Positions 1 to 44,476 are shown, counted from the stretch's first letter. The stretch: DNA of 44,476 bases from Atractiella rhizophila (GCA_021432655.1 MU271194.1:143522-187997), one strand, 5' to 3'. Notes: generated from the sequence alone by a model not told the origin. Made by a program: numbers and translations.

Positions 1-1734
1 GGCTTATTTTGCAAGTGTGTCCTGCAACCGATGGCTCTCTGTTCGGCTTGAGGTACGCTTACATGTCTCGTGCATGTTAACATAACCTTTCACATAGTTT
101 CTCGGATCTTGCGTTATTTTGATGGCGGCCGTTTCGTTGGTTTATGCACTGGAGCACAATCATGGCGCTCTCGATGCTGGTTTAGTAGGCATTGTCATGA
201 GCTATGCTCTTAACACAACCCAAAGCCTGAACTGTCCGTTCTTCCACTCTTGTAAGCGGAGCATTTCTGATAGAAATATAAAGGGATCGTCCGCTATGCG
301 ACCGAAGCAGGTTACGACTAACATCCTCTGCAAACCGTCTGACGACTCTGTAGGTCGAGAATAATATTGTCTCTGCAGAGAGGATACAAGAATATGTCGA
401 ACTGAAACCGGAAGCTCCGCTGGTGCGTCTATGTCCATATTTCTCTCTCCCTGCGAAACCAGTTGACAACATCCTACGAATTCAGGTAGTCGAAGGGAAC
501 AGACCTCGAGCATCATGGCCTGAAAATGGAAGGATCCAGTTTAGCCACGTTAACTTGCGTTATCGAGAAGGATTAGATTGTGTGCTGAAGGATGTCAGCT
601 TTGAAGCTGAGCCAGGAATGAAAATCGGGATATGTGGACGGACAGGTACGTTACTTCTCGATCCTGGTTTCCCCATACTGACTGTCAATCTGCAGGTGCT
701 GGAAAAAGCACACTTACAATGGTCAGTCGAGCTGCTTAATTTAGTTGAAACAACTGAAAGCTTGGCGGACTGAAGGCATTGTACCGCATTGTCGAACCTG
801 CCAGCGGGCAGATATTTATCGATGAGGTCGACATCACGAATATTGGTCTCCATGACCTACGTAGCAAGCTGTCCATCATGTCTGTTTTCTCGTGATTCCT
901 CATCGACAACCAACTCACGCCTTAGCAGACCTCAAGACAGTCAGTGTTTCGAGGGAACCTTGAGGGACAATGTGGATCCCACCGGAGAGGCAGACGATGA
1001 TGCAATTTGGAAGGTGATTATTTTGCGTATCGATCGCACAACCGTTACTTATGTTCACATGCACTTAGGCTCTAGAACAAGCTCGTCTGAAGGAACATGT
1101 ACAATCAATGGTGAGTGAGGTCTTTCTGAAATGATGCAGGGAACTGAATTAGGATCGCTACAGAACGGCGAGTTAGACGCAGTGGTCAACGAAGGAGGCA
1201 GCAACCTGTCAGCTGGTCAAAGGTGCCTGCTCCTTCTCATTCATAGTCTGCCTTGCTAAACTGAGCCCAGACAACTGCTTTGCTTAACCCGCGCTCTGCT
1301 TCGCTCCTCCAAAGTGTTGGTATTAGACGAAGCTACTTCCTCGGTGAACAATACTTCCTCTTCCTACCCAGCCCACTGCTGATTCAGTACCGCAAAGGTT
1401 GATCCACAATCGGATGCTGCCATCCAAAATGTGATTCGGAAGGAGTTTGCGGATTGCACCATCCTCGTTATTGCTCATAGGCTGAACACTATTATGGATT
1501 GTGACCGGTGTGTCCCTTATGTCGTTTGCGCTGATTCTTTCTGACTCTTTTGGATAGGATCCTTGTCATGTCTGCAGGAAGGGTAGCAGAATTCGACTCG
1601 CCAGCAAATCTTTTACAGAAAAAGGTATGCCCCGATCTTGATCCATGAGGGGTAGATGCTGACTTTATTCTTTGGTGTGAAAGGACTCAATATTCTATTC
1701 CCTTGCTGTCGAAGCTGGTGTCGCGCAATCGTAG
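1..1734 (+). CDS. ABCC (MRP/YCF1-like) ABC transporter, copy A; 3' part only (end of TMD2 + NBD2), multi-exon
   Basis: Spliced translation gives [17 protein letters not shown]...[33 protein letters not shown]...GICGRTGAGKSTL (Walker A)...[17 protein letters not shown]...[17 protein letters not shown] (signature)...[11 protein letters not shown] (Walker B)...VIAHRLNTI...[16 protein letters not shown], with stop TAG at 1732-1734. The gene begins upstream of the window. Confidence 0.95.
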
Positions 1735-2129
1735 AAGACTGTGATGCCCCGCGTGAATTGCGAGGATGACGTATTACGAGACTCTCAGCATTGAGGATGT
1801 TAGTTAGTACAGATACATGTATTTGCACACCTTTTCGCGAAAATGAAATCCTCCCGTCTTATATAAATTTATGAAAACAGGGTTTGGGTTTGGGTTTCGT
1901 ATTTTGATCTTCAGGATTTCAAATTATGGCGCGGCGTGATTGAACCGACCCGCCAACCTCCACTTCGTTCAAAATCTTTCTGCTTCAGTAAGCGTCCGGT
2001 GTAGTTGCCTGCAGAAACGGCAGCTTCTCCGCGTCGGGGACGAAAAGTTCGAATTCCACAGACTTTTAGCCACAACTCTCAACAAACGACGAGCAACGAG
2101 TTGGCAATTGCGCGTGCAAACAGTTAGCC

Positions 2130-9288
<7,159 letters not shown>

Positions 9289-9746
9289 AAGAGGGATTAC
9301 GGAATGCGCGTGGAGGAAATTGAAAGGAGAAAATTAGACTCTCAACATTGGAAACCCAATGGATAGAGATGGATCAAATAACTGTATCCTTATTCCATTT
9401 AGAGATTACCAGACTCTTATTTTCAAGTATTTCGTCGCCTGCAATGTGCGCTCCTAACCTGGCCGTGTAACAAATGACGCCAGGATAACCCATATGCCTC
9501 CCCCAAGTTTTGTTTTCTCTTCTTTCCCGACTCCCCGGACTCGATTCAGTGCCAGTAACCGTCACATCCACGTCATGTCGCAGGAGTATTCTGTAACACA
9601 GTAGCTGGGTATGCCCACTCTTCCCATTCAACCCTTCCTTGCTTTACTAGAAAGAAGTCACTGCACCGCAAAGCACTTCAAGCTGTGAGCAGACCGTTTC
9701 TACAAGTGAACTCGATGCTAATTTACTTGCTTACAGGTTATATACG

Positions 9747-11051
9747 TTAATCCCCGTCATGTACATTGTTGGTCCCAGTTATTACCAGTCTCTCTGTGCG
9801 ACTCAATCTCGTGACTAAATCCTCAAACCTCTCCTTCTCAGCATCTCGCATTTCTTCCACCCATTGCCCTTCGAAACCGTTGGAAAGCTTCTATTGTTCA
9901 GTTCAGTCTTTTCCTGACGGCGTAGCAGAGCATACCAAGAGAACGCTCAACGCTTCCCTCGTCCTGATTCCTACTTCTTTCGCTTGTATCAAACGCATCC
10001 TGGTCATCCTAACGCCGTCGTAGGCTAGTCTAGCTCTTTCAACCGCCCGCCTGCCACCACAGCATTGTCAACCATACCGTACCAACTGATGGGGGCTAGA
10101 CTTACGCTATTCTTTCACCCTTCCAGTCTTGCTGGACTTGTGAATCCATCAACTTCGAGTCACTTAACCCAACCAACGCCTCGAAACCTGCCTTTGCGGC
10201 TAACTCACTCGTCTTTATCAGATCTTCCAACCGGCGCTCGAGTCGAGGTACATGCGAAACTAGTTTTCTCATTGTGTATTTCCAATTACTGCTCTCTAGC
10301 TAAACCTCTTGGCATGTCAGGTCGTCCTCGCCATGATGAACAAGGAATCATATACCCCTCGTCGAATGTCTTTCACTGCTTGCAAGGCACCAGCCCTGAT
10401 CTCCATTATTCCAACCTGTAAGGTACGGACGGAGTCGCCGTAGTCATCAAACTTGGAAGCGAGTTTATCATCGTGTTTGGAAGAAAGTCGAAGGGTAGTG
10501 CTAAGGAGGTATATATCAGACGCCTTGACCACTTCCACCGCATCTGATGAAGGAGACGAGATATCGAGGACAGTATCAAGGATAAGGTGGGTTGAGTCCA
10601 CTTGATCGAGAATCGTGGAGAGCCCGATATCATGATGCGTGCTGAAGCTGGAAGAGTTGGAAGGAAAGAAAGCTGAAAGAAGCAACGAGAAAAACAACCC
10701 CAGAACCACAGTCACTTTCCATGGTACACTCTTTTGGCTGGTGTTGCGCGCAGCTATCCTCGACCTCCTGCCCATTTCTTCCCTCCATGATTCGTCGCCG
10801 TCTTCTTCTCCCTCGTCAATGCTGGGGGAATATCTCGTCATGTCCATAGGCGACGTGCGGCCAATCACGTAGTCTGTATCTGGACTCTCCGAGCTGCTGA
10901 AGTCCTCCGCAATAGAGTAGCTAGGTGGATCAAGACGGCCTACGGGTGTGGCCGTCATGCTTCCTGATACTGAAGGATAGAAACTTGAGCCATCGCTCAA
11001 AGGTGTAGATGGCAGAGGGATTTTGCAAGGATCTACTAATTCTGAATCCAT
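9747..11051 (-). CDS. Hypothetical protein: Ser/acidic disordered N-terminus, one TM segment, predicted helical/coiled-coil C-terminus (about 4 exons)
   Basis: ORF 10317-11051 has the TM segment VTVVLGLFFSLLLSAFF. Downstream exons were read by hand (LESSNWKYTMRKLVSHVPRLERRLEDLIK...; RARLAYDGVRMTRMRLIQAKE...; KLSNGFEGQWVEEMRDAEKERFEDLVTRLSRTERLVITGTNNVHDGD*) and are separated by GT-AG introns. Stop at 9747-9749. Confidence 0.75.
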
Positions 11052-11345
11052 GGTGCTTGATGGAATAGTCGCGATGAGAGGCTTTTATGATGCGCCATTT
11101 GCCCTTTGCGAACAAGGGAACAAGGGTAGGAACAAGGTTGTTTGATGATGCTCGCGACCTTCTGGCGCCTGATCATTCAACTTTTTGCGAGAGCCTCATG
11201 CAACACTCATGGTCTGCAGCTTTCTTTCACAAAAGATAGTCTCGTTATGCGTGTTTTGTATCGTTACATTGGAGCGCATAGAAATAGAAGCATAGGAGAT
11301 AGCATAGACCATAGTTTCAGAAGGTCAAGTAGGGAAAGCCAGTAT

Positions 11346-12983
11346 TTATCCCCCTACACTCAGTGCCTTGCTAGTGCCTTCCCCAAGTCCGCTTTGCCCA
11401 AGAGCGGGATTCTGTCCCAGCTCGCTCCTAAACCTTTGGGGATCGTGTACCTTGTCGAGAGCGTTCTGAAACTTCACCTACGGCACAGACTTTAGATATT
11501 GTTCAGTAGTAGCCAGGTCAACAAGTCTTACCATGCTGTGGCGTAAAAGTTCTCGTTCTGCTTGTGTTGGTAAACCGTGATCTGCCAAATGGAAAGCTAC
11601 CAGCCCGCGCTGCGCCAATGCTGTCAGTATGACTCCTCAGTACCGAGAAAAGCACTTTAAAGCTATCTGTGTTCTTTGAATGCTATCGAAAACGGTTAGA
11701 AGTCGGCATGAATGAAGGGTGGTGGTGGGGGAGCCTACTGCCAACAAGAGCATCCTAACAGTTTCTAGGTGTCTCAGAGCAATAACGACGTCGTGGAGCG
11801 CGTCTTTCACAAGTTCGAATTCTCGTCTGTTCACTTTTTTAAACCAGGTAAGATGCAACGAAAACAACACACTGCAAGCGCATAAACTCTTGAGTCTTGA
11901 TTTTCCACCATTTGTCTCCCCTGGCATAAGCGTCCCTCAGGTATCCTTTCACAGTTGCCATTTCCTGCCCAAGTTCCTTCCCCAATTCGCTTACAGAGAG
12001 GATGACTGGGAGTGCGATGTCGATGTCGTCCACGAGCTCAGAGAGGGAGCGATCGACGGTTGCAAACATCAGCTCCATATTTCGAGTAAGCGAAGGGAGA
12101 GGGTCCATGTGAGCCGGAGAGTGAAAAAGAGAGATAGACGAGAGTGCGCGATTGAAAAAACTCGGCGCAGGATCCAGAGACTTTTGGTGGATGTGGTCGA
12201 TGACTAGCTCGATGCGCCGATACTGCACAATTTTCATTGCCACCTCCTGGAATTAGGAACAGCACTTACCTCTTGAATAATCCAGCTGAAGGAATTGACG
12301 CCTTTACTGTTAATGGCAATCAATGTATCTTTCACTTCTCTCAACCCATTCCCAAACTCCATTATTCCTTCTCCCAAGGGCTCATGACCTTCGAAGTTGC
12401 TCGTGCCTTTGATAGCAGCCCCATTCTCCCACATGTCAATAGAATGTAGACCCATGTTCTGAGGGTCCGAGAGCGCGACGAAGGAATGAAAGAGATCGCC
12501 AGTTTGGTGTGAATGCTCCGCTGCAAGTTTCGTAATCTGGCTAAGAGCAGGTATTGGAGAGCAAGCACCGAGGTAAAGGGAGCACCGAATGGCGCTAAAG
12601 GAAGTAGCGATGCTGGAGGTGTTCAAAGCGGCCACCCAATTCCCGACTGAAGTAATCGATTGCAACGCCTGAAAAGGGTGCATGACGATTTGGTAAGCGA
12701 CGTGGATGAAGAGGCAAATTGTACAAGCCGCCAGAAGAATCGGGAGTATTGGGAGAAGGAAGGTGAGAATAAAGCGCAGGCAGGCGACGAAAGGTGTGAA
12801 GATTTTATCGAAGATGAAGAAGATGATCTCAAAGAAACTACCACGAACGGTTGAGACATCTTCCCATCCATCGCGATCGCGGTTCGTGGGATGTCGAGTT
12901 TTCCGGTTCGCATTGGAGGATTCTCGCAACTTCCTATATCGTCTCTTCGGGAGCATAGTCCTCGAAGGGTGAGGAGGGAACAT
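11346..12983 (-). CDS. Hypothetical protein: basic N-terminus, hydrophobic TM region, predicted helical bundle (about 6 exons); probable distant paralog of 9747-11051
   Basis: Exon 1 ends ...SFSWIIQE|GTAAGT. Later exons read YRRIELVIDH...KWWKIKTQEF, FKKVNRREFELVKDALHDVVIALRHLETVRMLLLA, HSKNTDSFK, RGLVAFHLADHGLPTQAERELLRHSM and VKFQNALDKV...LSVGG*, mostly with clear GT-AG introns. Stop at 11346-11348. Confidence 0.8.
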
Positions 12984-14624
12984 GGCAAGTCTCTTTCCCT
13001 GTGACCGAGGAGGGCCAGAATTTTCCCCGCTTGGTCCAGTTTCAATCTGTTCTAAAGTGAGCAGGACGACTCAGAGTAGGAGAGCATACCAGGGTGAAGT
13101 CTTCCATCCTGCCTGAGGTAGTTGTGGCGATCCTGGGGGAAAGAATTTGAATCTAGATAGGGCTGGTTCATAATATGTGCTCCCTTGAGCCCTTACACAC
13201 CCTTGCCAAAGGCAAAGGAATGTTTGCGTCGTCTGTATGCAATGGTCGTGGGGGCAACCCGTGGTCTCAGGATACTTTGTCCCTTGTTGGTTCCTTGTTA
13301 GTGTGTTCAGCCAGGAAGTTTGCATTCTAAAAATGCTTCGCCATCAAGATTGTATTAAGGTTGGTGAAACGAGAAAGGCAGAAAAGTCTTGATGCTCTAA
13401 CATTGAGACTCACTTTATCGATAGTTCCGACAGTTTACCGTCGAAAAACTTCAAGATGCGTGCAAAAAGAATGGAAGATACGAACTAAGCCATTTTCATT
13501 TTCATTTCAACCTGGATACAAATTGGTCAGTCACCGACGATTCAGGATGATGAGGCGTCATGATTCTCCCTTGGCCAGATCGGATTTAGGCTAAACGAAC
13601 AGGAACATTCATGTTTGACCGCTTGCTTCGGATACTGTGCTCAACCCTTTGTAAATAACACAAAGTACAATAAAACGTGCGGATTATTCTCTTGTCAATT
13701 GTAAAAGAACCTAAATCGGTCAACAATGTTAATAGTTTGGCCCTCCAAGTCACGCATCTTGTGTCGGGTGAAAACCATGAAGGCTGGGTCCTAATTGAAA
13801 CAAGAGATACCGTTGTTAGGCCGTCGGGACCCAAACCACGCAGCAATTCGCAGCAGCTACAACACAAGGGGCGAGAGCTGAGAAATTAATTCCCCCTTTC
13901 CCTCACGGTCGGAAACACACGTTGAGCTGAAGATATGAAGGTTTATGCGTGCACGATAAATGAGCAGAACGAGAGCTTCAGTCGAGGCCGTTAAAACATC
14001 TGATTCGCCAAAGCATTGACATTCATTTCCAGAAATAGTTTCAACCTTGGTCAACTCGTGACATTTCTCAGAAAAATGCTCCGAGAGGAGTTGCATTGAA
14101 GATGGAAGCAAATCATCGTATCTACCGCCTTTCCCTCAATGAAGAACAGATACGAACGCAAATGATATCAAGTCATCAGCTGCCCAGTCTCCTAACCGCT
14201 CTCACAGGCTTCACCGGACACTGTGCCTCCCAGGGCTCCCACCATAATTCAAGTCTTGGGGAGCACAAAGCACTCCATCCCCCACTCCATCCCCAACTTC
14301 ACGTAGAGGTGTATAGGCTTCGTTCGCAATGATGCATGTTGCTTCTCATCGTTCGTAGTTCCACTGGCATAACACCTTGATGCGTTTGTACGTTTGGCCT
14401 TTGTTCTGTGGATCACGTGGCCATTACAGCATGCAACGACCTTTCATCGCACAGAAGCAGTTCAGGACCAAAAGTTCTTCCCTCAGACGATATCAGATTA
14501 TTAATGGATTAATGAACAACAATCAGACCATCACCATCAACACATGGCTGTTTGGGAGGTAGGATTGAGTGAGGATTGGCTGGAATTAACGTGGCACCGC
14601 CAAGTGAGTGAAATCTTCAAAGAA

Positions 14625-15450
14625 TTATTTTCTGCATCTTTGTTTCCACAATGTAGCTTTTGTATCTGTCTTATGTCGATTCTTAAATTTTAAAACGCAA
14701 CCGTGGTGCTCCAGAAGGAAGCGAGTGCCTTGTACCAGGTTTAGGAGAAGTATGTCATGGTTGACCAAAGTGTTTCGTGGCGGAAATTTTTCTTGATGAC
14801 TGTTCGTCACATACTCGAATTCGTCGTGATCTGGATTTGACGCAAACTTTGGTTTATTTTGTTTGTGAGGAACCACAATGCGACCAAGTGGACAGATGTG
14901 GGAAAATAAGGCTGCTTGCGGCAAATGTCCACAGTGCCTTTGATGTTTACGCAGAGCTTGCTCCTCAATGTACTTCGATTTCATACCAATCTAGAAGCCT
15001 TCCTAGTTCTGTTCATGACATTAATAACCCCTTTGACCTCCATATAAGGTCCAACATGCTCGATGTAATCTCGAGGCATTTCATTCAGCAATCCAAAAAT
15101 GATGCCACCAGCCCACCATGGAGACAGACCCAAAGGGTCATCCGAAGGGGAACCTGCCCAGCGAATTGATTCAAACTGGCCTGCCCTAAATCCCCATTCC
15201 AGGCGATTTTGATCCGGCACAGGGTTTGTTTCTCCAAAGAACTGGCATCTGACTGTACATTCTTCATCCAGGAGACTGTGTAAGGCATCCACCTCTTCTG
15301 TGGTGTAGAATTCCGGAAAGACGGCGGCTAGAAGCACCTGGCGCACTCTTCGCGATCCTAGAATAGGCACGCCATCACATCTTTGCCAAACAATACCTGC
15401 CAAATACTGAGCCCATGGAGCACCAAAAGCCGCACATATGCCAGCGCACC
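14625..15450 (-). pseudogene. Possible degraded coding fragment of unknown family
   Basis: Two abutting frame-shifted ORFs (14981-15403 and 14625-14984) have protein-like composition (APWAQYLAGIVWQRCDGVPILG...LSPWWAGGIIFGLL). No motif confidently recognised. Confidence 0.3.
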
Positions 15451-17922
15451 TTTAACCCTCTCTGGTGATAACGTATAGTTCTGCCCTAGTCCATCGCTCT
15501 GCTGTCCCAGAATCAGTCGTTGCTTGCGCCATCATGTGAGGGGAAAGTACGTTGTGACCGAAACCTTTTGATCGAGAGGTTTTGTTCCTTTCCTGCAACG
15601 AATGCTGACCCTTTGAGGAGCCACACGAGCAACTATATCGCGTTGAACACACTTGAGAGCAGACCATTGTAATAGTGGGCTTCTGTAGTCCATATCGTCT
15701 TCCTGACTTATTTATATAGACAGTTCCTAAACGATGCCGTAGTTGGCGGAGAGCAAGCTGCTGCGTTCATGACATCCTCCATCCTCAATTTTCAAGTGAC
15801 TGCATTGCGTAAAATGCGACAATGAGTCACTCACAACTGGAATAATAAATGTAATAAAACAAGCCTTACAGCTTGTTTCTTCAGCATTTCGGGTTGATTT
15901 GCGTGTACATCCCGAAATCTTGCCTCCAAAAGGTGAGCGACAGCTAGTCCGGTTCTTTGGTTACGACAGCGCGTGATCTGTCATCACATTTCGTTCGTTT
16001 TATAGCCATAGCTATTGGTATATCAGGAATCATATACAGATCATATCGCAATATCCAAAATAACAGCGATTTAGAAGGCGATTCTCTTTCAACCCCATCT
16101 CCCTAAGCTGGGGAAGGCTCGTATATTACTTTGAATTATCCTTCGTGCTTGAGAGCCATTATTGTTTCAGTGCTGTGTTAGAGTGAGCACTAGGGGGGCG
16201 ACTCACGATGTAAATTGCTTCGTGGTCTTTCTGGACCGTAAATGGGTTCTACGCCCTCCCGAAAGCCATATTCGTTTCCTTCAGTCGGATCCGCTGTGTA
16301 TTGATTATTATACTTTCTTCGAGTCCGGCGCTGTAGCTCGTCATCGTAGCGGCTCCCCTTTGGCCTTGGAAATGTGGAAGATGTCCAAGGGTATAGGGGT
16401 GCATCGCTAGCTTCATAATGTGGGTGCATATTCGGATCGTGGACCCTGCCGTTAGGCAAGCTGATCAGAGCTTTACGCGCAACCCTGCCAGATTCGCAAT
16501 GATCAAGAACCTCACGAGCGCGGACAGATGTAAACGAACCATCTCTTAGATTTGGTAACGTTGCTCGAATAGAGGGGATGCAAGCTGACCCAAGGCATTG
16601 TGATGTCTTGATATTCAGTCTTCGAGAAATTTGTAGTGTGGACCCCAGCCTACTCGAACAATTTTCTTCGCAGAGGAATTCTCTTTGGAGGACGAATTCC
16701 CAAGCGGGAGCAAGCTTTTATGCTCGGCGAGGGAGAGAGGAGCCCTTGTACGCAGCATCATCCAGCAAATAATGCCAGTCAAGACGCCTGCCAGGGTAGC
16801 GGAGTTAATCAATGCCAAATCCCATTGTGCAACAAGGAGCTGCAACAAGGAGCTTATACGTTGTCGTCTTTTCGCAGGGGATGAATTGAGATGTTACGTA
16901 TTTAGGCTTCAGAGATCCCTTTGTGAAACAAGCCAGCTTGTCACCTTTTGACCATAATTGCTTTGTTATTTACAATTCCTTATGCTGGTATTCTTTGTGA
17001 TCGTATTACGTTGGACTGCCCCTTGATATATCATTTATTCTAGGTTCTTTATACCCGCTAACCTTGAAAAAGCACTTTGTCGTTATTTACGGTCCCAACA
17101 TCACCTTGTTCCACAAGGAGCATGTAATATGTCGCTTGGTTGCAACTGTCTGTCATTGTCATTATTCCTAGCTAGTAGACTCCCTGTTATTCTTTGGAGA
17201 TCCCTTTGTCATCTCTTTCAGTTTTCTGCATTTTTGGTAAGTACACTGTTAGATTTCAGACTAGCTGATGCCGCACCGCATACTCTAACCTTGCGTTGCA
17301 GAAATGAAACTTTATGACTACCATCTAAAGAACTTTTACCAGAGGGCCAAACTTTCAATGGTTCTTAAACGGTCGGCTATCCATATCTTGTAGTCAAAGG
17401 AGGATTCTCAGTGTGAAGTCTTGAGACTTTATCTCTCCGAGAACACTGTTCTGCTTCATGAGAGGGCGAAGAAGATCTTAACCCTTTCAGGTTTTCTGAT
17501 AATCCCGCGTAATGGGAATACATTCTCTCATTCTCATTTCTTATTGTCATAAGTCACTTCCTTTCTCTTCAAGTTGATGCCGTGACCCCATTTTCGTTCC
17601 CTCGCACACAACCACCACTCTGTAGACTTGTTAGATTGGCTTCTGGCCCTCTTTCTCCGCTTACGAGTCAGCTCGTGCTTTTAGGTCTGTGTCAACAGCC
17701 TGGACCTTTCGTTCGCAGCATTCGTGAATTCTTTGAGTGTTTTAGGTGCGTTTACTTCTTTCTCTCTCACATCTTCATGCTTCTCTCTTATACTATGCAA
17801 AACTGTATTTTAGAATCCGTATTTCGAGCTAGCTGAGGTCCTGTCGACCTTATTTCGTCTCCTTATACCGCGAGTTTTTCGGTGACGTTCCAATGTTTAC
17901 CAATTCCCCATTGATCTGTTGT

Positions 17923-18121
17923 CTTAGGCGACACCGTCCATAGATCCATGTTTAGGCAACACCGTCCATAGATCCATGTTTAGGCAACACCGTCCATAGA
18001 TCCATGTTTAGGCAACACCGTCCATAAGATCCATGTTTAGGCAACACCGTCCATAGATCCATGTTTAGGCAACACCGTCCATAGATCCATGTTTAGGCAA
18101 CACCGTCCATAGATCCATGTT
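17923..18121. repeat. Minisatellite, 7 copies of a 28-bp unit
   Basis: Head-to-tail unit TTTAGGCAACACCGTCCATAGATCCATG. Copy 1 is slightly diverged, copy 4 has one extra A, and there are no spacers. Confidence 0.97.
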
Positions 18122-18160
18122 ATCAAATACAGCTAACAGTAAGCCCAAGCCTACACCGGA

Positions 18161-18960
18161 TGCAATGGGTGGAAACATGGCTGGGTTTCCGATCTGAAGG
18201 GACGGAATCGCCTGTCTAACATCTCTCGCGCGTCGGGTGCTCTGCTTGCCCCCAGATTCATCATGCTCCATCTCCTTCCTCGCCAAAGGAGGCTCTCAAA
18301 AGCTATATACGATCCGTCACTCTTCTTGCCAGTCGTCCACTTCGATCTCGCCGCAAGGCGATGGAGAAAGAGAATGTGTCCTCCGCGTCGCTCTTCCTGT
18401 CGATCCAGACTTCAAGATACTTTCTGAAGTCACCACGCTTACTTTCTTTCGCCAGTTCTCCAAATGGGTACCAGAGGCTTTGGGATATGATGAAGGGAGA
18501 GAGAACGAAATCGGATTGAAATGGACGATGATGAGGAAGGTCGAAGGATTGGCTATGGAGGACTGCTGGAAACCATTGAGTTGGGAAGAGAAAGAAAATG
18601 TAGTAGCAGATGTGCTTACTTTCTTACCTGGTTGTTTGAGAGGAGGTTTGAAGGAATCGGGAGGGGTTGATTCCAGGTAGACAGAATCGTGTTGATGATC
18701 TTCTTCTGGCATAATCACCTCCAATATCCTATCCCTCGCAGTACTTTCACTTTCGAAAGACTGGCTCGATGCCCGCCTCTCCATTTATGCGATTGTCAAT
18801 GAAAGTGAAGCTGAAGGAGTGCAAAAGACACAACGGTGAATTGTGCGGCTGCACAACCTCCTTCCGTTCTCTTCCCATCTTCTGATTCGAACGAAGAAAC
18901 CGCGTTATACCACGATGATCGGTCTTGGCACAATATTCTCCTCTCTCCCTCGCTCAAGAC
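18161..18960 (+). pseudogene. Fungal APH-family (aminoglycoside phosphotransferase/choline kinase-like) phosphotransferase, frameshifted and truncated
   Basis: FLAKGGSQKLYTI...CVLRVALPVDPDFKILSEVTTLTF...VPEALGYD...NEIGLKWTMMRKVEG...LSWEEKENVV, then in another frame TALYHDDRSWHNILL (Brenner-type HxDxxxxN motif). Stops and frameshifts lie between the parts and no C-terminal half is visible. Confidence 0.8.
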
Positions 18961-19255
18961 CCTCTATGCTGACATTCATGTCCAATTCATTCAGCTCACT
19001 TCAAATGCATCGTTTCTTGTTTGTAACAAGCTCTGTCAGCGCCACGTGGTTATCATTTCAGCTTTATCGATTGCGTTGCCACCGATGTCGAATCGAAATC
19101 CGTCTCATCCGCTCCACCTAAGTACGCTCGACGCTGATTACTATCGCGATCGCTGGTGAGGCTTACGCCATCCTATCCTATATCAACACTTTTTCCATTT
19201 CCGTTCAACGTCCAACATCTTCAAGTCAACTCGATTACGATAGCAGTCCCCAACG

Positions 19256-20107
19256 ATGGATTCCATCAGTTCCTCCTCTTCGGCTGCCTCATCCAGCGAT
19301 ACGAGTCCCATATCCAGCTTGTCTCCCTCGCGAGCCTCCTCCCGTACCTCTCTGTCCTCCCCAACCTCCCTTGAATCGTCCGCAAATCTCCCTTCGTCTT
19401 CCCTATCACTTTCCTATGCATCCTCGATTCTCGCCAGGGAGATTGGAGCATTACAAAAGCTGCATAACTCGTTGTCAGACGAAGAGTCAGAGCAAGGAAA
19501 AGCTTTTGTTGATGTTGTTCGGCGGATATCGTCAGTGGGAAGGGGAGGAATGGGTGCGAAAGTGGTGTGCACTGGAGTTGGGAAGAGTTTGATTGTTGCA
19601 CGGAAGGCGGCAGGAATACTATGCAGCTTTGGTGTGTCTCTGGTTCTTTCGTTTACCGGTACTGTAAGCGATCATAAATCAAAGGTTAATACATTCGTAT
19701 TTGTTCAAGGCGTACCCTCAGTCACGCTCCATCCGACAGAAGCAATGCACGGCGACCTCGGTCTCCTAAGCTCACACGACGTGCTCCTCCTCTTCTCACA
19801 CTCCGGAACGACACGAGAACTCCTCTTCTTCCTCCCCTACATTCCGCCATCCATACAAAAAGTGCTCATCACGTCCTCTCCACGCTCCATCCTCGCTCAA
19901 AACAGTGACGTCGTACTCACCATCCCTCCTGAAGAGGCGGATGAAGAGGTTCCCGCTCCGACGGCTAGTATGCTTTGTATGGGAGCTCTCGTGGATGCGA
20001 TCGCTTTGACTGTTTTGAGGGAGAGAGAGGGAGCGGATGGGGCGGGACGCAGGAAGTTTGGAGAGCTCCATCCTGGTGGAAGGCTCGGGGAGGTCTGTAG
20101 AGATTGA
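19256..20107 (+). CDS. SIS-domain sugar-phosphate isomerase, KpsF/GutQ (arabinose-5-phosphate isomerase)-like, no CBS domains; probable in-frame intron 19632-19709
   Basis: Motifs VVCTGVGKS, LHPTEAMHGDLG, FSHSGTTRELL, APTAS, DAIAL and FGELHPGGRLG are all characteristic of KpsF/GutQ. Removing the 78-nt GT...AG segment restores CSFG-VPS. Confidence 0.9.
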   Translation: MDSISSSSSAASSSDTSPISSLSPSRASSRTSLSSPTSLESSANLPSSSLSLSYASSILAREIGALQKLHNSLSDEESEQGKAFVDVVRRISSVGRGGMGAKVVCTGVGKSLIVARKAAGILCSFGVSLVLSFTGTVSDHKSKVNTFVFVQGVPSVTLHPTEAMHGDLGLLSSHDVLLLFSHSGTTRELLFFLPYIPPSIQKVLITSSPRSILAQNSDVVLTIPPEEADEEVPAPTASMLCMGALVDAIALTVLREREGADGAGRRKFGELHPGGRLGEVCRD

Positions 20108-20322
20108 ATCGTCTCCGTTGGTTTCTTTGTTTCAACTCGGATTGTACTACTTCCATTTTGGGAGAAGATATTGTAGACAGCATCGTTGTCTTGATACACT
20201 GTGATTTCTGGAAGCGGGATGAATATTCTAGTGAAGCCACTACACGTTTTTGCAGATCCTTGCAAACAAAGAATACATGTGATATCATTCACAGACACGA
20301 AACTAGCTTTGTTACTGAATAA

Positions 20323-21097
20323 TGCGGGAATACGCACAAGGATTGGTTCAAGTTGTTCTTGATCGTGGCGTCCGGACAGAGCTCCTTGAGCTTCGCCAGG
20401 AAGCAGACCAGGACAGACATATCATCACGCTTTCAAGTTGTTGCTCGCTCTCTCATTCGAGCTACAAAAGTGTTCAAGTCCTCGTCTAAACTGAAAAATG
20501 GACGCAACTGTTTCTTCGCGATCAAAGTCCATCTATCCAGAATGGGTATTTGACCACTCGATCCGTTTTTACAACAACCTTGGTCGTGAGCGCTGCACAG
20601 CTCAATCCGTCTGGAGCCCTCTTTCAGAGTTTGATCTACCGGCGATACAGTCCCGAGTAACGCTTGAGTTCTCCAACTCCTTCTATGAAGGATTACCTGG
20701 ACGTTTCGTCAAAATCCACATGTGCTTCTATGAGGGTCAATGTTTTGCACTCGAAAAGGCTATTGAAGATTCTAAATCTCAGTTAAACGACTATCAGATT
20801 GTGCTCGTGTTACCTGGGAGCGACCCAACTGTTGTCGACTTTGGACCGCAGACGGTATCCCCCCAGGCTAGAGACTGTCAGGTCCATGTCTACCTTACTC
20901 CTTCCGATCGCGATGCAGCTATTGTCTTCGGGTTTTGCGAGAGTTTTCACCTTCAATACCAGGCAAATCTGCCCTCAGGAGTGCCTGCCAGCCGGCACTT
21001 TCTCATTGATTCAATGGCGCGCGATCGAGTTGTGTCCATGAAACTCTTGTCACAACCCGGTGTGGATTGGATGCCATCTTCTGCTCGAGGTTGGTAA
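20323..21097 (+). CDS. Uncharacterised gene or fragment; 5' end unclear; possibly a degenerate F-box-associated gene
   Basis: The frame ...DISSRFQVVARSLIRATKVFKSSSKLKNGRNCFFAIKVHLSRM joins via a GTATTT...CACAG intron to AQSVWSPLSEFDLP...VDWMPSSARGW*. Confidence 0.5.
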
Positions 21098-22663
21098 CTA
21101 TCTGATCTCCAGAATAACTCTGACTAACAAACTGCTACCCTTATGTCACTGTCCATTCAAGGTATGCCCACTAGTTCTACATGGAACATTGTCTGACAAC
21201 TGTCTTCTGCAGGTCATCTTACACTCAGATTCGCCACCATGGTCCCTTCACCTATTTCATATCTCTCTTCAGATTTATTAGCATCAATCTTCATCCACCT
21301 GGCTGTCGATGGCCATCACAACACTCTCGTTCTGCGCGGTGTGTGTAAACTCTGGGATGAACGCATCAGGCGGATTATTGGACCGATCACAAGAGTGCCA
21401 GTGTCCATCTTAGACAATATTCTAGACCTCGCAACGTCCCTGGAGAGGGAGGAAGGGCAACTTTGGGATCCTATCGATGGTCGCAGGAATGTTAAATGGC
21501 TAGGATGGATCATTTTGGTAGTAGATCTGTGTGTAGGCGCTGGAAAGACCGTCTGACATCTCTCATTCGAGCTACAAAAGTGTTCAAGTCCTCGTCTAAA
21601 CTGAAAAATGGACGCAACTGTTTCTTCGCGATCAAAGTCCATCTATCCAGAATGGGTATTTGACCACTCGATCCGTTTTTACAACAACCTTGGTCGTGAG
21701 CGCTGCACAGCTCAATCCGTCTGGAGCCCTCTTTCAGAGTTTGATCTACCGGCGATACAGTCCCGAGTAACGCTTGAGTTCTCCAACTCCTTCTATGAAG
21801 GATTACCTGGATGTTTCGTCAAAATCCACATGTGCTTCTATGAGGGTCAATGTTTTGCACTCGAAAAGGCTATTGAAGATTCTAAATCTCAGTTAAACGA
21901 CTATCAGATTGTGCTCGTGTTACCTGGGAGCGACCCAACTGTGGTCGACTTTGGACCGCAGACCCCCCAGGCTAGAGACTGTCAGGTCCATGTCTACCTT
22001 ACTCCTTCCGATCGCGATGCAGCTATTGTCTTCGGGTTTTGCGAGAGTTTTCACCTTCAATACCAGGCAAATCTGCCCTCAGGAGTGCCTGCCAGCCGGC
22101 ACTTTCTCATTGATTCAATGGCGCGCGATCGAGTTGTGTCCATGAAACTCTTGTCACAACCCGGTGTGGATTGGATGCCATCTTCTGCTCGAGGTTGGTA
22201 ACTATCTGATCTCCAGAATAACTCTGACTAACAAACTGCTACCCTTATGTCACTGTCCATTCAAGGTATGCCCACTAGTTCTACATGGAACATTGTCTGA
22301 CAACTGTCTTCTGCAGGTCATCTTACACTCAGATTCGCCACCATGGTCCCTTCACCTATTTCATATCTCTCTTCAGATTTATTAGCATCAATCTTCATCC
22401 ACCTGGCTGTCGATGGCCATCACAACACTCTCGTTCTGCGCGGTGTGTGTAAACTCTGGGATGAAAGCATCAGGCGAATTATTGGACCGATCACAAGAGT
22501 GCCAGTGTCCATCTTAGACAATATTCTAGACCTCGCAACGTCCCTGGAGAGGGAGGAAGGGCAACTTTGGGATCCTATCGATTTGTCGCAGGAATGTTAA
22601 ATGGCTAGGATGGATCATTTTGGTAGTAGATCTGTGTGTAGGCGCTGGAAAGACCGTCTGACA
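20449..22663 (+). repeat. Near-identical direct tandem duplication (units 20449-21558 and 21559-22663)
   Basis: The units match apart from a few substitutions, a 6-bp deletion in unit 2 (GGTATC, ~21963) and a 1-bp indel (ATCGATGGTCGC vs ATCGATTTGTCGC). Confidence 0.97.
21143..22201 (+). pseudogene. Chimeric double-F-box gene formed at the duplication junction; 1-bp frame disruption at ~21479
   Basis: F-box-like PISYLSSDLLASIF...LRGVCKLW and PITRVPVSILDNIL...SVCRRW run in frame across the junction (KDRLT|SLIRATK) into the C-terminal domain of the upstream gene. Confidence 0.6.
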
Positions 22664-23404
22664 ACCATTCTTCTGGCTACGAGAAGCCGACAAGAAACGA
22701 ATACGTTTCGGCCGCTCGTCCTGTTCTCACCGACATCCCACCACGAATATCGCTCCGCACCCAGTACGATATAAATCTGTAGAAAGTACAAGAGTGTAGA
22801 TCGTACAGTGCGGAGTTTGCACCGGAGAGAAAGCCGTGCCAAAACCCTTTTGGCATATTTGCGCAGTTCCTACAGATCTGGCTTCACCTTCATTCTCGCC
22901 AACTCCGTCATGATCTGTAAGATGACTGCCGTCAAAGAACCACATAATGGCACGCTTCTCCTCGTCATAGCTGCTCTCCCCCAGTCTTTTAAATTTCGCC
23001 TTCGTGATGTCCCCTCAATCTCTCCCTCCAGCCTCTCAGAACACACACTTTCTTATCCAACAAGTGGATTCTTTATGAGCAGGGCTGATGTCTGTACAGT
23101 ATGGAACCATGGGCTCTTGAAGGTTTGTCACTTGCCCTCCTGTTGCAGTTATTTCTAATCTCATCCTCATCTTTAGATTCTCCGTGCCTTGCCTGACATC
23201 AAGAAGAGGGAGGATATCCTCCAGCTGTGGCTTGTTTCGCAGCTTCCTCCCTCCCGTTGGCTGCTTCCTCCTCCTCCTCCGTCTTACCATCCTCTACTAG
23301 TACTCCATTTTCTGCTCACCATGTGTCCCTCCTCCCTCCACGCCAACGTCTTCCTCCATCACCAGGTTCAGCTCCCCTCCTACAGTTCCTCCTACCTTCG
23401 GTAA
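22247..23404 (+). CDS. F-box protein with two tandem F-box-like motifs; multi-exon; 3' end uncertain
   Basis: MSLSIQ|GHLTLRFATMVPSPISYLSSDLLASIF...LRGVCKLWDES...PITRVPVSILDNILDLA...SVCRRWKDRLTTILLAT..., with further exons at 22809-23122 and from ~23177. Confidence 0.6.
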
Positions 23405-23519
23405 CCTGGAGTCTTCCCCCACCCCTCCGATGTCTCCTCTCACTCATGCGGCGTCTATTCTGTTCTTTCGGAGGACAAGAAACCGGTCATCTGCCAGTCG
23501 CCACCTGCAGCGAAAACAC

Positions 23520-23870
23520 CATGAGCTGGAGAAGCAGCTGTCATTGACCTGGATGCGGAGGACACTATGGACATGTTCATTACACACCTAACCACCTTGA
23601 ACTGCTTTTCTCTGCTGTGAGGGGAGACCTGTGATAAAATTCTATGACAAGACTAAGGTGTGTACTCTTTTATACAAGGTAAAGAATTGGGTTGAGTGTT
23701 TATGATAGGGTCACCCTAAGAACCTGTGGCCAGAGCACTGGAATGATTGCTTTATGGGTTGTTTGAAATGGAAGAAGTGGGATCCTGACTATGCCCATCT
23801 ATTTACGAATATACCCTTAGATGTCGACATGAAACGTCTATGCAAAGCAATCACTCCTTACAGAGGTATG
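23520..23870 (+). mobile_element. Decayed fragment, probably of the same fungal Mutator-like transposase family (Cys-containing N-terminal/middle part)
   Basis: CEGRPVIKFYDKTK|GHPKNLWPEHWNDCFMGCLKWKKWDPDYAHLFTNIPLDVDMKRLCKAI resembles the CxGxP...FIGCxxW...HxFxxIPxxVD segment I recall from basidiomycete MULE-like ORFs. Frameshifts lie upstream. Confidence 0.45.
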
Positions 23871-24889
23871 TCTCTTCTTTACTCTTTGGATAGATGATGA
23901 TGTTTGCATAAAGGTACCTCTGCTTACTCCCCTTTTGCTCACAAACAATCCACAGCATCCATCTCCACTCCCAAACCATCCACTTCAGTCGCCTCTGCTC
24001 GATATTCACCTTACCTGTTATCTTGGCCTGCAGATACTGTCTCGGACAGGGCTAAAAAAGGAAAGAAGAGGAGTGAGAATCTGTACGAGCGAAGGGATCA
24101 GCTAAATGATAAGCTGGATGAAATTCTTTAAAAAAAAAACACAGTATGAATAATGTGTAGTTAGAATAATATTAATTGTAAACACCAACACCTGTGTCTA
24201 CAGTTTGCGTAAATAGATATGTCAAGCCTAAGAGAGGATAACCTTCAAAGTTATACAGTGCCCATTTGTTGACATGATCTCCGAACTGAACTACATGGTT
24301 AAATTGACCAACCAAATCCTCCACTCTTCTATGCTTAGAAGGGTTAGAACATGATGCTAGATCCACATAAGGAATACTTTGCGACTGAACTCTTGGTGGC
24401 TCTAGAAAATGAGGCAGCCTGGCATGCTGAATGGATTGCAGTTGGTACGTCTAAACTCTTTTCTTATTCTCTGCCAGTAGCTTATTGCTATTCCTCCCTC
24501 CCATTTTAAGGCACTGATGTGTCTCATTCCAGTACTCTTCCCAGTAGCTCCACAGTAATTGGTACAAGCAACTTAGATGATAGACTTGGAGAAAATGAGG
24601 TCCACAAAGAAGAAGTGTATGGAGCTAGGCAACTCAAAGGGAGTGAGCATATTCTTATCTATTCTGGTGTCAGTATATGGATGGGAAGGGAAAGCACACA
24701 TCAATATTCCCCGAATGTCCACCCCACCTCCCATTCCTTCTTTAAATCAGTTAGGGCAAAAACAAGGACCAGCCATAAACAGTCCAGAGCAGAAATCTAA
24801 TCCTCGAGATCGTCAGCACACCCGTCATGCAGTCGATCTCTCTCACGACATATTTGACCTTTCGCCTCAGATAACGACACATCTCTAGA

Positions 24890-27200
24890 TCACTGATAGC
24901 CCATCTCTTCCTCTCCCTCCTTCAATACTGTCAGAGCGACCACATGTTCCAATTTTCGTAACCCATTGCATTCCTGACCCGCACACACCTTCGCCAGTTG
25001 GAGTCGATGTCTCACAACCCCTGCCGCCCTTCAAAACCAACAATCCAATCCTCCAAGAATTCCTGGAAAAAAAACAACCCCTGGATTTAATCTTCAGCAA
25101 ATTCAAAGTTTCAGAGCGACAGATAAAGTGCCAAACCAAGTTTGGGGCTCTCCGTTTCCTTCTTCAAAAAGGAGTCCAGTTCTTTCCAGGCTCCGCCTCA
25201 TTGTTGAACTAAAAGGTCGCCCTCTTCAGTACTTCCCGACAACAACTGAAGGGCGGATCGACTTTCTCTTTCGAATGGAAGGGCAAAGTTCTGATTGGTC
25301 ACCACAACAAGACGTATGCTGTTAGTTACATGCTTTGTACAGTCTAATCGGACTTCCTTTTGCTAGCTTCAGGGATCTTGGTGAAAAAACTCATCAGGTT
25401 CAACTAGAATGTCTAATCTACCTAACTGGGGCTTCCTGGATTCACATTATGGCTGGGCAGTTTTTAAGACAAAATGTGGCAGCTGGAAAGTTTGCACTCA
25501 CAGGAATCCTCACGAGTTTGATCATATGTGACGATATACCTGCCTCTTGTCAGATTATTCTTCCTGATGGAGAGAGTAGGAAGTTCAGCAGAAGCTGCTG
25601 CCGTGTAGCCAAGATTACTGTTAGGGCTGACACTATGTGCGGTCGCCGACGATGCGTCTGTAGTGGAGATAAACCTAAGTGCATGATATGACATGAAGAC
25701 TAACCTGTAGTGGAGATAAACCTAAGAGAATACTCTAAGGTCACCTCCACTACTCTCTAATCTATATACTCTCAGGTTTAGATGGTACAGGCTTGATCTT
25801 TCTTTTTATTCACATCCTGATCCTAAGTTAACACAACAGAAGTAAGTATGATGCGCATAGAAGAACAGAAAGCCCAAGATCCTAAAAACCAATACATTCA
25901 ACTGGCCGAGCGTTATGGACCAAAAGGAGAAAATGAACTCATTATCTGCTTTCTTAAGCACCAGGCTGACTGTCTCTTACAAGCAAATCGGCTCGCCATC
26001 GACAATACTTATTCTGGGGCTGCCAGTTATATTGAGTGGGAGGCAGCAGTCATGTATCGAGGAAACCATAGGTTATTTCTTGTCTTCCATAAGTATCTGA
26101 GGTAAAAATTATACGGGCATTTATGTTGGGACAGCTTTTCAGCGTGGCGCACAAGATGAGGATGCAATGTTCCGTCTTCTATCATCCTTCTTTAATCTAG
26201 TAAAGGAGGTCACTGGAACTGCGGTCATCTTCAGCTGGATGACAGGACATCAAACAGAAGGAATCAACCTTGTACTAGAGGATTTCAACTCGCCAGGAGG
26301 AGGTGCTCTAGACCATTATTGGCGCACTCTTCTTCTAGACTACGTCGATCCTCCATTTCAGCTTGCCGAAGACAATACATGACCACTTGGACATTTTCAG
26401 ACACTGAAGTACGGTCATGCATTGTGTCACCATCATGGAACAGTGGGAGTTCAGCATTCCATGTATTATTTCCAAAATAATTACCCTCAACGGATAGGAA
26501 TCTTCATCCTTAGGCCAATTCCCTCCAAACCAATCCTGAAGCAATTAAATTTTGAAATAAATGTCTTTCCGATCTTTCAAGATCGCAGCTCACTTCAAGA
26601 ACTCTTTTGCATGAACCATGGATGGAGGGAATCATTGTGCAACCTCAAGCACTTTATACCTATATTACCAAATTTCGGGAAATTACAGATAGGTCGCAAT
26701 GGCAAATGTGGCTGTATATTGCTGAATGCATGCCAGACAATGACTTTCAATGCTAGTTCTCGATTTTTGGTTACAGCCAAAGTCTAATCATTTTCTTTTA
26801 GATTGGTTTCGAAACAAACAAAGCAATCCTTGGTTCTGGGAATCGAGTGTTGCCTGTTTAACACATATTCCTGCCGGGAATGGAAACATGAAAACGGAAC
26901 AACAAACATTGTTGAAACTCTCCATGATCGCAACTACATGGAATTTGGAAAGAACTTGGCATTAATCGCCGCAGTTCAACAGTTTGTTTATTTGCTTATC
27001 TTGTGCAAATCTAATTAATATGTGGTTTACACTTAGACACAAAAGTATCAACAGGATATTCAAGGAACTGACAGCATTTCGGAAAACAAAGTTGTAACAC
27101 GACAAGGACCTAGTGCAGGCAGCCAGACTGCTGCTTTTCGAAACAAGGCAACACGCCATCAAAACCTTGCAGCTCGCTCAGCAAGCAGTAAGAAGGCGCT
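24890..27200 (+). mobile_element. Mutator-like (MULE, DDE) transposase pseudogene with introns, interrupted by an LTR fragment
   Basis: Ordered MULE motifs: LIICF...IDNTY (D, 26001)...IEWE...INLVLEDF (D, 26281)...LCHHH (CxxH, 26425)...DWFRNK..PWF...TTNIVETLH (E, 26914). In-frame TGA at 26380 and several frameshifts. No TIRs found. Confidence 0.7.
25619..25769. mobile_element. Truncated LTR fragment (matches the left ~150 bp of the solo LTR at 30285)
   Basis: TGTTAGGGCTGACACTATGTGCGGTCGCCGA...CTGTAGTGGAGATAAACCTAAG (x2)...CTCCACTACTCTCTAATCTATATA is nearly identical to 30285-30438. Confidence 0.85.
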
Positions 27201-27638
27201 AGATGAAAAGTCGAAGATAGAAGTTGATGTTTTAACCATCATCAAATTCCTTAAACTTCACAGGAAGAATACCGAAAGCACAGTCGAGCTATTGTCAAGA
27301 GGAAATATACAAGAAGGCTCCAAAGAAATGTTGAAGACATGAAAACCAAACTCACCTGGCTAAAGCAGTGCCTGACAAAGTGGAATACCTTCGAAAAGAG
27401 ACTGAAAAATATGTGCCATACAACAACTACAACATACTCTGAACAGAGTATGACTTTATTGTTATATGCATTGCTTCTTTACTTGACGGATGAGAGGCTC
27501 TGGATCATAGAAACTCAGTTGAGATAAATTGTAACCAAATATGCTAACCTTCATCACTACTTTCTTCAGAATTCTGCACGCCATGATGCTACCTGTAATG
27601 TTGATTATAACTGGTATAACTGCCGGTTATTCGTTAGC

Positions 27639-28800
27639 TTAATATAATGATAAGTGTATAGTGCTGAGAAAGAACACACCGATCCAAATACAAGACTGAG
27701 TTTCTTCATGAGAAAACCACACTAACCCATAATGCTCCCCTTCAAACCGGCCAATCCAGTGAACGACAACCGCTCCCTTAAGAATAACAATATCACCCAG
27801 CTTGTACTCCACCACATAAGTGTCTCCTTTCCCAAAATCAAGGTACAATTCCCCTCCCCGAAAACTGCCAATAGGGGTCATAAGGTCCAGTCCATGGGCT
27901 CTGTTCCTAGTATCACAATGTGGCTGCATTGAACCATTGGCAATGATGGCCAGGAAAAGCTGGCAGGACCTTCGTATCGGGAAAAAGCTGTTACTCATTG
28001 GGTAAAGACTTCTCGCAAGATGGACAAGCTGAAGTTGATGGCAGAAGGTCGCAGGTGTATGGACTTGAAAGAGAGTGGTGATGATTTGAGAGAGAGGTGA
28101 AAGGTTTTGAAGGAGGTCATGAACGTGATTCATTCTAAATTAAATATGTTAACTTCAACTTCTGTTAAGCTGAGCTGAAAGGACATACATGATTGCACTA
28201 CTTCTTGAATCAGCAGTAGCACGTGCCTCTTCATGACCGTGAGCAGAAGCATTCCAGATGCCCAGGAAGTAGGAGCCGCAGTGGAGGTTCCTTTGCTTTG
28301 CTTTACTAACATCGTCAGCCATCCAACGAGTATCTCCCTTTTCCGGTGGAGGCTTATGAGGCTTCTGAAGATGAACATACATCTTCACTGCATGCTTCAA
28401 ACTGCTTGAAGCTGCTCTGGCTGGCTTGCGGCCATGAACAATTTCCATTTTATTCTTTAAAACAGTGGCCAGATGGTTTCCATCAGCAGAATAAAACTGA
28501 CACATTCCCTTATTGCTATCAGCTCCCACTCGCTTAGCTCCACTCTCTACACTTCCTTGATCCCTTCTTACTTCATTCACTCTCCTCTCTGCAAGGTTTT
28601 ATAGCTCTTCGAAGGTAGAAGAAACAGTGATCTGGCGACCATGTTTGCGCTCATAAGACAAAATGTCTCGCTCATATGTTGAGCTCTCATCAAACTCCCA
28701 CATCCCTCAAGGATACAACCCCACCAGCCGACATGCTCTTTCCACCCATTCATCTTTCCCTTTTCCATTCTCACTCCAATCCACTACTGAAACAGTGGGC
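27639..28800 (-). pseudogene. TET/JBP-like 2-oxoglutarate/Fe(II) dioxygenase, probably inactivated; 5' end uncertain
   Basis: GSYFLGIWNASAHGHEEARATADSR, then a 54-nt intron (28135-28188), then LAIIANGSMQPHCD (HxD)...GLDLMTPIGSFRGGELYL...YKLGDIVILKGAVVVHWIGRFEGEHYGLVWFSH (distal His; His at the expected 2OG-binding Arg). In-frame TAA at 28599-28601. Confidence 0.8.
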
Positions 28801-29805
28801 TGCTCAGGCCCATCGTGCTAGAAGAATGCACAACGAAACAAATATCGGAAAATGATCCACATAAATGTCAATTCTATTTAAAGCATGCAGAAAGTGTCCT
28901 TGGGCTTCAATGCAACTGCATCTTGGAGGGTAATAGTTCCTCCTTGCTCTAAGCTGAGCCTCGAAAGAGTTCGCTTTCGAGTAAGGAGTTGCTTCTCCAA
29001 GCATGACACAACCTCAAGTTCATGTGTCTACAGCGAGCCTTACCAAAGAGGTAAGTCCCTTTTCGACAATGAAGAGAGGAAGAACTACATGAAGGGAAGG
29101 ACACAATACAGCATGGACCTCAAGAAATAATAAAATGAATGTGAACACAAGTGCAACGGGCAGCCTCCCATGAGCAAAGAAGACTACGCACCATGTTATC
29201 TTCCTTCTCAACCAGCAAGGAGCTGCTCCTTTGCTCTCCTCCCCTGAAACTCAATAAGCACGTCGTATGGAGATTGGTAGATGTCGGGAGGTGCTGGCTT
29301 GAGGACTGAAAGAAGATTGGAAGGTGGGTTGGAGGCAAGGAGGGTGGTACAGGATTGTGGAAAGGAATGCGACGATCCAGAGAGCATGTGGTGTGGAGGG
29401 GCCGAACGAGTGTCGTAACGTCGAAAAAGAGAAAGGAGACAGCGAAAGAGAGAGCAGGAATGTGAGGAGGCTACAGGAGGACGTGTTATATTTGGGTTGT
29501 TGGAGTAATGCCAATATTTGTCCTCTTGTTATTTAGAACGTGAACGGGTGATGTCTTGCGGAATCTAGCCATGCCGCTTTTGCACGCAATGTGACCCAGC
29601 TTTTCCGATGTACGTTACCTACTTTTTCTGTGTCTACAATCTTGTATTTTCTACAGATCTGGTACCTACCCCTCCGCACCTCCTTCCCCAGTTCTGAGCT
29701 TACAAGCTACTTTCACCAAGAAATTTCTCGAGAACATGTACACTTGATCTGCCCATTTCTTCTTCTGTAAATACAGTCAAGTCACCGAATCAGAGTGGGA
29801 GGACA

Positions 29806-31047
29806 ATGCGATTCGACTTCGACTCATCACCCACCTACGAGTTGACTCATGCCCATGATGACATTTTTGTTCTTGTCTGTAAATTAGGGCCTGACGGTGG
29901 TGATTATGTTCATCAAGTCGTGGTTCTCAAGTTTCATCCTTGTGGCTGGTTGAGAAGAACTCTGCATCTTTATGTGGATAGTAAAGGATGGGACTACTTT
30001 AGACTTTGTTTGAAAGGCTTCGAGGGAATGGTTAGATTTGATCTGACTGAAACGGGTTGGACACACCATTTCGCACAACTATCTACTTCATCGACTTCTC
30101 TCAACCTTACTACCTTACTTTTGCCGTTGCATCTCCTCTCTCCATCTTCCAATGCTTACCTCCGGAGGTTCTGGAAATCATTTATCAATTTCTGCATGAT
30201 TTCCACATATATAAAATGAGAAAATGAGAATACTGACCAGGAGAATTAAACAGAAATTCTGAAATCAAATGCGCTCCTGGTGTGTGTTAGGGCTAACACT
30301 ATGTGCGGTCGCCGATAGGCGATGCGTCTGTAGTGGAGATAAACCTAAGAGCATGATATGACATGAAGACTAACCTGTAGTGGAGATAAACCTAAGGGAA
30401 TACTCTAAGGTCACCTCCACTACTCTCTGATCTATATATACAAGTGGAATAACACTGCCACAGAGCGTAGAGGAGAGCAGATGAAACATGTAAGAGAACT
30501 AAAAAGGAAGTGACAGTGGGATTACGCGGAGTTAATAAGAGGAGGATAGGCACAATTGGGCTAAGTGGTGATGTAGGTGCAAATGGGCGAACGGGCGAAC
30601 GGGCAGTGCAAATCGGCGACGGGAGAAGCAGTGGCGACGGGCGCCGATTTGCAGGGAACGCAAATGGGCGATAGGAGACGCAATCCGGCGAACGGGCGCC
30701 GATTTGCGTAAGATGCAAACCTGACAGTGTGCAGGCGATGGACTGCTGGTATTCTACGTAGCAGACTAAAGGATCCTGATCCTGAACACAGCTACCTGAA
30801 ACTGCGAGAAATGGAAGAGTGTCCTGGCTATCGCCCAAATTGGATAGACCTTTCTTACAAGAAAATAGACTTCAACCTAGGTCTTGATTTGGTAACTGTG
30901 GTCAGTGTCTTAGAAAGACACCAATCCTTCTCCCATCTGCATTACCTCTGTTTATGGCATCCCTCGTCAAGTCGAGACCAATTACACTTGCTGCATTTTG
31001 CAAACTTGAACTGCCTCGAGCGTGTTACTTTTGATGGGTGGGAATAG
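29806..31047 (+). pseudogene. F-box gene remnant disrupted by a solo LTR and frameshifts
   Basis: IFQCLPPEVLEIIYQFLH (~30145-30200)...EILKSNALLVC|RRWTAGILRSRL is restored when the LTR and one TSD copy are removed. LRR-like FSHLHYLCLW...LNCLERVTF follows. Confidence 0.7.
30285..30726. mobile_element. Solo LTR (442 bp) with 5-bp target-site duplication GTGTG
   Basis: Starts TGTTAGG and ends CCTGACA (TG...CA, 7-bp inverted termini with 1 mismatch). GTGTG flanks both sides (30280-30284 and 30727-30731). A partial second copy is at 25619. Confidence 0.92.
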
Positions 31048-31987
31048 GATAATGTAGTTCAATTTCTCAGGCACACAGCTTCGACGCAGGCTATCAGGGC
31101 CATTTATCTATTTAACACGCTTCCATCAATCTCATTCGATCCATATAGGACAGAAGCACAGCACCTCTGGTTTTTCCTCAGCTTACCTCGTTTTTCATGA
31201 GGAAAACTCACTCCATTTTCCATAACGTAGTTTCGTTCCAATCTGGCATTCTCGACGGGATAATTGATAGTACATCTGAGGTTGTGTAGGATAGAAGAGA
31301 ACATGGTGTCTAGCAGTGCATGTTCGCCTTACCTCTACTCGCATTGTGATTCTTACAAGGAGAAGGTGATTGGTTTATATAGACAGATGCATGTTGAAAT
31401 ATCCAGATAGAGAGCTAACTAGAATTTGGCATTAATTGCAGACTGAATTACTCTGCCTTTCCCCTCTCTCTTCTCCTCTGCTTTCTGGTGATGTGTTATT
31501 TCATGGCAATGAAGGTTTTGGATCAGAGTCTGATCCTACCACAATGTATCACAGGCATCATTCTACCTCGTGATCGCCATCGATTCATACAACCTCTCCC
31601 ATCTGACAAGTACAAGAGTACTGGAAAAAGTAGCTCTCCTATATCATGGGCTAGAATAGAGGTCTGACTTCGAAAACATAGAAAGATTAGCGAAGCACTG
31701 TCGCAGTCGCGGCGTTTTGGATGGCATCAATGTGAAAGCCTCATTGAGACGTGCCCACAACGTCCCGTCCTGCAAAGCTTGCAAATTTGATGGCTGGCTG
31801 ATGAGATCATTACACAACCCTAACCCTATGTCCTTGTTCACGCATTCATTCACCTTACGCGTCGCTGCACGACTTACGACTCTTTTGCGTAGCATAAAAG
31901 CTCTTCTTCATCATTCCGTCCCCACCAACACTCAGCTACCCACATCAATACCTGGTAACGCAATTACATTCGAAGTAAATTAACGAA

Positions 31988-34900
31988 ATGGCAGACGCGG
32001 GGGATGAAATGATGTTAGATGGTGAAGAGGGAGTTGAGGATATCCTTCAAGTTGATTCTCCTAGTAAGTATCAGTTTCTCTTGTGCTGCTTTTTATATTG
32101 CTTTGACATGTACCCCTGCTAATGCATTCACAAAGTGGACCCCCCAATCGACCTCCTCTCCACTCCAGGCTCCCCTTCCGCTCCTCCACCACCACAGCAC
32201 GACGATAGCTCAACCCTTCCCCGCGAGAAGAGGCTGGAGTACTCTGATCAGCTCCCTTATGCTTGCGAGAGTTTGGAAGAGATGGATGCGAGGCTGGAGC
32301 TCATCGTTAGGAGATTGGTGGAGTGTGTAAGAGCGAGAGAGTGGGAAGTAGGATGGACGGGGTGGAACTATAGGCTTGATTGGTGCGTTTAATACTTTAT
32401 TCGCATCGCTTTTGGTCTGTTTGTGCTGTGATGCGAGAAAAAGAGAAGAGTCTCGATGTCACACGACGAGCAGGAGAGGTGTTCGTGACCATTGTCTTTT
32501 CTAACCTTCTTTTCTGAAGTGCACAAGGCTAACACTTGGTACGTTGAAACAGCTGGATGGGGATGAAATACCCTCTACCCCTTCCCCTGCGCACTCGCCT
32601 CGCCGCTCTGTACTACGAGGTCTGCGTACTACCCGGTATGGATCCCCGTTTGATTGATGGAGCAGTGAATATGTTCATCAGTCTGGTGGAGTAAGTGGCT
32701 GCCGTCTATCTCCCACGATCATTTTCATTAATGGAATATAGATCGAAGAAGCGTCTGGAACGCAAGGACCTGACGTTACCTTGGAAGCCGTTGTACGACA
32801 TCTTATCACTCGAACTTTTCCCCAAGAACCGAAAGACAGACCACACGACAATCTCCGCCTCCCTCCTCCTCCTCTGCGAACATGCACAACGTTTCTTTCC
32901 CGTCACACCCAACACAGTGAAGGAGATCCTGAGCACGTTTCTTCCCAAACTGGAAGGGAACCATCTCAACTCGCTCATCTCCACACAAGCTTTCCTCGTC
33001 CATTTCCTTCCCATGAGCGAGCGAAACGCAATCGAGTTGGTTCTTCCGGTGGTGTTTAGGTTGTGGGAGGCGTTCAATACGAGAATTTGGGACGAACAGT
33101 GGTTGGACCTTTGTGCGAGAGCTGGGGAGAGAGTGGCGAAGAATGAGGCGGAGGAGAGTGGAAGGTGGAGGAGTGGGAGAAGTTGAGAGAGGAATATGGT
33201 GTTAAGAGGGAAGGGAAGGATGGGGAAGGCTGGAAGGATGTTGGGATCTTCAGTGAGGAACAGTGGGAATTTATTTGTACGAAGTTATTGAGAGGGATGG
33301 GTGTGCCGATTGGGACCGGGCGGGTGCGTAATTCTTTTATGTCCTCTCTCTCTCTGTATCTTGCTTTCGCGGTCCAATCGCCATCTAACACCACCTTGTT
33401 TGTAGGGCAACATAGTCAACGTCGCCACCAATGATCATTTCTCCGACCAGAAGGCAAATGGTACCTCTCTTCTCATGAAGAAACCAACCGACAAGATACA
33501 ATCCTTCTCGACCATCCTCGTCTACTCCATGTCAGTCGACTCCGTCGCTGCATCCGCATCGATCGAGAAGGGAGTTCTCACGCCTGCCACTGGAGTGGGC
33601 ACACCGAGGCTGTCGAGAACGAACACCAGCAGTGCTGGAACAGCGACGAATGGTGGTGTGGGAGGCAATTTGTTGGTTGCTGCACTGGCTGGGAGCGGGA
33701 AGGAAAAAAGACAGGAAGAAGCCGAAGAAGTCTTATGTTGGCGGATCGCGCGCTCTCGATTCTCTAAATAAGCTCGTGCAGGCGCTAGAGTCCTTTTATC
33801 ATCCTAGCAATTATGGGGATTGGACAAGAACCTTAACTAGGTTCTTACAGATGGTGACGAGCACTTTCTATAGGAGGTGGATGGAAGAGCAACGTCCTAA
33901 GTGTAAGACGCCTACAGGGAGGAGGATAACAAAGGAGATCAAGAGGGAATTTGTCCTCACGATGAGAACGGTTGCCCTGCTGAGCATGTTCTCCAAGGTT
34001 TGTGTTCCACATTTTATCTTCTGCACCTTTCTCTATTCCGCTACGAAAAAGAGTACTTGCTGAAGACTCTGGGATTTAAGGACGGACTTTCCTCGCTCGC
34101 TGGTATGGCGGCATTGAAGAATATGGCTCTTCTGGAACCAGATCTTATCTTTCCTGCCATCCTCGAACGTGCATATCCTGCGCCTGGAGAATTTAGTAGA
34201 GACAAATCGAACGTCGGCTTGTCTCACAGCTCTCGCTAGCGTCTCCCAACTCTTGTTTCCCGAGAAGCGTACCCAGCCGGCGCGAAGCATATCGTTCCCC
34301 TCCTTGAGCTTTGCATTCCTGGATTGGATGTCAACGACCCCAATAAGACGGTCCAGACATGCATGTTCATCCTGCAGGCATGTGGGCACGATGAAGATTG
34401 AGGATCTTACACGTTTGGAAGGTGAAGGAGAGAGCGGGAATGTGATGATCGATGGTGGTGGTTCTGGTGGAGTGGGTATCATGGACGGTGTGGAAGAAGG
34501 GATGAGCACACCTGCTCTCACCGTAAATGGGGATGTAGGAGAGGTGCACCTTACGAAGGCACAGGAAAATGCAGCGGTTCGAGTCTCTACAGCTGGATTT
34601 CCAGAATGGGTCGACAAGTTCGTCAGACAATGCCTAAACTTGGTGTCGAATTCCTGAACCGGGACGGTTCAGCAGGTTAGGAGGAAAGAGCGAAGAGAAG
34701 ATGATACACACAATGATTGCTGCGATGGATGCAGTCTGCAATCACCTCAGTCCAGAGCTCTTTGACCTCGCCCTGGACATATTCTATGAGCATGTAAGGC
34801 CTCTCCTTATTCTCTCCACCTTGTCTCCTTTTGAAACGGTGAGCTGACGCATGTTGAGGCAGTGCGCGACATCTGTACGCTCTAACTCTGCGAAAGCTGT

Positions 34901-37900
34901 GGGAGACTTCGTCACTTGTTTTGCTCGAGCCTCCCCAGAGAAGACCCTGGCCAGATTCTTGCCTCTATGCATGAGGAAGATCAAGGAAGAGCTGGAACAT
35001 GTAAGTCTCATCTTGCGCCACCTAGCAATCAGTTAAAGAACGCATAGGGTGCTGCTTCCACAAGAACGACTTCACCCAACTCTGTGCTCGATTCCGATGT
35101 CACACTTTCCTACTACTCGGGTCTAATGGTCGGATCTATTCATCATGGCGGAGTGCACGTAGGTCCTGCACACATTGGAAAGGTCATCACATTGATCCAC
35201 AGGGATAGATGCTTAAATACAAGCAAGACATTTTCAACCTTCTGAGACTCACCGTGGAGAAGTCCATGACGGAGAGGGCCTTTTCTTACAACGGACGGTT
35301 CATTTCAAATCTCATAATCGCTTGGACTCATATTTGGCCACACGATTATCGTTTCGTCAACAGTGAAGAATGGAATTCGTCACGTAGGTCTTTCTTCTTT
35401 GTGGGAGACGCAAGCTAAATTGACGTGGAAGATTTTGCAAAGAAGCATCATGAAATGTGGGGGAAGACATATAAAAGTGCAGGACGTCAAGGTGCGTGAC
35501 TGTATCGTTGCTCGGTTTGTTGAATAACCCTCAGTTCGCAGATCGAGTGGCACGTCGCCAGTCAAGACGAGATCAATGCTGTCATCGATTTGTTCAAAAC
35601 CATCATTGAACCAGCCCTGAAGAACCTGGAAGACTTGCTACGCAGGGAAAACAGTCTCGCTAAAGATGACTTCAAGGNNNNNNNNNNNNNNNNNNNNCTC
35701 GCTAAAGATGACTTCAAGGTCTTCGCTAACGATTTCTGTCGATATTTGACCATTGTGAAGAATGCTTTCCAAGCGTCTAGTGACCTGGTAGATTTGGGAC
35801 TCCCAAAGAAACTTGGGAAAGATGTAACAGACATGTGGTTAGTCCTACTGCTGGGCATTTACCCTTCTGATGGCGAATTGAACAGGTTGCAAGAACCAGA
35901 GTTCGTGGAACGCGTCCCAGCTTTTGCGTGCGGAATTAACATCACTGATCCTTCCGATCCGAGACACACATATATGCTCAAGCTACGAGAACGATATGGC
36001 GAGACGTTGCACAATGCTATAGATGCCTTCAAATCTCACGGCGTTGAGGATTCCATTGACTGTGTTCGACTTCTTATTTCCTCCATCAAATCGATCCTTA
36101 TCGACTATCCTTGCGATCGGAGCACGTATGGGCACATGCAACGTTATTTCGACTTCACGAAGAACTTGTGCAAGAATTGGAAGGGGCAGCAACTCTACCC
36201 AAGGGCCGTTTGGAGTGCGCTCTTTCTTACTACATACGCAACCACCTGAAGCTATTATAGTCCGCCGAGCACTTTACTACCACTCAGCAAGGCAACGTAT
36301 CTATTCCCTGGCGCGTCCTCGCTCGCAGCTTGAAGACCAGCTCATCTTGGATCTCGGGGAACTGTCTCTCAGTCCGTACCTGAAGGTTCGGCTGTCAAGC
36401 CAGCGCGCTTTAGATTCGGTCACTATTTATTACGATGGCTCTCGAGCACTCCTTTATGACACATTGTTTGACGCCTTGAAGCCGGGGAATGATCACGACC
36501 GAATGAAAGGCGCTTTATATGTCCTTGGATCGAAGCTGTTCTGCAATTTAGGTATGTCAACATTGCATAAAATGTTAGCGGGAATATGCTAATCCCCAGA
36601 TCTCAGGCATAGTTGATTGGCGTTTCGCCCCAAAATACATCATGTCGCTTCTCGGATGTCATCATCAGGAACGCCCAAGCGTCCAAAGTCTCGCGAAGGG
36701 GATCATCCACGATTTTATTATTCGGTTGGGCGAACCATCCTCGTTGAGAAGCTCTGTCTCCAGCTCAGGAGTACAGACTGCTGCAAACGAACTTGAGAAG
36801 CATAGTCGATATGTGGAGGACAAGGGGTTAATTGAACGAATTAGTGGCACAAGGGCAAAGCGCGTTGAGCACAGGGATCAAGCATATCTTGACTTGGTAG
36901 CTTCTGATCATCTCAAACCTGACACCTGTTGATTCTGCTGATAGATCCCAGAATTGTTAAAATTTGCACAAGAGCCTGGACGACACTGGCGGTACCGACT
37001 TGCTGCCATCCGCTTCATTCGAACATTGATTCGGAGGGATATGGTTTCGTGCCTTTCTCTTCAATTGCCCACCTCTTTGACCAATCCCCATAGCCCTTGA
37101 ATCCTGGCACTGCTGCGTTCATGGTAAACCAGATGGTCTCTGACATCCCGACGATACGCGCTCATTCCCTTGCGGCGTGAGTTCTGGCTCCTTACTGTTC
37201 TTCAAATTATACTCATCAGTGCGGGATAAGTGTTACGAAGATGCTGCACTTCCTGAAGCTTCGCTCATGTGAATTCCTTCTATTCGTATTCGATGCGAAG
37301 TGCCTGACGGAGATACAGATGCAAGCGGTTCCAGTGAACTGTTACTCCTGCAGAAGACACGAAATCCTCTCAAGCGACGCGTTCATCTCGATGTACCTGT
37401 CCCCGACGATTTCACGGACAAGTTCATTAGAAGCTTGAAAGAACCCATTACAAGTGGATCGAAGGAAGAGACGTGCGTGATCCCCCATAATTAGTGCCGT
37501 TGTTGACTTTGCGTGTAGCCACTTAATGGACAAGACCGTTATTGGCTGGTTGGTATGGGGGAGTGAAGTCGAATTCTATGCTGCACCACCAGACGGTGCT
37601 CCTCTCCCCACATGGGACAGCACGTCACAAGCTGCAACAGAAGAGCTTAGGAAAGTCATCCACAGCCAGAAGTGGTGGGATGATTTCTCCGCCATCCTTG
37701 CGCAGGAGCATACCCGCGATTACTTAGGGTATTTTACGTTAGATTCTCAAACATACGTTGATGAACTCAATTAGGAACGACAACGCGACTGTCATCAAGT
37801 CAATGTAAGTATTACAAGTACGTTCGCTTTTGCTCATGTTGCCTTCAGATTCCAAATCTTTCAAGATGCTCCATTGGAGTTCCTCTTCCCTGTTCTGGAG

Positions 37901-39771
37901 AAGTTCATCGAGGAAGAAGATCGACACAAGCAACGCGCAGCTGGAGAGCTGCTCGGTGGTAAGCATTCACGAACTCAACTCGTTGAGATTAGTCCAATGT
38001 TTTCCTAGGATTGCTCAGGGGAAGCAAGCATTGGCCGAAGGAGCGCTTGCAACGAATCTGGAACTGGCTAACACCTCGGCTGTCCAAAATTTACGACAAA
38101 GTCACACCAGATACCCAAGTGTGTCTTACGCTACCTATACCCCTTTCATCTCACAATCTTTTAGAATTCATGGGAAATGTTCTACGACTACGTCCTGTAT
38201 AAGAGGGATCCTCGGCGCAATCTTCCTCTCATTGAATACGTCACGAGCTTAAGAATTGACCCTGACTCCTCGCATGCCTTTAGTCAAGCCAAGGCACAGT
38301 ATCTTGTTGGTTCAGTCATGAAGTCGCTATCATGGCACTTCCTGCCTTGGTCAGAGAGCTACATTGCCGAGTATTGGGACGCCCTTGACAATCCCTTTTC
38401 AGAAGTCCGAAACGGTCGGTTCTCTCTTCCTTGATGTGTAGCCATGACATCACTTAATTGGACTCACAGCGGTCGCTGACAACCTCAAGTATCTATCCGA
38501 GACTCGCCTTCATCCCTCTTACACATCTATCCCCTCTCTTGTCCGAGATTGTCACAATTCAACAACTGGACTCCTTCTCATTGGGCAAGACAATGCGCTT
38601 GAAGAGAAGTTTGACCAACTCACTGAAATGCTCAAACAATGGCGCCGCGTGCGAAAGCCTTCAAATACAGGCTCGCAGAGGTATGACAATGGGGCGATGA
38701 CTATTCTGAACTGGCTCTTCCAAGGACTGCACGACTTCAGATTTGCAATCTTACTACCTTACGTCCTGAAACTGCTACCGGAGCTGTTCAGGATGCAAGA
38801 AATCTTAGACAATGATGTTGGTTTCCTATCTACTATCAGTTGCTGCCGCGTCTGAACGTGGTATAGGAGCTAGTATCGATGGCCGGAAATGTGTTGGGAT
38901 CAATTTCTACGTAGGGTCTCTGTTGATTCCCCCCATCGTCCTAACTTTTCACCAGGCTCGAATTCCCCCAGCATGTCGTTCGGCCGTTGTTTAAACAACT
39001 GCTAGAAATCATCGCGACCTCAGACTCATGGCGAGTAAAGCAGGAAGTTTTAGCCACGCTACAAGGCAGGTAGCGTACCCTTTTTCGGTAACTTTTACTT
39101 ATTTCTTTTCAGCTTTGTACTTCCACAACTTGTTCCTCATAGACGACACTTCAGTCCAAGAGATCATGGATCTGCTATGGGAGCTGTTGAGGGATCCTAA
39201 AGTCCGTTCTCCTGTTTAAATAGTAGCGATTGATTCAGACTGTGCGGTAGATTGAGGTACGGGAGGCTGCAGCAACGTCCCTATCTGGGATCGTCCGTTG
39301 TTCCCAACGCCAGGCAATCCTCATGCTTCGGGAGCGATTCATGGCGATTGTGAAGAAAGTGAAGCTTCCTGCTCGGCGGACAGCGCCGGGATATCAGGAC
39401 CTGTTCATCATGGCCCACTCTGGAGTGCTCGGTTGTGCTGCACTTATTGATGCCTTCCCGTGTGTCTCCCCTTTACTTTAACTTTACTGAGCTAATGGAG
39501 TGGTATCGTGAAGGTATGAGGTGCCTCCGTGGATGCCAGATACGTTGATCTCTATGGGAGAGTTTGTAAGTGCGCCAGCACCGATTTCGACAACTGTGAA
39601 ACGCTGCCTAGCTGCTTTCAAGGTATGTCGTTCATCAAGCCAACATAGTCGTCTCACTTTCATCATTAGAAATCGCATCAAGACAGTTGGCAGGAGGATC
39701 AGAAAGCCTTCACTGAAGAGCAATCGATGTCCTTGAGAGATTTATTGGTTGGGGGAACCTTCTACGCATGA
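31988..39771 (+). CDS. BLM10: Proteasome activator Blm10/PA200 (PSME4); multi-exon; several apparent 1-bp indels at ~33160-34700
   Basis: LPYACESLEEM, WMGMKYPLP, DLTLPWKPLY, YVGGSRALDSL, ESFYHPSNYGDW, LEPDLIFPAILERAYP, PGLDVNDP, DHDRMKGALY, EVREAAATSLSGIVRCSQR, HSGVLGCAALIDAFPYEVPPWMP and a C-terminal GGTFYA* (HbYX proteasome-docking motif). Stop at 39769-39771. Confidence 0.95.
32421..32526 (+). ncRNA. Candidate intronic box C/D snoRNA in BLM10 intron 32383-32552
   Basis: The intron is unusually long (170 nt). A terminal stem TTGTGC/GCACAA encloses a C-like box GTGATGC (32428-32434) and a D box CTGA (32514-32517), just upstream of the branch site GCTAAC. Confidence 0.5.
35678..35697. other. 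Assembly gap (20 N) with duplicated 22-bp flanks
   Basis: CTCGCTAAAGATGACTTCAAGG occurs on both sides (35656-35677 and 35698-35719), consistent with overlapping contig ends. Confidence 0.9.
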
Positions 39772-40028
39772 ACTCGTCAGTTTCAATTGAGAGAATACAA
39801 GCCTCTCTCTCATGAGTGTGGATAACTGCTGTTAGCAAAGCAATTTGCATGTTTTTATCATTCATTGGAACTGAGTGCTTAGGTTATACGTACCATATAT
39901 CATCGAACTGTGTATCCTTGCAATTCATTCAATCGAGATATTTTATTGAATCCACGGTAGAGCGCTGTAATCCAGTACGGTACGTGGGACAAAGAAGTCT
40001 AGCAACATGAGAGTTTATCTTTTGCCGC

Positions 40029-41311
40029 TCAAAAGTCCATCATTCCTCTCCCCCAGCTCCCTTCGCTTCCAAGCTTGTCCGCCTCGCTCCCCTTAGGCCA
40101 CTTCCACATCCATCCGTATATGTGTTTCATGTCTCTCTGCCACTCTCCAAAGTAACCAAACCGTTTCGACTCCTCTTCCTCGTCAGGCTCTCCCCACCAC
40201 TTCTCTCCTCCCCCGTCCTCCTCCTCCAGCCAATGAATCGCCGACACTAATGAAGGAAACGGCGGAAGCCAGAAGCTGTATCCAAGGCTGTTGAGGACGG
40301 CCACAAAGGATTGTTTATCGCCTCCTTGTGTCCTGAATCGAGTGTCGAAGGGAGGATGCAACGCGAGAGGTAGGAGGAGGTAAGGCTCGGACTGCGGGGC
40401 GTAGATTACCTCGATTTCTTCATCTTGCGAAGGTGATAAATCTAAGGCCAAAAATCGATGGTATAACCCGTGTCCTGCATTACGATCCGTGGGCACCAGG
40501 GATCCACTGGAGTTGCGAAAGACAGGTACGATGTATCCTTTCTTTTGCTCTTGCGCCGACCTGGAGGTCAGAAAGGAGAGAACTGTGTTGTAAGCGCTGG
40601 AGGCATTAAAGCTGGGAAGAAAAGAGAAGTCGACGTCCATCATTAATATCCACATCTTGCCAGGGAGATGGAGGCGGAGGGAACGTCCGAAAGAGAGCGA
40701 GATATTCCGCATCCAGTTGATCGGATATCCTCTTTTCTGATTGGCATTGTTGTAAATAACCCAAGATATCCCTTCCCTAGAAGGGAACGAAGCCAGAAAC
40801 GCGTGCAGCTGCTCCACTTCCCATGTTAAACCTTGAATGTAGATTGCTACGATTGCAGGTCCTTCCCATGAGGAGAGCAGCGCGGAAAGTTGACGAAGGC
40901 GAGATATGGAAAGATGGGTGAGTAGCATCACTTCCACATCGTCTGCTGTTGCTCCTGCTTGGCTTTTTTCCACAGGAAACAGATGGGACCAGTAGTAAAT
41001 AGATGACTTTTCGGAATCTAATGCAAAGAGATTAGTTCCTTCCTTGTGCCTCGAAGGAAGAGCAAACCGTGCCACTGCGCTCTCCAACCAGCGAAGGCGT
41101 TTACAAGATCTGTCTCTGTACCCTCAGGCGAGACATAGATGTGGTCTTTGGTTGATGAGTAGTGCTCAGGAGAAGCAAGCAGCCGGACCCCATTAAGAGG
41201 CGAGGAAGAAAAGCAGGAATCCTCAGAGAATTGAGGAAAGTAGTTTCCAACGAGCCTAGCTGCCCCGGACGCGAAAATGAGAAGAGAGGTGGTGAAGCGA
41301 AGTCGGAACAT
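40029..41311 (-). CDS. Glycosyltransferase family 49 (LARGE/B4GAT1-like) protein; 5' end uncertain or frameshifted
   Basis: LLTHLSISRL...WEGPAIVAIY, YPINWMRNISL, ILMMDVDF (DxD), EPYLLL and PPFDTRFRTQGGDKQS. The catalytic ORF 40029-41087 is intronless but lacks an in-frame ATG; the nearest upstream ATG frame (41311) is offset. Confidence 0.8.
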
Positions 41312-42564
41312 GACGCAAGCAGGGATCCCTAAAGGAAAGGTGGTTCAATTTTTACACACTATGCCTAAGTATACATCAGAATCTTTTGCAATAAAGAAGA
41401 ACAGAGGAAGCATAAAAGCACTTCGAGGCGAAATCAAAAGGAGCCGTAAGGGTCGCATTACTATATAGCTGGATAACCATAATGCATTCCTTTGAGGAGA
41501 TTCAAGCAGATTCTTGTTGACCACAAATCTAGGCGAAGTTGATGGAACAGCTTCATAAGCTTATGAATCCCCAGAAACTGGAAATGAGATAGCATGGAAG
41601 CTCGCCAAGCGTAGGCTCGTGGACTGGGAGACGCGAGACGCAGACACTCACAGATATCCATACTTCCCGAACATATCCGAGCAACGACAGCTCCCTTGCG
41701 CAATCCTTCAAGTTTCAATGGCTCTATGTCAAACTTTATTGTCATCTCGCTCGAAACGCTGAGGCTCGAATGAGCTTGATGTCTGCTGGACGTGATGTTG
41801 GAATAGTGTAGATGTCAATGGGAATCATTCTGATCTTAACCCTCATTACTAAGGAGGAGTGGTGCAAGAGGCTATTATGCATCGCCTCAGAGAAGTGAGT
41901 TCCCAGTTCTTTGATTTACTAGCTAGACCGACTTGGTTGTGCCCTCTCCAACGCGAACTTCGCGACTTTGTGCTTGTTCGTTGGCGGTAAGTGACCCTTG
42001 AAATGGGGTACATTTCTCCCTGCAGTTTTCAAGTTGTGTTACGATTCCTCCAGGAATATCGAATTCAGCTTTTATTGCGTTCGCAACACAATATTCGCAC
42101 GCAACGTAATGCAATTATTTGCTAAACATCGAGGAGGAAAATGTATCTTTAAGATTTTCGGGTTGAGCGGCTCTTCTCTTGGTAGACTTCCTACCACCTA
42201 TTCTATTAATACCAACCTGAAAATCTTCTGGTACTCACCTGACTGCTGAGCAACCCCTGACAAATGTAGATTATTGGGCCAGCGGAATTCCAGTGGCAGA
42301 GTGATCTCCTTTGTCATGTCCAAGAAATGCACCAAGACCATTGTTCGTGAATGTGAAGCTCAGGGGGTGATTTTCTGTTGGTATCAGCGACGATGGCGCT
42401 GCTCCACCATGCAGGAGCAAAGGATTTTCTTTGGTATCTGCTTGATGTTGCTCCTGCAGGAAGCTGAGAAGCTGGCTGGCCAGCATACTCTAAAGTTATA
42501 AAAGCAGAACTTTCTCCTTGCAAGCTGTATTCAACCTCCTCTTTTCTCAACTAGCTCCTGAACC

Positions 42565-43678
42565 ATGTCGTCCCTCGTACTTTGGAATGACAACATCGCC
42601 TGGTATATCGGGATTGCCGACACTACATGGCGCAGAAATTTCGTCGCTCCCAACAAGAAAAAGCTTGCCCTCCCCTCTCCTCTCCCCTTACCTCCGAGTG
42701 TAGGTTCCAAAGTAGTGAAGAAGCACTATGGTCTACCCGGAGACGGCAAGAATTTACCCGTTACACCTGCAGTTCAACAATTCGCTCAGGGATTGGGGGA
42801 TCCTACTGCACTCGGCCAACTTGTTCAAGAGGGAGAGATTTTGGAATTGGAGGATGGTGACTTGGGACCTGACGTTGTTCAATTCATCATGGACACTGAA
42901 GATTTGTGGCTTGGTGACACTCTCGTCGCCGATGCCGCTGAAAATGGAGTAGAAGACCTGGCAGAGATGGGGGTGGAACTTTCAGAAGACTTATTGTTGG
43001 AGCTGGGGTTGCTACTCCTATCAACGCCAGGAGTGAGTGTAGTCGCCCGTATAATTCTATACTGACAAGACTCCACAGATTAGCCTGGTCAAACAGCTGC
43101 AGTATCAGGCACCGGACTCGAAAACGCTGTTGAAGAGACAGATTCGTCAGGCGGCTCTTACTAGCGGGGTCGCTCCTGACTATCAGATCCATTGGCTGAA
43201 TTTAACCTCGACCGATTGGACTTTGACATCTCAATACGAGCGCTCCAATCCCTTCATCCACTACACCCAACTTCCTAGCCAAACCTTGAAGGGCTCTCTC
43301 GGCACTAGTGATCTCGCGTGGATCGACAACGCAAACGATCTTGCCTCTACTCCTTGCGATAACTACGCTACCTACACTTCGTCCACTGACAGCAATATCT
43401 GGTTCGGCGTTGAGATCCATGTCCCCACGCAGGTCTTCCACATTGGCGACTCGCCTTGGTATCGCGTTAGCTATGCAGCTGACGGCCAACAGGGCCAGTT
43501 TTGGGACCCTGTCTCTGATCCAGGATCTCCTTACAGCTTTCAAATTGGAGATGTGAAAGTTTCAATTACCTCAATCTCAGGGGGGACGGTAAGTCACACC
43601 TCTCTCTTCTGACATCACTGAAGTTTGTTTTAGTCCCTTTCTTTGACAGTCCAGTTACAGACCGTGACTTCTAAGTGA
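42565..43678 (+). CDS. Uncharacterised 3-exon protein (acidic-hydrophobic middle, beta-rich aromatic C-terminal domain)
   Basis: Exons 42565-43032, 43079-43588 and 43634-43678 join in frame through GTGAGT..CAG and GTAAGT..TAG introns. Confidence 0.8.
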
Positions 43679-43953
43679 ACGTCGGTGAAGCAACACCGAA
43701 TGTCATATACTGGATACTGAACTAATTCAAATGCCTGTTCCTTGCATGACAACGTGAGACGAAGCTTGCAAATGCGACGAGTATTGCGTGCTCTTTGCCC
43801 AGGGGTGACAACGGGAATGCCATATTGAAGGTCGGGAAGGAGTCTCAGCATAATCAAAAGTGCGCAGTGAATAACCAGATTTCGTCCCTGAATCAAGATC
43901 CATTCTTCACAAAAATTTATATATACACCTTTGCCAAGGGGAATCGTGGTTCT

Positions 43954-44476
43954 CTAAACCGAGAAGCCACAGCCTTGTTTACCAGCTTGCGTCTGAGCGC
44001 CTGGGCCAGAGCAAATTCCGATGGTCGTTCCATCCGTGAGCGGAAGGGTAGCGCAGCAGGTCGAACCGCAATCAGAGGAGTTGAGGCATTGACCGCCGAT
44101 GAACTGCTTGCCTGCACCATTTCCGAGATTCTTCACGCCTACACAGACAGCGTTCAGTAAGGAACATGAGCGCAAAGCGGTGAATCATAGACTAACCTGC
44201 GGGGTCAGGCTTAAGCCCTGAAGCGGCGGCACCGGTAGCAGGGGTGCTGAGTTTAGATCCGGAAGAACCTGCTGCTGGAGCTGGAGATGCGGCAGCGGGA
44301 GATTTGGAAGGAGAGGTGAGCGAGGTTGAGGAGGAGAAGCCGCAACCTTGCTTTCCGGCCTGAGTCTGAGCTCCAGGTCCGGAACAGATACCAATGGTGG
44401 TACCATCCGTCAAGGGAAGGGTAAGTAGTGACCAGTCACGGACTCGTTGCGCCTAACGCCAAGGCCAACAACGCGA
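43954..44476 (-). CDS. BAS2-like (biotrophy-associated secreted protein 2) Cys-rich repeat protein, 3' part
   Basis: GNGAGKQFIGGQCLNSSDCGSTCCA...GICSGPGAQTQAGKQGCGF is a six-Cys unit. A second partial unit lies at ~44335-44420, with an Ala/Ser/Pro linker and one intron between them. Confidence 0.75.

Follow-up and report, generated by a model that had tools for sequence, protein, structure and literature searches.

A 44,476-nucleotide stretch of the Atractiella rhizophila genome (MU271194.1:143522-187997, hereafter the window, with all positions counted from its first nucleotide) contains a transposase-like remnant and, in convergent orientation, a gene for a TET/JBP dioxygenase. The locus raises the question of whether these two genes form one mobile unit or are chance neighbours, and to which class of transposon such a unit would belong. 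The evidence presented here suggests that it is probably an ageing, non-autonomous copy of a low-copy, Mutator-like DNA transposon of approximately 6.9 kb that moves by cut and paste and has the TET/JBP gene as antisense cargo.

Boundaries and genomic setting of the element

The transposase and TET/JBP genes both lie inside one 6,910-bp element (22762-29671); the span of 23520-28800 first given for the feature was too small. Its ends are terminal inverted repeats of 39 nt, located at 22762-22800 (+ strand) and 29633-29671 (- strand), the reverse complement of the latter beginning with GGGTAGGTACCAG ATCTGTAGAAAATACAAGATTGTAGA. Each consists of a well-kept 26-nt core, with 24/26 matches between 22775-22800 and 29633-29658, and of an outer 13 nt with 5/13 matches only. 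Across the 44-kb window, this is the sole inverted pair of at least 36 bits with arms 0.5-10 kb apart, and no pair of that strength was obtained in 20 shuffles. Exactly 13 nt outside the core on either side lie the two copies of a 9-bp target-site duplication, CTCCGCACC, at 22753-22761 and 29672-29680, which form an exact direct repeat (9/9). Allowing for all symmetric offsets from 0 to 30 nt, we estimate the chance of an exact 9-bp repeat at about 1e-4. Terminal inverted repeats and 9-11 bp duplications were the marks by which a Mutator-class element had been expected to be recognised, and inverted ends with an exact 9-bp duplication are indeed evident, in one copy. A subterminal motif at 22867-22881 (- strand), CCAGATCTGTAGGAA, repeats the terminal one in inverted orientation, and AGATCTGTAGRAA as a pattern is matched 3 times across the window, compared to 0.15 expected. 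Removal of the element together with one duplicate (6,919 nt) joins an ORF at 22601-22771 in frame with 29681-29747.

The element is flanked by ordinary host genes (ABC transporter, SIS, PSME4/Blm10 and GT49), and the site is therefore not a transposon graveyard. The ratio of observed to expected CpG is 0.50 in the element and 0.41 in the TET gene, lower than the 0.80-0.86 of the flanks, and the element has raised TpG. This depletion suggests that the element itself was once a target of methylation.

Towards the left end, the 5' part of the element (23018-25618, + strand) is made up of blocks shared with a second, diverged copy and of unalignable stretches between them, and may hold N-terminal transposase exons. 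It features no readable long ORF in the window copy and no Pfam family in its translated pieces, and over this part the NCBI model P0005 is a patchwork. The transposase gene is interrupted by a nested fragment (25619-25768) of a very high-copy short repeat, 94.8% identical to 30285-30438. In two DNA runs of one sample of the same organism (X1 and X2), word depth in the bin 25614-26014 reaches 43,709 and 106,566, respectively, whereas the remaining bins of the element stay at about 150-1,000. The region from upstream of the TET gene to the right repeat (28449-29632), also present in the diverged copy, contains no recognisable gene and no Pfam family in its translated pieces.

The two genes and their linkage in a second copy

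The transposase-like remnant proposed for the + strand, with motifs AIDNTY, LVLEDF, C-H-H-H and TTNIVETLH, was recovered with P0003, a more intact relative of the window transposase (P0001), itself N-terminally partial at 570 aa. By tblastn, P0003 matches six exon-like pieces over 25839-27449 with 68-92% identity, delimiting the catalytic region of a candidate Mutator-like DDE transposase. In the window copy the transposase gene is genuinely a pseudogene and has three in-exon stops at 26380-26382, 26511-26513 and 26553-26555 (W, Y and W in P0003, respectively), two frameshifts (26872/26881 and approximately 27325), and a missing N-terminal part, as residues 1-80 of P0003 match nowhere in the window.

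The convergent 2OG-Fe(II) dioxygenase on the - strand also held up, with its HCD motif, distal His, GEHYGLVWF motif and a match to Pfam Tet_JBP. The core of this gene (27639-28448) comprises exon 1 (28448-28189), an intron (28188-28135), exon 2 (28134-27680) and a read-through stop (27641-27639), the latter approximately 190 nt from the end of the transposase at 27449, where a distance within about 0.5 kb had been noted. The two genes had been described as similarly decayed, but only the transposase is broken. The TET exons agree with annotated gene BT69DRAFT_1292545 (P0004) at 238/239 aligned residues, the lone mismatch being the codon split by the intron, and the three apparent stops at 28139-28155 fall within this canonical 54-nt intron with GTATGT...TAG ends. 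The TET reading frame, as predicted with this intron spliced out, is whole and not decayed. Identification as TET/JBP draws on Pfam Tet_JBP (PF12851; E 1.1e-5 to 4.1e-5, with 1.7e-5 for the gene core, at 23.3-25.2 bits and thus below the gathering cut-off of 34.9), on the assignment of PF12851 to P0004 in a precomputed table, and on matches to CcTet chains 7vpn and 8jkk (E 0.009). In the ESM Atlas, the protein shares 206 features with Tet_JBP clusters at a score of 0.96, and by structure it gives TM 0.67 to a Tet_JBP cluster that reaches the naming bar. Word-based protein searches revealed no close TET paralogue (1/531 candidates).

The best solved relative of this protein is CcTet of Coprinopsis cinerea (7vpn, 7w5p, 8jkk), to which similarity is weak (residues 314-394, E 0.009) and which is much longer, with 415-430 aa compared to a TET core of about 240 aa. 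The iron triad HxD...H is present: HCD (27920-27912) and the distal His of VVHW (27761-27759) align with CcTet His326/Asp328 and His376, and the equivalent of Asp337 is kept (GLDL). Arg321, Thr323 and Gly331 of CcTet, however, correspond to Gly, Met and Asn, and in one pairwise alignment (GEHYGLVWF against GERYCMAHF) the conserved 2-oxoglutarate-binding Arg385 is replaced by His, encoded by CAT at 27734-27732, a codon one CpG transition from CGT. In CcTet, Arg385 contacts the cofactor through a salt bridge, and the R385A mutant is inactive (PMC11040006). Activity of this TET is doubtful because His replaces this essential cofactor-binding residue, and an anti-silencing role in the present copy, judged from its sequence, is likewise doubtful. 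An Arg also occurs five residues upstream of the His (IGRFEGEH).

One extra copy of the element, about 15-18% diverged, was seen in contigs from X1 and X2. Record 10 of X2 (1,824 nt, depth 627) spans TET positions 27686-28374 with 104 differences. The joints 27413->27686 and 26872->27043 share the depth of this record, as do indels at 27063, 27066 and 27325, so that a single diverged contig bridges the TET gene and the C-terminal exons of the transposase. Diverged contigs extend as well over 25836-26822 (176 differences in 987 nt), over the 5' part and over the two end regions, with joints 23255->23362, 23507->23733, 23831->23970, 24129->24312, 24446->24740, 25013->25080 and 25282->25364 in the 5' part, and 29127->29359 and 29426->29602 on the right side. 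Similarity to the second copy begins at approximately 22762, a limit for the left side only (joint 22831->23018, side 70). Since a second-copy contig bridges both genes and similarity starts at this point, transposase and TET are linked and not chance neighbours. The original prediction of one mobile unit is thus upheld by a shared inverted-repeat and 9-bp boundary and by a second, diverged copy that keeps the linkage. Both genes within the ends, in an arrangement common to the copies, is what a TET-carrying transposon would show, here on two copies in all.

Even so, the TET gene might be a host gene beside a dead transposase, the pair having once been segmentally duplicated, with inverted and 9-bp repeats that are not scars of transposition. 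Only two copies are documented, the TET gene has an intact reading frame and a normal gene annotation next to a dead transposase, it has no close paralogue among the candidates searched, and the outermost 13 nt of the ends are poorly matched. Such a history is nevertheless quite unlikely, given an inverted repeat that is unique and significant, a 9-bp repeat at exactly symmetric offsets, second-copy similarity that starts at the predicted left end, a host ORF that is back in frame after removal of the element, and CpG depletion of the TET gene like that of the rest of the element.

Class of the transposase

The motif order in the transposase is D..D..CxxH..W..TTNxxE, in the window copy as in P0003. 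In P0003, the candidate catalytic residues, by motif only, are D135/136, D212 and E389, accompanied by C260xxH263 and W378; the D212-E389 spacing of 177 aa is long for MULEs, and an E motif of TTNxxE form fits IS256/Mutator. MULE and hAT transposases share a (C/D)(2)H motif 15-45 aa past the second D, and a W before the E (PMC5499845). The transposase agrees with this pattern except that C260 lies 48 aa past D212, just beyond the quoted range. One source (PMC5499845) puts target-site duplications at 8 bp in hAT and at 8-10 bp in MULEs; another gives 8-11 bp, mostly 9, for MULEs and also reports frequent antisense second ORFs and terminal repeats of 22-99 bp in fungal MULEs (PMC6446971, Table 1). 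The 9-bp duplication and the 39-nt inverted repeats of the element are as in MULEs.

Homology to the MULE transposase domains PF10551 and PF00872 was not detected: hmmscan of P0001 and P0003 against Pfam at E<=10 gave no family of any kind, MULE and KDZ (Kyakuja/Dileera/Zisupton) included. Taken together, the sets of 20, 2, 1, 118 and 83 translated pieces contained no KDZ, hAT, MULE-type or other transposase family in Pfam, 221 of these pieces being further to the scans of P0001 and P0003. PDB phmmer gave no match at E<=10, and the NCBIfam search chance-level matches only. No zinc-finger DNA-binding domain (SWIM, CCHC, FLYWCH, WRKY/FAR1) was found in the N-terminally partial P0003 or the window copy with its unreadable 5' part. 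The transposase is a sequence orphan, for which a search of 1.84 billion representatives gave two proteins at E<=0.001 and no more, both from Atractiella, and its AlphaFold2 model (pLDDT 37) is unusable. In the ESM Atlas, feature scores to PF10551 clusters are 0.87-0.92, the top one being a cluster with PF10551 MULE on 65% of its members, with which 162 features are shared compared to 170 typical of true family members, and the ten best named matches all belong to one family or clan; such scores are leads, as 4-10% of shuffled proteins also reach 0.9, a third of those with all ten named matches in one family as well. By structure, the best 10 rows include 8 of MULE/FAR1/ZSWIM type and 1 SWIM-type without a listed family (TM by query 0.40-0.54), and two rows reach the naming bar of the tool (PF00872, PF21056). 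In structure, the transposase comes closest to a 907-aa Basidiomycota cluster that has no name (TM 0.60). Like the feature scores, these structural scores are leads. The motifs, the nearest ESM Atlas clusters and the 9-bp duplication of this putative transposase all point to a Mutator-like affiliation. Of the original assignment to MULE and not KDZ, the exclusion of KDZ stands, and the Mutator-like part fits motifs, neighbours and duplication length but not the Pfam profiles.

The transposase could also be that of a TET-carrying element of hAT type, or of an undescribed superfamily near hAT, MULE and P, instead of Mutator proper, which we consider unlikely. Every named ESM Atlas neighbour is of MULE/FAR1/ZSWIM type, neither hAT dimerisation nor any other hAT family was matched in Pfam, and the TTNxxE motif fits IS256/Mutator. 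The (C/D)(2)H motif with W before E is nonetheless common to hAT and MULE (PMC5499845), and rusts have TET-carrying hAT7 elements (PMC12730594), but hAT duplications are 8 bp, and those of hAT7 7 bp, compared to 9 bp here. Also compatible with a hAT-type origin are the lack of a MULE match in Pfam, the orphan status of the family and its closest structural neighbour being unnamed.

An ordinary KDZ TET transposon decayed past recognition is barely credible. Pfam models exist for the KDZ transposase domain and its CxC cysteine clusters, and even the more intact P0003 lacks a match to KDZ or any other family at E<=10; the E motif is TTNxxE and not GExxExxW, the E motif of KDZ, and the ESM Atlas neighbours are MULE-type. 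KDZ elements are the classical partner of basidiomycete TET/JBP (PMC12730594, citing Iyer 2014), and Dileera is the TET-carrying KDZ lineage of Pucciniales, but Dileera and Zisupton have 8-bp duplications and Kyakuja 7 bp without inverted ends (PMC12730594), so that both the domain and the duplication length expected of KDZ are missing from this element with its 9 bp and inverted ends.

A probable Mutator-like carrier among TET transposons

TET-carrying elements in print include hAT (hAT7), Harbinger (PHISTA/Harbinger), IS3EU, EnSpm, ESTA, Plavaka, Helitron and KDZ (Dileera, Kyakuja, Zisupton) elements (Kojima 2025, PMC12730594). The probably Mutator-like element resembles such fungal transposons in enclosing between its ends a transposase gene and a TET/JBP gene that is separate and bears an intron, in its basidiomycete host from Pucciniomycotina, and in a TET with HxD and not the PE-type HxE. 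It differs in being low-copy, in the His at the CcTet Arg385 position, and in its 9-bp duplication, those of the printed carriers being, where given, 8, 7, 6, TA, 3, TA and 7 bp (PMC12730594). The main text and one supplement of that paper list no carrier that is Mutator-like or from Atractiellomycetes, and mention MuDR in the Introduction only. With MULEs such as Mutyl with antisense MutB, VANDAL and Phytophthora MuDR with SET, the element shares inverted ends, a 9-bp duplication, an antisense second ORF with a possible action on chromatin or epigenetic marks (PMC6446971, PMC12730594) and the order D..D..(C)xxH..W..E (PMC5499845). Unlike these, it has no Pfam MULE/SWIM/FAR1 match, no zinc finger seen, a long D-to-E spacing and TET/JBP cargo, which we did not find described for MULEs in the literature searched. 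The pairing had been put forward as possibly undescribed; this applies to the Mutator-like carrier and to the fungal class, whereas the principle of TET cargo is already in print (PMC12730594). As such cargo is described for many transposon families, the element may be regarded as a new carrier, not a new principle.

In an intact element, a multi-exon DDE transposase, with D135/136, D212 and E389 as candidate catalytic residues, would bind the ATCTGTAG-containing ends and move the element by cut and paste with a 9-bp staggered cut of the target, in the manner of Mutator. By oxidising 5-methylcytosine on the element, the TET enzyme would work against methylation-based silencing or C-to-T hypermutation, a role that has been proposed for TET-carrying transposons in other superfamilies. 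A bolder reading, and a long shot, is that a sequence-orphan Mutator-like lineage captured TET/JBP independently in a fourth fungal class, the Atractiellomycetes, and that the cargo outlived its transposase in the service of the host or of sister copies. The exchange of Arg for His might then represent not decay but a switch of co-substrate or chemistry, as in CMD1, the vitamin-C-using relative of TET.

Boundaries of the element and its surroundings

The two genes are enclosed by a 26-nt inverted repeat (22775–22800 and 29633–29658, matched at 24 of 26 positions). No other inverted pair with arms 0.5–10 kb apart in the 44-kb window reaches 36 bits, and 20 shuffles yielded none. Exactly 13 nt beyond each arm lies the identical 9-mer CTCCGCACC (22753–22761 and 29672–29680); by our own estimate, an exact 9-mer would arise by chance at some symmetric offset of up to 30 nt with a probability of about 1e-4. 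Inverted repeat and flanking 9-mer thus delimit an element of 6,910 bp (22762–29671) containing both a transposase remnant on the plus strand and a TET/JBP gene on the minus strand. Terminal inverted repeats with a duplication of 9–11 bp, as envisaged in the original prediction, are present in this copy as inverted ends and an exact 9-bp duplication. The outer 13 nt of the two ends agree at 5 of 13 positions only, and the end motif ATCTGTAG recurs in inverted orientation at 22867–22881. Excision of the element and one duplicate in silico fuses an ORF at 22601–22771 in frame with 29681–29747, with a predicted pre-insertion site of …CGCTCCGCACC TCCTTCC…; the insertion appears to have split a reading frame of the host.

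A head-to-tail 1.1-kb duplication (20449–21558 and 21559–22663, 98.9% identity) stops approximately 100 nt short of the transposon, each unit featuring an ORF of about 200 aa without a Pfam family and then an F-box-like stretch (22301–22597). Since contig cover is missing from bin 21604–22004 in both X1 and X2, two DNA runs of one A. rhizophila sample (bin 22005–22405 has none in X2 and 36.5 in X1), this duplication is possibly an assembly artefact. Two direct-repeat copies that are 85.8% identical (1–1738 and 7531–9292) lie beside or partly within the region of the ABC transporter, where ABC_membrane and ABC_tran fragments are found at 3.2–8.5 kb; they could be paralogous ABC transporter genes in tandem, or an end that was duplicated. 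Small tandem units of about 84 nt (97–98% identical) occupy 17924–18121, and a 20-N assembly gap (35678–35697) falls within the PSME4/Blm10-like gene region. The segment 30285–30726 is a very high-copy short repeat, a fragment of which is found at 25619–25768: word depth is 30,000–113,000 in bins 30025–30826 versus a few hundred outside them, numerous distinct flanks start at 30285 and 30726, and GC-rich inner sub-repeats resembling GCAAATGGGCGA are present. A MITE or a SINE-like origin is conceivable for this repeat.

The transposase pseudogene, the TET/JBP gene and their linkage

The transposase gene of the window copy is a dead pseudogene. Its plus-strand remnant (25839–27449) matches P0003 (BT69DRAFT_1306583), a 570-aa partial Atractiella protein from a 2,131-nt contig, in six exon-like pieces with 68–92% identity. 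In-exon stops on the plus strand at 26380, 26511 and 26553 stand in place of W, Y and W of P0003, respectively, frameshifts relative to P0003 occur at 26872/26881 and at about 27325, and residues 1–80 of P0003 are without counterpart in the window. The copy is also interrupted by the nested 150-nt fragment of the high-copy repeat (25619–25768). The transposase motifs of the original prediction are found in the window as AIDNTY, LVLEDF, CHHH and TTNIVETLH, and the motif residues of P0003 are D135/136, D212, C260xxH263, W378 and E389.

The minus-strand frame 28598–27639 is interrupted solely by three stops (28139–28155), all of which fall within an intron (28188–28135) with the ends GTATGT...TTTAG, so that the TET reading frame is not decayed. 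Of 239 residues aligned between its exons and P0004 (BT69DRAFT_1292545, 282 aa), the gene model for this locus, 238 are identical, and the lone mismatch is the intron-split codon. Of the two genes thought to be similarly decayed, only the transposase, with its stops and frameshifts, is broken. The encoded protein is a putative divergent TET/JBP dioxygenase. It matches Pfam Tet_JBP with E-values of 1.1e-5 to 4.1e-5 (23–25 bits, under the gathering score of 34.9 bits), its jelly-roll core matches the chains 7vpn and 8jkk of CcTet, the Coprinopsis cinerea TET (E 0.009), and it resembles Basidiomycota Tet_JBP clusters of the ESM Atlas (score 0.96, 206 shared features, TM 0.67–0.74). The HCD motif, the distal His and the equivalent of CcTet Asp337 are kept, and the dioxygenase motifs had been correctly recognised. 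A word-index protein search with the TET sequence returned P0004 alone among 531 candidates, a metagenome scan with P0004 gave zero confirmed relatives, and AlphaFold2 without an alignment gave an unusable model of P0004 (pLDDT 37.4).

Unlike CcTet, which has Arg385, the window protein carries His (CAT) at this position. Arg385 is highly conserved and forms a salt bridge to the cofactor, and the R385A mutant is inactive (PMC11040006). The change from CGT to CAT at this codon is one CpG transition, and for this reason decay private to this copy would be the simplest reading. As to selection on TET, the contrast between no stops in about 240 codons and three in the roughly 470 codons of the transposase lacks significance (P ~0.2, own estimate), and the gap in divergence from a second copy (15% for TET versus 18% for the transposase) is too small for a claim.

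That second, diverged copy was found beside near-identical contigs in both X1 and X2 when contigs with at least 80% likeness were aligned to the window. It shows 176 differences over 25836–26822 and 104 over 27686–28374, within TET, with further blocks across 23.0–25.6 kb and 29.1–29.7 kb. The diverged contig covering TET (1,824 nt) has a depth of 627, a value not to be equated with copy number, and the joints 27413→27686 and 26872→27043 and the indels at 27063, 27066 and 27325 have the same depth, which indicates that a single diverged contig spans TET into the C-terminal exons of the transposase. At the left joint 22831→23018 the shorter side measures 70 letters in both runs, so similarity of the second copy begins at about 22762, the predicted left terminus. 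Chance adjacency in a graveyard of transposable elements, the alternative named in the original prediction, would leave the two genes unlinked in other copies; they are joined in the one extra copy observed, and the neighbours of the element are ordinary genes (ABC transporter, SIS, PSME4/Blm10, GT49). Both genes are thus best regarded as parts of one element and not as chance neighbours.

Two public gene models overlap the element. P0005 (BT69DRAFT_1292544, 24351–26379, plus strand) is a chimera of several frames stitched over the transposase pseudogene, and the last three small exons of P0004 (27235–27585, minus strand) run antisense through the 3′ remnant of the transposase. The TET core could end at the stop at 27641–27639, before these exons. 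Both models (P0005 and the 3′ end of P0004) look wrong here, and the locus corrects them.

Affinity of the transposase

Profile searches leave the transposase without a family name. In Pfam at E<=10, P0001, the window remnant, has no match and P0003 a chance match only, a further 221 translated pieces from the element and the rest of the window yield zero transposase families, and NCBIfam gives chance-level matches only. No matches to P0003 were obtained by phmmer against the PDB at E<=10, by tblastn against plasmids or, as confirmed relatives, in a metagenome scan. The word-index search with P0001 retrieved P0003 only (1 of 1,177 candidates), that with P0003 only itself and P0005 (2 of 8,000), and HMMER over 1.84 billion representatives the same two proteins, the query being the decayed, X-containing window copy, which limited sensitivity. 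The AlphaFold2 model of P0003 without an alignment was unusable (pLDDT 37.0).

When ESM Atlas clusters are ranked by features, every one of the nearest with a name is MULE (0.87–0.92); when they are ranked by structure, MULE/FAR1/ZSWIM clusters make up 8 of 10 rows, with one more of SWIM type without a listed family; two structure rows reach the naming bar, and all of these are leads, according to the warnings of the tool. The best structural match (TM 0.60) is an unnamed Basidiomycota cluster of 907 aa with 182 members. The motif order D..D..CxxH..W..E is common to MULE and hAT elements (PMC5499845). Duplications are 8 bp in hAT elements (PMC5499845) but 8–11 bp, mostly 9, in MULEs (PMC6446971), and the element here has 9 bp with inverted ends. 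MULEs often have a second ORF in antisense (PMC6446971), the orientation of TET here. The TTNxxE form of the E motif is typical of IS256/Mutator. Four features count against a Mutator-like assignment, namely the long D-to-E spacing of P0003, the distance of 48 aa from D212 to C260 of P0003 (compared to 15–45 in PMC5499845), the failure to find a zinc finger in the transposase or in translated pieces of the element, and the agreement of the outer 13 nt of the ends at 5 positions only. The reading of the transposase as not KDZ is borne out by zero KDZ profile matches for P0001 and P0003 at E<=10; its fit to MULE stands on motif order, the ESM Atlas leads, the 9-bp duplication with inverted ends and the antisense second ORF, but zero MULE profiles match. 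We consider that the locus is probably, if by no means certainly, a copy of a TET-carrying Mutator-like transposon.

Methylation history and TET capture

The observed/expected CpG ratio is 0.50 in the whole element and 0.41 in TET, versus 0.80–0.86 in the flanks; TpG is raised in the element, and GC is 0.44 versus 0.48 in the flanks. Such depletion, limited to the element, is a mark left by earlier methylation and deamination of its cytosines, so the element has been a methylation target. One-directional classical RIP between the copies is not indicated, the differences being balanced transitions (X1 relative to the window: A>G 122, C>T 129, G>A 104, T>C 136).

To our knowledge, active removal of the methyl group of 5-methylcytosine is known for TET/JBP enzymes only. 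That unrelated transposons of fungi have captured their genes again and again is interpreted as counter-defence against methylation silencing, and the Mutator-like superfamily is known to pick up host genes. It is tempting to propose that in an intact family member a DDE transposase would bind the ends carrying ATCTGTAG and would excise and reinsert the element through a 9-bp staggered cut, and that the antisense TET would oxidise 5mC on the element. Such oxidation would relieve methylation silencing or CpG-directed hypermutation, the latter described in Pucciniomycotina (PMC12730594). Because its transposase is dead and its sequence CpG-depleted, the window copy presumably represents an ageing, non-autonomous element.

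Capture of TET by transposons is a known principle: TET/JBP genes are reported in Dileera, hAT7, IS3EU, PHISTA, EnSpm, ESTA, Helitron, Kyakuja, Zisupton and Plavaka elements, with hosts among Pucciniomycetes, Agaricomycetes and Pezizomycetes (Kojima 2025, PMC12730594). Duplications given there for TET-carrying families are 8, 7, 6, TA, 3, TA or 7 bp, unlike the 9 bp found here. Mutator, MULE and Atractiell are absent from the main text of that study, where MuDR appears in the Introduction only, with regard to VANDAL and SET, and MuDR, Mutator and Atractiella are absent from one supplement. Among the matches listed in literature searches, titles and abstract openings mention no Mutator-like TET carrier, and those on Atractiella and transposable elements none on TET carriers. 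The pairing, initially thought undescribed, therefore has a published precedent in principle, while a Mutator-like carrier was not found in that source. What this locus would add to TET-carrying transposons is a carrier of Mutator-like type, a duplication of 9 bp and a further class of fungi.

For biochemical work, the TET of this locus provides a naturally occurring change from Arg to His at the residue that anchors the cofactor. If true, a Mutator-like carrier in Atractiellomycetes would add one more transposase superfamily to those carrying TET, and a class beyond the three published lineages to their hosts, and would strengthen the case for recurrent, independent capture of TET.
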